NCBI GenBank assembly: GCA_016713785.1
Contig: JADJOM010000002.1
Span: 461,393-525,392, forward strand
Direction: 5' to 3'
DNA: 64,000 bases
Source of the DNA: Gemmatimonadota bacterium
GTDB lineage: Bacteria > Gemmatimonadota > Gemmatimonadetes > Gemmatimonadales > GWC2-71-9
Under the pieces are notes generated by a model. That model searched no databases and was not told the origin of the DNA. It saw nothing but the letters and a program-made list of their open reading frames with translations. Made by a program: the position numbers and the translations under genes. This document shows positions 1 to 64,000 of this stretch, piece after piece. The first letter of the stretch is position 1; each line of letters starts with the position of its first letter.

Positions 1-897
1 GCCCGGCACCACGGCCAGCCCCGAGATCTCGCCTGCCACCGGCACCGGCGCCCCGCGCAGGCTCACCCGGAAGCGCGAGTAGGCGGAGAACTCCGGGGTG
101 TCGCCGGTCGTGAAGAAGTAGTTCGAGACCGTGGCCACCTCGAAGGGCCCGACGCGGTCCAGCCGCACTGGTTCGCTCCGGCGGGTGACCCGGTAGCGGT
201 AGGTGAACAGCGAATCGGGGAGCGCCGGCGCGCCGGGCCGCGCGTGGGGATACCAGTCGGTCCACGCGGTGTCGCGGGGCGAGGGCTGCCCACGCTGCGG
301 GATCAGCACCCCACCCAGGTCCTTGTCGCCGATCTGCCCGCTCAGGAGCCGCCGGCCGCGGTTGGTGAAGATGCGGACGGCGCCGGGCACCACCCAGCGC
401 CCATCCACCAGGTGCGCGTCGGCCACGAAGAGCGGGCCCTCCTCCGCCTTCCGCCGCACATGCGACATCGTCATGCTGCCGAGGGTGACGCTGCCGGTGC
501 CGGCCAGGGTGCGGGGATCGGTGCTGTCGCCAGCGGGCCAGCGGATCTCCACCTGGAAGAACAGGCCCTCGCCCGCGATCTCGGGCGGGACGTCGGCGAG
601 CAGCCGGGCCACCCCGGCGATGAGGCCCAGGACGCCGACCACGCCGCCCACCGAGAGGCCGAGCGCCTTGAGGAACCCTGGCGCGGGGTGGGCGGCGATG
701 TAGCGCGCGGCGACGAGCCCCAGCCCGAAGCTCACGATCCCGCCGAGGATGGCCATGCTGATCACGAAGTAGCCGGACCCGCCCTCGAAGGAGGAGATCC
801 GGTACCAGTCCACCACGAGCGAGCTGACGAAGGCGCTGAGGAACAGGCCGAGGGCGGCCGTAAGCAGTGCCACGAGGAACGAGGAGAACCAGGTCAT
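1..897 (-). CDS. hypothetical membrane protein, 3' end cut by the window edge
   Basis: Absent from the ORF track because it runs off the left edge. A reverse-strand ATG at 897..895 opens a frame with no stop down to nt 1 (MTWFSSFLVALLTAALGLFLSAFVSSLVVDWY...). It has hydrophobic N-terminal helices followed by a soluble part, with GC3-rich codons like its neighbours. Confidence 0.6.
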   Translation of the reverse strand, partial: MTWFSSFLVALLTAALGLFLSAFVSSLVVDWYRISSFEGGSGYFVISMAILGGIVSFGLGLVAARYIAAHPAPGFLKALGLSVGGVVGVLGLIAGVARLLADVPPEIAGEGLFFQVEIRWPAGDSTDPRTLAGTGSVTLGSMTMSHVRRKAEEGPLFVADAHLVDGRWVVPGAVRIFTNRGRRLLSGQIGDKDLGGVLIPQRGQPSPRDTAWTDWYPHARPGAPALPDSLFTYRYRVTRRSEPVRLDRVGPFEVATVSNYFFTTGDTPEFSAYSRFRVSLRGAPVPVAGEISGLAVVPG

Positions 898-992
898 AGG
901 GGAGGGAACCTACCGCCCTTTCGGGGGGCTGACGAGTTGGGGTCGGCGGGCGGGCTTTTGCGCGGCGGCGGCCGGGGCCCTAACCTTCGCCC

Positions 993-1901
993 ATGCGAAC
1001 CACCCTGCTGTGGGCCCCGGCCCTCCTGCTCGCCGCCTGCGGCGGCTCCGCTCCCGCGGCGGCGCCCGTGGCGCCCGCCGCCGCGCTGGCCCTGCCCGAG
1101 TCCACCGTGGTGCTCGATGCCGCGACCGGCGCGCCCATCGCCTCGGCCGAGCTGGTGCGCCGCGCCCGCGCCGCCGACTTCGTGCTGCTCGGCGAGATCC
1201 ATGACAACATTGCCCACCACCAGGTGCGGGGCGCGCTGCTGACCGCGGCGGGCCGCCATCCCGCGGTGGTGTTCGAGCAGTTTGCGCGGAGCGCGGGGCC
1301 GATCCCGCCGCCGGCCGGCGGCACCGCGGACGACGCGTGGCTCGACCAGTACGGCTTCGACCGGAAGAACTGGCGCTGGCCGCTGCACCAGCCGGTGGTG
1401 CAGGCCGCGCTCGCGAGCGGGCAGGGGGTCTGGGGGAGCGGGCTCCCGCGCGAGACGCTGCGCGCCGTGGTGCGGGGCGGCGCGGCGGCGGCGCCGCCCG
1501 AGCTGCGGGCCATCATCGAGCAGGCGCCGCTCGACAGCGTGGCGCGGGCCGCGATCGACCGGGAGCTGTTCGAGGGCCACTGCGGCAAGCTGCCCGCGGA
1601 GATGGTGCCGGGGATGCGCGCCGCGCAGGAGCTGCGCGACGCGTCGATGGCCGAGGCGCTGCTCACCGCCGCGAAGGGCGGGGGGCCGGCCTGGCTGATC
1701 GCCGGCGACGGCCACGTGCGCGCCGACATGGCGGTGCCGCGAATGCTGCGCCGCGTGGCGCCGGGCAAGACCCTGCTGATCGTGGGCGTGGTGGAGCGGG
1801 GCACCGAGGCGGCGGTGCCGGGGCCGGAGGCGGCGCGCCAGTACCAGGTGCTGATCGTCACCCCGCCCGCGGCGCGCGAAGACCCCTGCGCCAGCCTGTG
1901 A
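993..1901 (+). CDS. ChaN-like (haem-binding uptake, Tiki superfamily) lipoprotein
   Basis: 302-aa ORF. Signal peptide with lipobox LLLAAC. Motif FVLLGEIHDNIAHH is characteristic of ChaN/PF04187-type proteins. Confidence 0.75.
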   Translation: MRTTLLWAPALLLAACGGSAPAAAPVAPAAALALPESTVVLDAATGAPIASAELVRRARAADFVLLGEIHDNIAHHQVRGALLTAAGRHPAVVFEQFARSAGPIPPPAGGTADDAWLDQYGFDRKNWRWPLHQPVVQAALASGQGVWGSGLPRETLRAVVRGGAAAAPPELRAIIEQAPLDSVARAAIDRELFEGHCGKLPAEMVPGMRAAQELRDASMAEALLTAAKGGGPAWLIAGDGHVRADMAVPRMLRRVAPGKTLLIVGVVERGTEAAVPGPEAARQYQVLIVTPPAAREDPCASL

Positions 1902-1914
1902 GCGGGGGCACCCC

Positions 1915-2352
1915 GTGACCCAGCCGCCCCCGCGCGAGCCCGTCCTCGTCCCCGCGCCATCGCTGGCGGGGACGGCGCGCCTGGCCCTGATGCTGCTGGC
2001 GCTGGCCCTCGTGGTGGTGCCGCTCCTGCGCGACCTCCCGCTGGGCCAGACCACCCGCACCGGCATGCTCGCGTGGCTGCTGGTGGGGCTGGCGCTCTAC
2101 TGGCTCTACGCCGGTCTCGGCTCCCGGCCGCTGCTCCTGCTGCAGCTGGTCATCTTCTCGGTGGCGGCGGCGCTGCTCACCACCAAGGCGGGGCTGGTGA
2201 TCGTGGGGATTGACCGGCTGAGCATCCTGCGGCGCACCGCCAAGACGCTCATCATGGTCGGCGCCGGCATGGCCGGGCTCAACCTCGGGGCGCTGCTGCT
2301 GGCGTCGCTCAAGCGGCGGGAGCCCCCCGCCGGCGGCCCGCGCCAGGCCTGA
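1915..2352 (+). CDS. hypothetical integral membrane protein
   Basis: 145-aa ORF with a GTG start 14 nt after the previous stop. Four hydrophobic segments. No recognisable family motif. Confidence 0.55.
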   Translation: MTQPPPREPVLVPAPSLAGTARLALMLLALALVVVPLLRDLPLGQTTRTGMLAWLLVGLALYWLYAGLGSRPLLLLQLVIFSVAAALLTTKAGLVIVGIDRLSILRRTAKTLIMVGAGMAGLNLGALLLASLKRREPPAGGPRQA

Positions 2353-2384
2353 CGTCCGGCCGACTCCGTGCGCCTGGGGATGCC

Positions 2385-2690
2385 ATGGTAACCTACGAGG
2401 TGACGGCCGTGGTGGAGCCGGGGCTGGTCGAGGCCTACGCCACCTACATGCGGGCGCGGCACATCGCCGACGTGCTGGCCACCGGGTGCTTCACCGGTGC
2501 CGTGTTTGAGCGGACCGACGCCACCACCTTCCGGGCCCGGTACCAGGCCGCCTCGCAGGCCATGGTGGATGCCTACCTCCGCGACCACACCGCGCGGCTG
2601 CGCGAGGAGTTCGCGGCACACTTCCCCCGGGGGATCGTCTTCTCCCGGGCGGTGTGGCAGGAGGAGAAGCGCTGGGCCCTGGCGCGATAG
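2385..2690 (+). CDS. DUF4286 family protein
   Basis: 101 aa. The N-terminus MVTYEVTAVVEPGLVEAYATYMRARHIADVLATGCFTGA matches the DUF4286 pattern I remember (YNVT...W..WM...HIP.vL.TG.F). Confidence 0.6.
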   Translation: MVTYEVTAVVEPGLVEAYATYMRARHIADVLATGCFTGAVFERTDATTFRARYQAASQAMVDAYLRDHTARLREEFAAHFPRGIVFSRAVWQEEKRWALAR

Positions 2691-2717
2691 CGCGCCGCCC
2701 CGGCATTACACTTCGGC

Positions 2718-3482
2718 ATGCTGCCGATCGTCCGCGACCTCGCCCACTCCCACCGCACCGGCACCACCAACCGTCGCCTCGGCGCCGCGCTGGCGTTCGT
2801 GGCCGGCGCCGCCAACGCCGGCGGCTTCCTCGCGGTGGGGCGCTACACCTCCCACATGACCGGCATCGTCTCCGCCATGGCCGACGACCTGGTCCTGGGC
2901 CAGCTGGCCCTCGCCGCGAGCGGCTTCGCCGCCCTCCTGGCGTTCCTGGTCGGCGCCACCAGCACCACCATCGCCATCCACTGGGCCCGCCGCCGCCGGC
3001 TGCGCAGCCTGTATGCGCTCCCGCTGCTGCTCGAAGCGGTCCTGCTGCTGGCGTTCGGGCTGATCGGGGGCACCCTCACCCAGCGGACCACCTTCCTGCT
3101 CCCCGCGACCGTGGTGCTGCTCTGCTTCCTCATGGGCCTGCAGAACGCGGTCATCACCAAGGTCTCGCGGGCCGAGATCCGCACCACCCACGTCACCGGG
3201 CTGGTGACCGACCTCGGCATCGAGCTGGGCAAGCTGTTCTACCTCAATCGCCTGCCGGTCGAGGCGCCGGTGCTGGCCAATCGCGCCCGGCTCCGGGTGC
3301 ACCTGCTGCTCATCGGCTGCTTCTTCGTGGGCGGGGTGAGCGGGGCGTACGGGTTCAAGCGCTTTGGCTACGGCGCCACCGTCCCGCTCGCGCTGCTGCT
3401 CGGCCTGCTCGCCGCGCGGCCGCTGCTGGATGACCTGGAGCTGCGATTCCGCCTCTGGCGGCGGCGGCGGCCCGGGGGCTAG
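2718..3482 (+). CDS. YoaK/DUF1275 family membrane protein
   Basis: 254 aa, multi-pass. Motifs AFVAGAANAGGFL and YTSHMTGI are typical of DUF1275. Confidence 0.7.
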   Translation: MLPIVRDLAHSHRTGTTNRRLGAALAFVAGAANAGGFLAVGRYTSHMTGIVSAMADDLVLGQLALAASGFAALLAFLVGATSTTIAIHWARRRRLRSLYALPLLLEAVLLLAFGLIGGTLTQRTTFLLPATVVLLCFLMGLQNAVITKVSRAEIRTTHVTGLVTDLGIELGKLFYLNRLPVEAPVLANRARLRVHLLLIGCFFVGGVSGAYGFKRFGYGATVPLALLLGLLAARPLLDDLELRFRLWRRRRPGG

Positions 3483-6400
3483 GACCGCGGGTCGTCGAGG
3501 CAGCGGCGCACGGCCTGCGCCAGGTCGGCCGCGGCGTAGGGCTTCTGCAGCAGCTGCCGGCCCGCGTCGAGCTGCAGCAGCCGGTCCACGACGTCGGGGC
3601 TGTAGCCGCTCGAATAGAGCACCCGCAGCCCGGGTGCGCGCGCGAGCAGCGCCTCGGCCAGCTGCTTCCCGGACGCCCCGCCCGGCATGATCATGTCGGT
3701 GAGCAGCAGGTCCACGCCGCCCCCGCGGGCTTCCCAGAGCTCCAGGGCGCTCGCCGCCGAGTCCGCCTCCAGGACGCGGTACCCGTAGTGCTCGAGGGCC
3801 GTCCGGCTCACGGCCCGCACCGCCGGCTCATCCTCCACCAGCAGGATGGTCTCATGGCCGCCCCGAATCGGCGGCGGCGCGGGCGGAAGCTCCGGCTGTG
3901 GCGCCACTCCCTTGAGGGCGGGGAGGTAGGCGCGAAACACCGTCCCCGCGCCGACGGCGCTCTCCACCTCGATCCAGCCGTGGTGCTGCTGCACGATGCC
4001 GAACACCGTGGCGAGCCCAAGCCCGGTGCCCCGGCCCACTTCCTTCGTGGTGAAGAACGGCTCGAAGATCCGTGGCAGCGCCTCCGGCTGGATGCCGCAC
4101 CCGGTGTCCCTGACGGTCAGGCAGACATGCGGGCCGGGGTCGCACCCGGGGTGGAGCGAGGCGCGTTCCCCGTCGACGACGATCGCGTCGAGGCTCACCG
4201 AGAGCTGGCCTCCCTGCGGCATCGCGTCACGGGCGTTGATGGCCAGGTTCATCAGCACCTGTTCCATCATCCCGGGATCGGCATCCACCAGCGGCAGCCC
4301 CGGGGCGAACCGGGTTGCCAGCGCCACGTCCTCGCCCAGCACCCGCCGCAGCAGCTTGGTGGTGTTGCCCAGGGCCTCGCCGAGGTCGAGCGGGACCGGC
4401 CGGCTCACCTGCCGGCGGCTGAAGGTGAGCAGCTGACGGGTGAGATTGGACGCGCGCTCGGTGGCGGCGAGGATCTCCCGGATGCCGTCGCGGACCTCTG
4501 CGGGTTCCGTCGTCTCCTCCAGCAGCAGGGTCGATTGCATCTGGATGACGGCGAGCATGTTGTTGAAGTCGTGCGCGATGCCACCGGCCAGCTGCCCCAC
4601 CGCCTCCATCTTCTGCGCCTGCCGCAGCTGCTCCTCCAGGCGGTGCCGGACCGTGATATCCTCCGCCACGCCCGCGATGCGGTACACCCGTCCCGCGGCG
4701 TCCCGGATGGGAAAGGCGCGATCGTGGATCCAGGCCACCGCGCCCTCGCGCAGGATCCGGTACTCGATGTCGTACCCGCCGGCCACCTGTTCCGGCAGCG
4801 CGGACGTCACCCGGGTCCGGTCGTCCGGGTGGACCAGCGCGAGCCACGACTGCGGATCGGCATGGAGGGTCTCGCACGGCCGGCCGAAGACGCGGGCGTA
4901 CGCCGGGCTCACGTAGACGAACTCCCGCTTGGAGGCGTCCGTCAGCCAGAAGACCTCGTCGATCGTCTCGGTGACCTGCCGGAACCGCTGTTCGCTGCCC
5001 CGGAAGTCGGCCTCGGCCCGCTTCTGCGCCGTGATGTCCCGCGCCACCGCCAGCACGGTGCTCGCCTCGCCCTGGTCATCCTTCTCAGGGACGAGCCGGA
5101 CGTTGAAGTCATGCGGCCCGTCGGGTAGCGGGAGCGTTACCTCCGTCTCCACCGGCACGCCGCCGGTGGACGCCGCGGCGATGGTCGTCCGGAGCGAGCG
5201 GTACAGCTCCTCGCTGCCCTGGCCGGTCACGCTGCCGAGCGAGCGCCCGAGGTGCGCCGCCACCGGCACGCCGGTGAGGCGCTCGAAGGCCGCGTTGGCG
5301 TAGAGGTACCGCCCGCTGCGGTCAAAGCGCAGGATGACGTCGGGCGAGTGCTCCGCCAGCGTCCGCAGCTGCCGCTCGGTTTCCTTGAGCGCGGTAATGT
5401 CGCGCGCGAGGCCGAGCACGGTGGCGACCTGTCCCTGGTCATCCCGCTCGGGCGCGAGTCGGAGCTGGACCAGCCGCGGCCCATGGATGGTATGGAGGGG
5501 GTGCTCCACCGTCTGGGCCTCGCCGGTGGCGAAGACCTCCAGGATCGCCTGGGAGACCTGGGCGAGGGCGGGGCCGGCCTCGACATGGTGCCCCGACCCG
5601 AACCCGCCGGCGAGCAGGTCCTCCACGGACTTTCCCTGGGCCGCGGCGAAGGCCGGGTTGACGAACACCCGGTTCAGGTTGCGGTCCCACCGGACCAGCA
5701 GGTCAGGGGTATTCTCGACCAGGGTACGGAAGCTCCGCTCCCGCGTCCGCAGCTCGGCTTCGGCGGCCCTGCGCTCCGAGATGTCGCGCACGATGGCCAT
5801 GTTGTACGCGCGGCCCTCGAACTCGAAGTAGTTCCCGGTTACTTCCACCGGCGTGATCCGGCCGCCACGGGTCCGATGGACGGTCTCGATCGTCATCTGC
5901 CGCACCCGCTGGATCTCCGGCAGGAACGCCGCCCACTGCTCCGGGGTCCATTCGGGATCGATATCGAACACCCCCATGCCGCCGGTCAGCTCCGCTTTCG
6001 TAAAGCCCAGAGCCCCGGCGGCGCCTTCGTTGACGTAGCTGAAGCGGGGGGAGTCCCCTTCCATCAGGTAGATCCCCTCCCCGATGTGATCGAGGGCGTA
6101 ATTGAGCAGGTACAACTGGCGCTCGGCCGTCTTGCGATCCTCGAGGTTGGTCGCGATCCCCGGCACGCTCACCACCGTGCCGCGGGCATCCCGCTCCGGC
6201 ACATGCCGGACCTCGAAGTGCCGGGGCCCCTCCGGCGTCCGGAAGCTGACCTCCAGCCGCTCGGCGGGGCCCCCCGCGGCGACGCGCGCCAGACTGGCCT
6301 GCAGCGCCTCATCTTCTTCAGGGCAGTTGCAGATGTGGAGTTCGACCGGCGTACGACCCAGGATGGCCTCGGTCCCCTGGCCCATGCTCCGGCCAACCGA

Positions 6401-7561
6401 GGGGCTGACATAGGTGAACTGCCCGGTCAGGTCGAACCGGCTGACGAAGTCGGGGAAGCTGTCCGTGAGCGTGCCCAGGCGCCGCTCGGCCAGGCGCTGC
6501 GCCTCCTCGGCCAGGCGTCGCTCGGTGACGTCCTGCATCGTGCCGAAGATCCGGTGCGGTCGCCCCGCCGCGTCGCGGTCCACTTCGGCCAGGCTGTGCA
6601 CGTACCGGACCTCGCCATCCGCCCGGACCACCCGGTACTCCACGTCGTAGGGCCTGCGACCGTCGACGGCGGCCGCGTATGCCTCGGCCACCTCCCGCTG
6701 GTCCTCGGGATGGACCAGCCGCAGCCACTGCGGGTGCCATTCGGCGAGGTCGCGCGGCCCATCCTCGTGGGGCAACCCGAAGATCCGGTAGCTCTCGGCC
6801 GTCATCTGGATCTGCCCGGCGTCGAGGTCGCGGTACCAGGAGCCCAGGTGCCCGACCCGCTGCGACGCCTCGAGCTTCCGATTGCTCTCGCGCAACGCCT
6901 CGGTGGTCCGGGCCGCGGCCGATCGGGTCCGGAGCGCGACCAGGTCGTAGGCCAGGTCGCCCGCCAGCTCGGAGAGGATCTCGACCTCGTCGCGATCGAA
7001 GGCCCCCGGCTCGGTGGAGTAGATCTTGAAGACCCCGAAGGGTGGCTCCTCCCCGTCCCGGAGGGGGAGCGCGATGGCCGAGCGGTAGCCACGCGCCTTG
7101 GCCGTCTCCCGCCTGGGCCCGAAGGCGGGGTCCGACGGGATGTCGTGGGTGATGGCCACGGCGCCCGTGGCGAGCGCCTCCGCGGCCGGGCCTCCAGTGG
7201 ACCCGCCCTCGCCCCACACCTGGCCAGCCGTCGCCAGGTAACCCTCTTCGAAGCCGGCGTGGGCCACGGGCTCGACCCGCCGCGCGGGGTCCTTGCCCAC
7301 CAGTCCCACCCAGGCCATCCGGTAGCCGCCGCGCTCCACGGCGATGCGGCAGATCTGCTGCAGCAGCTCCGCCTCATCGGTGGCCCGGATGAGGGCCTGG
7401 TTCGAGTCGCTCAGCATCCGGAGCGCGCGGTTGGTCCGCTCCACGGCGCTGGCGCCGCGCGGCCGGCGCGGTGGAGCGGGGGAGGGTCGCTTGCGGCTGG
7501 GCATCAGGGCCTCGGGGACCGCGCTGGGGTTCCGAGTGACGGGTCCGGACCGGGACAACAT
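3479..7561 (-). CDS. hybrid sensor histidine kinase/response regulator with a GAF domain and multiple PAS domains
   Basis: 1360-aa ORF. It contains an N-terminal GAF-like region, at least six PAS/PAC units (repeated ...VHPED/HPDD..., ...DIT.R...E motifs), an H-box [11 protein letters not shown], an ATPase G-box GTGLGLA, and a C-terminal receiver (ILLVEDE...LLLTDMIMP...K). The exact start among several in-frame Met codons is uncertain. Confidence 0.9.
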
Positions 7562-7804
7562 GCTGCGAAATCAGGCAGGGCGCGAGCGCTCGCGACCGCG
7601 GGAGGGAAGGGACATCCCGCCGACCCGCTGGGCGGCCGCTGGTGCCAAGGTAACGGTAGCACCGGCGCCCTGAAGCGGCCGTGAAGCGTCGATGGCACCG
7701 AGAGATACGCGCCCCCTCTCGCCTGCGGCACGGCCGGGGCGTACATTGCAGCCTGGCGTGTCGGCCCCGGCCGCCAGCTCCCCCCCACGCTTCCGGATTT
7801 CGCC

Positions 7805-8260
7805 ATGGCCATCACCTTCTCGCTGAACGGCCGTTCCCAGTCGGTGGACGTGCCGGACGACACCCCGCTCCTCTGGGTGCTACGCGACACCCTCGCACTC
7901 ACCGGGACCAAGTACGGCTGCGGCATGGCCCAGTGCGGCGCCTGCACCGTGCACCTCGACGGCCAGGCCATCCGCAGCTGCTCCACGCCGGTCAGCGCGG
8001 CGGCCGGCAAGAAGGTCACCACCATCGAGGGGCTCTCGGCCGACGGCAGCCACCCGCTGCAGCAGGCCTGGGTGGCGGAGCAGGTGCCGCAGTGCGGCTA
8101 CTGCCAGTCGGGGCAGATCATGCAGGCGGCGGCGCTGCTCAGCCAGACGCCGCAGCCGACCGACGCGGAGATCGACGCGGCCATGGCGGGCAACATCTGC
8201 CGTTGCGGCACCTACCAGCGGATTCGCGCCGCCATCCACCGCGCCGCCCAGGAGGCCTGA
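7805..8260 (+). CDS. (2Fe-2S)-binding small subunit of a molybdenum hydroxylase (IorA/aldehyde oxidoreductase type)
   Basis: 151 aa. Cys clusters [11 protein letters not shown] and CGYCQSG...CRCGTY are typical of the Fer2/Fer2_2 small subunits. Confidence 0.9.
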
Positions 8261-8261
8261 C

Positions 8262-10367
8262 ATGACCCCCGCCCTCTCCCGCCGCGAGTTCCTTGGCACC
8301 AGCGGGCTGGCGCTGGCCGTCACCGCGCTGCCGGCGCGCCGGCTGGCGGGCATGCCGGTCCCGGTGTCCGCGGCGCGGGCGCTCGCGCCGAGCGCGTTCG
8401 TCGAGATCACCCCGGACGGCGTCGTGTCGGTGTGGGTCACCAAGTCGGACATGGGGCAGGGGGTGCGGACCGCGCTGCCCATGATCCTGGCCGACGAGCT
8501 CGAGGCCGACTGGAGCAAGGTCCGCGTGGTGCAGGCCGACGCCCATCCCCGCTACGGCGAGATGGGCACCGGCGGCTCGAGCAGCGTGGGCTCGCTGTGG
8601 GAGCCGCTGCGCAAGGCCGGCGCGCAGGCGCGCGAGATGCTCGTCGCCGCGGCGGCGGAACGCTGGGGCGTGCCGCCGGCGGAGTGCCGGGCGCGCTCCG
8701 GCGCGGTGGAGCACCCCGCCACCGGGCGGCGGTTCTCCTTCGGCGACCTGGTCAACCGCGCCGCGCGGCTGCCGGTGCCGGAGCAGGTCACGCTCAAGGA
8801 CCCCTCCGAGTTCCGCCTCATCGGGACCGACCCGGTGGGCCTCGACACCCGGGACAAGGTCACCGGCCGGGCGCGTTACGGCCTCGACGTGACGGTCCCG
8901 GGGATGCGCTACGCGGTGATCGCCCGCTGCCCGGTGTTCGGCGGGACCATGCGGGGCCACGACCCGGCGAAGGCGCTGGCGGTGCCCGGCGTGCTGCAGG
9001 TGGTCGAGGTGCCGAGCGGGGCGGCGGTGATCGCCACCGGCACCTGGGCGGCCATGCAGGGCCGCCGGGCCCTCGAGTGCCGCTGGGACGAGGGGGCCGC
9101 CGCCCAGCTCGACTCCGCCACGATCTCCCGCCAGCTGCACGACCGCGCCCGGATGGCCGGCGCCCTGGCGCGCAACGACGGCGACCTCCCCGGCGCCCTC
9201 GCCGCCGCGGCGAAGACGCTCGAGGCCGACTACGAGGCGCCGCTGCTCGCCCACGCCACCATGGAGCCGATGAACTGCGTGGCCGACACCCGCCCCGACC
9301 GCTGCGAGATCTGGGCGCCCCACCAGGCCCCCGAGTGGGCCCGCCAGGAGGTGGCCGGCGTGCTGGGCCTCGAGCCCGACCAGGTGACGGTCCACACCAC
9401 GCTGCTCGGCGGCGGGTTCGGCCGCCGCTTCCTGCCCGAGGAGCTGATCGAGGCGGCCCAGGTCTCCCGCGCCGCCGGCATGCCGGTCCAGCTGGTGTTC
9501 ACCCGCGAGGACGACATGCAGCGGGACTGGTACCGGCCCATGAGCGTGCACCGGATGGCCGGCGGCGTGGGCAAGGACGGCAAGGTCACCGCCTGGCTGC
9601 ACCGCGTGGTGGCGCCCTCCATCAACGACCAGCGCTGGCCCGGCTCGGTCAAGAACGCGCTCGACAACGACGCGGTGGACGGCGCGGTCGACCTGCACTA
9701 CCAGATCCCCAACCTCCGGGTCGAGTACGGCATGGTGAAGACCCCGGTGCCGGTGAGCTGGTGGCGGTCGGTGTACGCCTCGCAGACCTGCTTTGCCAAC
9801 GAGTGCTTCCTCGACGAGCTGGCGGCCGCCGCGGGCCGTGACCCGCTCGCGGTGCGCCGGGAGCTGCTCGCGCACTCGCCGCGGCACCTGGCGGTGCTCA
9901 ACCTCGCCGCCGAGAAGGCGGGCTGGGGGACGGTCCCGGCCGGCCGCGCGCAGGGCCTCGCGATCCACCACTTCTTCAGCGACGCGATCGTGGCGGAGGT
10001 GGCGGAGGTGTCGATCGAGGGCGGGAAGGTCCGGGTGCACAAGGTGACCTGCGCCGTGGACTGCGGCCTCGCGGTCAACCCGTCGAACGTCCGCTACCAG
10101 ATCGAGGGCAGCGTCATCTACGGCCTCTCCGCCGCGCTGTACGGCGAGATCACCGTCGAGGGCGGCAAGGTCAAGCAGAGCAACTTCCACGACTACCCGG
10201 TGCTGCGGATGCCCGAGGCGCCGGTGGTCGAGACCCACATCGTGCCGAGCGGTGAGGCGCCCAAGGGCGTGGGCGAGCCGGGGCTGCCCCCGATCGCGCC
10301 GGCGGTGGTGAACGCGGTGGTGCGGCTCACCGGCACGCCCGTGCGGAAGCTGCCGATCGTGCTGTAG
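8262..10367 (+). CDS. molybdopterin-binding large subunit of an oxidoreductase (IorB-like), Tat-exported
   Basis: 701 aa, starting 1 nt after the small subunit. Twin-arginine signal [15 protein letters not shown]. Aldehyde oxidase/xanthine dehydrogenase-type segments ([23 protein letters not shown]). Confidence 0.9.
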
Positions 10368-10417
10368 CAGGCGGCTGGGCAGCTCGGCGGCACACACTCT
10401 CTCTCCACTCGAGTTCC

Positions 10418-11230
10418 ATGCGAACCACCCCTCTTCTCGCGGCGCTCCTGCTCGGGAGCGCCGCGCCGCTTGCGGCCCAGGCCGCGCGGGACTCCGCCTT
10501 CGGCCCGGTCCCCCGGGACATCGTCGAGGGCCGCCGCCTGTTCGAGAGCCAGTGCGCCCGCTGCCACGGGGTCGGCGGCACCGGGGGCGTCGCCCCGGCC
10601 CTCGACCGCCCGCGACTCCGCCGCGCCCCCACCGACGAGGCGCTGGTGCAGGTGATCCTCACCGGCCTGCCCGGCACCGCGATGATCGGCTTCTGGAACT
10701 TCACCGCCGAGGAGGCCACCCAGGTGGCCGCGTACGTGCGGGCCCTCGGCCGCCGGCCGCCGGAAGTGCTCCCGGGCGATCCCGCGGCCGGCGCGCGGCT
10801 CTATGCCGAGCCGGGCCGCTGCGGCGCCTGCCACATCCTCGACGGGCAGGGCGCCGGCTGGGCCCCGGACTTGAGCGAGGTGGGCCTCCGCCTGAACGCG
10901 GCCCAGATCCGGCAGTCGCTCACCGACCCCGGCGCCGCCCAGCCCATCAGCCCGCTCCCCTCGGTGCACGGCCCCTATCCCGCCTTCCTGGCGGTGGAGG
11001 CGCTCACCGCGGGCGGCCGCGTCATCCGCGGCACCCGGGTCACCGAGGACGACTTCACCCTGGTGCTGCGTGAGGCGGACGGGACCCTCCGCTCCCTGGA
11101 CAAGGCCACCCTCCGCCGGCTGCGGAAGATCCCCGGCCAGAGCCCCATGCCGTCCTTTGCCGCCACGTTCACCGCCACCGAGCTCGATGACCTGGTGGCC
11201 TACCTCGCCGGCCGGAGGGGCGCGCCATGA
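10418..11230 (+). CDS. di-haem c-type cytochrome (likely electron-acceptor subunit)
   Basis: 270 aa with a signal peptide and two CXXCH motifs (CARCHG, CGACHI). Confidence 0.85.
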   Translation: MRTTPLLAALLLGSAAPLAAQAARDSAFGPVPRDIVEGRRLFESQCARCHGVGGTGGVAPALDRPRLRRAPTDEALVQVILTGLPGTAMIGFWNFTAEEATQVAAYVRALGRRPPEVLPGDPAAGARLYAEPGRCGACHILDGQGAGWAPDLSEVGLRLNAAQIRQSLTDPGAAQPISPLPSVHGPYPAFLAVEALTAGGRVIRGTRVTEDDFTLVLREADGTLRSLDKATLRRLRKIPGQSPMPSFAATFTATELDDLVAYLAGRRGAP

Positions 11231-12876
11231 GATCCTCGCTGCTGCTCGCCCTGGCGCTCGGCGCCGCGGCGCCGTCGCTCCCCGCCCAGGTGACCGACGC
11301 CCGGCTGCGCGCCGCGCGGCGCGAGCCCGCCAACTGGCTCACCTATTCCGGCGACCTCGGCGGCCAGCGCTACAGCCCGCTGGCCCAGGTCACCACCGCC
11401 AACGTGGCGGCGCTGCGCCCGGCCTGGATCTACCAGGCCGCCATGCCCGGCACCCTGCAGACCAGCCCGCTGGTGGTCGACGGCGTGATGTACCTGACCG
11501 AGTTCCAGGGCCACGTGGTGGCGCTCGACGCGCGCAGCGGCCGCGTGCTGTGGCGCTACCAGCAGGCCATCCCGCCCGGGCTCCTCGCGCTCGGCTTCGC
11601 GCCCACCAACCGCGGCGTGGCGGTGCTCGACTCCACCGTGTTCGTGGGCAGCCCCGACGCGCGGCTCATCGCGCTCGACGCCCGCTCCGGCGCGGTGCGA
11701 TGGACGGTGCCGGTGGCGGACAACGCGCTCGGCTACGCCATCACCGGCGCGCCGCTCGCCGTGGACGGGCTGGTGCTCACCGGGGTGAGCGGGGCCGAGG
11801 CGGGGATCCGCGGCTTCGTGGACGCGTACGACGCGCGCACCGGCGAGCGCCGCTGGCGCTTCCATACCATCCCCGGCGCGGGCGAGCCGGGCGTGGAGAC
11901 GTGGGGCGGGGAGTCGTGGAAGACCGGTGGCGGGTCCACCTGGGTCACCGGCAGCTACGACCCGGCGCTGGGCCTGCTCTACTGGGGCGTGGGCAACCCG
12001 GGCCCGCTGTGGAACGGCGACGACCGCCCCGGCGACAACCTCTACACCTGTTCCCTGGTGGCGCTCGACCTCCGGACCGGCACCCTGCGCTGGCATTTCC
12101 AGTTCACGCCGCACGACACCCACGACTGGGACGCCGCGCAGGTCCCGGTGCTCTTCGAGGGCACCGTGGCGGGGCGGGCGCGGCCGCTGGTGGCGATGGC
12201 CAATCGCAACGGCTTCTACTACGTGCTCGACCGCGCCACCGGCGAGTTCCTCGCGGGGACCCCCTACATCCGGCAGGAGTGGGCGGAGGGGCTCGACGCC
12301 GCGGGGCGGCCGATCGTGCGTCCGGGCAGCGAGCCGACCGACACGGGGACCAGCCTCGCGCCCAACCTGCACGGGGCCAGCAACTGGTACAGCCCGAGCT
12401 ACAGCCCCCGGGCGGGGCTGTTCTACGTGGCGGCGCGGCAGATGGGGAGCCGGTACTACAAATATCCCGTCAGCTACACGCCGGGCCGCTACTTCCTGGG
12501 CGGCGGCGAGGCGGAGTTCGGCGGCGACTCCGCCCAGGGCGCGGTCAAGGCGCTCGATCCCCTCACCGGGCGCGAGCGGTGGAGCTTCCCGCTGTTCTCG
12601 CCGCCATGGGCCGGGCTGCTCTCCACCGCCGGTGGGCTGCTGTTCGGGGGGACCAACGAGGGGGTGTTCTTTGCCCTGAGCGCCCGCACCGGGCGCCCGC
12701 TGTGGCACTTCCAGACCGGCGCCATGGTCAATGCCAACCCCATCAGCTACGCCGTCGGCGGGCGGCAGTACGTGGCCGTGGCGGCGGGGAGCACCCTGCA
12801 GGTGTTCGCGCTGGCCACCGGGGCCGGCCGCGCGGCGCCGACCGACTCGACCCGCCCCGCGGTCCGGTTGCCGTGA
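11227..12876 (+). CDS. PQQ-dependent dehydrogenase (quinoprotein beta-propeller), periplasmic
   Basis: 549 aa. ATGA start/stop overlap with the cytochrome gene. Signal peptide, then N-terminal NWLTYSGDLGGQRYSPL and repeated W-motif propeller blades typical of the methanol/ethanol/glucose quinoprotein family. Confidence 0.85.
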   Translation: MRSSLLLALALGAAAPSLPAQVTDARLRAARREPANWLTYSGDLGGQRYSPLAQVTTANVAALRPAWIYQAAMPGTLQTSPLVVDGVMYLTEFQGHVVALDARSGRVLWRYQQAIPPGLLALGFAPTNRGVAVLDSTVFVGSPDARLIALDARSGAVRWTVPVADNALGYAITGAPLAVDGLVLTGVSGAEAGIRGFVDAYDARTGERRWRFHTIPGAGEPGVETWGGESWKTGGGSTWVTGSYDPALGLLYWGVGNPGPLWNGDDRPGDNLYTCSLVALDLRTGTLRWHFQFTPHDTHDWDAAQVPVLFEGTVAGRARPLVAMANRNGFYYVLDRATGEFLAGTPYIRQEWAEGLDAAGRPIVRPGSEPTDTGTSLAPNLHGASNWYSPSYSPRAGLFYVAARQMGSRYYKYPVSYTPGRYFLGGGEAEFGGDSAQGAVKALDPLTGRERWSFPLFSPPWAGLLSTAGGLLFGGTNEGVFFALSARTGRPLWHFQTGAMVNANPISYAVGGRQYVAVAAGSTLQVFALATGAGRAAPTDSTRPAVRLP

Positions 12877-12907
12877 GCCCTCGCGGGCCCGCCCACCGTC
12901 TCCGGCC

Positions 12908-13501
12908 GTGACCGCACCCGGCCCGGCCAACCTCGAGGCCCTGTTCCGCCGTGCCGAAGGCACGGACCCCGCGGCGGCGGGGGAGATCTTCGCGCTGCTC
13001 TACGACGAGCTGCACCGCCTGGCGGAGCGCCAGCTCCGTCGGAGCGACCAGGCCTTGACCCTCGGCACCACCACGCTGGTGCACGAGGCCTACCTGAGCA
13101 TGGCGGCCAGGAGCGGGGCCGACTTTCCCGACCGGGCGCGCTTCTTCGGGTACGCGGCCCGGGCCATGCGCGGGCTCATCATCGACTACGCCCGCCGCCG
13201 CTGCGCGGTGAAGCGCGGCCGGTTGCTGGAGATCACCCTGCAGGAGGAGGACGCCGCGAACCCGGCCGCCCTCGAGGCCACCACCGACCTGACGGCGCTG
13301 GGCGCGGCGCTCGAGGACCTGACCGGGCTCGACCCGGCGCTCGCGGAGCTGGTGGACCTGCACTACTTCGCCGGATTCGCGCTGGTGGAGATTGCGGAGC
13401 TGCGGGGGGTGGTGGAACGCACCGTCCAGCGCGACTGGCGCAAGGCGCGGTTGCTGCTGCACCGGAGCCTGGGCGAGGAGCCGCCGCCCGGCCCGGCCTA
13501 G
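12908..13501 (+). CDS. ECF-type RNA polymerase sigma factor (TIGR02999-like, kinase-associated type)
   Basis: In-frame GTG at 12908, 31 nt after the PQQ gene stop; the longer ORF from 12731 would overlap the PQQ gene. Region 2 (LLYDELHRLAERQL...TTLVHEAYL) and region 4 (LVDLHYFAGFALVEIAELRGVVERTVQRDWRKAR) are recognisable. Confidence 0.8.
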   Translation: MTAPGPANLEALFRRAEGTDPAAAGEIFALLYDELHRLAERQLRRSDQALTLGTTTLVHEAYLSMAARSGADFPDRARFFGYAARAMRGLIIDYARRRCAVKRGRLLEITLQEEDAANPAALEATTDLTALGAALEDLTGLDPALAELVDLHYFAGFALVEIAELRGVVERTVQRDWRKARLLLHRSLGEEPPPGPA

Positions 13502-16158
13502 CTGGGGAGCATCGCGCGCCGGGCCAGCGCCCGGCGGGTGCGGGGATCGTCGGGTCCCGCCCCGCGGGAAAACCCGGCCACCGCGCGATCGAACGTGGCG
13601 CCGGCGAGGGTGGTGTCCCCCCGCGCCAGCGCGAGCAACGCTTCCACCAGCCGGACCTCCGCCACGGCCGCGCTCGCCGAGTCGGCGATCGGGTCCAGCA
13701 GGGCATTCGCTCCGGCCAGTCGCACCAGGTCTGCCGCCGCTTCCAACCGACCCTCCGCGATCCCCGCCTCCGCGGCCAGCAGCGCCACCGGCCTGAGCCG
13801 CGACTGCTTCCTCCCCTCGAAGTAGCCGTGCTGCCGGAGTACCGCGTCGAAGGCTGTCCACGCCGCACCGGGGTCTCCCGCCGCCAGCGCCAGCATGCCC
13901 CGGATGGTCCGGGGGTCGGGGAAGACGTCGTCGGTGTCCTGCGCGTGGGGGTATCGCGCCACGAGCCGCTCGAGCCGGTTCGCGGCGGCGCTGGCCTCCG
14001 CAACCCGGCCCACGGTGGCCGCGGCGCGACCCACGCCGAACAGCCCGCGGCCCTCCCAGTAGAGATTGGTGTCCGCCACCGCCTGCCGCACCACCTGGCG
14101 GAAGTACTTGAGCGCGGTGTCGGCCTGGCCGACCGTCAGCGCGATCTCGGCGTAGTGGATGAGCGGTTGCCAGTAGATCCGGCCGCTGGGGTCGCTCGCC
14201 GCGGCCTGGTCCAGCACCTGCCGCAACAGGGAATCTGCCGCGGCCGTCTCGCCCAGCTTGACCAGCGCCAGCGCGAGGTTGTGGCTGGCCATCGTGTGGT
14301 CCAGCGAACTGCCCATCCCGGCCCGGGCCTGCCACTCCAGCACCCGGCGGAACACCGCCACCGCCTCCCGCGGCCGGTTACTCACGTCGAGCGCCGTCGC
14401 CAGGTCGTCCAGCAGGGCGAGGTACTCCGGTCCGCGAGTGTCGCCCAGGCTGTCGAGGATGAACAGGGCCCGGCGCGAGGTGGCGGTCCCGTCGGGCGCG
14501 TCCGTGGGGGCGCTGCCGGTAATGTGCGCCTCGACCTCGAGCGCCGCGCGCGCGCCGAGGCAACTCGCCTCCTGGCGTGGGTCCGGGCGGCGCTGCCGCA
14601 GGCTGTCGGCCTCGGCCAGCCGCCGCCACGCCTCGGAATACCTTCCTTCCATCCGCAGGTTGTCCACCTGCATGCAGTAGATCTCGGGCAGTTCCGTTAC
14701 CCCGTAGCCGGCCGCGGCCAGGGACTCGGCCCGGGCGAGCAGCGCGCCGCGCTCCCGGGTCTCGCCCAGCCGCGCATAGGCGTTGGCCAGCAGCGGCAGC
14801 AGCGACCCCAGGGTGGCGGAGTCGTGGGCGAACTGGCGGGTCACCACGGCCCTGGCCGAGTCCACCATCTCGGCCACCGTGATGGGACGGTCGCCCACCT
14901 GCGACAGCAGCGACTCCTGGAACTCGACCTGCGCGTCCGACCGCCGCCGGGCCGCGACGGCCGCGTCGCGCTGGCGCCGCGCCTCCCGCATCTGCGCCAC
15001 GGAGAAGGCAGTCGCGCCGAGCAGGCTGAGCACCATCACCCCGCCGGCCAGCACGCCGGCGCGGTTGCGACGGATGAAGCGCTCCATCCGGTACCCGAGT
15101 GACGGCGGTCGCGCCCCGATCGGTTCGTGGCCCAGGTAGCGCGCGAGGTCATCCGCGAAGGCCCCCACCGACAGGTACCGCTCCGCCGCAACCTTGCGGA
15201 GCGCCTTGGCCAGGATGGTGTCGAGGTCGCCCAGGCCGAGCCGGGGCGGCTCCACCTCGAGCAGCGCGGCGAGGCAGGCCGCCGGGGTCATCGCCTCCCC
15301 GGCGGTCGGGTGCCGGCCGGACAGCAGCTGGTAGAGGAGTACCCCGAGCGCGTAGACATCGACCGCGGTGGTGAGCGGCTCGTGGCGCACCTGCTCCGGC
15401 GCGGCGTAGTGCGGGGTGAAGGCGCCCCCCCCCTCCTGGGTGAGCGCGGCCCGGTCGCCCGGCTGGTCGTCGAGCAGCCGGGCGATGCCGAAGTCGAGCA
15501 GCTTCACCGTCCCCGCGGCGGTGACCAGGATGTTGGTGGGCTTGAGGTCGCGGTGCACGATCAGGGCGGCATGCGCGTGCCCCACGGCCGCGAGCACCTG
15601 CTGGAACAGCCGGACGCACGCCGGGATCGTCAGGCGGTGGGTGCGCACGTACTCGTCGATCGGCGCCCCGTCCACGTACTCGAGCACGAGGTAGGGCGTC
15701 CCGGAAGGTGTGACCCCCGCGTCGAGCAGGCGGGCGATGCCGGGGTGGGTGAGCCGGGCGAGCAGCGAACCCTCCCGGCGGAAGCGGGCCTGGCCCTCCG
15801 TGCCGTGCAGGGCGAGGTGCAGCAGCTTCACCGCCGCCACGCCCTCGAATCGCCCATCCACCCGACGCGCCAGCCACACGCTGCCCATGCCGCCCTGTCC
15901 CAGCGGGTGCGTCAGCCGCCAGGGGCCGAGCTCGAGTCCCTCCAGCCCGGCCACGGTAGACGGCAGGAGGAATCCGTCCCGGTCGGCCGCGGACTCCCGC
16001 GAGATCAGCGCGTCGATCTCGGCCGCCAGCACCGGTGAACGCGCTGCCAGCCCGTGCAGCCACCGCGCCCGCTCGGCGGGGGGCAGGTCGAGGGCCTCAT
16101 CCAGCAGTGGCTCGAGGGAAAGCCAGTGGTCCCGCGGCAGTTCCGCCATTGTGAGCAT
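13498..16158 (-). CDS. serine/threonine protein kinase with one TM helix and a C-terminal TPR-like domain
   Basis: 886 aa. Hanks kinase motifs GQGGMGSVW, AVK, HRDLKPTNIL, DFGIA, APE. A hydrophobic helix lies around aa 370, followed by long TPR-like repeats. Its stop overlaps the ECF sigma stop (CTAG at 13498..13501). Confidence 0.9.
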   Translation of the reverse strand: MLTMAELPRDHWLSLEPLLDEALDLPPAERARWLHGLAARSPVLAAEIDALISRESAADRDGFLLPSTVAGLEGLELGPWRLTHPLGQGGMGSVWLARRVDGRFEGVAAVKLLHLALHGTEGQARFRREGSLLARLTHPGIARLLDAGVTPSGTPYLVLEYVDGAPIDEYVRTHRLTIPACVRLFQQVLAAVGHAHAALIVHRDLKPTNILVTAAGTVKLLDFGIARLLDDQPGDRAALTQEGGGAFTPHYAAPEQVRHEPLTTAVDVYALGVLLYQLLSGRHPTAGEAMTPAACLAALLEVEPPRLGLGDLDTILAKALRKVAAERYLSVGAFADDLARYLGHEPIGARPPSLGYRMERFIRRNRAGVLAGGVMVLSLLGATAFSVAQMREARRQRDAAVAARRRSDAQVEFQESLLSQVGDRPITVAEMVDSARAVVTRQFAHDSATLGSLLPLLANAYARLGETRERGALLARAESLAAAGYGVTELPEIYCMQVDNLRMEGRYSEAWRRLAEADSLRQRRPDPRQEASCLGARAALEVEAHITGSAPTDAPDGTATSRRALFILDSLGDTRGPEYLALLDDLATALDVSNRPREAVAVFRRVLEWQARAGMGSSLDHTMASHNLALALVKLGETAAADSLLRQVLDQAAASDPSGRIYWQPLIHYAEIALTVGQADTALKYFRQVVRQAVADTNLYWEGRGLFGVGRAAATVGRVAEASAAANRLERLVARYPHAQDTDDVFPDPRTIRGMLALAAGDPGAAWTAFDAVLRQHGYFEGRKQSRLRPVALLAAEAGIAEGRLEAAADLVRLAGANALLDPIADSASAAVAEVRLVEALLALARGDTTLAGATFDRAVAGFSRGAGPDDPRTRRALARRAMLPS

Positions 16159-16379
16159 CTCCGGCCTCGAATGTCGTCCAGGACCCGGGGCGGCGATAGA
16201 GCCGGCCCTTCCTTCGTCGGATTCCGGTCCCCGTCACTGCTATCGGAAGCGGTGGCGACGAGCCGACAGCCGGGGCCCCGGCAGCCCATGTCGGGTCCGT
16301 CCGCGCCTTTCCGATCTGGAAGGTGGGCGGGTCTCCCGACCGGACCACCCGCCCCTTCCCCGGTACAAGGAGTCTTGCG

Positions 16380-17753
16380 ATGCAGAACAGGTACCTGTGC
16401 GGCATGGCCCTCGCCCTGGTGGCGGGCCTGTCCGCCTGCGACGATGCGGCGACGGCCCCTGATGCCGCCGCCCGGATCCGTCCCCCCGCGCCGGCGGTGT
16501 CCGATTCGTTCGTGGAGGCCGTGCGGCAGCTCGCCGCCGGTCGCGGGGTGACCTCGATGCCCGTGCCACCCAAGGTCCGTCCGGCGCTCTCCCGCCTGGG
16601 GCAGGCGCTCGCCTTCGACAAGGTGTTGAGCGGCAATCGCGACATCTCCTGCATGACCTGCCACCTGCCGCCGCTGGCCACCGGCGACGGGCGCAGCCTC
16701 TCGATCGGCCAGGGTGCCACCGGGGTCGGTGCCGCCCGGGTGCATCCCGAGGGGGCGTTCATTCCGCGCAACGCCCCGGCGCTCTTCAACCTGACGGCGA
16801 TGCCCGCCCTGTTCTGGGACGGCCGGGTGGCGATGGATGCGGGCGGGCGGTTCCATACCCCGGCCGGGACCCAGCTCACCGCCGACATGACCCGGGTCTT
16901 CGAATTCGGCGCCGCCTCGGCCATCGGGCTCTTTCCGGTGCTCTCGCGCGAGGAGATGCGCGCGATCGACGGCAATGAGCTGGCCGGCATCCCCGACAGC
17001 GACAACCGTGCGGTGTGGCGCGCCCTCATGCGACGGCTGGGCGCCATTCCCGAGTACCGCCGCCTGTTCGAGGCGGCCTATCCCGGGACCCCCTTCGGGC
17101 GGATGACGTTCGCCCATGCGTCGAACGCGATCGGTGGCTTCTTCGTCGACCGGTTCTCCTTCGTCAACGCCCCCTGGGACCGGTTCCTCGCCGGGGACGA
17201 TCACGCGCTCTCCGCGGAGCAGCTCGCCGGCGCGCAGGTCTTCCTCACCATCCGCTGCTCCCTGTGCCACAACGGGCCGGCGCTGACCGACAACCAGTTC
17301 CACAACGTGGCGCTGGCGCAGTTCGGGCCGGGGAAGGGGAACGGGGTCGACGGCCGGGATGACTTCGGACGGATGAACGTGACCGGGCTGGCGGCCGACC
17401 AGTACACCTTCCGTACCACACCGCTGCGCAACGTGGCGCTGACGGCGCCCTACGGCCATGACGGCGCCTTCCAGGACCTGCGGGCGTTCATCGATCACTA
17501 CAGCGAGTCGGACCTCAAGCTCCGGAACTTCGACGTCGCCGGCCTCGAGCCGCTGCTGCAAGGATCGTTGGTGCTCAACTTCGACGCGGTGCTGGCGACT
17601 CGGGACACCATCATCGACGGGGTGGTGCTGCCTTCCACGATCGTCGACCAGCTCACCACCTTCATGTCCGCGCTGACGGATCCCGCCGCGCTGGACCTCC
17701 GGCGGACGGTCCCGGTCCGGGTGCCCAGCGGCCTCCCGGTGGACGGCCGCTAG
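16380..17753 (+). CDS. di-haem cytochrome c peroxidase/MauG family lipoprotein
   Basis: ATG at 16380 is preceded by AAGGAG. Lipobox LVAGLSAC. Two haem motifs, CMTCH and CSLCH. The ORF-track start at 16323 was rejected for lacking a signal peptide and RBS. Confidence 0.85.
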   Translation: MQNRYLCGMALALVAGLSACDDAATAPDAAARIRPPAPAVSDSFVEAVRQLAAGRGVTSMPVPPKVRPALSRLGQALAFDKVLSGNRDISCMTCHLPPLATGDGRSLSIGQGATGVGAARVHPEGAFIPRNAPALFNLTAMPALFWDGRVAMDAGGRFHTPAGTQLTADMTRVFEFGAASAIGLFPVLSREEMRAIDGNELAGIPDSDNRAVWRALMRRLGAIPEYRRLFEAAYPGTPFGRMTFAHASNAIGGFFVDRFSFVNAPWDRFLAGDDHALSAEQLAGAQVFLTIRCSLCHNGPALTDNQFHNVALAQFGPGKGNGVDGRDDFGRMNVTGLAADQYTFRTTPLRNVALTAPYGHDGAFQDLRAFIDHYSESDLKLRNFDVAGLEPLLQGSLVLNFDAVLATRDTIIDGVVLPSTIVDQLTTFMSALTDPAALDLRRTVPVRVPSGLPVDGR

Positions 17754-17907
17754 GCCGCCCGCCGCAGGCCCGCGCCACGGCCCGACACCCCGTGGCCCGG
17801 GTTCGGCTACGGGGGACGACAGGTTATCTTTCCTGCCGTCCCCCGCTGTTGCTGGCGCACCCTCTCCGGCGCCATCTCCGGCTCGCCGTCCCCGAACCGG
17901 AGCAGCC

Positions 17908-18225
17908 ATGCCCGCCTTCAAGCCTGACCAGCGCCATCTCGAGGTGCGTGGCCGGACTTTTCACTTCGTGTCGTACGAGGGCCGGCCCGCCAACGCCCAC
18001 CGGGGGGAGGAAGAGCAGCCCCCGATGTGGTACATGATGGTGGCCGGGCGCCGCTTCGCCATGTTCCCCTGTGATCCCGCCCAGGATTCGGCGGCCATCG
18101 ACCAGGCGCTTACCCGCTGGGCGGAGCAGCACGCCATGGGCACCGCGGCCGTTCCCGAGGCGGTCACGCCCTCCGCCAAGCCCGTCAGCTCCAAGCATCG
18201 CCGCACCTGGTGGGGCCCGAACTAG
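17908..18225 (+). CDS. hypothetical protein
   Basis: 105-aa ORF in an otherwise empty gap, with native-looking codon usage. No family recognised. Confidence 0.4.
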   Translation: MPAFKPDQRHLEVRGRTFHFVSYEGRPANAHRGEEEQPPMWYMMVAGRRFAMFPCDPAQDSAAIDQALTRWAEQHAMGTAAVPEAVTPSAKPVSSKHRRTWWGPN

Positions 18226-18298
18226 CCGGGCCCCGCCGCGCCGCACCCGCATCCGGCCGTTTCACTCCCCCGCGTCGGGGGCCACAGCAAGGACCTCA

Positions 18299-18487
18299 GT
18301 GCCCAGACGGAATTTCGGTTTCGAGAAGCGCCAGAAGGAGATCGCCAAGAAGGAAAAGAAGCAGCTCAAGCTGCAGAAGCGCCTGGAGCGGTCGCAGGCG
18401 CCTGACGGCTCCGACCTGCCCGACGGGGAGCTGCCCATGGACGACGGGGCGGCGGACGAGACCCCCGGCACCGACTCCACCGACTGA
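18299..18487 (+). CDS. small lysine-rich hypothetical protein
   Basis: GTG at 18299 with AAGGA 8 nt upstream. Encodes VPRRNFGFEKRQKEIAKKEKKQLKLQKRLERSQ... (62 aa). A perfect 13-bp hairpin follows immediately. Confidence 0.4.
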   Translation: MPRRNFGFEKRQKEIAKKEKKQLKLQKRLERSQAPDGSDLPDGELPMDDGAADETPGTDSTD

Positions 18488-18494
18488 CCCACCC

Positions 18495-18523
18495 GATCCC
18501 CCACCCCGCCGGGGTGGGGGATC
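18495..18523 (+). terminator. GC-rich hairpin, putative intrinsic terminator
   Basis: GATCCCCCACCCC-gcc-GGGGTGGGGGATC, a perfect 13-bp stem, lies 8 nt after the small ORF stop. There is no clear U-tract. Confidence 0.45.
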
Positions 18524-18700
18524 CGCAGCCGGCCGGTCGCATGCCCAGTGCACCCCGCCCCCGCGTGCCCCACCCGGCCGACCGTCCCCATCCTACGCCG
18601 GCATCCCCGGCCCGCCCCGCCCCGACGATGCCCACCCACCCGCCCGAGCGCCGATGAGCAGGGACCGATCGTACCACGTTGCCACCCTCGTCGCCGCCGG

Positions 18701-19168
18701 ATGACGATCTGGATCGATGCCGACGCCGCGCCGCGCGAGGTCAAGGAGCTCGTCTTCCGTGCGGCGAAGCGCCTGGCGGTGCCCGCGGTGCTGGTGGCCA
18801 ACCAGCGGCTGCAGCTCCCGCCGGGCAACCCGCAGGTGACGGCGGTGTGGGTGGATGGCGGCGCTGACGTGGCCGACCAGTACATCGCCGACCACGCCCT
18901 GGTCGGGGACCTGGTCGTCACCCAGGATATCCCCCTCGCGGCGCTCCTGGTGCCGCGCGGCATCCCGGTGCTCGATCCGCGCGGCGAGGAACACACCATG
19001 GAGACCATCGGCGAGCGGCTGTCGGTGCGGAACTTCATGGAGCAGGCGCGGACGGCGGGGATGGTCACCGGCGGTCCCGCGCCGTATGACGCCCGGGCGC
19101 GCCAGGCCTTCGCCGCCGCGCTCGACCGGGTGCTGACCCGGCTGCTCCGGGCCCGGCCGCCGGGCTGA
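18701..19168 (+). CDS. YaiI/YqxD (UPF0178/DUF188) family protein
   Basis: The internal ATG at 18701 gives MTIWIDADAAPREVKELVFRAA..., the canonical DUF188 N-terminus. The upstream extension of the ORF is Pro/Arg-rich junk. Confidence 0.75.
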   Translation: MTIWIDADAAPREVKELVFRAAKRLAVPAVLVANQRLQLPPGNPQVTAVWVDGGADVADQYIADHALVGDLVVTQDIPLAALLVPRGIPVLDPRGEEHTMETIGERLSVRNFMEQARTAGMVTGGPAPYDARARQAFAAALDRVLTRLLRARPPG

Positions 19169-19171
19169 GGC

Positions 19172-19711
19172 TCAGTCGCCGAACAGCGAGAGGGCGTCGC
19201 TCAGCCGCGCGCCCTCGATGCCAAGCAGCCGGCGCTTGAGCACCGCGCCGCCGTGGGCGGAGAAGCCCACCATGGCGTTGCCGGCGCCGAGCACCCGGTG
19301 GCAGGGCACCACGAGCGGCCAGGGGTTGTGGCCGAGGGCCTGGCCCACCGCGCGCGCCGAGCCCGGCGCGCCCAGCCGGGTGGCGATCTCGCCGTAGGTC
19401 AGCGTCTGGCCCGGCGCGATGCCTCGCGTCACTTCGTAGACCCGCTGGTGGAAGTGCGGCACGCCCTCCGGGTCGAGCGGGATCCACGAGAGATCGCGCC
19501 GGTCCCCGGCGAGGAGCGCGCAGAGGTCCGCGATGGCCTGGGCCATCTCCGCGGTCGGTGCCGCCTCGACCGCGCCCGGCGCCCGCCGCCGCAGCCGGTC
19601 CCGGGTGGCGGCCTCCGCGGCTTCGGGGAGCTGCACCGCGACCAGTCCGCGCGCATTCCACGCCAGGCCCGCGCGGCCGATGGCGGTCTCGAACAGGGTG
19701 TAGTGGGTCAT
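19172..19711 (-). CDS. ogt: methylated-DNA--protein-cysteine methyltransferase
   Basis: 179 aa. Active-site motif VVPCHRV and the preceding TYGEIA helix. Confidence 0.9.
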   Translation of the reverse strand: MTHYTLFETAIGRAGLAWNARGLVAVQLPEAAEAATRDRLRRRAPGAVEAAPTAEMAQAIADLCALLAGDRRDLSWIPLDPEGVPHFHQRVYEVTRGIAPGQTLTYGEIATRLGAPGSARAVGQALGHNPWPLVVPCHRVLGAGNAMVGFSAHGGAVLKRRLLGIEGARLSDALSLFGD

Positions 19712-19802
19712 GCCCTCTACATAGCGTGGCGCGCCCCGCTTCTCAACGGTCCTGAAACCGGCCCATGGCCGGGCGCGGCGCCGACCCCCAGATTCCGGAC
19801 GG

Positions 19803-19844
19803 TTTCCCGTTTCCCGTTTCCCGTTTCCCGTTTCCCGTTTCCCC
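19803..19844. repeat. heptanucleotide tandem repeat (TTTCCCG)x5 plus one TTTCCCC copy
   Basis: Read directly from the sequence: five perfect and one variant 7-nt units, ending 7 nt before ATG 19852. Confidence 0.95.
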
Positions 19845-19851
19845 GACCCCC

Positions 19852-20820
19852 ATGGCCGACGCCCCGAAGAAGAAGACCACCCGCAAGCGGGTGAAGACGA
19901 TCGAGCCCCGCGGGCTCACCGCCCGGCAGGTGGCCGGCGGAGAGCCGCCCAAGGCGGTCCAGGCGCTGGCGGAGCACATCGCCGAAGACGGTGGCACCGT
20001 CCTCGGCGCATACCGCGAGCCCCTCGGCGGGCAGTGGCAGGTGCTCGCCGCGCTGCCCATCGAGATCCTCGAGCCCACCCCGTACCAGCGGGACCGCTCC
20101 GAGACCCACGTCGCCCGCCTCGCCGACGCCATGGACCGGCTGGGCCGCTTCATGGACCCGGTGATCGCCGTGCGCAGCGCCCCGGGGAAGTACTGGACCC
20201 CGAACGGCAACCACCGTCTCGGGGCCATGCTCGCGCTGGGCGCCCGCGCCCTGGTGGCGCTGGTGGTGCCCGAGCCCGAGGTGGCGCACCGCATCCTCGT
20301 GCTCAACTGCGAGAAGGCCCACAACGTCCGCGAGCGCGCCCTCGAGGTGATCCGCCTGGCGGAGGCGCTGGCCCAGCTCGACGACCGCGCCGAGAAGAGC
20401 TACGAGACCGAGTTCGAGGAACCCTCGCTGCTCACCCTGGGCTGCTGCTACCAGCAGAACGGCCGCTTCTCGGGCGGCGCCTACCATCCCGTGCTCAAGC
20501 GCTGCGAGGCGTTCCTGGGCAGCAGGCTCTCCCACGCCCTCGCCACCCGGCGGGCCCGGGCGGAGCGGCTGCTGGAGCTCGACGCCGCGGTGGTCGAGGC
20601 GGTGCAGGGGCTCAAGGCGCGCGGCTTCGAGAGCCCTTACCTCAAGGCGTTTGTGCTGGCGCGGCTCAACCCGCTCCGCTTCACGCTCAAGCGCGGCCAG
20701 AAGGCCGACTTCGACGAGACCATCGCCAGGATGCTGGCCGGCGCACGGAAGTTCGACGCGGGCAAGGTGAAGGCCGACCAGGTGGCCCGGGCCGGCGGGG
20801 CCCCGGAGGGGGCCGACTAG
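19852..20820 (+). CDS. ParB/sulfiredoxin-superfamily protein (DGQHR-like NGNHR motif)
   Basis: 322 aa from ATG 19852 (alternative ATG at 19765). Motifs LEPTPYQRDRSETHVARL and TPNGNHRLGAM resemble the ParB-N / DndB-like DGQHR domains. No parA neighbour. Confidence 0.6.
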   Translation: MADAPKKKTTRKRVKTIEPRGLTARQVAGGEPPKAVQALAEHIAEDGGTVLGAYREPLGGQWQVLAALPIEILEPTPYQRDRSETHVARLADAMDRLGRFMDPVIAVRSAPGKYWTPNGNHRLGAMLALGARALVALVVPEPEVAHRILVLNCEKAHNVRERALEVIRLAEALAQLDDRAEKSYETEFEEPSLLTLGCCYQQNGRFSGGAYHPVLKRCEAFLGSRLSHALATRRARAERLLELDAAVVEAVQGLKARGFESPYLKAFVLARLNPLRFTLKRGQKADFDETIARMLAGARKFDAGKVKADQVARAGGAPEGAD

Positions 20821-20835
20821 CGTTCTCCCCTTGCG

Positions 20836-20871
20836 CTTCTACAGGAGTGGCCCTAACGTCTCCTGTAGAAG
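20836..20871. promoter_or_regulatory. perfect 12-bp inverted repeat, candidate PadR operator and/or terminator
   Basis: CTTCTACAGGAG-N12-CTCCTGTAGAAG lies between the parB-like stop (20820) and the PadR start (20887). It overlaps a possible TTGCGC-N17-TAACGT promoter. Confidence 0.45.
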
Positions 20872-20886
20872 CCCGAGAGGAGACCG

Positions 20887-21219
20887 ATGTCCGACGACCG
20901 CCTGGAGCTGCCCCAGGGCACGCTCGACCTGCTGATCCTCAAGGCCCTGTCGCTGGGAGCCCAGCATGGCTGGGCCATCTCCGAGCGCCTGCACCAGGTC
21001 TCCCGCGCCACCCTCCAGGTGCCGCAGGGGTCGCTGTATCCCGCGCTGCACCGGCTGGAACGGCGGGGCTGGATCGCCGCCCACTGGGACGCTTCCGACA
21101 ACAATCGCCGCGCCAAGTACTACGAACTCACCCGCGACGGCCGCCGCCAGCTCAAGGTGGAGGCCGCCGAGTGGCGACGCCTCACCGTGGCGGTGGACCT
21201 CGTGCTGGGGATGGGCTGA
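20887..21219 (+). CDS. PadR family transcriptional regulator (acidobacterial type)
   Basis: 110 aa. Motifs GTLDLLILKAL...HGWAI...GSLYPALHRLERRGWI...KYYELT. Confidence 0.9.
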   Translation: MSDDRLELPQGTLDLLILKALSLGAQHGWAISERLHQVSRATLQVPQGSLYPALHRLERRGWIAAHWDASDNNRRAKYYELTRDGRRQLKVEAAEWRRLTVAVDLVLGMG

Positions 21220-21222
21220 CCG

Positions 21223-23928
21223 GTGTGGGCCCGGCTGTGGAGCGAAGCGCGCTATCGCGCCCGCGCGGTCTTCCGCCGCGAGGCGCTGGAGCGGGAGCTC
21301 GACGAGGAGCTGCGCTTCCACCTGGAGCAGGAGGCGGCCCGCCACCGCGCCGCGGGGCTTCCCGCGGCCGAGGCCATGCGCCAGGCCCGGCTGGCCTTCG
21401 GGGGCCTGGAGGTGGTCAAGGAGCAGACCCGCGACGGCCGCGGCGTCCGCTGGCTGGACCGGGCGGGCCAGGACCTCCGCTACGCCGTGCGCGCGCTCCG
21501 GCGCACCCCCGGCTTCACCGTCGCGGTGATCGCCACGCTGGGGCTCGGCGTCGGGATCAACGCGGCGATGTTCGGCATCGTGGACCGGCTGCTCTTCCGC
21601 GCGCCACCCCTGCTGCGCGACCCTGCCCGGGTACACCGGGTCTACCTCCAGTGGCACAACCGGAACGGGCTGGCCACCGGCGCGATGATGGGGTACGCCA
21701 GCTACCTCGACTTCCGGCGCGCCACCACCCAGTTCGATGCCCTGGCGGGATACAGCGTGCGGTCCCTCCCGGTCGGCTCCGGTCCGGCGAGCGCGGAGCT
21801 GCCGGTCGGCGTGATCTCGGCAACGCTCTTCGACTTCTTCGACGCCGCGCCGGTGCTCGGGCGGTTCTTCACCGCGGCGGAGGATACGGTGCCGCTCGGT
21901 GCCCAGGTGGCGGTGCTGAGCCATGGCTTCTGGCAGGCCCGCTACGGGGGGCGCCCGGACGCGCTCGGGCAGGTGCTGCGGGTCGGGACCGCCGCGTACA
22001 CGATCATCGGTGTCGCCCCGCGGGGCTTCGAGGGGATCAGCGACGAGGGCCCGCCCGCCCTCTTCATCCCGATCACCGCCTACGCGGGCGTCTTTCGCGC
22101 CGGGCCCAACGTGGCCAACTACTACACCCGCTACAATTGGAGCTGGATGCAGCTGGTGGTGCGCCGGAAGCCCGGCGTCACCCGGGCCGCGGCGGAGGCG
22201 GACCTGAGCCGGGCCCAGCGGCAGAGCTATGAGGCCCAGCGGGCCATCAGCCCCGGGATGACCGCCCCGGAGATCGCCCGGCCGGCGGCACTCGCGGGCC
22301 CGGTGCAGGCCGAGCGGGGCCCCAACCAGAGCACCGTGACCCGGGTGGCCACCTGGGTGAGCGGGGTGGCGCTGATCGTGCTCCTCATCGCCTGCGCCAA
22401 CGTGGCCAACCTCATGCTCGCGCGCGCAGTCCGCCGCCGCCGCGAGATCGCGGTACGGCTCGCGCTCGGCGTGAGCCGCGGCCGGTTGTTCGGGCAGCTG
22501 CTCACCGAGAGCCTGCTCCTCGCCGGCGCCGGCGCGGTGGTCGGCCTGCTGCTGGCCCGCACCGGCGGGGCCCTCCTGCGCGCGCTGTTCCTGCCCGCGA
22601 ACGTCGCGGCGGGGACCCTCGCCGATCCGCGCACCGCGGCGTTCGTCCTGGCCGTCGCGGCACTCGCCGGCGGCCTGACCGGGCTGGCGCCCCTGCTCCA
22701 GGCCCGTCGCACCGACCTGGTCGAGGCGCTCAAGTCCGGCGCCCGGGACGGCGGCTACCGGCGCTCCCGCCTCCGCACCGGCCTGCTGGCGCTCCAGGCT
22801 GCCCTGTCCGTGGTGCTGCTGGTCGGCGCCGCGCTGTTCGTGCAGAGCCTCCGCAACGTCCGCGCGCTCCGCCTCGGGTACGACGTCGATCCGGTGGTGT
22901 ACATCTACCCTGAGCAGCGCGGGGCCCGGCTCGCCGACGCCGAGGCCGCGGCGCTGCGGTTGCGGCTGCTCGAGTCCGCCCGCGCGGTGCCCGGGGTCGA
23001 GTCGGCCGCGCTGGGCCTGACGGTGCCGTTCTGGGATACCTGGAACGACAACCTCTTCGTGGCGGGGATCGACTCGGTGGAGCGGCTGGGGAGCTTCACC
23101 ATCCAGGCCGGCTCGCCGGAGTTCTTCGCCACCCTCGGCACCCGCATCCTCCGGGGCCGCGGGTTCACCGCGGAGGACCGCGCCGGGGCGCCGCTCGTGG
23201 CGGTGGTGAGCCAGGCGATGGCCGGCACGCTCTGGCCCGGCCGCGAGGCCCTCGGGGAGTGCTTCCGGATCGGCGCGGACACGGTCCCCTGCACCACCGT
23301 CGTGGGCATTGCCGAGGACATCCACCAGAACAGCGTCACCACCGACCGGGGCCTGAGCTACTACCTCCCGATCGCGCAGTTCCACCCCGAGGCGGCGGTC
23401 ATCTTTGCCCGGGGGCGGGGGCAGGGCCGCGAGGTGCGGGAGGTGCTCCGCCAGACCCTGCAGCCCGAGATGCCCGGCGAGGGCTACGTCAACGTGACCC
23501 CGCTGCGCGACATCGTGGATCCCGAGCTCCGCTCCTGGCAGCTCGGGGCCACGATGTTCGTGGCCCTCGGCGGACTGGCACTGGTGCTCGCGGCGGTCGG
23601 CCTCTACGGGGTGATGGCCTACGACGTGGCCCAGCGCGCCCACGAGCTCGGGGTGCGGATGGCGCTCGGCGCGCGGGCGCCGGACGTGGTACGGATGGTG
23701 GTGGGTGACGGGATGCGGATCGCCTTCGCCGGGGTGGCGGTGGGGAGCCTCATCGCCCTCTGGTCGGGGCGGTGGCTGGCGCCGCTCCTGTTCGAGCAGT
23801 CCCCCGCCGATCCCGTGGTGTTCGGCGTCGTCGCCGGGGTCCTGCTGCTGGTGGCGGCCCTGGCCACCGCCATCCCGGCGCTGCGCGCCACGCGGGTCAG
23901 CCCCACCGTGGCGCTCCGCACGGAGTAG
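21223..23928 (+). CDS. ADOP-family duplicated FtsX/MacB-like permease (no ATPase partner)
   Basis: 901 aa with a GTG start 3 nt after the PadR stop. N-terminal cytoplasmic helix (LDEELRFHLEQ), then two MacB-periplasmic plus FtsX four-helix modules. Confidence 0.85.
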   Translation: MWARLWSEARYRARAVFRREALERELDEELRFHLEQEAARHRAAGLPAAEAMRQARLAFGGLEVVKEQTRDGRGVRWLDRAGQDLRYAVRALRRTPGFTVAVIATLGLGVGINAAMFGIVDRLLFRAPPLLRDPARVHRVYLQWHNRNGLATGAMMGYASYLDFRRATTQFDALAGYSVRSLPVGSGPASAELPVGVISATLFDFFDAAPVLGRFFTAAEDTVPLGAQVAVLSHGFWQARYGGRPDALGQVLRVGTAAYTIIGVAPRGFEGISDEGPPALFIPITAYAGVFRAGPNVANYYTRYNWSWMQLVVRRKPGVTRAAAEADLSRAQRQSYEAQRAISPGMTAPEIARPAALAGPVQAERGPNQSTVTRVATWVSGVALIVLLIACANVANLMLARAVRRRREIAVRLALGVSRGRLFGQLLTESLLLAGAGAVVGLLLARTGGALLRALFLPANVAAGTLADPRTAAFVLAVAALAGGLTGLAPLLQARRTDLVEALKSGARDGGYRRSRLRTGLLALQAALSVVLLVGAALFVQSLRNVRALRLGYDVDPVVYIYPEQRGARLADAEAAALRLRLLESARAVPGVESAALGLTVPFWDTWNDNLFVAGIDSVERLGSFTIQAGSPEFFATLGTRILRGRGFTAEDRAGAPLVAVVSQAMAGTLWPGREALGECFRIGADTVPCTTVVGIAEDIHQNSVTTDRGLSYYLPIAQFHPEAAVIFARGRGQGREVREVLRQTLQPEMPGEGYVNVTPLRDIVDPELRSWQLGATMFVALGGLALVLAAVGLYGVMAYDVAQRAHELGVRMALGARAPDVVRMVVGDGMRIAFAGVAVGSLIALWSGRWLAPLLFEQSPADPVVFGVVAGVLLLVAALATAIPALRATRVSPTVALRTE

Positions 23929-23937
23929 CGCGCCCGC

Positions 23938-24387
23938 TCAGCTCGAGTGGTCGTGGATGATCCGCCACCCCGCCGCGGTGTGCTCCCAGATGGTGGTGAA
24001 GCGGCAGGTGTAGTCGGGCTTGCCACCGCCGGTGAGGATGCACTGGCCGGTCAGCATGGCATGGTCGCGGCCCAGCATGGTGACCACCAGGTGGTCGAAG
24101 GCGAGCTGCTGCGCCGGCTGGCCGCCGGCCCAGAACCCCCGCTCCAGCAGTCCCCGGATCACCGCGCGGCCCACGATCGGGCCGTTCTTCCCCATCATCG
24201 CCGCCGAGTCGGTGTAGAGCGCCACGTGGCTGTCGAGGTCGCCGCGGTTCCAGGCCGCGGCCGACGCGTCCATGGCCCGCAGCAGCTCGGTGCGTGGCCC
24301 CGCGGGCGGTGGCGCGCTGGCGGGAGCGGCGCCGTGGCAGGCGGCCAGGGACAGGGCCAGGAGGAGCGTGGAGGCCAGGCGACGCAT
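23938..24387 (-). CDS. SnoaL-like/DUF4440 (NTF2-fold) lipoprotein
   Basis: 149 aa. Lipobox LSLAAC. Motifs AAWNRGDLDSHVALY and TTIWEHTAAGWRIIHDH are typical of the DUF4440/SnoaL fold. Confidence 0.65.
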   Translation of the reverse strand: MRRLASTLLLALSLAACHGAAPASAPPPAGPRTELLRAMDASAAAWNRGDLDSHVALYTDSAAMMGKNGPIVGRAVIRGLLERGFWAGGQPAQQLAFDHLVVTMLGRDHAMLTGQCILTGGGKPDYTCRFTTIWEHTAAGWRIIHDHSS

Positions 24388-24496
24388 GCGATCTCCGGAT
24401 GGGGGAACGGGCGGGAACGGGAGCCCGGCCTGTACGGCACCCGGACGGGGCGGGTTTCCCGCGTTCCAGCCTTCACCATGACCGGGCGGGAAACGA

Positions 24497-24532
24497 CTCG
24501 CCGCCGGCCCTCTCGCGAGGGCCGGCGGCGAG
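24497..24532 (-). terminator. 16-bp perfect-stem hairpin, putative terminator
   Basis: CTCGCCGCCGGCCCTC-tcgc-GAGGGCCGGCGGCGAG lies 19 nt downstream of the HAF/PKD gene stop. On the minus strand it is followed by TCGTTTCC. Confidence 0.55.
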
Positions 24533-24550
24533 GACGCGGGTCCGGGCGCG

Positions 24551-26545
24551 TCAGGGAACGGTGACGGTCTGCGTGGTGCTGTGGGTGGCCCCGCCGTTGT
24601 CGGTCACGGTGAGCGTGAGCGCCAGGGTCCGCGCCGACGGGAAGGTGCGGCTGAACGACGCCGCGGTGGCGACGGTGGTGCCGTTGGCGAGCTTCCAGCT
24701 GTAGCCCGTGATGGTGCCGTCGGGGTCGGTCGAGCCGGTCCCGTTGAAGGTGCAGGCGTGCGCCGTGGTGCAGCTCCAGGTGAAGCTGGCCACCGGCGGC
24801 TGGTTGGTGCCGCCGCCCGTGACCGTCACGGTCTTCGTGACGCTGCTGGTGGCGCCATTGTTGTCCGTCACGGTCAGCGTCAGCGCAAAGGTGCGCGCCG
24901 ACGGGAAGGTGCGGCTGAACGAGGCCGCGGTGGAGACGGTGGTGCCGGAGGACATCTTCCAGGTGTAGCCGGTGATGGTGCCATCCGGGTCGGTCGAGCC
25001 GGTCCCGTTGAAGCTGCAGGCAAGCCCGGTGCAGCTCCAGGTGAAGCTGGCCACCGGCGGCTGGTTGGTCGGGGGCGTGACGCTCGGGATGACCGACTTG
25101 GCCAGCGCGCCACGGGTCTTGTCGAAGGTCCGCCCGCCGAGGGTGACCTTCTCGACCAGGAACTCGATGGAGCCCACGCCACAGGGGCCGCGATCGCTGA
25201 AGCTCACCACCCCGGCGGCATTGGTGGTGCCGGTGACGGCGTGGCTGGTCCAGTAATCGTCCATGAAGCGGCCGTTTACCACCGCGCTGGCCAGGGGGGC
25301 GCCGTTCTCGTCGGTGACCGTCACCGACGCGCTGGCCTGGTTGTACATGCTGCCGCCCTGGAAGCAGGAGCCGGGATTGCCCGGGTCCTGCACGAACTGC
25401 GCGGTGAGCGTGGCCGTGGCCAGGAGGCAACTGGCGCCGCACGGGGAGGCCGGGGTGAGCCGCACCAGCCGCGGGCTGGTCCCGAAGTACACCGAGGCGA
25501 GCATCTGGCCGCTCGCGTTGAGCGGGCCGCCGCCGCCGACGCCCCGGGCGCCGTACGCCGGGGAGATCAGGCCGAGGATGCCCTGCGCCAGGCCGGTGGG
25601 GCCGCCGGCCACGACGCCGGTGCTGCTCACGGTGCCGGTGATGTCGAGCGCGTCGTTGATGCCGCCGACGCCATAGCCGGTCAGGTGGCCGGTGGGGATG
25701 CCCGAGAGCTGCTGCCACGCGCCGCCGCGCGGCAGGCGGTACAGGTAGACCAGGTTCTGGCTGCCGCTGGTGATCAGGAACCGGGCCTGGTCGCCGTTGT
25801 CATTGATGGCCGAGGCGCCGCGGCTGGCGCCGAAGAAGCCGGCCGGGGGCGCGGGGAGCGGCGTGAAGCTGGCGGGATTGCCCAGCTGGTACCAGCCGGT
25901 CGCGGTGCTCACCGCGCCGCCGGGGCTCATCCCCTCGGGGATGTCGTTCGGGTAGCCCTGGGTGGCCAGGTTGACCATCCCGGTCGACGCCGACCACAGG
26001 TAGGGCGCGGCCGCGGTGGGAATCGCGCCGCCGGTGGAGGACCAGCCCACCACGCGGCCCTGCTCGTCGATGCCGGCGGTGGTGGTGGTGGACATCCCCG
26101 GGAGGGCGCCCAGGTCCTGCACGGTGTAGCCGGCCCCGCTCGGCGTCCACACCGCCGCGCGGGTGTTCACGCCGGGAATGCCGGCCACGCCCGCGATCAC
26201 CCCCTGGTTGTTGATCGAGCCGGGGTAGATGCCCGACAGCCCGGGCACCGCCGGCAGCACGATCCGGGTCCCGCCCCGCCAGGCCACCGTCTCCTGGGGC
26301 GGCAGGCAGAAGGGCCCGCAGCCGGTGTCGAGGTACGAGGTGCCGATGACGTCGCCGGCGTTGTTCATGTCCGCCCCGGTGGCGGCGGTGGCGATGAACT
26401 CGACGGCGTACATGCCGGCCACGGCCGAGGCGCGGACGGCCTCCGGGGCGCCGATCGTGGGCTCCAGCCGATCCGCGTCGCAGCCGGCGGTCAGCAGGGC
26501 GGCGGCCAGCAGCGCGCCGCGGAGGAGTGTGGAACGGTGGGTCAT
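24551..26545 (-). CDS. HAF-repeat extracellular lipoprotein with two C-terminal PKD domains
   Basis: Start chosen at ATG 26545 (AGGAG 6 nt upstream) with lipobox LLTAGC. Repeated IN(N/D)xGxVxG units are HAF-like. Two PKD units carry the FTWSC...FNGTGSTDPDGTITGY motif. Confidence 0.85.
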   Translation of the reverse strand: MTHRSTLLRGALLAAALLTAGCDADRLEPTIGAPEAVRASAVAGMYAVEFIATAATGADMNNAGDVIGTSYLDTGCGPFCLPPQETVAWRGGTRIVLPAVPGLSGIYPGSINNQGVIAGVAGIPGVNTRAAVWTPSGAGYTVQDLGALPGMSTTTTAGIDEQGRVVGWSSTGGAIPTAAAPYLWSASTGMVNLATQGYPNDIPEGMSPGGAVSTATGWYQLGNPASFTPLPAPPAGFFGASRGASAINDNGDQARFLITSGSQNLVYLYRLPRGGAWQQLSGIPTGHLTGYGVGGINDALDITGTVSSTGVVAGGPTGLAQGILGLISPAYGARGVGGGGPLNASGQMLASVYFGTSPRLVRLTPASPCGASCLLATATLTAQFVQDPGNPGSCFQGGSMYNQASASVTVTDENGAPLASAVVNGRFMDDYWTSHAVTGTTNAAGVVSFSDRGPCGVGSIEFLVEKVTLGGRTFDKTRGALAKSVIPSVTPPTNQPPVASFTWSCTGLACSFNGTGSTDPDGTITGYTWKMSSGTTVSTAASFSRTFPSARTFALTLTVTDNNGATSSVTKTVTVTGGGTNQPPVASFTWSCTTAHACTFNGTGSTDPDGTITGYSWKLANGTTVATAASFSRTFPSARTLALTLTVTDNGGATHSTTQTVTVP
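24554..25075. repeat. intragenic tandem duplication (two PKD-domain units, period about 261-264 bp)
   Basis: Long stretches are near-identical at the nucleotide level, e.g. GTGAAGCTGGCCACCGGCGGCTGGTTGGT at 24780 and 25041, and GCGCCGACGGGAAGGTGCGGCTGAACGA at 24631 and 24895. Confidence 0.85.
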
Positions 26546-26601
26546 GACAACTCCTGGCTCAGGGGATGCCGGCGCGCCTTCCGTGCCGCGCCGGCGGAGG
26601 G

Positions 26602-27996
26602 TCAGCGCACTCGGATGGTGAGGGTGTTGGAGGTGGCCGTCGCGCCCCGCGCGTCGGTCACCCGCGCCCGCACGGTGAAGGTGCCGGCCCGGGTGTAGGT
26701 ACGGGTGACGGCCACGCTTCCGGCGGTGGCAAGGCTGCCGGTGGTGGTGCCGGTGCCCCAGGAAACGGTGTAGGGCCACGGACCGTCCCCGGCGTCGGGG
26801 TCCGCCAGCGTCAGGGTGATCCGGGCGGCCTGACCTACGCGGATGCTGGTCGGGCCGGCGGCGGCCAGCGTCACGGCGGGCGGGGTGTTCGGGCCGCCAC
26901 CGACGGGCGCCACCGTCCACATCACCGCGTGCACCCCCTGACCCGCGGGGAAGTACGCCTCGCCGACCACGGCGCCCTGGTTGTTGATGCCGCGCGCCAC
27001 CGAGGCGTTCACCGCCGCGTTCGGCCAGGGGTCGAGGGGGATGTGCTGGCCCTGCTTCCACAGCGCCCCGGTGGTGCCCACCGTCCCGACCACGTCGCCG
27101 CTGTCGTTGATCTCGCTGACCACGCTGGCCAGCCGGGCGGGCATCGGGAGCGCGCTCACCACCCCGTGCTTCCAGACCACCGGGGTGCCGCCGTTGCTGA
27201 GGCCCGCCACGTCGCCCCGCGTGTTGATCGACCGCCCCACCGACTGCAGGAACGGGCCCGGCAGGTCGGGCAGCACGGTGAAGGTCCCGTTGGTCCACAC
27301 GAAGGCGTACTGCCGGGCGCCGGTGCCGCCGGCGGTGCCGGTGCCCGTGACCTGCCCGGCGTCATTGATGTCGTACGCCATCGAGTAGTTGCCGCCGGGG
27401 ATCACGCCGATGTCCTGGAACAGGAGCCCGTTCCGCCAGATGCCGGCATGCTGGTAGGCCGGGACCGTCCCGCCCCCGCCGGTGCCGCCCCCCGCCACGT
27501 CGCCGGCGGCGTTGAGGCCGTTGGCGGCCGCGCCCGAGGCGGTGGTGCCCGGCAGCGGCTGCAGCTTGACGGCCGTGCCGTTGTCCCAGAACACGCCGTA
27601 GGCAATCGTCGAGTTCTGCCTGGCGAATCCCACCAGCTGGCGGCGTTCGTTGAGCTGGGTGGCGGTGGTGACCGCCGAGCCCGGCTGCGGCAGGGTGTCG
27701 ACGATGACCCCGTTCTGCCAGATCACCCGGCGGTTGACGCCACTCGCGTCACTGGCGAGGCCGACCACCTCGCCGAGGTTGTTGATGTCGTACGCCGAGG
27801 AGAAGGTGCCGCCGGGCAGCATGCCCAGGTCGGTGATCGTGACCTGCCAGTTCCCCACGACGCGGGTGACCGAGTTGGCCGTGCCCGCCAGCTCGGCGCT
27901 GGTGGGCGCGAGGGCCGCGGGCGCCGAGCCATCGGCGCAGGCGACAAGGGCAAGGAGGCCGGCGGCGCCGAGCCAGGGGGAGATCCGACAATGCAT
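26602..27996 (-). CDS. HAF-repeat extracellular lipoprotein with one C-terminal PKD domain
   Basis: Start at ATG 27996 with lipobox LLALVAC. Seven clear HAF units (INNLGEVVG, LNERRQLVG, LNAAGDVAG, INDAGQVTG, INTRGDVAG, INDSGDVVG, INNQGAVVG) and a terminal PKD-like domain. Confidence 0.85.
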   Translation of the reverse strand: MHCRISPWLGAAGLLALVACADGSAPAALAPTSAELAGTANSVTRVVGNWQVTITDLGMLPGGTFSSAYDINNLGEVVGLASDASGVNRRVIWQNGVIVDTLPQPGSAVTTATQLNERRQLVGFARQNSTIAYGVFWDNGTAVKLQPLPGTTASGAAANGLNAAGDVAGGGTGGGGTVPAYQHAGIWRNGLLFQDIGVIPGGNYSMAYDINDAGQVTGTGTAGGTGARQYAFVWTNGTFTVLPDLPGPFLQSVGRSINTRGDVAGLSNGGTPVVWKHGVVSALPMPARLASVVSEINDSGDVVGTVGTTGALWKQGQHIPLDPWPNAAVNASVARGINNQGAVVGEAYFPAGQGVHAVMWTVAPVGGGPNTPPAVTLAAAGPTSIRVGQAARITLTLADPDAGDGPWPYTVSWGTGTTTGSLATAGSVAVTRTYTRAGTFTVRARVTDARGATATSNTLTIRVR

Positions 27997-28404
27997 GGTG
28001 CTGCTCCAGGAGGTGAAGTCGATCGGGGTCGGGCGCGTGCATCCGACGGGGTGCCGGGTGGGGCCACAAACTACCAGCATATTGATGTGCGATTGATGAA
28101 CGTGCCGTGAGTACGTCAGCCGCTCGCCCGGCGGCCTCATGCAGCGCCACGCAACACCCGCAGCGAAACGGGACGGACCCATGGCGCGGGCCCGGAGGCC
28201 ACGCCGGTGGTCGGCGTGGCGTGCCCCGGAAGCGCAGCATCCGGGCCGCGGCGCGCCCGGCAGGTGGTGGGGAGCTAAGTCGTGCGGTGGGAGGCGATTG
28301 CGCGGGGAAGGCGGGGCTCCGGGCCCGTGCGGCCTGTCGCGCAACGGTACAGGCTGGAATGTTGTAGATTGTCGGCGTTCATCTTCCTCCTGCGGAGCAC
28401 CCGG

Positions 28405-29421
28405 ATGCACATCCTCGTGACCGGCGGCGCCGGTTTCATCGGCAGCCACACCACGGTCGAACTGCTCAAGGCCGGCCACGACGTGGTCCTGCTCGACAAC
28501 TTCAGCAACAGCAAGCCCGAGGCGCTCCGCCGCACCGAGGAGCTGGCGGGCCGGCCCTTCACCTTCCACCAGGTGGACCTGCTCGACGCCCCGGCCGTCG
28601 ACGAGGTCTTCCGCCGCCACCCGGTCGACGCGGTGATCCACTTCGCCGCCTTCAAGGCCGTCGGCGAGTCCGTGGCCCAGCCGCTTAAGTACTACCACAA
28701 CAACGTGAGCGGGACGATCGTGCTGTGTGAGGCGATGGTGCGGCACGGCGTGAAGACGATGGTCTTCTCCTCCTCCGCCACCGTCTACGGCGACCCCGCC
28801 GAGGTGCCCGTCACCGAGGAGATGCCGCTCTCCGCCGTGAATCCGTACGGCAACACCAAGCTCATCATGGAGCAGGTGTTCCGGGACCTCTACCGCGCCG
28901 ACCCCAGCTGGAACATCGCGCTGCTGCGGTACTTCAACCCGGTCGGCGCCCACCCCAGCGGCCGCATCGGCGAGGACCCCAACGGGATCCCCAACAATCT
29001 CTTTCCCTACATCACGCAGGTGGCGGTGGGGAAGCTGGCGGAGCTCCGGGTCTTCGGCGGCGACTACCCGACGCCCGACGGCACCGGGGTGCGCGACTAC
29101 ATCCACGTCGTGGACCTGGCCCGCGGCCACCTGCAGGCGCTCGAGGCGCTCAAGGGCCGGACCGGCTGCGTGGCGTACAACCTCGGCACCGGGCGCGGCC
29201 ACAGCGTGCTCGAGGCCATCGAGGCCTTCAAGCGCGCCAGCGGCCGGCCCATCCCCTACCGCATCGTGGAGCGCCGCCCCGGCGACGCCGCCACCAGCTT
29301 CTGCGACCCGTCCAAGGCGCTGCGTGAGCTGGGCTGGAAGACGACCCTCGACCTCGACGACATCTGCCGCGACGCCTGGCGCTGGCAGTCGCAGAACCCC
29401 GCCGGCTTCCCCGAGGGCTGA
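28405..29421 (+). CDS. galE: UDP-glucose 4-epimerase
   Basis: ATG 28405 gives MHILVTGGAGFIGSHT... It also has the catalytic YGNTK motif and a full-length GalE-like sequence (338 aa). Confidence 0.9.
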   Translation: MHILVTGGAGFIGSHTTVELLKAGHDVVLLDNFSNSKPEALRRTEELAGRPFTFHQVDLLDAPAVDEVFRRHPVDAVIHFAAFKAVGESVAQPLKYYHNNVSGTIVLCEAMVRHGVKTMVFSSSATVYGDPAEVPVTEEMPLSAVNPYGNTKLIMEQVFRDLYRADPSWNIALLRYFNPVGAHPSGRIGEDPNGIPNNLFPYITQVAVGKLAELRVFGGDYPTPDGTGVRDYIHVVDLARGHLQALEALKGRTGCVAYNLGTGRGHSVLEAIEAFKRASGRPIPYRIVERRPGDAATSFCDPSKALRELGWKTTLDLDDICRDAWRWQSQNPAGFPEG

Positions 29422-29436
29422 CCCCGGCTCGCGGGC

Positions 29437-31362
29437 CTACTCCCGCGGCCGCCACAGGAACCGGCGCGGCTCCCGGCGGAAGGCCTCCCGCAGCGCGGTG
29501 GCGAGCCGGCGGCGGTCGTCGGCGCTCAGGTCGCGGGCGCGGGCCGCAGTGCGCAGCGCCAGGGCAAACGACACCCCGAGGTTGCACGCGGCGATCAGCA
29601 GGATCGCGAGCCCGCCCCACGCCACGTCGGCCCAGTGGAAGGCCGCCGTCCCGTAGAGCGACACCGCCGCGAGCGTCAGCGACGCCGCCTGCAGCGTCAC
29701 GTGCCGCACCTCGAGCGGGATCCCCATGAACCGCGCGAACAGCACCGGCACGAAGCCCAGCAGCAGCCCCAGCGCCAGGTAGCCGACGATGCCGCTCAGG
29801 TGCTGCGCCGCCAGCCGCCCGAGCCGCGCCGCGCCGCCGGGGCCGAGGGCGGCCCGGAGCCCATGGTGCGCCGCCAGCGCCTCGGGGAGGCCGCGGTACG
29901 CGCTCCAGTTCGCGGCCCACCCCGCCGCGAGGCTCGCCAGCCACAGGAACCCGCCGGTGAGGATCGCGAAGGGAATGGTGAAGGACAGGAACGGGTGCAC
30001 GCCGTGCACCGAGTGCAGGGCGGTCTCCTCCGCGAGGACCGGCCCGCCGGTGAGCCAGCCGATCACGATCGCCACCAGCGCGGAGGCGGGGATGGTGGCA
30101 AAGACATTCCCGATCGTCGCCGCCACCTGCGAGCGGGTGATGCCCGCCACCAGGTCCACCTGGCGCTCCACGTCCTCCCGCGTGCCCAGCGCCGCCGCGA
30201 GCGCCGCGCCCGTCATCGCCGGCTGCTTCGAGGCCAGCGTGAAGTACGCGAACTGCATCACGATGAAGCTGGCGCTGTAGTTGAGCGCCGCCGCCAGCCC
30301 CTGCACCAGGGGCGCCAGCGGGGCCGCGGCCACCACGTACTTGAGCATCGCGGTGAGCGCGGTGATCGCCCCGCCGCCGGCCGCCGAACGCCCGGTGGCG
30401 TCCCACTCGGCCACGTCCCGCGCCACGTAGTGCTCGCCGGTCTCGGCGGTGTGCTCGGTGACCTTGAGCGCCAGCCGCTTGAGCGTCTGGTGCGCCAGGG
30501 AGCGCACCCCGCGCTGCCGGAAGCTGCCGCGCGCCAGCTCGTGGGCCAGCAGCCGGCCCTCCGCGTGGCCGGTGAGCACCAGCGTGAGCTCCTCCAGCCG
30601 GGCCAGCAGCGCCTCGAGCAGCTCCAGCCGGAACAGCACGTCGGTCGACACGCCCCGGACCTCGAGCGTCCGGTGGGCCGCGGCCAGGGCGGCCCCGCAC
30701 GCGGCGCGCGTCTCCTCGAGGGCGGCGGCCGCCGCGGTCCCGGGCGCGGCCACCAGCGCATCGACCTGCGTCGGCAGCCGGAGGAAGGGGGACGCGCCAT
30801 CCGCGGCGTCCGCATCCAGGCTCAGCAGCTCGCGGGTGAGCCCCAGCGCCGCCGCGCGATAGGCCAGCAGCCGCGCCGCATCACCGATCGCGGCATCCGG
30901 GATGGCCACCAGCGCGGCCCACGGCGCCACCAGGTCCGGCGGCAGCGACTCGAGCCACGCCGCGTCCTCCTCCCCGAGCCCCAGCCGGCTCAGCAGCACG
31001 AAGAGGTCGTCCGCGGGCTCCAGGCGCGGCACCAGGCGGTCCACCAGCCGCTCGAAGGTCTCCTTGATCAGCGTGCCATGCACCGGCAGCCCGGTCTCCG
31101 CCAGCAGCCGCACCGCGGAGCGATGGGACCACACCTCGCGCAGCTTGGCGCGCACCCGCTCCGCCCGCGGGTGTCCGTCGAGGGTCTCGGCAAGCAGTTG
31201 CAGTCGGCGGGTGCGCGGGACCTCGTTCCCCGTCGGCCGGGGCGAGGCCTCGAGCAGCCAGCGCAGCAGCGCCTCGAGGGTGGTGGTGCCCGGGTCGGCC
31301 AGGAAGGCGTCGAGCAGCCGGAGGGCGGCCTGGTTGGGCGGAAGGGGCGGCATGCCGGGCAA
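29437..31362 (-). CDS. PF10136-type membrane protein (family usually annotated as site-specific recombinase; function unproven)
   Basis: 641 aa. A long helical N-terminal half and a C-terminal half with about six TM helices. The overall architecture and N-terminal pattern match my memory of the SpecificRecomb family. No search was run. Confidence 0.45.
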   Translation of the reverse strand: MPGMPPLPPNQAALRLLDAFLADPGTTTLEALLRWLLEASPRPTGNEVPRTRRLQLLAETLDGHPRAERVRAKLREVWSHRSAVRLLAETGLPVHGTLIKETFERLVDRLVPRLEPADDLFVLLSRLGLGEEDAAWLESLPPDLVAPWAALVAIPDAAIGDAARLLAYRAAALGLTRELLSLDADAADGASPFLRLPTQVDALVAAPGTAAAAALEETRAACGAALAAAHRTLEVRGVSTDVLFRLELLEALLARLEELTLVLTGHAEGRLLAHELARGSFRQRGVRSLAHQTLKRLALKVTEHTAETGEHYVARDVAEWDATGRSAAGGGAITALTAMLKYVVAAAPLAPLVQGLAAALNYSASFIVMQFAYFTLASKQPAMTGAALAAALGTREDVERQVDLVAGITRSQVAATIGNVFATIPASALVAIVIGWLTGGPVLAEETALHSVHGVHPFLSFTIPFAILTGGFLWLASLAAGWAANWSAYRGLPEALAAHHGLRAALGPGGAARLGRLAAQHLSGIVGYLALGLLLGFVPVLFARFMGIPLEVRHVTLQAASLTLAAVSLYGTAAFHWADVAWGGLAILLIAACNLGVSFALALRTAARARDLSADDRRRLATALREAFRREPRRFLWRPRE

Positions 31363-31392
31363 CTTAGCCGCCCCGGGCGCGCCGGGAAGCTG

Positions 31393-32472
31393 CTACGGGT
31401 ACTGCCCCTTGAGGGCGGGCGCCGCCGTGAGCCGCGCGGTGAACACCGCGGCCAGCGGCGCGTTGTCCTGCACCCGCATGTTGGTGTCGTGCGCGGGATC
31501 GTCGTCGTTGGGCCAGCCCTCGTTCCACCACGAGAACCCGATCACTGCCGGCCACCGCCCGCCGAGCAGGTCGGCCAGGGCGCTGTCGGCCCAGGCGGCC
31601 TGGCTGCCGAGCGGGTTGTCCCGGGTCACGCCGAACTCCGCCACGATCACCGGCTTGGCCGGCGCCAGCGCCACCAGGCGCGCGTAGGTCGCGTCCATGC
31701 CGTCGCGGAAGCGCGGCCACTCGCCGTCCTGCGGGGTCTGCGCGCCGTAGACGCTGACTGCGAGCCAGGTGACGTACGCATCGCCGGGGTAGTACGCCTC
31801 GAACCGGTTCCACGCCGCGGCGGGATAGTCGCCATCGTTCACGTGGAACACCCACCCCACGTTGCGGGCCCCCTCCTCCCGCGCCAGGTCGATGATGTGC
31901 CGATACGCGTCGCGGAACCGCTCCGGGCCATCCGGCGCCGTGGGGTCGCCGTAGCCGGTGAGGGTGCCGCCGCCGAACCACTTCCCGTTCCAGCCGAACC
32001 ACTCGCCGTTCATCTCGGTGCCGTACTCGGCCAGGATGGGCGTGCCAGCCGTGCGCGCCGCGCGGGCCCAGCGGCGGAGGTCCGCGTCGAAGTCGCCCGC
32101 GATGATCCGGTCGGGGGTGAACAGCGGCTCGGCCAGGTCCTGCTCCGTGCTGCTCCGCAGCATCAGGCGGATGTACGGGACCTTGCCCTGACCCGCGATC
32201 CACGCCACCTCCGCCCCGGGAAAGGCGCGACCCTCGCCCCACTCGTGCGAGAAGTACACCCACGCCGCCGGCAGGCCCGCCGCCCCTTCGTACTCGGCCA
32301 GGCGCGCGGGGGTGATGGTGTTCTCCAGCCCGCTGGTGTCGCCGGGAAAGACGCCGTGGTAGCGGGCGCCGGCGGCGGGCGCGGGGAAGGAGTCGGCGGG
32401 TGGGAGGGGCGGCGTCTCACGGGTCGAGTCACAGGCGACCACGCAGGCGCACAGCAGCAGGAGGTGTCGCAT
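31393..32472 (-). CDS. glycoside hydrolase family 26-like lipoprotein
   Basis: Start at ATG 32472 with lipobox CVVAC. Motifs EYGTEMNGEWFGWNG and VIVAEFG resemble the GH26 (mannanase-fold) catalytic strands. The upstream 376 aa of the 735-aa ORF is antisense to the DPP-IV gene and was rejected. Confidence 0.55.
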   Translation of the reverse strand: MRHLLLLCACVVACDSTRETPPLPPADSFPAPAAGARYHGVFPGDTSGLENTITPARLAEYEGAAGLPAAWVYFSHEWGEGRAFPGAEVAWIAGQGKVPYIRLMLRSSTEQDLAEPLFTPDRIIAGDFDADLRRWARAARTAGTPILAEYGTEMNGEWFGWNGKWFGGGTLTGYGDPTAPDGPERFRDAYRHIIDLAREEGARNVGWVFHVNDGDYPAAAWNRFEAYYPGDAYVTWLAVSVYGAQTPQDGEWPRFRDGMDATYARLVALAPAKPVIVAEFGVTRDNPLGSQAAWADSALADLLGGRWPAVIGFSWWNEGWPNDDDPAHDTNMRVQDNAPLAAVFTARLTAAPALKGQYP

Positions 32473-32540
32473 GCGCCCCAATGTGGCACCGGTGGCGGGG
32501 GGCGCCGGGTGACGCCCCTCACCCCGGGCCCGGGCGGGGC

Positions 32541-34787
32541 TCAGCGCCCGCCCGCCGGCAGGTACTTCACCAGGTACTCCGTCAGGCGGCTGAACAGGTG
32601 CAGCGTCGTCCCCTCGCCCTCGAAGATGCCGTGAGTGCGGTTGGGGTAGGAGAGCAGCTTGAACTGCTTGTTGGCCGCCACCAGCGCGTTGATCAGCCGT
32701 TCGGTGCCCTGGTAGTGCACGTTGTCGTCGCCGGTCCCGTGCACCACCAGCAGGTTGCCGCGCAGCCGGTCGGCGAAGGTCACCGGCGAGGACAGGCGGT
32801 AGTCCTCCGCGTTGGGGCCCGGCAGCCCCATGTACCGCTCCTGGTAGATCGTGTCGTAGAGGTGGACGTCGGGCACGGGCGCCACCGACATGCCGGTGCG
32901 GTACACCTCCGGGAAGCGGAACAGCAGGTTGAGCGTCATCGACCCGCCGCCGCTCCAGCCCCAGACCCCGAGCCGGGTGCTGTCCACCCACGGCCAGCGC
33001 CCGATGGCGCGCGCCGCCCCCGCCTGGTCCTCCGAGGCGTAGACCCCGATCTTCCGGTAGATCGCCTTGCGCCAGTCGCGCCCGCGCAGCGACGGGGTGC
33101 CGCGGTTGTCCATCGTGATCACCGCGTAGCCCATCTGGGTGAGCATGAGGTGCCAGGGGTCCATCGCGTTCCAGCGGTCCACCGCCGTCTGCGCCGCCGG
33201 CTCGCCGTAGACCATGAAGAGCACCGGGTACTGCTTCGTCGAGTCGAAGTCCGCCGGGTACATCACCAGCGCGTCGAGCCACACGCCATTGCCGGCGTCC
33301 ACCCGGGTAAAGCGGGCCGGGCCCCGGCGCAGCAGCCCCATCCGGTGCCGCAGCTCGGCGTTGTCGGCCAGGGTGCGGATCAGCGCGTGGCCGGGGAGCC
33401 GCACCAGCTCGGTGCGGGGCGGCGTGTCGATGTTGGAGAAGGTGTGGATGGCGTACTTCGCGCCCGGCGCCAGGTTGTAGCCGTGGGTGCCGAACTGGCC
33501 CATCGGCGAGAGCCGCTCCTGGGTGCCGCGGCCGTCGAGGGGGGAGCGGTAGAGGTAGCGCTGGGTCGGGTTCTCCGGGCTCGCGGTGTAGTAGATCCAC
33601 CCGCCCTTGACGTCCACCTGCACCACGTCGGCGATGTCGAACGCCCCGGGCGTGAGCAGCGTCTGCCGGGTGCCATCACGGCTGATGGTCCAGGCGTGCC
33701 GCCAGCCATCCCGCTCGCTGATCCACACGAAGCGCGCCCCGCCGTCCAGCCAGTCCCAGTCATCCACCACGTCCACCCAGGCGCTGTCCCGGTCCGTGAA
33801 CACCGGCCGGCTCCGCCCCGTCTTCCGGTCGGCCAGGAAGACCGTGAGCGTGTTCTGCAGCCGGTTGAGGTGCTGGAAGGCGATCTCGTCCGAGGTCCCC
33901 GCCCACTCCATCCGCGCCACGTAGATGTCGCGCGGGCTGCCCGGCACCTGGATCCAGCGGGTGGGACCGCCCGCGGCCGGCACCACGCCGATGCGCACCG
34001 CGGAGTTGGTGCTGCCCGCCTTGGGGTACTGCACCGGCACGGTGAAGGAGTAGAGGCTGTCGGTGGTGTTGAGCAGCAGGAAGTCGCGCACCCCGGACGC
34101 GTCGAGCTGCCAGTAGGCGATCGCCTGCCCGTCGGGACTCCAGCGGAAGCCGTCGCGGGCGCTGAACTCCTCCTCGTACACCCAGTCGAAGGTGCCGTTG
34201 ATGAGCGTCCGTGAGCCATCCCGGGTGAGGGGGATGATCCGGCCGTCGCTCACCCGCTCCACGTACAGGTTGTTCTCCCGCACGTACGCCACCCGGTCGC
34301 CCTGCGGGGCGAACTTGGCGAACATCAGCGTCTGCGGCTTCGCCGCCTCGCCGCCCAGCTTCCGGAGCTGGCCGCTGTCGAGGTCGAGCACCCAGTAGTC
34401 GCCGCGGGTGTTGAGCCGCCAGACCCGCGCCGTATTGGTGAACAGCAGCACCTTCCGGCCGTCGTCCGAGAACCGGTAGCTCGCCGCCCGGAGCGGCACC
34501 GAATCGCCCGCGGGCACCAGCTGCTCGCTGCGCACCAGCACCGTCTTCTCGCCGGTCTCCGGGTTCACCCGCACCAGGTCCGGCCCCTTGGTGCCCGGGC
34601 GGCGGTCCGACGAGAAGTAGGCCTCGCCGTCGGGGGTCCACCGGGTGGGCGGCGCAAACTGGCCGGAGAAGAACGGCGACTCGAACACCCGTTCCAGGGT
34701 GATGGTCGAGGAGTCCGGCGCCTGGGCCGCCAGCGGCAGCGGGGCGAGGACCAGGAGGACGGGCAGCAGCCGGCGCAGCATGGGCAT
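32541..34787 (-). CDS. dipeptidyl peptidase IV family serine peptidase (S9B)
   Basis: 748 aa with a signal peptide and a DPP-IV N-terminal propeller (WSPDGQAIAYWQLD). C-terminal catalytic region has GWSGGG (nucleophile Ser), then D and H motifs (HGTGDDNVH). Confidence 0.9.
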   Translation of the reverse strand: MPMLRRLLPVLLVLAPLPLAAQAPDSSTITLERVFESPFFSGQFAPPTRWTPDGEAYFSSDRRPGTKGPDLVRVNPETGEKTVLVRSEQLVPAGDSVPLRAASYRFSDDGRKVLLFTNTARVWRLNTRGDYWVLDLDSGQLRKLGGEAAKPQTLMFAKFAPQGDRVAYVRENNLYVERVSDGRIIPLTRDGSRTLINGTFDWVYEEEFSARDGFRWSPDGQAIAYWQLDASGVRDFLLLNTTDSLYSFTVPVQYPKAGSTNSAVRIGVVPAAGGPTRWIQVPGSPRDIYVARMEWAGTSDEIAFQHLNRLQNTLTVFLADRKTGRSRPVFTDRDSAWVDVVDDWDWLDGGARFVWISERDGWRHAWTISRDGTRQTLLTPGAFDIADVVQVDVKGGWIYYTASPENPTQRYLYRSPLDGRGTQERLSPMGQFGTHGYNLAPGAKYAIHTFSNIDTPPRTELVRLPGHALIRTLADNAELRHRMGLLRRGPARFTRVDAGNGVWLDALVMYPADFDSTKQYPVLFMVYGEPAAQTAVDRWNAMDPWHLMLTQMGYAVITMDNRGTPSLRGRDWRKAIYRKIGVYASEDQAGAARAIGRWPWVDSTRLGVWGWSGGGSMTLNLLFRFPEVYRTGMSVAPVPDVHLYDTIYQERYMGLPGPNAEDYRLSSPVTFADRLRGNLLVVHGTGDDNVHYQGTERLINALVAANKQFKLLSYPNRTHGIFEGEGTTLHLFSRLTEYLVKYLPAGGR

Positions 34788-34833
34788 GGAGAGATCGGGA
34801 AGCGGGGGACAGGACCGGGCCGTGGGCCCTCAA

Positions 34834-34876
34834 CGAAACCGCCCGACCGGACGCCTGTCCAGTCGGGCGGGTTTCG
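34834..34876 (-). terminator. putative rho-independent terminator
   Basis: Extended hairpin CGAAACCGCCCGAC...GTCGGGCGGGTTTCG. On the minus strand the stem is followed by TTTCGTT. It lies 16 nt downstream of the stop at 34892. Confidence 0.55.
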
Positions 34877-34891
34877 CGGGGCGGGCGGCGC

Positions 34892-35215
34892 TCAGGCCAT
34901 GGCCAGCCGGAGCGGCGGGGGCGGACCGTCCCCGGCGGCGGGTGGCCGGCGCCGGGCGCCCGCCACCAGCCGGAGCACCAGCACCTCGCCCAGGGCGGGC
35001 CAGACCACCCCGGTGCCTGCCCCGAAGCGGCGCCATTCCGCGCGTTCCCCCACGCTGGCGTCGGCCAATGGAGCGGACCAGGCCGTCGGCACCCGCAGCC
35101 GCCGGCCGTCGCGCAACTCGAGGACGATCCACTCCGGGCCCACCAGCACCGCCCGGAGCCGCGGCCTGCGCCGTGCCCCGTCCTGCCACACCGGACCCAC
35201 CGAGACCATGAGCAT
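34892..35215 (-). CDS. hypothetical protein, DUF2442-like
   Basis: 107-aa ORF. The pattern IVLELRDGRRLRVP...W...GTGVVWPALGEVL resembles DUF2442. The C-terminus is low-complexity, so the call is weak. Confidence 0.35.
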   Translation of the reverse strand: MLMVSVGPVWQDGARRRPRLRAVLVGPEWIVLELRDGRRLRVPTAWSAPLADASVGERAEWRRFGAGTGVVWPALGEVLVLRLVAGARRRPPAAGDGPPPPLRLAMA

Positions 35216-35307
35216 CGGGTGTACGCTACCACCGCCCCGTCAACCACCCGTCAACTCCGGTGCCGGCATGCGGTTAGGCAGGCGGACCCCGGTCCCGGAA
35301 GGCAGCA

Positions 35308-35333
35308 CGGGGTGGGCCGCATGGCCCACCCCG
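35308..35333 (-). terminator. hairpin downstream of ahcY
   Basis: CGGGGTGGGCC-gcat-GGCCCACCCCG, a perfect 11-bp stem 29 nt after the ahcY stop. The U-tract is poor. Confidence 0.45.
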
Positions 35334-35361
35334 TCCGCCCGCCCTCCGGCCCAGGAGCGGC

Positions 35362-36880
<1,519 letters not shown>

Positions 36881-36933
36881 GCTCGGTTCCTTTCGTTGCC
36901 TGCCTGATGGTGGGACGCGGTCCCGCCGCGCCC

Positions 36934-37869
36934 CTACGCCTTGCTGCCGACCGCCGTGAAGACCATCGGACCCCGCGCGCCCGGATCGAGCGGCACGGGG
37001 CGATAACACCGGAGGGTGAGACCCGCCTGCGCCAGCCACTCCGCCAGCTGCCCCTCGCCCACCCCCTGCCACAGGTGGCCTAGCGTCTGCCGGTACTCCG
37101 CCCGCTCATGGGGCATCAGGTCCGTGAGCAGCAGCCGCCCGCCGCTCCGGAGCGCCCGCGCCGCCTCGCGCAGCGCCAGCGCCGGCTCGGCCAGGTAGGG
37201 CAGGACCATCACCATGCACGCCACGTCCGCGGTGCCGTCCGCGATGGGGAGCGTCTCGAGGTCGCCCCGGCGGATCTCCACGTTGGGCAGCTCGCCCAGC
37301 CGGGCCCGGGCCGCGCGCAGCATCGCCGCCGAGCCATCCACCGCGATCACCTGCCGGACGAAGGGCGCCACCGCCTGGGTCAGGTGCCCGGTGCCGCAGC
37401 CCAGGTCGGCCACCACGGAGGCCGGGTCGAGCAGGCCGAGCAGCGGCAGCAGCTCGGTGCGGCCGCCGAAGAGCTCGCTGCGCATTCGGTCCCACTGCCC
37501 CGCGGCGGTGGCAAAGAACTCCTCCGACCGCGCCCGCCGCTCCGCCAGCACCCCGCGCAGCCGCTCGGCGTCGCGCAGCGCCGCCGGCGCGGACTCCACC
37601 TGGTCCCGCACCAGCTGCCACAGCTTGCGCGCCGCCGGCTCGAGGTCGGTGACCGGCATCCGGTACAGTCGGCTCGCGCCGTCGGCCCGGGAAAGGACCC
37701 ACCCATCGTCGGCCAGCACCTTGAGGTGCCGGCTCACCGTGCTCTGCGGCAGCTGTAGCGCCTCGCAGAGCTCCGACACCGTCAGCTCGTGCCGCTCCAG
37801 GACGAGGAGCAGCCGGTTGCGGGTAGTATCGGCCAAGGCCTGCAGCCGGGTGACGATGGTGGCGCCCAC
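36934..37869 (-). CDS. sahR: ArsR-type HTH fused to a class I SAM-methyltransferase-like domain (SahR-like regulator)
   Basis: 311 aa. The N-terminus ([41 protein letters not shown]) is an ArsR HTH. The C-terminus has MTase motif I (VADLGCGTG). It sits directly upstream of, and co-oriented with, ahcY. Confidence 0.7.
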
Positions 37870-37890
37870 GGAGCTCCTTGAAGCATCCTG

Positions 37891-37902
37891 TTATCCGGAT
37901 AA
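37891..37902. promoter_or_regulatory. perfect 12-bp palindrome TTATCCGGATAA, candidate autoregulatory operator
   Basis: Located 22 nt upstream of the sahR-like start codon, in a locally AT-richer stretch. Confidence 0.35.
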
Positions 37903-37972
37903 TCAAATGTCTCGGCGGTCCCTTGTCAACGTCCGACCCCCCACGGGAGCCCGGGCGGAATCCGCCAGGGTC

Positions 37973-38001
37973 TTGATTTAGTGTTGCTAAGACACTATTA
38001 T
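37973..38001 (+). promoter_or_regulatory. sigma70-like promoter candidate TTGATT-N17-TATTAT
   Basis: Read directly from the sequence. It lies about 33 nt upstream of ATG 38034, which has a GGAGGAG RBS. This is the only strongly AT-rich patch in the intergenic region. Confidence 0.4.
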
Positions 38002-38019
38002 GGTGTCCCATAAACACTA
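37979..38019. promoter_or_regulatory. two tandem 19-bp palindromes, TAGTGT-N7-ACACTA and TGGTGT-N7-ACACTA (candidate NrtR operators)
   Basis: Site 1 is 37979..37997 and site 2 is 38001..38019, with centres 22 bp apart. They overlap the -10 element and the probable transcription start. The core matches the GT-N7-AC signature reported for the NrtR family. Confidence 0.5.
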
Positions 38020-38033
38020 ATTCGGAGGAGACC

Positions 38034-38990
38034 ATGCTCGGGTACCTCAAGGCCGCTCCCACCACCTATGTACTCCACTACAGCGGGGGCCGGCTCCGCC
38101 GGGAAGGGCCCGGGCTGGCCTTCGCGTACCTCCTCCCCACCTCCACCATCGTCTCGGTGCCGCTCGCCAGCGCCGACCTGCCCTTCGCCTTCGCGGAGGT
38201 CACGGCGGACTTCCAGCAGGTCACCGTCCAGGGCCGGCTCACCTACCGGGTGGCGCGGCCCACGCAGCTGGCCGGGTTGCTGGACTACTCCATCCACCCC
38301 AACGGCGCCTACCGGAGCGACGATCCCGAGAAGCTCGGTGAACGGCTGGTGCAGGCGGCCCAGACCTTTGCCCGGGAGCAGCTGGAGGGCGCCTCCCTCC
38401 GGGAGGCGCTCGGGGCGGTGGACCGGCTGGGCACCCACGTGCTGGCCGGGCTCCGGACCGCCGACATCGTGGCCAGCCTGGGCGTCGAGATCCTCGACCT
38501 GGCCGTGACCTCCATCCGGCCCACGCCGGAGATGGCGCGGGCCCTCGAGGCGGAGGCGCGCGAGGCGCTGCAGCGGGAATCCGACCTCGCCATCTACACC
38601 CGCCGCAACGCGGCCGTGGAGCAGGAGCGGCTCATCAAGGAGAACGAGCTGAGCACCGAGAACGCCGTGGTCGAGAAGCAGCGGCAGATCCGCGAGACCC
38701 GCATGGCCGCCGACGTGGCGCTGGAGCAGCAGCGGGCCGAACTGATCGAACGCCGCGCCGCGAACGAGCGGAAGGACGCCGACACCAGGGCCTACGCCCT
38801 GACCGCCACGCTCGAACCGCTGCGCCAGACCGACTGGCGGACCCTGATGGCGGTGAACGCCAGCAGCGGCGATCCGCGGGCCATGCTCGCCCTGGCGTTC
38901 CGGGAGCTGGCGGAGAATGCCGGCAAGATCGGGCAGCTCAACGTGACGCCGGACCTGCTCAGCTCGCTGCTGGGACCGGAGCGCAAGTGA
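38034..38990 (+). CDS. SPFH/Band 7 domain protein without an N-terminal TM anchor
   Basis: 318 aa. SPFH core (GLAFAYLLPTSTIVSVPL..., ILDLAVTSIRPTPEMARALE) followed by a coiled-coil region rich in E/R/Q. Confidence 0.8.
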   Translation: MLGYLKAAPTTYVLHYSGGRLRREGPGLAFAYLLPTSTIVSVPLASADLPFAFAEVTADFQQVTVQGRLTYRVARPTQLAGLLDYSIHPNGAYRSDDPEKLGERLVQAAQTFAREQLEGASLREALGAVDRLGTHVLAGLRTADIVASLGVEILDLAVTSIRPTPEMARALEAEAREALQRESDLAIYTRRNAAVEQERLIKENELSTENAVVEKQRQIRETRMAADVALEQQRAELIERRAANERKDADTRAYALTATLEPLRQTDWRTLMAVNASSGDPRAMLALAFRELAENAGKIGQLNVTPDLLSSLLGPERK

Positions 38991-39926
38991 AGGCCGCCGA
39001 GCGGCTGGTCATCGTCACCCGCCGCACCCGGCTGGAGGAGCTCCTGGTGCGCTTCAACACCAGGAGCCAGGCCCGCTTCTTCCTGGAGCGCGGCGGGGCA
39101 GAGTATGCCGACTACGAGGCCGAGCATGAGACCTACCACCGGAGCCTCGACCAACTGCGCCGAGCCCTCGACCTGGGCCTGCCCCGGCAGTTCATCGACC
39201 GGACCCTGGCGCCGTCGTACCTCTTCCAGGCGCCGGACCTGGTGGTGACCGTGGGGCAGGACGGCCTGGTGGCCAACGTAGCCAAGTACGCCACCGGGAT
39301 CCCGATCGTGGCGGTGAACCCCGACCCCGCCCGCTTCGACGGGGTGCTGCTCCCCTTCAGCACCGCGGAGGCCGGGGCCGTGGTGCAGCGGGCGCTCGCG
39401 GGCTCGGCGCCGGTTCGGCGGGTCACCACTGGCGGAGGCGGTCCTGGCCGATGGGCAGCGACTGCTGGCGTTCAACGACCTGTTCGTCGGGGCGCGGAGC
39501 CACGTGTCGGCGCGCTACCGGCTGGAGGTGGGCGGGGCCACCGAGCTGCAGTCCTCCAGTGGCATCCTGGTGTCCACGGGGGCGGGCAGCACCGGCTGGA
39601 TGTCGTCGGTGTTCAACATGGCCGAAGGCGTCGCCTCCTTCACCGGCGGCGCGGCCGGCGCGCCGGTGCGGCTCGCGTGGGAGGATAGCCGGCTGCTGTT
39701 TGCGGTGCGGGAGCCGTTCCGCAGCCGCCAGTCGGGGGTGAGCGTGGTCGCGGGCCTGCTGCCGGCGGGCGAGCCGCTGCGGGTGGAGTCGCGGATGCCG
39801 GCCGGAGGCGTCATCTTCAGCGACGGCATGGAGAGCGATTGCCTTCCGTTCGACGCCGGCGCCATCGCGGAGATCCGCGCGGCCGCGCGGCACGCGCACC
39901 TGGTCACCCGGAACGAGGAGCCATGA
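38987..39926 (+). pseudogene. NAD kinase-fold (ATP-NAD kinase/DAGK superfamily) protein interrupted by a 1-nt insertion near 39428
   Basis: Frame 1 (38987...) gives ...DLVVTVGQDGLVANVAKY...VRRVT. The protein continues in the frame of ORF 39504..39926 from nt 39429 (LAEAVLADGQRLLAFNDLFVGARSH...ILVSTGAGSTGWMSS...). The GQDG, NDLFV and TGAGSTGW motifs parallel the NAD kinase GGDG, NE and TGSTAY motifs. Confidence 0.7.
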
Positions 39927-40591
39927 CCGACGCCAGGTTCACCGTGGACGTGGTGATCTTCACCATCCGGGAGCAGCGGCTCCAGGTGCTGCTGGTCCGC
40001 CGGGGGATCCCCCCGTTCCAGGGCGCCTGGGCCATCCCGGGCGGTTTCGTGCTCGACGACGAAGACCTCGAGTCCGCCGCGGCGCGGGAGCTCATGGAGG
40101 AAACCGGGGTCCGCGACGTCTACCTGGAGCAGCTCTACACCTTCGGCGATCCTGGCCGCGACCCGCGCGGGCGGGTGGTCACCGTGGCGTACTTCGCCCT
40201 GATCCGTTCCGACCAGCAGGTCGCCGCCGGCTCCGACGCCGCCGAGGCGCGCTGGTGGCCCGCCGACGCGCCGCCCCCGCTCGCCTTCGATCACGACCGC
40301 ATCCTGGCCTACGCCATCGAACGGCTGCGCAACAAGCTCGAGTACACCACGGTGGGCTTCCAGCTGCTGCCGGAGCGCTTCACCCTGGGCGAGCTGCAGG
40401 CCGTCTACGAGGCGGTCCTGGGCCGCCCGCTCGACAAGCGGAACTTCCGCCGCAAGCTCGAGCTGCTCGACATCCTGGTGCCCCTCGCCGAACACCGCAC
40501 CGCCGGCCGCGCGCGCCCCGCGCGGCTCTACCGCTTTGCCGCCGCCCGCTTCGAGAAGCTGCGCGACAAGGGCATCCTCTTCCCCTTCTGA
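39923..40591 (+). CDS. nrtR: Nudix hydrolase-domain transcriptional regulator, NrtR family
   Basis: 222 aa with ATGA overlap to the upstream gene. Intact Nudix box [25 protein letters not shown]-terminal winged-helix signature [58 protein letters not shown]...RPARLYRF. Confidence 0.8.
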
Positions 40592-41589
40592 TGACGCGCC
40601 CGCCCCATCACCGCCCCGGAGGCGGGTACCAGAACCCCTGGCCCGACTCCAACCCCCGCGGCTTCTCGCACCTGGTCCGGTGGTTCTTCGAGCGGAATTT
40701 CACCAACCGCCCCGCCCCCGATCCGCCCCGCACCGCCTTCGACGTGGCCGTGCCCGACTTCGGTCGCGCCGCCCCGGGCGGCTTCGCCGTCACCTGGATC
40801 GGGCACTCCACTGCGCTGCTGGAACTGGACGGCGTCACGGTGCTCACCGACCCGATCTTCGGCACCTACGCCTCCCCGCTGCCCACAGCCTCGCTCAAGC
40901 GCTGGGTGGACCCTCCGGTGTCGGTGGCGGCGCTGCCCCGCGTGGACCTGGTGCTCCTCTCCCACAATCACTACGACCACCTCGACGCGCCCACCGTGCG
41001 CGAGCTGGCCGCGCTCCAGCCGCACGCCACCTGGTGCACCCCGCACGGCAACGCCGAACTGCTGCGGACCCTCGGCGTCTCGCGCATCGAGGAGTTCGAC
41101 TGGTGGGAGGAGCGGGCAGTCGGCGCCGCGCGGGTGGGCTGCACCCCGGCCAAGCACTTCAGCGCCCGTGGGCTGCACGATCGCAGCCGGGCGCTGTGGG
41201 GCGGCTTCACGGTGGCGGTGGGGGGGCGGCGGGTCTACTTCGCGGGGGACACCGCCTACCACCCCGAGTTCGGGCGGGTGGGGGAGCGGCTCGGGCCCTT
41301 CGACCTCGTGCTGATGCCGGTGGGCGCCTACGAGCCGCGCTGGTTCATGCACGTGGTGCACGTCAATCCCGAGGAGGCGGTGCGCGCGCTCCGCGACCTC
41401 TCGGCCGGGAGCGCCACGGTGCCGCTGATGGTGCCGATCCACTGGGGCACCTTCAAGCTCACCGACGAGCCGATGGACGAACCGCCGCGCCGGGCCGCGG
41501 AGGCCTGGCGGGAGGCCGGGCTGCCGCCGCACCGGCTCTGCCAGCTGCGCCACGGCGAGACCCGCGTCTTCGCGCCCGGACCCCGCTGA
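40591..41589 (+). CDS. MBL-fold metallo-hydrolase (Lactamase_B_2, NAPE-PLD-like)
   Basis: 332 aa. The start overlaps the previous stop (TGATG). Motifs include HNHYDH, the N-terminal pattern GGYQNPWP, and WIGHSTALLE. Confidence 0.8.
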   Translation: MTRPPHHRPGGGYQNPWPDSNPRGFSHLVRWFFERNFTNRPAPDPPRTAFDVAVPDFGRAAPGGFAVTWIGHSTALLELDGVTVLTDPIFGTYASPLPTASLKRWVDPPVSVAALPRVDLVLLSHNHYDHLDAPTVRELAALQPHATWCTPHGNAELLRTLGVSRIEEFDWWEERAVGAARVGCTPAKHFSARGLHDRSRALWGGFTVAVGGRRVYFAGDTAYHPEFGRVGERLGPFDLVLMPVGAYEPRWFMHVVHVNPEEAVRALRDLSAGSATVPLMVPIHWGTFKLTDEPMDEPPRRAAEAWREAGLPPHRLCQLRHGETRVFAPGPR

Positions 41590-41593
41590 GCCT

Positions 41594-44221
41594 TCACTCC
41601 CGGCGCAGCGCCACCATCGGATCCACCCGGGAGGCGCGTCGGGCGGGCAGGTAGCTCGCCGCGAGGGCCACCAGCAGCAGCACCAGCGCGGCGGCGCCGA
41701 ACGCCAGCGGGTCGGTTGCGCCCACTCCGAAGAGCGAGGTGGCCAGCAGCCGACCCGCCGCCAGCGCGCCCGCGCCCCCCGCGAGCAATCCGGCGACGGT
41801 CACCAGCAGGCCCTGCCGGACCGTCATTCCCAGCACCTGCCGCGGCTCGGCGCCGAGCGCCATGCGCAGCCCGATCTCGTGCCGCCGCTGGGCCACCTCG
41901 CTGCTCAGCACGCCGTAGAGCCCGAGCGCCGCGAGCAGCAGCGCCGCCAGCGCAAAGACGCCGACCAGCCAGGTGCGGACCCGGGACGCCGCGCTGGCCC
42001 GCGCCAGCTGGCGCTCCAGCGGGAGGATCCCGTCGATGATCAGGTCCGGGTCGATCCGGCGGACCACGGCGCGCACGGCCGCGGTGAGCGCCGCCGGGTC
42101 GCCGCGGGTGAGCAGGGTCAGGGAGGCGAGCGGCCAGTAGGTGCTCCGGTACGAGAGGAACACCTCGGGGGGCTGGGCCGGCTGGTTGAGCTCCACCCGC
42201 ATGTCGCCCACCACGCCCACCACCTCGTGCCACGCCGGCGGCGCGCCGTCGGCCGGGGACAGGTCGAAGCTGATGCGCGACCCCACGGCGCGGGCCTCCG
42301 GCAGGTAGCGGCGGGCGAACTCCTGGTTCACCACCACCTCGCGCACCCGGCCCGCGTCGTCGTCGCGCCACATCCGGCCGGTGAGCACCGGCACCTCCAC
42401 CGTGGCGAAGTAGCCCTCGCTCACCGCGCGATACGCGATGCTCTCCTCCGCCGGCAGCGGCACCCGCGCGGCCGCCGGCTCGCCCAGGCGGATCGGGCGG
42501 CTCTGGGTCCCGCCCTCGAGCGGCAGCCGGTCGGCCAGCCCCACGCGGCGCACGCCGGGGAGCGCGGCGAGGTCGTCGAGCGCCTGGCGATAGAACCCGT
42601 GCAGCCGGGCCGCGTCGGTGTCCCACGGGAACGCCAGCTGCAGCACGAGGACCTGGCCGGGCACCACGCCGGTGGACACCCCGCGCATCTGGTACAGGCT
42701 CCGCGCCAGCAGCCCCGCCGAGACCAGGAGCACCATCGAGAGCGCCACCTGCACCACCACCAGCGCTCGGCGCGCGCGGGGGCGGCCGCCGGTGGTGCCA
42801 CGCCCGCCATCGCGCAGCGCGTCGTGGGTGCGCTCCGCGCGGGCGGCCTGCCACGCGGGCGCCAGGCCGAACAGCAGCCCGCATCCGACGGCCACGCCCG
42901 CCGCGAACAGCGCCACGCGCCAGTCCAGGGAGGCTTCGGCCAGCCGGGGCAGCTCCGCGGGAAGCACCCGGATCAGCACCGGCAGGCCGAGCCACGCCAC
43001 CAGCAGGCCGCCCAGCCCGCCGGCCAGCGCCAGCCAGCCGCTTTCCATGAGGTAGAGCCGGAGCAGGCTGCCGCGGCCGGCGCCGAGCGCCACCCGGATC
43101 GCGGCCTCGTGCCGTCGCTCCGCCGCGCGAGCCAGCAGGAGGCTCGCGATGTTCACGCAGGCGATCAGCAGCACCAGGAACACCGCCCCGAGCAGCAGCA
43201 GCAGCGGGGCCCGCGTCTCGGCCGTCTCCACCTCCTGCAGCGGGGCGAGGGTGGCGGTGAGGGCGGCGTCGGTGTCGGGGTAGCGTTCGCGGAAGCGCCG
43301 CGCGATCGCCGCCGCCTCCGCGTTGGCGGCGGCCAGCGTGGTGCCCTCCGCCAGCCGGCCGATGATCGTGAAGTAGTTCCCGCCGCCGCGCCCGTCCTCC
43401 TGGAACCCGCGCGGGGCGGGGCTCACGAAATCCTGCCCGTCGGGGTAGCGCGCCCCGGCGGCGAGCACGCCGGCGATGGTGTAGCTGGTGGCGCTCAGCG
43501 TCACCGCCTGCCCGACGATCCCGGCCTCCCCGCCGAAGCGCCGCTGCCACAGGCCATGGCTCAGCAGGGCCACCGGGGCCCCCTCGCCCCGCTCCTCCTC
43601 GGGCGTGAAGCCGCGCCCCATGGCCAGCTCGGCCCCGGTCAGCCCGAGCACCGGGCCGAAGGTCCGCAGCAGCGCGTAGCGCTCCGGCTCGCCGCGGCCG
43701 GTGAGCACCGTGGCCTCGCCGTAGAAGCCGGCGAGGTCGCGCACCCCGGTGAGCTCGCGCTGCCAGTCGCGGAACCGGGCGGGGTTGCCGCCGATCATGC
43801 TGCCGGCGCGCGCCTCGCGCAGCATCACCACCGCGGCGTGGTCCGGGATCGGCAGCGGCCGCAGCAGCACCGCGTGGACGATGCTGTAGATGGCGCTGGT
43901 GGCGCCGATACCGAGCGCCAGGGTGAGTACCGCCGTGAGCACCAGGCCCGGGCGGCGGCGCAGGCTCCGCAGCGCCTGCCCGGCGTCGCGGACCGCGGCG
44001 TCGAGCCACGCCACCACGTCCAGGTCGCGCGCCCGCTCCTGCAGCAGCGGCACGTTGCCGAACCGCCGCCGGGCGTCGGCCGCGGCCGCGTCGGGGGCCA
44101 TACCGGCGGCGAGGTTCTCCCGGGTCCGCTCCTCCACGTGGAAGGCGATCTCGTCCGAGAGGTCCTGCGCCACGCGGTCGCGGCGCCACAGGGAGCCGGC
44201 CAGCCGCTCGAGGAGTCCCAT
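41594..44221 (-). CDS. ADOP-family duplicated FtsX/MacB-like permease, second copy
   Basis: Start placed at ATG 44221, 1 nt after the PadR stop and analogous to copy 1; a TTG at 44242 is possible. Same architecture as 21223..23928 (LSDEIAFHVEE helix, two MacB-periplasmic plus FtsX modules). Confidence 0.85.
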   Translation of the reverse strand: MGLLERLAGSLWRRDRVAQDLSDEIAFHVEERTRENLAAGMAPDAAAADARRRFGNVPLLQERARDLDVVAWLDAAVRDAGQALRSLRRRPGLVLTAVLTLALGIGATSAIYSIVHAVLLRPLPIPDHAAVVMLREARAGSMIGGNPARFRDWQRELTGVRDLAGFYGEATVLTGRGEPERYALLRTFGPVLGLTGAELAMGRGFTPEEERGEGAPVALLSHGLWQRRFGGEAGIVGQAVTLSATSYTIAGVLAAGARYPDGQDFVSPAPRGFQEDGRGGGNYFTIIGRLAEGTTLAAANAEAAAIARRFRERYPDTDAALTATLAPLQEVETAETRAPLLLLLGAVFLVLLIACVNIASLLLARAAERRHEAAIRVALGAGRGSLLRLYLMESGWLALAGGLGGLLVAWLGLPVLIRVLPAELPRLAEASLDWRVALFAAGVAVGCGLLFGLAPAWQAARAERTHDALRDGGRGTTGGRPRARRALVVVQVALSMVLLVSAGLLARSLYQMRGVSTGVVPGQVLVLQLAFPWDTDAARLHGFYRQALDDLAALPGVRRVGLADRLPLEGGTQSRPIRLGEPAAARVPLPAEESIAYRAVSEGYFATVEVPVLTGRMWRDDDAGRVREVVVNQEFARRYLPEARAVGSRISFDLSPADGAPPAWHEVVGVVGDMRVELNQPAQPPEVFLSYRSTYWPLASLTLLTRGDPAALTAAVRAVVRRIDPDLIIDGILPLERQLARASAASRVRTWLVGVFALAALLLAALGLYGVLSSEVAQRRHEIGLRMALGAEPRQVLGMTVRQGLLVTVAGLLAGGAGALAAGRLLATSLFGVGATDPLAFGAAALVLLLVALAASYLPARRASRVDPMVALRRE

Positions 44222-44222
44222 G

Positions 44223-44567
44223 TCAGGCCACCGATCCGGCAAAGCGGAGCACGTGGCCCACCCCCGCGATCAGGCGCTCCCAGTTGTCCTGCTCCGCCGC
44301 CAGCTGCTTCCGCCCCAGCGCCGTGATGGCGTAGAAGCGCGCCCGCCGGTTGGTCTCGGTGAGCCCCCACTCGGAGCGGATCCACCCCTCCTGTTCCATC
44401 CGGTGCAGGGCGGGGTAGAGCGAACCCTCCTCCACCCGCAGCAGCTCCTGGGACACCCGCTGGATATGGGTGGTGATGGCGTACCCGTGCAGCCGCCCCC
44501 GCGCGAGGGTGCGCAGGACCAGCAGGGTCAGGGTGCCCTGCAGCACATCGGTGCGGGTACGGGCCAC
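44223..44567 (-). CDS. PadR family transcriptional regulator, second copy
   Basis: 114 aa. Motifs GTLTLLVLRTL...HGYAI...GSLYPALHRMEQEGWI...RFYAIT. Confidence 0.9.
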   Translation of the reverse strand: MARTRTDVLQGTLTLLVLRTLARGRLHGYAITTHIQRVSQELLRVEEGSLYPALHRMEQEGWIRSEWGLTETNRRARFYAITALGRKQLAAEQDNWERLIAGVGHVLRFAGSVA

Positions 44568-44581
44568 GGCGGCTCCAAGGG

Positions 44582-44613
44582 GTAGATGTCTAGCCCTAGA
44601 TATCTATGTCTAC
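44582..44613. promoter_or_regulatory. composite repeat element upstream of PadR copy 2 (candidate operator)
   Basis: GTAGATGTCTAG-CCC-TAGATATCTA-TGTCTAC. It contains a perfect 10-bp palindrome TAGATATCTA (44597..44606), the direct repeat ATGTCTA twice 20 bp apart, and terminal GTAGA/TCTAC inverted ends. It is AT-rich relative to the genome. Confidence 0.4.
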
Positions 44614-44625
44614 GGAGGGAAGATC

Positions 44626-44657
44626 GGCCCCGCCGCACGCGCTGTCAAGGCGGGGCC
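44626..44657 (-). terminator. hairpin downstream of the oligopeptidase B gene
   Basis: GGCCCCGCC-N14-GGCGGGGCC lies 28 nt after the stop at 44685. There is no good U-tract. Confidence 0.35.
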
Positions 44658-44684
44658 GGTCACGCGCGGGGTGGCGGGCCGGCG

Positions 44685-46769
44685 CTAGGGGGTGGCGCCG
44701 CCGGCCAGGCCGACGGCATCGAGCAGGAAGGCGTAGCGGAAGGCGGTCTCGCGCAGCCGCGCGTAGCGGTCGGAGGGGCCCACGTGCCCGCCCTCGAGGT
44801 GGGTCTGCAACAGGAGGGGGGCGTTGCCGGTGCCGGTGGCGCGCAGCCGGGCCACCCACTTGGCCGGCTCCCAGTACATCACCTGGGAGTCGTGCAGCGC
44901 GCCGGTCACCAGCAGCCAGGGGTAGGCCTGCGGGCGGACGTTGTCGTACGGCGAGTACCCCTGCAGGTAGCGGTACTCCTCCTCCCGCGCCGGGTTGCCC
45001 CACTGCTCCCACTCCTGGGCGGTGAGCGGCAGGGTGGGGTCGAGCATGGTGTTGATCACGTCGACGAAGGGAACCTCCGCCACCAGCGCCCGGAACAGGT
45101 CGGGCCGCTCGTTGGCCACCACGCCCATGAGCAGTCCCCCCGCGCTCGCGCCCTGCGCCGTGAGCCGGTCGGGGCGGGTGTAGCCGCGGCGGATCAGCTC
45201 CTCCGCCACCGCGACGAAGTCCTCGAAGGTGTTCCGCTTCCGGAGCATGCGGCCGGCGTCGTACCACCCGCGCCCCAGCTCCTGCCCGCCGCGCACGTGG
45301 GCGATGGCGTACACGAAGCCCCGGTCCACGAGGGAGAGCACGGCGCTGCTGAAGACCGGCTCCACGCTCGCGCCGTAGGCGCCATAGCCGTGCAGCAGCA
45401 GCGGGTTGCTGCCGTCGCAGGGGGCGCCGCGCCGGAGCAGCAGCGTCACCGGGACGCGGGCCCCGTCGCGCCCCGGCGCGTCCAGCCGGCGCAGCTCGTA
45501 GCGCTCCGGGTCATGGCCCCCCGGCACCGGCTGCCGCTTCCGCAGCACCCGTGCGCCGGTGGCGAGCTCCTCGTCGTACACCGACGGCGGCGTGAGCAGG
45601 CTCGAGTAAGTGAAGCGGAACGCCGCGCTCTCGAAGTCGGGGTTGAGGCCCGCCACCACGCCGTAGGCGCCCTCGGCGAACGCGATGGTCCGCTCCATCC
45701 CGCCGGCCAGCGCGCGCACCCGGAAGCGGCGCAGCCCCGCCACCCGTTCGGTGAGCACCAGGTGGTGCCGGAAGAGGTCGAGGCCCTCGACGAATACCCC
45801 GGCCCGCGCCGGCACCACCTCCGTCACCGCGCCACCGGGTTCGGTGAGGCGCACCACCCGGAACTCCGGCGCCCCGTCGTTGGTCACCAGGTAGTACCCG
45901 TCGGGGCCGTGGTCGGCGCGGTACTCGATGCCCTCGCGGCGCGGCAGCAGGAGCCGCGGCGGCGCGGCGGGGTCGTCGCCCGGGATCACCCGGCAGTCGG
46001 CGGTGGAGAAGCTGTCGCTGTCGATCAGGATGGAGCGTCCGCTGCGGGAGCGGCGCACCCCCACGTCGTACAGCGGATCCGGCTCGTCGAAGACGCAGGC
46101 GTCGGCGGTCCGCGGGGTGCCGCGCGCGCGGCGCCACACCGCGTGGCCCCGCCGTGCGCTGTCGGCGGTCATGTAGAAGTAGGTGCGGCTGTCGTCGGCC
46201 CAGGCCACGCCGGTCCACACCTCCTCCAGCCGCTCCACCACCTCGCCCCGCTCGAGGTCCTTGAGCGAGAGCGTGTAGCTCCGCTCGCCCGTGGTGTCCT
46301 CGAGGTACAGGAGCCAGCGGCCGTCGGGGCTCACCTCGAGCCCGCCCAGCGCATGGTACGGGAGCCCGTCGGCGAGCTGGTTCTGGTCGAGGATTACCTG
46401 CTCCGGTGCGTCGGTGGATCCCGCCTGGCGCAGGTACACCGGATAGGGGCGCCCCGGCTCCGTGCGGGTGGAGTACCACCACCCCCGGTACCAGAGCGGC
46501 ACCGACTGGTCCGCCTCGCGCAGCCGCCCGAGGAGCTCCTGGTAGAGGGTCTCGCGCAGCCCCGCGGTGTGCGCCGTGGCGGCGTCGGTCCACCGGTTCT
46601 CGGCCTCGAGGTACGCCAGCACCGCCGGGTCTCCACGCTCCCGCAGCCAGGCGTAGTCATCCGTGCGGACGTCGCCGTGCAGCGTGCGCACGGTGGGATG
46701 GCGCGGGGCGCGGGGGGGCGCCTCGACAGGGGTGGTGGTGCGGCCGGGAGGGACGGCGACGGCGGTCAT
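44685..46769 (-). CDS. ptrB: oligopeptidase B / prolyl oligopeptidase family S9A serine peptidase
   Basis: Start at ATG 46769 with GAGGAG upstream. N-terminal DDYAWLRERGDPAVLAYLEAEN and catalytic GASAGGLLMG are typical of PtrB. 694 aa. Confidence 0.85.
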   Translation of the reverse strand: MTAVAVPPGRTTTPVEAPPRAPRHPTVRTLHGDVRTDDYAWLRERGDPAVLAYLEAENRWTDAATAHTAGLRETLYQELLGRLREADQSVPLWYRGWWYSTRTEPGRPYPVYLRQAGSTDAPEQVILDQNQLADGLPYHALGGLEVSPDGRWLLYLEDTTGERSYTLSLKDLERGEVVERLEEVWTGVAWADDSRTYFYMTADSARRGHAVWRRARGTPRTADACVFDEPDPLYDVGVRRSRSGRSILIDSDSFSTADCRVIPGDDPAAPPRLLLPRREGIEYRADHGPDGYYLVTNDGAPEFRVVRLTEPGGAVTEVVPARAGVFVEGLDLFRHHLVLTERVAGLRRFRVRALAGGMERTIAFAEGAYGVVAGLNPDFESAAFRFTYSSLLTPPSVYDEELATGARVLRKRQPVPGGHDPERYELRRLDAPGRDGARVPVTLLLRRGAPCDGSNPLLLHGYGAYGASVEPVFSSAVLSLVDRGFVYAIAHVRGGQELGRGWYDAGRMLRKRNTFEDFVAVAEELIRRGYTRPDRLTAQGASAGGLLMGVVANERPDLFRALVAEVPFVDVINTMLDPTLPLTAQEWEQWGNPAREEEYRYLQGYSPYDNVRPQAYPWLLVTGALHDSQVMYWEPAKWVARLRATGTGNAPLLLQTHLEGGHVGPSDRYARLRETAFRYAFLLDAVGLAGGATP

Positions 46770-46886
46770 GACTGCGGACTCCTCGACAACCAGCGAAGGC
46801 AGCGGCGAACCCCGGCGACCGGGGAGCGCGAGGATATCTGCCTGCCGTGCCCGCCAGCAAGCCCGAAAGTGCGCCGTTGGGGGCCC

Positions 46887-46917
46887 GAAAACGCGAAAGG
46901 CCGTGGAAGTCACGGCC
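46887..46917 (-). terminator. rho-independent terminator
   Basis: On the minus strand, GGCCGTG-acttc-CACGGCC is followed by TTTCGCGTTTTC. It lies about 100 nt downstream of the small membrane-protein gene. Confidence 0.6.
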
Positions 46918-47015
46918 CCGCCTTGGGATGGCTGGAGTGTCTCGATTTCAGTACGCGTAATGTCCGAAAATCAGTCCCAAACTGGAGGGCATCTCGCCCC
47001 GGAGGGACGGACCGG

Positions 47016-47330
47016 TCAGCCCACGCGATCCCCGGTCCACCACCGCCGGCGGCCCTGCACGGTGCGGAGCGGGCTGAGCGGGGCGCCGACATCGCCCAGG
47101 TCGGGGCGGAAGGGTTTGAGCATCAGGAAGCCCAGGCCAAGCAGCCCGAGGAACCCGCCGGAGAGGAGCCCCGCGGTGTTCCGGAGGGGCGGGCCATCCC
47201 CCATGGGCGGGAGCCCGAGCCCCACGGTGACGAAGGCGATGACGCCGGAGAAGGTGGCGCCGATGCCGAGCAGCCGCAGCATCACGTTGAAGGCGCGCCA
47301 GTGGAACGGGTCGGTGCCGGGCTGGGGCAT
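47016..47330 (-). CDS. small hypothetical membrane protein
   Basis: ATG 47330 is 5 nt after the TetR stop. 104 aa with two or three hydrophobic helices (MLRLLGIGATFSGVIAFVTVGLGL, LLSGGFLGLLGLGFLML). Confidence 0.5.
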   Translation of the reverse strand: MPQPGTDPFHWRAFNVMLRLLGIGATFSGVIAFVTVGLGLPPMGDGPPLRNTAGLLSGGFLGLLGLGFLMLKPFRPDLGDVGAPLSPLRTVQGRRRWWTGDRVG

Positions 47331-47335
47331 GGGGG

Positions 47336-48008
47336 TCAGGCGAGCGGGTCGCGGCCGCTGGTGACCATCTCGGAGTGCAGGATGAAGAGCCGCTTGAGCT
47401 CGTCGACCATGCCCTGCCGGAGCGGCGGGGGCTGGTCCCACGCGGCCTCGAGCATCCGGTGCACGTATTCCACCGCGAACACCGCCTGCAGGCGCCGGTA
47501 GGCCGGCGCGGTGGCCGGGGCCCGGGCGTGCATCAGCGCCTCGACCTGTCCCACGATGGTCTGGTGCAGCTCCTCGCTGAGGCAGGAGGGATGCCGCGGG
47601 TCGCCGGTGGCGTGGAAACACCTCGAGGTACGCGGGGTGGCGCAGCATGAAGGCCACGAAGGGATCGACGATCCCGTTCACCATGTCGCGGATGGGCACG
47701 GCGGCAGCCACCTCGAGGGAGAGCGAGGTGTCCTTGATCCGCCGCATCTCGCCCTCGTATCGGGCGGCCAGGGCGCGGATGATCGCGTCCTTGTTGGGAA
47801 AGAAGTGGTACAGCGAGCCGACCGACGATCCCGCCCGCTCGGCGATGGCGTTGGTGGTGGCCGCCGCCACGCCGACCTCGGCGATGACCGCCTCGGCGGC
47901 GTCGAGGATCTCCTCGACCCGCTTCTCCCCACGCTCCTGCTGCGGCTGGCGGCGCGGCTCCGCCACCCGGCGCGGCGCGCGCTTGCGATTGGTCCCCGGC
48001 CTGGCCAT
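47336..48008 (-). pseudogene. TetR/AcrR family regulator interrupted by a 1-nt insertion (AAA run 47616..47618)
   Basis: The N-terminal HTH (TTNAIAERAGSSVGSLYHFFPNKDAI) runs to ...MLRHPAYLEVF in one frame. The C-terminal ligand domain (HATGDPRHPSCLSEELHQTIVGQVEALMHARAP...) is in the frame of ORF 47336..47554. Removing one base restores a TetR of about 223 aa. Confidence 0.8.
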
Positions 48009-48095
48009 CGGCGGCTGTTCCCCCCTCCGGGCCCCGGTCCGGGTTGGGGGACCGGGGCGGGCGAAAAGATGGTACAACGGCCGGGACTTGACAAG

Positions 48096-48143
48096 TAGAG
48101 CGGCGCCTCTAGTTTGACCGGAGCGACTAGAGCTGTCGCTCTA
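48096..48143. promoter_or_regulatory. two TAGAG-N6-CTCTA palindromes (candidate TetR operators)
   Basis: TAGAGcggcgcCTCTA at 48096..48111 and TAGAGctgtcgCTCTA at 48128..48143, with a third TAGAG half-site at 48160. A consensus TTGACA at 48088..48093 lies just upstream. The sites sit in the divergent tetR/tolC intergenic region. Confidence 0.5.
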
Positions 48144-48173
48144 TTTCTTGTCTACTGACTAGAGTCTTTACTC

Positions 48174-49562
48174 GTGTTCGGGAGCCGCCCCGTGTCCCCC
48201 TGTCTCCGTGCCGCGCTGGTCGGCACCCTCCTCAGCCTCGGCCCCTCCGCCGCCGGGCTCGCGGCCCAGCAGGAGCCGCTCGATGCCCTCGTGGCCGAGG
48301 GGCTGGCCCGGAACCCCGACCTGCGCCGGGCCGAGCACCAGCTCGCCCAGGCCGATGCCGCGGTGCGGGAGGCCACCGGCCGCTGGCTCCCCGCGCTCAC
48401 CCTCACCGCCCGCTACTCGGAACGCTCGGGGAACATCCTCGACATCGGCGAGATGGTGAACCCGGCCTTCCGGGCCCTGAACCAGCTGCTGGGCCAGGAC
48501 GCCTTCCCGACCGACGTGAGCCTCAAGCAGCCGTTCAAGCAGGAGACCGGCCTGCGGCTCACCCAGCCGCTCTTCCAGCCCGCCGTGGCGGCCGGGGTGG
48601 GCGTGGCGCGCGAGGGCCGCGCCGCGGAGGCCGCGGGCCTGGTGGGGGAACGGCGCGCGCTCGCGGCGCGCATCCGGCTGGCCTACCTCGACTACGCGCG
48701 CGCGGTGCGGGTGGAGGAGCTCTTCACGGCCACCCTCGGGCTGCTCACCGAGAACCTCCGGGTGCATACCGCGCTGCTGGCGCAGGGCGTGATCACGCCG
48801 GACGCGCTGCTGCGCGCCCGGGCCGATCACAGCGAGGGGCTCCAGCGCCAGGCCGACGCCGCCAACCTCCGTACCTCCGCACGGGAGACGTTCAACCTGC
48901 TGCTCGACCGGCCGGCCGCGGCGCCGCTCGAGCTGCTGCCCGACTCCCTGCTGGGGATCACCGCCGGCATGGGCCAGGACAGCGCGGTGGCGGCGGCCCT
49001 TCGTGGCCGGACCGAGTTGCGCCAGCTCGACCACGGCATCGCCGCGGCGGCCGGCGCGGAGCGCTACGCCAATGCGGCCTTCCTCCCCTCGCTCGTGGCC
49101 GCGATCGACTGGGGCATCCAGGGCGATCGGTACCGCTTCCGTGGCAGCCAGGACTTCCTGGTCGCGTCGCTGGTGCTGCAGTGGAACCTCTTCAACGGCG
49201 GCCAGGACCAGGCCCGGCGCCAGCAGGCGCGGGCGCGGCGCGATGCGCTGGTCGAGGCCCGCCGGTGGGCCGCCGGGCAGGTGGCGCTGGAGACGCGGGC
49301 CGCGTGGCGGGCGGCGGAGGTGGCGCGGCTCAACGAGTCCACGGCGGCCGACCGGCTGGCCAGCGCCGCGCGCAGTTACGAACTGGTGGAGCGGAAGTTC
49401 CGGGAGGGGGCGGCCGCGCAGGTGGAGCTGATCGATGCCCGCACCGCCTCCACCGCCGCGGCGCTCAACCAGATCCTCACCCACTATGACCACCTGGCCC
49501 GCCGCGTGGAGCTGGAGCGCGCCGCGGGCCTGTATCCCCACGACGGAGGGCAGGACCGATGA
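48174..49562 (+). CDS. TolC-family outer membrane efflux protein
   Basis: 462 aa with a signal peptide. Two OEP repeats with typical N-terminal LDALVAEGLARNPDLRRAE. Confidence 0.85.
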   Translation: MFGSRPVSPCLRAALVGTLLSLGPSAAGLAAQQEPLDALVAEGLARNPDLRRAEHQLAQADAAVREATGRWLPALTLTARYSERSGNILDIGEMVNPAFRALNQLLGQDAFPTDVSLKQPFKQETGLRLTQPLFQPAVAAGVGVAREGRAAEAAGLVGERRALAARIRLAYLDYARAVRVEELFTATLGLLTENLRVHTALLAQGVITPDALLRARADHSEGLQRQADAANLRTSARETFNLLLDRPAAAPLELLPDSLLGITAGMGQDSAVAAALRGRTELRQLDHGIAAAAGAERYANAAFLPSLVAAIDWGIQGDRYRFRGSQDFLVASLVLQWNLFNGGQDQARRQQARARRDALVEARRWAAGQVALETRAAWRAAEVARLNESTAADRLASAARSYELVERKFREGAAAQVELIDARTASTAAALNQILTHYDHLARRVELERAAGLYPHDGGQDR

Positions 49563-50647
49563 CCACCCATCCGATCCCGGGTGCACGCCGCGCCCTCGCC
49601 GCGGGCCTCGTGGCCCTCTGCGCCGCCGGGTGCGGCGCCGGGCCGGCGCCGGAGCCGGTCGGCACCGCCGCGACCCGGCGGATCCCCGTGACGCTGGTGC
49701 CGGTGCGCGACAGCGCCATCACCCCGCCGGTGCGCGGCACCGGCGTGCTGGCCACCAAGGAGGAGGTGCCGCTCGGCTTCAAGATCGGCGGCGTGGTGGC
49801 GCGCATCCTGGTGGATGAAGGGAGCGTGGTGCGGGCGGGCCAGCTGCTCGCCGAGCTGGCGCAACCGGAGATCGGGGCCGAGGTGGCCAAGGCGGAAGCG
49901 GCGGCGGCGCAGGCGGAACGGGACCTGGCGCGGGCGGAGGCGCTCTATCGCGACAGCGTCATCGCCCGGGAGCGGTACGAGGGGGCGGTGACCGGGGCGG
50001 AGATGGCGCGCGCCAACCTGCGCATCGCCCGGTTCAACGAGCAGTACGCGGTGATCCGCGCCCCCCAGGCCGGCACCATCCTGCGGCGGCTCGCGGAGGT
50101 GGGGCAGCAGATCGGCAACGGCGCGCCGGTGCTGGTGCTCGCCGGCGGCGGGCGGGGGCAGGTGCTGCGGGTGGGCCTCGCCGACCGGGACGCCGCCCGG
50201 GTGTCGCTCGGTGATCACGCGACGGTGCAATTCGAGGGGGTGAGCGGCGGGCCCCTCCGCGGGCGCGTCACCCAGCGGGCGGCGGCGGCCAGCCCCGGCA
50301 GCGGCGCGTGGGACATCGAGGTGACCCTGCTGGACCCGATGCCGGTGGCCACGGGGCTGATCGGCCGGGTGGAGATCACGCCGGGCCGGGCCGCCACCGC
50401 GCGGATCGTCCCGCTCGCCGCGCTGCTCGAGGGGGAGGGCGACAGCGCGGTGGTCTACACCGTGGCCCGCGACAGCCTGGGCGCGGCGCGGGCGCGGCGG
50501 GTGGTGGTGACGGTCGGGCTGCTGGCGGGCGATCACGCCGCCGTCACCGCGGGGCTCGCCGCGGTGGACAGCGTGGTGACCGCCGGCGCGGGGTACCTCA
50601 CCGACGGCGCCGCCGTGGCGCCCGTCCCGTCCGGGGACACGCCATGA
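49559..50647 (+). CDS. efflux RND transporter periplasmic adaptor (MFP) lipoprotein
   Basis: 362 aa with ATGA overlap. Lipobox LCAAGC. Lipoyl/hairpin pattern (VDEGSVVRAGQLLAEL..., IRAPQAGTI). Confidence 0.85.
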   Translation: MTTHPIPGARRALAAGLVALCAAGCGAGPAPEPVGTAATRRIPVTLVPVRDSAITPPVRGTGVLATKEEVPLGFKIGGVVARILVDEGSVVRAGQLLAELAQPEIGAEVAKAEAAAAQAERDLARAEALYRDSVIARERYEGAVTGAEMARANLRIARFNEQYAVIRAPQAGTILRRLAEVGQQIGNGAPVLVLAGGGRGQVLRVGLADRDAARVSLGDHATVQFEGVSGGPLRGRVTQRAAAASPGSGAWDIEVTLLDPMPVATGLIGRVEITPGRAATARIVPLAALLEGEGDSAVVYTVARDSLGAARARRVVVTVGLLAGDHAAVTAGLAAVDSVVTAGAGYLTDGAAVAPVPSGDTP

Positions 50648-53600
50648 AGCTCGCCGAGTTCTCGGTCCGGCACTACCAGTTCACGATCGTCGTCTTCCTG
50701 ATGGCGGCGGTGCTCGGCGTCTATTCCCTGCGCACCATCCCGCAGGCGGAGGACCCGACCTTCCCGATCGCGAGCTTCACCGTGGTGGCGGTGTATCCCG
50801 GCGCCACCCCGGCCGACATGGAACAGCTTGTGGTGGACCCGCTGGAGCAGCGCCTCAACGAACTGGACGACCTCCGCAAGCTCAAGACGGAGATCCTGGA
50901 CGGCCTGGCCACCATCTCGGTGGAGTTCGAGGCCTCGAGCGACGCCGACGCGCGCTACGACGACGTGGTGCGGGAGCTCAACGCCCTGCGGCCCTCGCTG
51001 CCCGCGGACCTGGCGCGCCTCGACGTCCAGAAGTTCGACGCCAGCCGGGTGAACATCGTGCAGCTGGCGCTGGTCTCGGAGGCGCTGCCGATGCACGTGC
51101 TGGCGGAGGAGGCGCGGCGGCTCACCGAGCGGGTGGAGCGGGTGCCCGGGGTACGCACGGTGGAACGGTGGGGATTCCGGGAGCGCGAGGTGGTGGTGGA
51201 GCTCGACGCCGGCCGGCTCGCGGCGCTGCGGATCCCGGTGGGCCAGGTGCTGCAGGCCCTCGGGAGCGAGGACCTGAACATCCCCGGCGGCACGGTGAGC
51301 GCCGGGGCACGGGCCTTCTCGGTGCGCACCAGCGGCAGCTATCGCCGCGTGGAGGAGGTGGCCCAGACCGTGGTGGCGGGGACCGGGCGCGCGGTGGTGC
51401 GGCTGCAGGACGTGGCGCGGGTGCGCTGGGGCTACGCGGACGCGCGGCACCTGGGCCGCTACAACGGCCAGCGCGCGGTGTTCCTCACCGCCAACATGAA
51501 GGACGGCGAGCGGATCGGCGCGGTGCGCGACGCCATCTACCGCGAGCTCGACCAGGCCGAACCGGGGCTGCCGGCGGGGATGCGGCTGGAGCGCGGCTTC
51601 GACCAGTCGGTGAACGTGGGGCGGCGGCTGGCGCGGCTGGGCGAGGACTTCGCGATCGCGATCCTGCTGGTGCTGGTCACGCTGCTCCCGCTCGGCACCC
51701 GGGCCTCGCTGGTGGTGATGATCTCGATCCCGCTCTCCCTGGCCATCGGGGTGTCGCTGCTGCAGCTCACCGGCTTCACCATCAACCAGCTCTCGATCGT
51801 GGGGTTCGTGATCGCGCTGGGGCTGCTGGTGGACGATTCCATCGTGGTGGTCGAGAACATCAGCCGGTTCCTGCGCGAGGGTCACTCGCGCCGCGAGGCG
51901 GCGATCCGGGCCACCCGGCAGATCGCGGTGGCGGTGCTGGGCTGCACCGCCACGCTGATCGTGGCCTTCCTGCCGATCCTCTTCCTGCCGGGGAACGCGG
52001 GCAGGTTCATCCGCAGCATGCCGGTGGCGGTGATCTACACCATCGTGGCGTCGCTGGTGGTCTCGCTCACCATCATCCCCTTCCTGGCGAGCCTGCTCCT
52101 CACGGAGGAGCCCGAGGGCAAGGGCAACGTGGTGCTGCGCGGCCTGCTGTGGGTCATCGACCGGAGCTACGGGCGCTGGCTGCAGCGCGCGCTGGCGGCG
52201 CCCCGCCTCACCCTGGCGCTGGCGGCGCTGCTGGTGGTGGGGAGCCTGGCGCTGGTGCCGCTGATCGGCTTCTCGCTCTTCCCCAGGGCCGACACCCCGC
52301 AGTTCCTGGTGCGGATCACCACCCCCGACGGCTCGAGCCTGGCCGAGACCGACCGCGCCGCGCGGTTCGTGGAGCGCACCCTGGCCGGGGCGCCGGGGGT
52401 GCGGGCGGTGCTCACCAACGTGGGCCGCAGCAATCCGGACGTCTACTACAACATCATCCCCCGCAACGAGCGGCTCACGGTGGCGGAGGCGTTCGTGCTG
52501 CTGGAGCGCTACGACCCGCGCGCCACCCCGCGGACGCTCGACTCGCTGCAGCGGGTGCTCGACGGCTACCCGGGGGCGCGGATCGAGCTGGTGGCCTTCG
52601 AGAACGGGCCCCCGATCGACGCCCCGATCGCCTTCCGGCTGGTGGGGGAGGACCTCGACACGCTACGCGGGCTCGCGGCCGCGCTGCAGGCGCACCTCGC
52701 GGCCACGCCCGGCACCCGCAACGTGGTGAACCCGGTGGAACTCCGCGGCACCGGGCTCCGGGTGGAGGTGGACCGGGACCGGGCCGGGTTGCTCGGGCTC
52801 CCCATCGCCGAGATCGACCGCACCATCCGGCTCGGCCTGGCCGGCCTCGAGGTGGGCGCCCTGCGCGACGCCACCGGCGAGGACTACGCCATCCGGGTGC
52901 GGCTCCCCGCCGCCAGCCCGGCGCCGAGCCTCGATGGCACGCCACGCCCGGAGCTGCTGGAGCAGCTCTACCTCGCCAGCGCCGCCGGTGGCCAGGTGCC
53001 GCTGGGCCAGGTGGCGCGGGTGCGGCTCGACGGGACCATGCCGGTGATCCAGCACTACAACAAGGAACGCAGCGTCACCGTCACGGCCAGCGTGGTCACC
53101 GGCTACAACACCGACCGGGTCACCAAGCAGGTCCTCGCCGGGCTCGGGGCGGTGCCGCTCCCCCCGGGCTACCGCATCATCCCCGCCGGCGAGATCGAGA
53201 GCCGCGAGGAGAGCTTCGGCGGCCTGGGCGCGGCGATCATCGTGGCCGTCTTCCTCACCCTGGCCATCCTGGTGCTCGAGTTCCGCACCTTCACCAGCAC
53301 CCTCATCGTGGCGTCGGTGATCCCCCTCGGCGTGGTGGGCGGCCTGGTGGCGCTGTTCCTGTCGGGGAACACCCTCTCGTTCACGGCGATGATCGGGTTC
53401 GTGGCGCTGATCGGGATCGAGATCAAGAACTCGATCCTGCTGGTGGACTTCACCAACCAGCTGCGGGCGGAGGGCGTCGGGCTGGACGAGGCGATCGCCC
53501 GGGCGGGGACGGTGCGGTTCCTGCCGATCGTGCTCACCACGCTGACGGCCGTGGGCGGGCTGCTGCCGCTGGCGCTGCAGGGGTCCTCGCTGTATTCGCC

Positions 53601-53742
53601 GCTGGCGCTGGTGATCATCGGCGGGCTGCTCAGCTCCACCCTGCTGGCCCGGCTGGTGACGCCGGTGATGTACAAGCTGCTGCCGCCGGCGGTGGGGGAG
53701 GCGCCGGCACCGGCGGCGGCGCTGGTCCCGCGGACCGCCTGA
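50644..53742 (+). CDS. RND efflux permease (AcrB/HAE1-like)
   Basis: ATG 50644 with ATGA overlap. 1032 aa. N-terminal FSVRHYQFTIVVFLM...GVYSLRTIPQAEDP and 12-TM organisation with two large periplasmic loops. Confidence 0.9.
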   Translation: MKLAEFSVRHYQFTIVVFLMAAVLGVYSLRTIPQAEDPTFPIASFTVVAVYPGATPADMEQLVVDPLEQRLNELDDLRKLKTEILDGLATISVEFEASSDADARYDDVVRELNALRPSLPADLARLDVQKFDASRVNIVQLALVSEALPMHVLAEEARRLTERVERVPGVRTVERWGFREREVVVELDAGRLAALRIPVGQVLQALGSEDLNIPGGTVSAGARAFSVRTSGSYRRVEEVAQTVVAGTGRAVVRLQDVARVRWGYADARHLGRYNGQRAVFLTANMKDGERIGAVRDAIYRELDQAEPGLPAGMRLERGFDQSVNVGRRLARLGEDFAIAILLVLVTLLPLGTRASLVVMISIPLSLAIGVSLLQLTGFTINQLSIVGFVIALGLLVDDSIVVVENISRFLREGHSRREAAIRATRQIAVAVLGCTATLIVAFLPILFLPGNAGRFIRSMPVAVIYTIVASLVVSLTIIPFLASLLLTEEPEGKGNVVLRGLLWVIDRSYGRWLQRALAAPRLTLALAALLVVGSLALVPLIGFSLFPRADTPQFLVRITTPDGSSLAETDRAARFVERTLAGAPGVRAVLTNVGRSNPDVYYNIIPRNERLTVAEAFVLLERYDPRATPRTLDSLQRVLDGYPGARIELVAFENGPPIDAPIAFRLVGEDLDTLRGLAAALQAHLAATPGTRNVVNPVELRGTGLRVEVDRDRAGLLGLPIAEIDRTIRLGLAGLEVGALRDATGEDYAIRVRLPAASPAPSLDGTPRPELLEQLYLASAAGGQVPLGQVARVRLDGTMPVIQHYNKERSVTVTASVVTGYNTDRVTKQVLAGLGAVPLPPGYRIIPAGEIESREESFGGLGAAIIVAVFLTLAILVLEFRTFTSTLIVASVIPLGVVGGLVALFLSGNTLSFTAMIGFVALIGIEIKNSILLVDFTNQLRAEGVGLDEAIARAGTVRFLPIVLTTLTAVGGLLPLALQGSSLYSPLALVIIGGLLSSTLLARLVTPVMYKLLPPAVGEAPAPAAALVPRTA

Positions 53743-53751
53743 GCGGGGCGG

Positions 53752-56700
53752 CTACTTCCGGTCGAGCACCTGGCGCGCCTTCCGCAGCAGGGCCATCGGG
53801 GTGTACGGCTTGGAGAGGAAGGTCACCTCGGCCTGCAGGATGCCGTGCCGCATCACGGCGTCGTCGGTGTAGCCGCTGGTGTAGAGCACCCGGAGGTCGG
53901 GATCGCGCGTGGTGAGCGTGGCGGCCAGCTCGCGGCCATCCATGTAGGGCATGACCACGTCGGTGAGCAGCAGGTGAATCGGGCCGGGGTGCCGCGCCGC
54001 CACCTCCAGCGCCTCGCGCCCGTTGCCGGCCTGGAGCACGGCGTAGCCGTAGGGCCGGAGCGCGAGGGCCGCCACCCGGCGCACGCTCTCCTCATCCTCC
54101 ACCAGGAGAATGGTCTCGGTGCCGCGCACATCCTGCACCTCCTGCTCCAGCGCGGACCCGAGGGCGGCCTGGTCCACGGTGGGCAGGTAGATCTTGAAGG
54201 AGGTGCCGAGGCCCGGCTCGGTGTACACCTCGATGGCGCCGCCCGCCTGGGTCACGATGCCGTGGACCACGGCCAGGCCGAGTCCCGTGCCCTTGCCGCG
54301 GGACTTGGTGGTGTAGAACGGCTCGAAGATCCGGGCCCGGACCTCCGGGGTCATGCCGCAGCCGGTGTCGCTGATGGTGAGCTGCAGGTAGCGGCCCGGG
54401 CCGAGGCCGGGGCGGCCGCGGAGGAAGTGCTCGTCCACCTCCAGGGCGCGGGTCTCGAGGGTGAGCTGCCCCCCGGTGGGCATGGCGTCGCGGGCGTTGA
54501 CGGCCAGGTTGAGCAGCACCTGCGACCACTGGCCCGGGTCCACCAGCACCCGGGGCAGGGCGGGGGCGAGCGCGGTGGTGAGGAGGATGTCCTCGCCCAG
54601 CAGGCGGCGGAGCATCTTCTCGGTGTCGACCACCACGGTGTTGAGGTCGAGCACCTGCGGCTCGATCACCTCGCGGCGGCTGAAGGCCAGCAGCTGCCGG
54701 GTGAGCGCGGCGGCCCGCTCGCCGGCGTGCAGGATCTCGCCGATCAGCTCCCGCCCGTCGGTCTCCTCCGGCACCACGTCCTGCAGCAGCTCGGCATTGC
54801 CGGCGATGACGGTGAGCCAGTTGTTGAAGTCGTGCGCCACCCCGCCGGCGAGCAGCCCGATCGACTCCATCTTCTGGGTCTGGCGCAGCTGGGCCTCGAG
54901 CTGGCGCCGCTCGGTGATGTCTTCCGCCACGCCGGCCACCCGCACCACCCGTCCGTCCGCGTCGCGCACCGGGAAGGCCTGGTCGCGGATCCAGCGGATG
55001 CTCCCGTCCGGTCGGACGATCCGGTACTCCTCGTCGTAGGTGCCGGCCGCCTGCCGGGTCATGGCGGCCTCGAGCACCCGCTCCCGGTCCTCGGGGTGGA
55101 TGGCGTCGAGCCAGTCGCCCGGGTGGTCGTACAGCCGCTGGCAGGACCGGCCCCAGATCGCCTCGTAGCCGGGGCTGATGTACAGCATCTGGTGCTTCCC
55201 CACCGCGGTGAGCCAGAATACCTCGCGGATGCTCTCCGCCAGCTGGCGGAAGCGGTGCTCGGTGTCGCGGAGGGCCTCCTGCGCCGCCAGGCTGGCGGTG
55301 ATGTCCTCGCTGAAGACGAGGATGCCGCCGACCGCGCCGCTGGCCTCCAGCCAGGGCCGCACTTCCCAGCGCAGCCAGTGTACCGAACCGTCGGCGCGCA
55401 CAAAGCGGTCGGCGTCCTCCCGGACCACCTCGCCGGCCAGGGCGCGGCGGTGCACCGCGCGCCACGTCTCGCCGATCTCGGGGAAGACGTCGTAGTGACA
55501 GAGCCCGCGCAGGTCGCGGTCGCCGAGAGCGTAGTCGGTGAGCCAGCGGCGGCTCACGCTCAGGTAGCGCATGTCGCGGTCGAACATGGCCAGCGAGGCG
55601 GGGGCGTGCTCCACGAAGAGCCGCATCCGCTCCTCGCTCTCCCGCAGCGCCTGCTCGGCCAGCTTCCGGTCGGTGACGTCCAGGAAGACGCCGAGGATGT
55701 AGTCCTCGCCGCCCAGGTGGATGCGCTCGGCGGAGACCAGGGCGTGGCGGGCGGTGCCGTCCTTGCGGCGGAACGGATAGTCCACCTGCGCCAGCCGGCC
55801 CTCGGTGTCCAGCCGGTGCCACAGCGCCTCGTGGAACTCCGCCGGGATGAAGCCGCCGAGCTCCTGGGTGGTCTTCCCGAGGACCTCCTCGCGGGGGTAG
55901 CCGCTCAGGTCGCACATGACCTGGTTGATCTCGACGATGGTCCGGTCGGCGCAGCGCAGCATGACGCTGCCCGAGGGGCTGGCCTTGAAGGCCAGGCTGA
56001 GCCGCTCCTCGGAGGCGGAGAGCTCCCGCCGCAGGGCGCGCTGCTCGGTGAGGTCCAGGTAGGCGGCCACCAGGCCCATCACGCGGCCGGTGCGGTCGTG
56101 CAGCGGGGCGGTGCTGATGCTCACGTCGATGCTGCGGCGGTCGCGGGTCATCCGCCGGGTCTGCAGGTTGCGGAAGGGCCGCCCGGCGGCGACGCGCTGG
56201 CGCAGCTCGTCGTACTCGGCCTCCAGGTCCTTGGGCACGATCGGGAAGGGCAGGCCCAGCACTTCTTCGGCGCTCCAGCCGAAGAGCGCCTCCGCCGCCT
56301 GGTTCCACAGCAGCACCGTGCCGTCGTTGTCGAGCGCCACGATCGGCAGCGGGGAGGAGCGGACGATCGCCTGCAGCCAGTCTGACATCCCGCGCAGCGA
56401 TTCCGCCGCCTGCTTTCGCTGCGAGATGTCCTGCACCGTGGCGATCCGGTACTGCACCGCCCCGTCGGCGCCGCGCACGCTGACGATGTCCACCTGCACA
56501 TCCACCGCGCGGCCCTCCGGCCGCAGCATGCGGGCCTCGACCCGGGCCTGCCCCTCGCGATCGGCCTCCACCATGGCCTGCTGCACCCGGGGGCGGTCCG
56601 CGGCGTCGTACAGGTCGGCGATGGCCGCCCCGCGCAGCTCCTCCGCCGTCCGTTCCAGCAGGCGGGCGTAGGCCGGGTTGCACGCCATGAGCTGGTTGCG

Positions 56701-59451
56701 GCCCGGGATGCCCACCGCGATGCCGTGGGCGCAGTGCTCGAAGGCGTCGGCCCACTGCCGCAGCTCCCGCTCGGCCTCGTGCCGCGTCGTCACGTCGGTG
56801 ATCGTGATCGCCGCGACCTTCCCCCCGCCCGGCAGCTCCACGATGGCGCCGCCGTAGCGGAACACCCGCCGCCACTCGGTGTCGAGCCGGCGCACCCGCA
56901 GCGCCACGTTGTCGATCCGCTCTCCCCGCAGGATGCGGCTGACGGGCCACTCCGCCTCCGGGAGGACGCGGCCGTCGAGGCCGCTCAGCTCGTAGAGGGC
57001 GGCGAACTCGGGGACCCGGAGCAGCCAGGCCTCCGCATCCCCGAAGCCATGCATCTGGAGCGCGGCGCGGTTCCAGCTGAGGAGGCGGCCCGAGAGGTCG
57101 GCCACCACCACCCCCTCGCCCAGGTGCTCCAGCACCGCCTGCACCCGCTCCTCGCTCGAGCGCAGCAGCGCCTCGGTGCGGCGCCGCTCGGTGGCGTCCT
57201 TGATCACGCCGTGCCAGGTGGTACCGCCGTCGGGGTCGCGTACCGGGATGGCGTGGGTCTCGGTCCAGACCTCCCGGCCGTCGGGCCGCCGGAAGCGGGC
57301 CTCGAAGTGCAGCGGGGTGAGGTCCCGGGCGGACGTGTCGATCGCCGCCAGGGTGCCCGCGCGGTCTTCCGGGTGGACCATGCCCATCAGGACCGTGGCG
57401 TCGCGCTGGAACTGCTCCAGCGGCACGCCATAGATGCGCTCGAGGCTGCGGCTGGCGTACGGGAAGTGGATCGGTCCCGATGGCGGCCGCCGGAAGGAAT
57501 GCAGCGCGCCCGGGGAGGCGTCGGCGATCCGCGACAGCCGGGCCTGCTCCTCCGCGAGGGACGCGGTCGCCCGCCGCGTCTCCTCGATCTCGGTGCAGGC
57601 CCCGAACCATTCCGTGATCGTCCCGTCCGCGCCGCGGAGTGGCATGCCCTGGACGTCGAACCAGCGGTAGGCGCCGTCCGCCCGGCGCAGCCGCAATTCG
57701 GTGTGGTGGTCGGCGCCGGTGGCCACCGCCTGGCGCCACTCCGCCAGCACCCGGTCGCGGTCCTCCGGGTGGACCTGCTCCGACCAGCCGCTGCCGAGGT
57801 GCTCCGCCACGGCGCGGCCGGTGAACTCGGCCCAGTGCCGGCTCAGGAAGGTGCAGGCCCCGTCGGGCCCGCAGGTCCAGACCAGCTGCGGCAGTGAGTC
57901 CACCACCTGCTGGAAGCGTCGCCGGGGGGGGGGGCCGCCACCGGGGGCGAGCCCGGGCCTCGTGGATGTCGGTGAGCGATCCGACCCACTTGACGAGGGC
58001 CCCGGTGACCTCGCGCACCGGCGCGCAGCGCAGCTCGTGCCAGCGCCAGGCGCCGTCGTGCCGGCGGTGCCGGAACTCGGTCTGGAAGGGAGCGCCGCTC
58101 GCCAGCCCCGCCACCCGGCAGGCCACGGTGCTCTCGCGGTCGTCGGGGTGAATGGTCTCGATCCAGCGGGTGCGCATCTCCTCCAGGCTGTACCCGGCAT
58201 ACGCCAGCCCCGCTGGCTCATGAAGTCCTCGGTGCCGTCCGCCTGCATCGTCCAGGTGATGTGCGGCAGCCCCTCGGCCAGCTGCCGGAAGGTGGCCTCG
58301 CGGTCCAGCAGCGCCTCGCGCCACGCCCGCTCCGTGGTGATGTCGCGGATGGTGCCCACCATCCGTTGCGGCACCCCCGCGGCGTCGTACTGCGCCCGGG
58401 CCACGTTCTCGATCCACCGCACCTGCCCGTCGGGGCGGATGATGCGGAACTCCAGCCGGAACTGCTCCCGCCGGCCCACCGCCTCCGCCGATTCCCGGGC
58501 CACCGCGTCGGCGTCGTCCGGGTGGATCCGCCGCTCCCACGCCTCGACCGTGCCATCGAACTGGTCCGGCGTGAGCCCCACGATCGCGTAGCACTCCGGC
58601 GACCAGATCACGTCGTGGGTCCGGATGTCCCACTCCCACACCCCCGTATGCGTGGCCGCCAGCGCCAGCGCCAGCCGCTCCTCCTGCGCCGCGAGCGCGG
58701 CGGCGGCGAGCTTCCGCTCCGTGATGTCGGTGACGGTGCCGATCATCCGGGTGCGGGGGCCGTCGGCGCCGGGAAACCACCGCGCCAGGTTTTCCACCCA
58801 GCGGGTGCCCCGGCGCCCCACTACCCGGAACTCGTGCCGCAGCTCGGTCCCGTCCTCGAAGGAGCGCGTGGTGGCGGCCACCACCCGGGCGAGGTCCTCG
58901 GGATGCACGCAGCGCTGGAAGCCGGCCACCGTGCCGTCGAACGCCGGCGCGTCCATGATGTCGTAGCACTCGCGCGACCAGTACACCGCGTCGGTCGCGG
59001 GGAACCACTCCCACACGCCCATCTCCGCCGCCTGCAGCGCCAGCCGCAGCCGCGCCTCGCTCTCGGCGCGGGTGGACTCCACCAGCTGGTCCACGATCGG
59101 CCGGAGGGCCGAGGTGTCGGGTTCCGCGTCGTCGGCGAGGGTGAGCACGTCGGTCACCGCGATGACCTCGCCGCGATGATCCAGCACCGGGGAGGAGGTG
59201 AGCCACACCCGCACCCGGGTGCCATCCTTGCGCAGCCGCTCGGTGAGCACCGGCGGTCCGCCGCATGGCAGCGTGGCCGCCGCGGCGCGCAGCTCCGCGG
59301 GGATCAGCGCGGCCGCCGGGGTCCCCAGCGCCTCGGCGGCCCCGAGACCGAGCAGCGCGCTCGCGCCCGGGCTGAGGCTGGTGATGCGTCCATCGAGGTC
59401 GCGCACCAGGGCCGCGAGCGGAGCAGAGTCCATCGTGCCAGTATCGGTCAA
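53752..59451 (-). CDS. giant multi-PAS hybrid sensor histidine kinase/response regulator (contains a 270-nt out-of-frame segment)
   Basis: 1899-aa ORF with about a dozen PAS/PAC units, H-box GGVAHDFNNWL, ATPase GTGLGLA and a C-terminal receiver. Between about 57935 and 58207 the biologically sensible PAS sequence (LAYAGYSLEEMRTRWIETIHPDD...WVGSLTDIHEARA) is in the frame of ORF 54092..59266. Confidence 0.85.
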   Translation of the reverse strand: MTDTGTMDSAPLAALVRDLDGRITSLSPGASALLGLGAAEALGTPAAALIPAELRAAAATLPCGGPPVLTERLRKDGTRVRVWLTSSPVLDHRGEVIAVTDVLTLADDAEPDTSALRPIVDQLVESTRAESEARLRLALQAAEMGVWEWFPATDAVYWSRECYDIMDAPAFDGTVAGFQRCVHPEDLARVVAATTRSFEDGTELRHEFRVVGRRGTRWVENLARWFPGADGPRTRMIGTVTDITERKLAAAALAAQEERLALALAATHTGVWEWDIRTHDVIWSPECYAIVGLTPDQFDGTVEAWERRIHPDDADAVARESAEAVGRREQFRLEFRIIRPDGQVRWIENVARAQYDAAGVPQRMVGTIRDITTERAWREALLDREATFRQLAEGLPHITWTMQADGTEDFMSQRGWRMPGTAWRRCAPAGSRPFTPTTARAPWPAGWRGWRAALPSRPSSGTAGTTAPGAGTSCAARRCARSPGPSSSGSDRSPTSTRPGLAPGGGPPPRRRFQQVVDSLPQLVWTCGPDGACTFLSRHWAEFTGRAVAEHLGSGWSEQVHPEDRDRVLAEWRQAVATGADHHTELRLRRADGAYRWFDVQGMPLRGADGTITEWFGACTEIEETRRATASLAEEQARLSRIADASPGALHSFRRPPSGPIHFPYASRSLERIYGVPLEQFQRDATVLMGMVHPEDRAGTLAAIDTSARDLTPLHFEARFRRPDGREVWTETHAIPVRDPDGGTTWHGVIKDATERRRTEALLRSSEERVQAVLEHLGEGVVVADLSGRLLSWNRAALQMHGFGDAEAWLLRVPEFAALYELSGLDGRVLPEAEWPVSRILRGERIDNVALRVRRLDTEWRRVFRYGGAIVELPGGGKVAAITITDVTTRHEAERELRQWADAFEHCAHGIAVGIPGRNQLMACNPAYARLLERTAEELRGAAIADLYDAADRPRVQQAMVEADREGQARVEARMLRPEGRAVDVQVDIVSVRGADGAVQYRIATVQDISQRKQAAESLRGMSDWLQAIVRSSPLPIVALDNDGTVLLWNQAAEALFGWSAEEVLGLPFPIVPKDLEAEYDELRQRVAAGRPFRNLQTRRMTRDRRSIDVSISTAPLHDRTGRVMGLVAAYLDLTEQRALRRELSASEERLSLAFKASPSGSVMLRCADRTIVEINQVMCDLSGYPREEVLGKTTQELGGFIPAEFHEALWHRLDTEGRLAQVDYPFRRKDGTARHALVSAERIHLGGEDYILGVFLDVTDRKLAEQALRESEERMRLFVEHAPASLAMFDRDMRYLSVSRRWLTDYALGDRDLRGLCHYDVFPEIGETWRAVHRRALAGEVVREDADRFVRADGSVHWLRWEVRPWLEASGAVGGILVFSEDITASLAAQEALRDTEHRFRQLAESIREVFWLTAVGKHQMLYISPGYEAIWGRSCQRLYDHPGDWLDAIHPEDRERVLEAAMTRQAAGTYDEEYRIVRPDGSIRWIRDQAFPVRDADGRVVRVAGVAEDITERRQLEAQLRQTQKMESIGLLAGGVAHDFNNWLTVIAGNAELLQDVVPEETDGRELIGEILHAGERAAALTRQLLAFSRREVIEPQVLDLNTVVVDTEKMLRRLLGEDILLTTALAPALPRVLVDPGQWSQVLLNLAVNARDAMPTGGQLTLETRALEVDEHFLRGRPGLGPGRYLQLTISDTGCGMTPEVRARIFEPFYTTKSRGKGTGLGLAVVHGIVTQAGGAIEVYTEPGLGTSFKIYLPTVDQAALGSALEQEVQDVRGTETILLVEDEESVRRVAALALRPYGYAVLQAGNGREALEVAARHPGPIHLLLTDVVMPYMDGRELAATLTTRDPDLRVLYTSGYTDDAVMRHGILQAEVTFLSKPYTPMALLRKARQVLDRK

Positions 59452-59639
59452 TGCAGCGGACGGGGTGAGCCGGAGGAGAACATCACGATCCTACGGTGCA
59501 GCCATCCGTGCCCGGGTGCAAGGAGGTGGCGAACCATGCACACCATCCAGCACATCTTCGGCCATGGCGGGATTTCGGCGCGGACAATCCCCGCACGAAA
59601 CGCATGCCTTGTTCCCGGGCACTCACCGGGATGGCGCGT

Positions 59640-60287
59640 TCAGGCCGGGACCAGCGCGGCGAGGGCGGCGGTGAGGATGGGCGGGACCTTCGAGGCATCG
59701 TGCTGCAACAGCCGGGGCCGGGCCGGGTCGGCGTTGTCCACCACCACCTGCGCGGCGGCGCGCGGGCGGTGCTCCGCATGGTAGCGCCGCTGGCCCGGCA
59801 CGTAGCGCCGGTCGAGCCGGCGCTCCACCTCCTCGCGGGCGCGGCCACGGGCGGTATCGCGCGCCACCAGGCGCGCCCGCGCCACGGCCTCGGGCGCCTC
59901 GAGGTAGACCGCGGTGACCGGGATCGTTCCCGAGGGGATCCGCCGCACGAACACCCCCTCGATGACCAGCACGGGGCGGGCGCCGAGCACCACGCGCCGC
60001 TCGGGGAGCGGGGCGCCCGCCAGGCCGTCGTAGGCGGGGATCATCAGCTCCAGTGCGCCGGCCGCGAAGGTGCGCACCAGCCAGCCCAGCCGCTCGAGGT
60101 CGTAGTACTGCTCGTAGTAGAGCGTGGCTTCGTCACCGCTGGCCCAGTCCAGGGGGCGGCGGAAGTCATCCACCCGCACCAGCACGGGGGTGGCGCCCGC
60201 CACCGCCAGCTCGGTGACCAGCCGCGCGGCGAAGGTGGACTTGCCGCAGCCGTCCACGCCATCGACGGTGATGATCGGGCGATTCAT
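59640..60287 (-). CDS. P-loop nucleoside/nucleotide kinase-like protein
   Basis: ATG 60287 overlaps the upstream stop (ATGA). 215 aa. Walker A ITVDGVDGCGKST is dTMP-kinase/uridine-kinase-like. The rest is not diagnostic. Confidence 0.55.
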   Translation of the reverse strand: MNRPIITVDGVDGCGKSTFAARLVTELAVAGATPVLVRVDDFRRPLDWASGDEATLYYEQYYDLERLGWLVRTFAAGALELMIPAYDGLAGAPLPERRVVLGARPVLVIEGVFVRRIPSGTIPVTAVYLEAPEAVARARLVARDTARGRAREEVERRLDRRYVPGQRRYHAEHRPRAAAQVVVDNADPARPRLLQHDASKVPPILTAALAALVPA

Positions 60288-61114
60288 GAAGGCCAGCACT
60301 CCCGGGCCAGTGCCACCAGGGCGGCGTGATGGTGGCCGGCGCTCAGCAGCACCCCGCGATGATGCCCGACATCCGGCTGGTTGTATCGGAACGGTACGCC
60401 GTCGGCGTCGGTCACGGTGCCTCCCGCTTCGGTGACGATGAGGCCCGGCGCGGCGGTGTCCCACTCGTGCTCGCGGTCGTGCAGCGTGACGCAGCAGTCG
60501 AGCGCGCCCCCGGCGAGCAGCAGGTGCTTGATCGACGCGCCGCGCGGCTCCGCGGCCGCCGCGAGCCCGCCCCGCGCCAGGAACCGCTCCAGCGCCGGGT
60601 GCATGGCGGTGCGGGTGATGCCGGTGCGGTACTGCGCGAGCGGCCGCGCCGGCGCCACCGACAGCGGGTGGGCGCCCTGCGCGTCATGACGCAGCGCGCC
60701 GCCACCCCGCACCGCCACGTACACCGCGCCGTCCGCGGGCCACGCCACCGCCGCCACCACCGGCACCCCCTCCACCGCGAGCGCCACGTGCACCGCACAG
60801 TCGCCGGAGCCGGCCACGAAGTCGCGGGTGCCGTCGAGCGGATCGACGATCCACACCCGGTGGGCCCGGAGACGCGCGGGGTCGTCGGCCAGCTCCTCAC
60901 TGAGGATGGCGTCGGCGGGGAAGGCGGAGCGCAGCACCGCGAGGATGCGCGCGTTGGCGGCGAGGTCGGTGGCGGTGACCGGCGAGCCGTCGGGCTTCTG
61001 CGCCGCCGGCGGCGCCGCGCCGGGCGGCGGGAAGAGCGCCGCCGCCGCCTCCGCCGCGGCGCGGGCCACGGCGAGTTCCTGGTCCCACGGTCCCGCGGAG
61101 GGCGCCAGCGGCAT
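60284..61114 (-). CDS. inositol monophosphatase family protein (CysQ-like 3'(2'),5'-bisphosphate nucleotidase)
   Basis: ATG 61114. 276 aa. Motifs SEE, WIVDPLDGT and EWDTAAP are characteristic of the IMPase/CysQ family. Confidence 0.75.
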   Translation of the reverse strand: MPLAPSAGPWDQELAVARAAAEAAAALFPPPGAAPPAAQKPDGSPVTATDLAANARILAVLRSAFPADAILSEELADDPARLRAHRVWIVDPLDGTRDFVAGSGDCAVHVALAVEGVPVVAAVAWPADGAVYVAVRGGGALRHDAQGAHPLSVAPARPLAQYRTGITRTAMHPALERFLARGGLAAAAEPRGASIKHLLLAGGALDCCVTLHDREHEWDTAAPGLIVTEAGGTVTDADGVPFRYNQPDVGHHRGVLLSAGHHHAALVALARECWPS

Positions 61115-61122
61115 GGAGAGGC

Positions 61123-62262
61123 TCAGTCGAGGGTCTTGTGGAACCGGCGGACGCTGAGCGCCACGATCACGACGGCAAAGGTGCACAGCGCGGCGAGTTC
61201 CGGCCAGAGCGCCGCCGCCCCCACGCCCCGGAGCAGGATCCCCCGCAGGATCTCCAGGAAATAGGTGAGCGGAAAGGCCAGGCCGATCCACTGCGCCGCC
61301 TCCGGCATCGCCGCCCGGGGAAACATGAACCCCGACAGCAGGATGTTGGGCAGGATGAACATGAACCCCGCCTGCATCGCCTGCGCCTGGGTCTGCACCA
61401 GCGTGGAGAAGAAGAGCCCGATGCCCAGGCTCGCCACGATGAACGGGAACGCCATCAGGTACAGCAGCGGCAGGCTGCCCCGCAGCGGCACGTCGAACAC
61501 CAGCCGGCCCAGCAGCAGGATGACGGTGATCTGCACGTACCCCACCAGCAGGAACGGCACGATCTTGCCGAGCATCAGGCTGGTGCGGTCGATCGGCGTG
61601 ACGATCAGCTGCTCCAGCGTGCCCCGCTCCCGCTCCCGCACCACCGCCATCGCGGTGATGATCACCATGGTGATCGACAGCAGCACCCCGATGATCCCCG
61701 GCACGATGTAGGTGCTGCTCTCGAGCATCGGGTTGTACCAGGGGCGCACCCGCAACTCGGCGGCGCGGCGGCTCGGCGGCGCGGCCGTGGGTTGGAAGGC
61801 CAGGCCCGCCTGCGTGGCCCCCTGCAGCGCCGCCGCGCTCGACATCGGGTCGGCGGCATCCACCAGCACCTGGGCCTGCGCCCCGCGGCCGCGCTTCCAG
61901 TCGCGGGTGAAGTCATGGGGGATGATCACCGCCGCCGCGGCATCGCCCCGGCGGATCCACGCCTCCGCCTCCGCCCGGCTGTGGATGTGCGCGATGACGT
62001 CGAAGTAGGTGGAGTTCTGCAGCGTGGCCACCAGCGCCCGGCTCTCGCTGCTCCGCGCCTCGTCCAGCACCAGGGTGGGCAGGTGCCGCACCTCGGTGCG
62101 GATGGCGAAGCCGAACAGCATCAGCTGGATGGCGGGGATGCCCACCATCATGGCCAGGGTCAGCCGGTCGCGCCGCATCTGGATGAACTCCTTGCGGAGC
62201 ATGGGCCAGAAGGCAAGGCGGGCGAACCAGCCGGCCCGGCGACGCGACGGCTCGGGCGTCAT
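61123..62262 (-). CDS. ABC-2 type transporter permease
   Basis: ATG 62262 with ATGA overlap to the ATPase gene. 379 aa. N-terminal MLRKEFIQMRRDRLTLAMMVGIP, a large periplasmic loop and C-terminal TM bundle (YbhS/YbhR-like). Confidence 0.8.
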   Translation of the reverse strand: MTPEPSRRRAGWFARLAFWPMLRKEFIQMRRDRLTLAMMVGIPAIQLMLFGFAIRTEVRHLPTLVLDEARSSESRALVATLQNSTYFDVIAHIHSRAEAEAWIRRGDAAAAVIIPHDFTRDWKRGRGAQAQVLVDAADPMSSAAALQGATQAGLAFQPTAAPPSRRAAELRVRPWYNPMLESSTYIVPGIIGVLLSITMVIITAMAVVRERERGTLEQLIVTPIDRTSLMLGKIVPFLLVGYVQITVILLLGRLVFDVPLRGSLPLLYLMAFPFIVASLGIGLFFSTLVQTQAQAMQAGFMFILPNILLSGFMFPRAAMPEAAQWIGLAFPLTYFLEILRGILLRGVGAAALWPELAALCTFAVVIVALSVRRFHKTLD

Positions 62263-63011
62263 GCCGTGGCCCCGTCCCGTTCCTGCAGCGCGATGAACGC
62301 GTCCTCCAGCGTGGGCTGGCCCAGCTGCACCGTGATCTCGTGCGGCGCGCCCACCGTCACCAGCTTGCCCCGCCACAGGAGCGCCACCCGCCCGCACCGC
62401 TCCGCCTCGTCCATGTAGTGCGTGGTGACGAGGATCGTGGTGCCGCGCCCCGCCAGCTCGCGGATCACCTGCCAGAACTGCCGCCGCGCCGCCGGGTCCA
62501 CCCCGGCGGTGGGCTCGTCCAGGAAGAGCACGTCGGGCCGGTGGCTGGTGGCGCAGGCCAGCGAGAGCCGCTGCTTCCACCCGCCGCTGAGCGTGCCCGC
62601 CAGCTGCCGGCGTCGCGGCGTGAACGCCAGCTCCGCGATCAGCTCCTCCACCCGCGCCTTCCCCTCCGCGCCCACCAGCCCGTACAGCCCGGCGTAGAAG
62701 CGCAGGTTCTCCTCCACCGTGAGGTCGTCGTACAGGCCGTAGCGCTGCGACATGTACCCGAGCCGCCGCCGCACCGCCTCCGGCTCCCGCACCACGTCGA
62801 TCCCCGCCACCCGCGCCGTGCCGGAGGTCGGCGGCATCAGGCCGGTGAGCATGCGGATGGTGGTGGTCTTGCCGGAGCCGTTGGAGCCGAGCAGCCCGAA
62901 GATCTCGCCCCGCTGGATCACCAGGTCGAGCCGCTCCACCGCCACCAGCTCGCCGAAGCGCTTGTGCAGCGCCTCGGTGACGATGGCCGGCGCGCCCGCG
63001 GGTCCGGTCAC
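62259..63011 (-). CDS. ABC transporter ATP-binding protein
   Basis: 250 aa. Walker A GSNGSGKTT, signature LSGGWKQRL, Walker B LFLDEPT. Confidence 0.9.
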   Translation of the reverse strand: MTGPAGAPAIVTEALHKRFGELVAVERLDLVIQRGEIFGLLGSNGSGKTTTIRMLTGLMPPTSGTARVAGIDVVREPEAVRRRLGYMSQRYGLYDDLTVEENLRFYAGLYGLVGAEGKARVEELIAELAFTPRRRQLAGTLSGGWKQRLSLACATSHRPDVLFLDEPTAGVDPAARRQFWQVIRELAGRGTTILVTTHYMDEAERCGRVALLWRGKLVTVGAPHEITVQLGQPTLEDAFIALQERDGATA

Positions 63012-63982
63012 GGCGCCGCCGGCCGGAAGCGCACGTTCACCGGGAGCCCCGGCCGGAACCCCGGCGGCGCGCTGTCGAGCGCCACCCGGCTCGCAAAGAG
63101 GAGGTCGGCCCGCTCCTCCTCGGTGAGTGCCGCGCGCGGGGTGAACTCGGCCTTGGGGCTCACCGAGAGGAGGTGGCCGCGGGCCGCCGGCTCGGCGGCT
63201 CGGGCACCCGGCGGCTCAGCCACCGTGACTTCGGCGGGGGCGCCGGCGGCGAGCGTGGCCAGCAGCGCGGCGGGGAGGTACACCCGCACCCAGCGATGAC
63301 TCACGTCGCCCACGGTGGCGATGGGCGTCCCGGCCGGCACCACTTCACCGGGATCGGCGTGACGGCCCAGCACCACGCCCGCCACCGGGGCCAGCACGGC
63401 GAGCTCGTCCAAGTCGGCGGTGGCGCCGCGCAGCAGCGCCTCGGCACTCGCCACCTCGGCCTCGGCGGCGCGCACCTGGTCGCTGCGGCTGCCTTCCTGT
63501 GCGAGTGCAAGCACCGCGCGCGCCGCGTCGCGCCGGCGGGCCGCCGCCTCGGCGCCGGAGCGGATCCGGTCGTACTCCTGCTGCGCGATCACCTTGTCGG
63601 CCACCAGGCGGTTGGCGCGCTCCAGGTCCTTCGCGGCGCGGTCGGCGTCGGCCTCCGCGGCGGCCAGCTCCGCCTCCGCACGCGCCAGCTCCGGTTCGCG
63701 CGAGCCACGGCGCAGGTCGGCGAGCCGCGCGCGCGCCACGGCCAGCCGGGCGCGGCGGTCCTCCGCCTGCGCCGGGAGGGTGCGCTGGGTCAGGATGGCG
63801 ATCGTGTCGCCGCCGGCGACGGTGTCGCCCTCCTGCACCCGGAGCTCCACGATCCGCCCGCCCACCAGCGGCGCCGCGTCGGATTCGTCGAGCTCGATGG
63901 TGCCGGGATAGGTGGTGCCGCCGTCGCCGCGGGCACAGGCGGCCAGCAGGAGGAGCGGGAGGAGGGCGGTCGGTCGACGCAT
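63008..63982 (-). CDS. HlyD-family membrane fusion lipoprotein (YbhG-like)
   Basis: 324 aa. Lipobox LLLAAC. Lipoyl motif, a long Ala/Arg/Glu coiled coil and beta-barrel motif LAPVAGVV. GTGA overlap with the ATPase gene. Confidence 0.8.
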   Translation of the reverse strand: MRRPTALLPLLLLAACARGDGGTTYPGTIELDESDAAPLVGGRIVELRVQEGDTVAGGDTIAILTQRTLPAQAEDRRARLAVARARLADLRRGSREPELARAEAELAAAEADADRAAKDLERANRLVADKVIAQQEYDRIRSGAEAAARRRDAARAVLALAQEGSRSDQVRAAEAEVASAEALLRGATADLDELAVLAPVAGVVLGRHADPGEVVPAGTPIATVGDVSHRWVRVYLPAALLATLAAGAPAEVTVAEPPGARAAEPAARGHLLSVSPKAEFTPRAALTEEERADLLFASRVALDSAPPGFRPGLPVNVRFRPAAP

Positions 63983-64000
63983 CGAGTCACTCGGCAGGGC

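Follow-up and report, generated by a model that had tools for sequence, protein, structure and literature searches.

The locus at positions 37973-41589 of the window (the whole 64,000-nt stretch of Gemmatimonadota DNA that was analysed) raises the question of what an NrtR-type regulator controls when it is encoded together with an SPFH protein, a protein of NAD-kinase fold and a metallo-beta-lactamase-fold (MBL) hydrolase, and whether such a gene set has been described before. Judged from the sequence, the locus is an NrtR-type operon under predicted repressor control. Its four genes lie on the forward strand at 38034-38990, 38987-39926, 39923-40591 and 40591-41589, and the stop codon of each overlaps the start of the next in GTGA (38987-38990), ATGA (39923-39926) and TGATG (40589-40593), in agreement with the co-oriented and coupled genes read in the earlier note. 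The AT-rich patch that had been placed before the operon was also found, the GC content falling to 0.60 at 37750-38049 against ~0.72 in the surroundings. The family assignments made in the earlier note were recovered by HMM searches for Band_7, NUDIX, NrtR_WHD and Lactamase_B_2, while the Pfam NAD_kinase model gave no match to gene 2.

The first gene, nrtX (38034-38990, + strand), encodes a 318-aa SPFH/Band_7 protein (Pfam Band_7, 60.6 bits) in which an SPFH domain is followed by a ~100-residue helix and a small helical portion at the C terminus. In the AF2 monomer model (pLDDT 80.6) the helix spans residues 165-264, and Foldseek matched the model to HflK/C, stomatin, prohibitin, erlin, QmcA, flotillin and the major vault protein (MVP). 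NrtX thus resembles these cage-forming proteins in its SPFH domain, long wall helix and C-terminal cap region. However, HflK/C, stomatin, QmcA and prohibitin typically carry an N-terminal membrane anchor, whereas neither an N-terminal hydrophobic segment nor a transmembrane or hairpin anchor was found in NrtX by Kyte-Doolittle hydropathy, the only predictor applied; the 19-residue maximum (1.56) is at residue 143, inside the domain. The description of gene 1 as an anchorless SPFH protein is therefore supported by prediction. In addition, NrtX is partnered with a kinase-fold protein in place of an NfeD or FtsH-type protease.

The second gene, nrtY (38987-39926, + strand), had been taken as a single ORF, but in the window it is split into an ORF at 38987-39688 and an ORF at 39504-39926 in different frames. 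Alignment to the 99%-identical contig L002 located an extra A at 39428 (+ strand), which moves the reading frame of nrtY from 2 to 0. With this A deleted, the gene encodes 312 aa, and the product shares 98-99% identity with intact proteins in the database; the corrected junction RVTLAEAVL agrees with protein P0001 and with the invariant columns T147, A149 and E150. It is unlikely that nrtY is a true pseudogene and that the operon is decaying in this organism, even though the extra A lies outside a simple homopolymer (CACCACTGG versus CACCCTGG). The 12.9-kb alignment to L002 contains just two indels, and the other one, an extra G at 35675, disrupts ahcY, a housekeeping gene; no further substitutions hint at relaxed selection, and three independent near-identical contigs carry an intact nrtY. 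The extra A is most likely an assembly error, because the closest relatives are intact and the only other indel breaks the nearby ahcY.

The corrected NrtY contains the motifs GQDG, ND and SSSG..STGAGSTGW. The GQDG motif, which the earlier note had pointed out, is invariant among close homologues, and the family motif is GxDG with x other than G in 149 of the 150 representatives for which a call was made, the second position being Q, P, R or another residue. Previous work uses the GGDG motif to define the NAD kinase family, EC 2.7.1.23 (PMC8553519). The catalytic Asp (D92) and the SSSG...GSTGW region are invariant in the family alignment, and F162-N163-D164 (the NE/D motif) is invariant or nearly so. 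Among the NCBIfam NAD kinase models, whose cut-off is 371, the best score of gene 2 was 24.2 bits. The fold is nevertheless that of NAD kinases, as the earlier note had proposed: the AF2 model (pLDDT 92.7) shows the two-domain NAD kinase fold, and the top 50 Foldseek matches are all NAD(H) kinases, with NADK2 first (E 4e-20, TM 0.74).

Human mitochondrial NADK2 (C5orf33; 7r4j, 7n29), together with plant NADK3, is the best solved match of NrtY in both sequence and fold; the nrtY family profile matched NADK2 (7r4j) with 51 bits (E 6.6e-13) and bacterial NadK with an E of only ~5e-3. A helical segment with TR-x-E at the N terminus is common to NrtY and NADK2, as are the catalytic Asp, the SSG...TG-GS-x-W region and the NE/D motif. 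In conserved region II, which in NAD kinases is Gly-rich and ..TPTGSTAY-like, SSSGILVSTGAGSTGW of NrtY aligns with KSSGLNLCTGTGSKAW of NADK2, and relative to the bacterial consensus D is replaced by S and Y by W. On these model and profile comparisons, mitochondrial NADK2 is the closest relative of NrtY, a relationship that is new. However, the two are just 19-20% identical, NADK2 has GGDG where NrtY has GQDG (GxDG family-wide), and NrtY is a bacterial protein, always paired with an SPFH gene, whose kinase activity is putative. Bacterial NadK/PpnK (1u0t, 7mh7, 2an1) have the two-domain fold in common with NrtY (Foldseek E 1e-17 to 1e-18), but the sequence scores of NrtY are far under the family cut-offs, its N-terminal segment is different and it lacks GGDG.

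The third gene, nrtR (39923-40591, + strand), encodes a 222-aa Nudix-related transcriptional regulator. Both parts that the earlier note had recognized, a Nudix box and an NrtR winged helix, are well supported: Pfam NUDIX matches residues 7-129 with 82.6 bits, and PF21906 NrtR_WHD matches residues 145-205 over the full model with 91.4 bits, AraR_C scoring 56.4 bits. The 23-residue Nudix box is intact and fits Gx5Ex7REUxEExGU; the catalytic box is kept in 26 of the 33 NrtR sensors. The best solved match is Shewanella NrtR (3gz5, E 3.1e-45, spanning residues 6-205), followed by BtAraR (5bs6, E 7.5e-44). With 188.1 bits, NrtR did not reach the cut-off of 400 of the NCBIfam NtrR equivalog model (NF050029, TransRepNtr). 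By these profile scores, gene 3 encodes a member of the NrtR family that is not an equivalog of the curated NF050029 group.

The regulator is predicted to act on a compact promoter region. A sigma-70-like promoter with a -35 hexamer TTGATT (37973-37978, + strand), a 17-bp spacer and a -10 hexamer TATTAT (37996-38001, + strand) matches 9 of 12 consensus positions, making the predicted promoter of the operon near-consensus; it is the sole such site in 37700-41900, where shuffles gave 0.1. NrtR operators near regulated promoters are palindromes of ~21 bp built around a GT-N7-AC core (Rodionov et al. 2008, PMC2330246), and two palindromes of this type were confirmed on the promoter. Predicted operator 1 (37979-37997, TAGTGTTGCTAAGACACTA) has the pattern TAGTGT-N7-ACACTA with no mismatch and fills the -35/-10 spacer, and predicted operator 2 (38001-38019, TGGTGTCCCATAAACACTA) has the pattern TGGTGT-N7-ACACTA with one mismatch and covers the expected transcription start, 22 bp from operator 1. 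Each is 19 bp long, and the two are the only matches in the 64 kb, against a chance expectation of 0.06. A Shine-Dalgarno sequence, GGAGGAG, was read at 38024-38030 (+ strand), leaving 3 nt to the start codon ATG at 38034.

In many phyla a tandem operator pair precedes the SPFH gene, with operator 1 at about -55 and operator 2 at about -33, and the order of -35, operator, -10, operator and Shine-Dalgarno sequence recurs in Planctomycetia, Acidobacteriota, Myxococcus and Proteus, with a TTGAC-type -35 at the equivalent position in other phyla. Under a strict rule, the site is present at 26 of 78 loci, where ~0.011 per 150 nt would be expected, and operator sites are ~30-fold enriched upstream of nrtX; among the loci compared, many that lack an adjacent nrtR also lack a recognisable operator. 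Because of this phylogenetic footprinting across phyla, the palindromes are taken as true operators, predicted from conservation, and the conserved layout of the predicted operators and promoter across phyla is new.

The earlier note knew of no described NrtR regulon with these genes. However, Table 1 of Rodionov et al. (2008, NAR 36:2047; PMC2330246) lists genes whose regulation by NrtR was predicted and whose function was unknown, nrtX-nrtY, in Streptomyces, Kineococcus, Frankia, Proteus mirabilis and Hahella. The two genes are given there without protein families or function, and Gemmatimonadota are outside the coverage of that study (PMC2330246). The P. mirabilis locus fits the table: the 4.08-Mb record contains a single NrtR homologue, encoded divergently to an SPFH and NADK-like pair, two palindromes lying between them, and the P. 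mirabilis proteins share 39-46% identity with those of the window. We infer that the SPFH and NADK-like genes of the window are the nrtX-nrtY of Rodionov et al. In both cases a two-gene unit lies behind GT-N7-AC operators and is linked to nrtR, and the loci of Providencia, Rhizobium and Streptomyces fit other arrangements in the 2008 table. In contrast to the nrtX-nrtY regulon, in which nrtR is divergent or unlinked, the Gemmatimonadota locus has nrtR downstream within the operon and a NAPE-PLD-like gene appended.

Conservation of the four-gene neighbourhood, which the earlier note had put forward for checking, does not hold. In 79 of 80 genomes, drawn from more than 10 phyla, the SPFH gene directly precedes the kinase gene. 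NrtR, the sole recurrent neighbour of the pair, adjoins it in about a quarter of the 80 genomes, about three quarters being without it, and the MBL gene is restricted to the three closest contigs (L001-L003). The conserved core is thus the SPFH and kinase pair alone, as far as gene neighbourhoods indicate. In this Gemmatimonadota copy the order is nrtX-nrtY-nrtR plus a lineage-specific NAPE-PLD-like gene, arranged as a single predicted operon.

On balance, and with moderate confidence, we favour the view that this copy of the nrtX-nrtY module places a dinucleotide 2'-kinase, together with its SPFH partner, under autorepression relieved by ADP-ribose (ADPR), the effector of NrtR according to Rodionov et al. 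(2008, PMC2330246). NrtR dimers would block the promoter and repress their own operon; on NAD consumption, ADPR or a close derivative would build up and bind the Nudix domain, and the ligand-bound NrtR would come off the DNA, allowing the operon to be transcribed. NrtR may also hydrolyse the inducer, which would reset the switch, since its Nudix box is intact. NrtY would be a kinase of the NAD-kinase superfamily that retains the catalytic Asp and the ND motif as well as the Gly-rich region for NAD binding, and it would probably transfer phosphate to the 2'-OH of the adenosine in NAD(H) or in a related adenine dinucleotide. NrtX probably forms an SPFH ring or cage that would hold or regulate the kinase; the partnership is proposed because translation of nrtX and nrtY is coupled and the pair is hardly ever split. 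A candidate physical NrtX-NrtY complex is suggested by the gene linkage and by a single possible fusion protein, the only two indications of it. A bolder version, which we hold as tentative and rather doubtful, is that NrtX and NrtY make up a soluble, vault-like SPFH cage enclosing or gating an NADK2-type dinucleotide kinase, the complex being switched on by ADPR while NAD is consumed, and that the bacterial GxDG family is the missing prokaryotic relative of the NADK2/NADK3 clade. Previous studies report binding of NAD+ and ADP by the MVP SPFH domain within the vault, a particle that also holds an NAD-consuming PARP (PMC12280208), and the origin of the eukaryotic mitochondrial NADK2/NADK3 clade has been described as unknown (PMC6675116).

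The substrate of NrtY, and even its kinase activity, is uncertain because the Pfam NAD_kinase model is silent and the NCBIfam score is only 24 bits. NrtY could instead act on the signal molecule itself or on an adenine nucleotide other than NAD(H), for example by converting ADPR to 2'-phospho-ADPR, in which case the task of the module would be the processing or detoxification of ADPR and not NADP(H) synthesis. A function apart from that of housekeeping NadK is indicated by the sub-threshold NAD kinase scores and by the loss, throughout the family, of the second Gly of GGDG; the operon is under an ADPR-type sensor whose catalytic box is mostly kept, and 2'-phospho-ADPR was tested as an NrtR-related metabolite by Rodionov et al. 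(2008, PMC2330246). However, the residues that mark the NAD site of NAD kinases are kept (the ND motif and, with its NADK2-like W, conserved region II), and ADPR is not a substrate of the characterised poly(P)/ATP NAD kinases (PMC8553519), so that we consider this alternative possible but less probable than not by a clear measure. The doubt can also be moved to the sensor: members of the NrtR family can sense other ligands, BtAraR of Bacteroides sensing arabinose, and if the regulator were such a paralogue the link to NAD status would be illusory. The near-equal similarity to BtAraR and Shewanella NrtR and the missed equivalog cut-off are in line with this. We regard it as quite unlikely, given the higher score of NrtR_WHD than of AraR_C, the intact Nudix box, and a regulated gene that encodes an NAD-kinase-fold protein and not a sugar pathway enzyme.

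A role in stress or conflict, such as an answer to phage-defence or toxin NADases that deplete NAD, with the SPFH assembly as effector and the kinase as regulator, would suit the patchy spread of the pair across phyla, its copies on plasmids, the 89.5% identity of NrtR between the Proteus chromosome and Moraxella/Acinetobacter plasmids, and an inducer that would, by analogy, be an NAD-breakdown signal. It is very unlikely, however, since none of the PADLOC models matches NrtX or NrtY, recurrent defence-type neighbours were not found at the compared loci, and the high sequence conservation (~70% mean column identity) is unlike that of fast-evolving conflict genes.

The fourth gene (40591-41589, + strand) stands outside this conserved module. 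At other loci, the fourth gene is unrelated (a 582-aa protein in L004, a methyltransferase in L007) or absent. The membrane or lipid response suggested in the earlier note has no support beyond the presence of this lineage-specific MBL gene. Its identification as a NAPE-PLD homologue is clear: the 332-aa product is a predicted MBL-fold hydrolase (Lactamase_B_2, 146.4 bits) with the metal motif HNHYDH (HxHxDH). Human NAPE-PLD (4qn9), which likewise has the HxHxDH motif, matches it nearly full-length (residues 10-326, E 1.1e-68), whereas the product of gene 4 is bacterial and cytosolic-looking.

The G+C content of the window, about 72% overall, dips to 60% at 37750-38049, and the ORF calls place four genes, all on the + strand, directly after this dip: an SPFH gene (gene 1, nrtX; 38034-38990, 318 aa), a kinase-like gene (gene 2, nrtY; 38987-39926, split by a frameshift in the window and encoding 312 aa once mended), nrtR (gene 3; 39923-40591, 222 aa) and a gene for a NAPE-PLD-like protein of the metallo-beta-lactamase (MBL) fold (gene 4; 40591-41589, 332 aa). 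The overlapping junctions GTGA (38987-38990), ATGA (39923-39926) and TGATG (40589-40593) are as the earlier note gave them, and its AT-rich promoter patch corresponds to the G+C dip. The sole sigma-70-like promoter within 37700-41900 (TTGATT, 17 bp, TATTAT) lies at 37973-38001, and no intrinsic terminator was found in the same interval. The two GT-N7-AC palindromes previously placed on this promoter are the only matches in 64 kb, against a chance expectation of 0.06. Operator 1 (TAGTGT-N7-ACACTA, 37979-37997) fills the -35/-10 spacer, and operator 2 (TGGTGT-N7-ACACTA, 38001-38019) covers the start region, with GGAGGAG (38024-38030, + strand) 3' of it. No further operator copy was found elsewhere in the 64-kb window; therefore, no further regulon members can be named there.

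The reading of gene 3 as an NrtR-family regulator with an intact Nudix box was borne out, since the protein matches the Pfam models NUDIX (82.6 bits) and NrtR_WHD (91.4 bits). Its best solved relatives are Shewanella NrtR (3gz5, 3e-45) and Bacteroides AraR (7.5e-44), and it scores under the NCBIfam equivalog cut-off (188 bits vs 400). Among the linked NrtRs, 26 of 33 have an intact Nudix box, and the box is degenerate in the proteobacterial ones. Gene 4 matches human NAPE-PLD over its full length (E 1.1e-68) and carries an HNHYDH motif, in agreement with its proposed identity as a NAPE-PLD-like MBL hydrolase. Likewise, gene 1 is an anchorless SPFH protein as proposed, matching Pfam Band_7 at 60.6 bits and lacking an N-terminal hydrophobic segment. 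A sequence search of gene 1 against the PDB gave nothing useful, so that a fold search was needed. In the AlphaFold model (pLDDT 80.6) the SPFH domain is followed by a helix some 100 residues long (165-264), with small helices at the C-terminus. Foldseek matches this model to all of the cage-forming SPFH proteins (HflK/C, stomatin, prohibitin, erlin, QmcA, flotillin and major vault protein, MVP). The SPFH domain of MVP binds NAD+ and ADP inside a cage in which the NAD-consuming PARP4 also resides (PMC12280208); for NrtX this is a useful analogy, not evidence.

Gene 2 had been described as a divergent NAD-kinase-fold enzyme with GQDG in place of GGDG. The fold and the GQDG motif both stand; the Pfam NAD_kinase check does not, as gene 2 has no match in Pfam, and the NCBIfam NAD kinase models give only 24 bits. 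All of the top 50 Foldseek matches of the gene 2 model (pLDDT 92.7) are NAD(H) kinases, the first being NADK2 (E 4e-20, TM 0.74), with bacterial NadK at a TM of about 0.62. The family profile behaves similarly, reaching E 6.6e-13 (51 bits) against human mitochondrial NADK2 (7r4j, 7n29) and at best about 5e-3 (about 18 bits) against bacterial NAD kinases. Three motifs of NAD kinases are set out in a review (PMC8553519). Gene 2 keeps the catalytic Asp and the ND motif, and its Gly-rich region (SSSG..STGAGSTGW) is similar to that of NADK2 (SSG..CTGTGSKAW). Among 150 representatives at 50% identity, just one has G as the second residue of GGDG; the others have Q, P, R or another residue. A library clustered at 50% identity contains 294 clusters of the family at E <= 1e-30. 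Judged from profiles and predicted structures, the family members (library proteins P0001-P0270) resemble the eukaryotic mito-clade NADK2 more than bacterial NadK. Where the eukaryotic mito-clade came from is given as unknown in a published phylogeny (PMC6675116), and the gene 2 family is a possible clue to it.

The earlier note treated gene 2 as one ORF and missed that the ORFs at 38987-39688 and 39504-39926 lie in different frames. When the window was aligned to L002, a 99%-identical Gemmatimonadales contig (GCA_016709265.1), exactly two indels were found over 12.9 kb, an extra G at 35675 in ahcY (CCAGGGATC in the window vs CCAGGATC in L002) and an extra A at 39428 in gene 2. Removal of A 39428 restores a protein of 312 aa that is 98-99% identical to intact 312-aa proteins in four database clusters, and the mended junction, RVTLAEAVL, coincides with invariant columns of the family alignment. 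The intact gene is present in three independent near-identical contigs. These relatives also rule out a programmed frameshift, because they simply do not have the extra base. Given the two indels in 12.9 kb, the intact near-identical relatives and the junction on invariant columns, the frameshift is probably an assembly error and less probably the mark of a recent pseudogene, and the comparison suggests that the extra G and the extra A are both single-base insertion errors in the assembly of the window.

Relatives of gene 2 were sought by a pattern scan with one genome per species. At least 591 species encode one, and the pair with the SPFH gene occurs in at least 10 phyla; the best 80 loci include Acidobacteriota, Myxococcota, Planctomycetota, Bacteroidota, Spirochaetota, Elusimicrobiota, Melainabacteria, Bdellovibrionota, Nitrospirota and Gammaproteobacteria. 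In 79 of these 80 loci an SPFH gene lies immediately upstream of the gene 2 relative on the same strand, and in 22 an NrtR gene lies no more than 6 kb away, downstream of the pair in Gemmatimonadota, Acidobacteriota and Bdellovibrionales and upstream in Bacteroidota and Elusimicrobiota. The proposed module of four genes did not hold up: NrtR is only a frequent companion, and linkage of the MBL gene is confined to the three closest contigs, the fourth gene elsewhere being unrelated. When flanking ORFs of about 86 loci were clustered, NrtR and its antisense shadow ORF were the sole recurrent neighbours; the MBL gene did not recur and is thus ruled out as a core member. As no other recurrent partner emerged from this clustering, the predicted functional core is the SPFH-kinase pair. 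One library protein, P0160 (574 aa), carries Band_7 at 16-197 and an NADK-like region with GPDG at 283-572. It might be seen as a Rosetta-stone fusion of the two partners or may be an artefact; because the initial ~25 residues are missing from its kinase part, we take the fusion as a weak hint only. A role in anti-phage defence was rejected on the PADLOC result, since its models match none of NrtX, NrtY and the MBL protein and give only a weak generic Nudix match to NrtR.

The promoter-operator arrangement is also shared. In many loci two operators stand in tandem 22 bp apart, near -55 and -33 relative to the start of the SPFH gene, including loci of Planctomycetia and Myxococcus xanthus without adjacent nrtR. 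Under a strict rule (GT-N7-AC core, with arms complementary at 6 or more of their 7 positions, within 150 nt upstream), 26 of 78 loci have a site and 14 have two, whereas the remainder of these loci gives a background rate of 0.011 sites per 150 nt. The half-site shifts with lineage while position and spacing stay constant: it is TTAGTGTC in Gemmatimonadota, Acidobacteriota, Planctomycetia and some Myxococcota, TTAGAGTC in other Myxococcota (L034, L041, L051, L061, L063) and TTTGTGTA in Bacteroidota (L054, L058, L069, L074, L076), and the operator reads TTAGT-N11-ACTAA in Rhizobium (L090, L092). These shifts suggest that NrtR specificity has co-evolved with its predicted sites, and the comparative evidence for NrtR control of the operon through the predicted operators is strong, though indirect as to binding.

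Rodionov et al. (2008; PMC2330246) defined NrtR, its GT-N7-AC core and ADP-ribose (ADPR) as the most effective anti-repressor in vitro. They listed #nrtR2; #nrtX-nrtY in Streptomyces, nrtR2<#>nrtX-nrtY in Kineococcus and Frankia, and nrtR<#>nrtX-nrtY in Proteus mirabilis, and also named Hahella. A single NrtR homologue is encoded in a 4.08-Mb P. mirabilis record; its gene and an SPFH gene diverge from each other with two palindromes between them, and the NADK-like gene comes next after the SPFH gene. Loci of Providencia and Rhizobium are annotated as NUDIX divergent from SPFH and a "sugar kinase" or hypothetical protein, and a Streptomyces plasmid carries the SPFH-kinase pair without adjacent nrtR. 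From these arrangements, rather than from the 2008 locus tags, we identify, with high confidence, nrtX as the SPFH gene and nrtY as the kinase-like one. Consequently, the statement that such genes are absent from the NrtR regulons described so far was incorrect. In the searchable literature the 2008 paper is the sole relevant one naming nrtX; no later paper on nrtX-nrtY was found, nor any joining NrtR with SPFH, NADK2 with SPFH, SPFH with an NAD kinase in an operon, or band 7 with both NAD kinase and Nudix. It remains true that nrtX-nrtY, predicted since 2008 as NrtR targets, are still uncharacterised. The window locus is a real, well-formed NrtR operon and a member of this module, differing in its new phylum, its gene order and its lineage-specific NAPE-PLD-like passenger. 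It is an ordinary member and adds little unexpected beyond the comparative analysis of the family.

As to mechanism, the analysis shows how promoter and operators are laid out, to which family the regulator belongs, how tightly the SPFH and kinase genes are paired, and that NrtY has the modelled kinase fold and keeps the catalytic residues. NrtR would repress the operon by promoter occlusion and would autoregulate. The inducer would be ADPR or a close derivative and could be destroyed by the catalytically intact Nudix domain. NrtX may oligomerise and scaffold or gate NrtY, which would phosphorylate NAD(H) or a related adenine dinucleotide; its substrate is left open in view of the family-wide GxDG and the sub-threshold NAD kinase scores. 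What is added here is that the pair joins an anchorless SPFH protein to a kinase nearest to NADK2, across many phyla and on plasmids. The protein identities, wide conservation, plasmid copies and single promoter-operator design make the module directly testable. Work on it could bring to light a second way of making NADP from NAD, under inducible control, or a new step in ADPR processing, and could yield the first soluble SPFH assembly of bacteria whose enzymatic partner is defined.

In some lineages the pair sits on plasmids. The NrtR of the Proteus module (L088, P. mirabilis NZ_OL790811.1) is 89.5% identical to those of Moraxella osloensis and Acinetobacter lwoffii plasmid copies, and tet(J) lies directly downstream of the module. 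Small plasmids of Pasteurellaceae, Psychrobacter and Wohlfahrtiimonas carry truncated 3' pieces of the kinase gene. These observations, made on L088 and the plasmid matches H141-H150 and H153-H154, suggest that the module has spread horizontally together with tetracycline-resistance DNA. On the Streptomyces yangpuensis plasmid (L091), the region at ~3880-3980 upstream of the SPFH gene has the direct repeat CGTCnCCTTGACGAnATGAAG twice and no GT-N7-AC palindromes; the repeat is a candidate for 'Actinobacteria-2b', the different motif of nrtR2.

Around the operon in the window, ahcY (S-adenosylhomocysteine hydrolase; 35240-37072, - strand), split by the extra G, has directly upstream of it a gene for a 311-aa fusion of an ArsR-type HTH and a SAM-dependent methyltransferase (36934-37869, - strand; Pfam domains taken from the orthologue in the compared contig L001). 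This arrangement looks like that of SahR-type regulators of the methionine/SAM cycle. Downstream and convergent to the operon are a MacB-like double-FtsX ABC permease gene, the next gene, which ends at 41594 (41594-44242, - strand), and a PadR-family regulator gene (44223-44567, - strand); at 23577-23926 there is a paralogous stretch of 67% identity.
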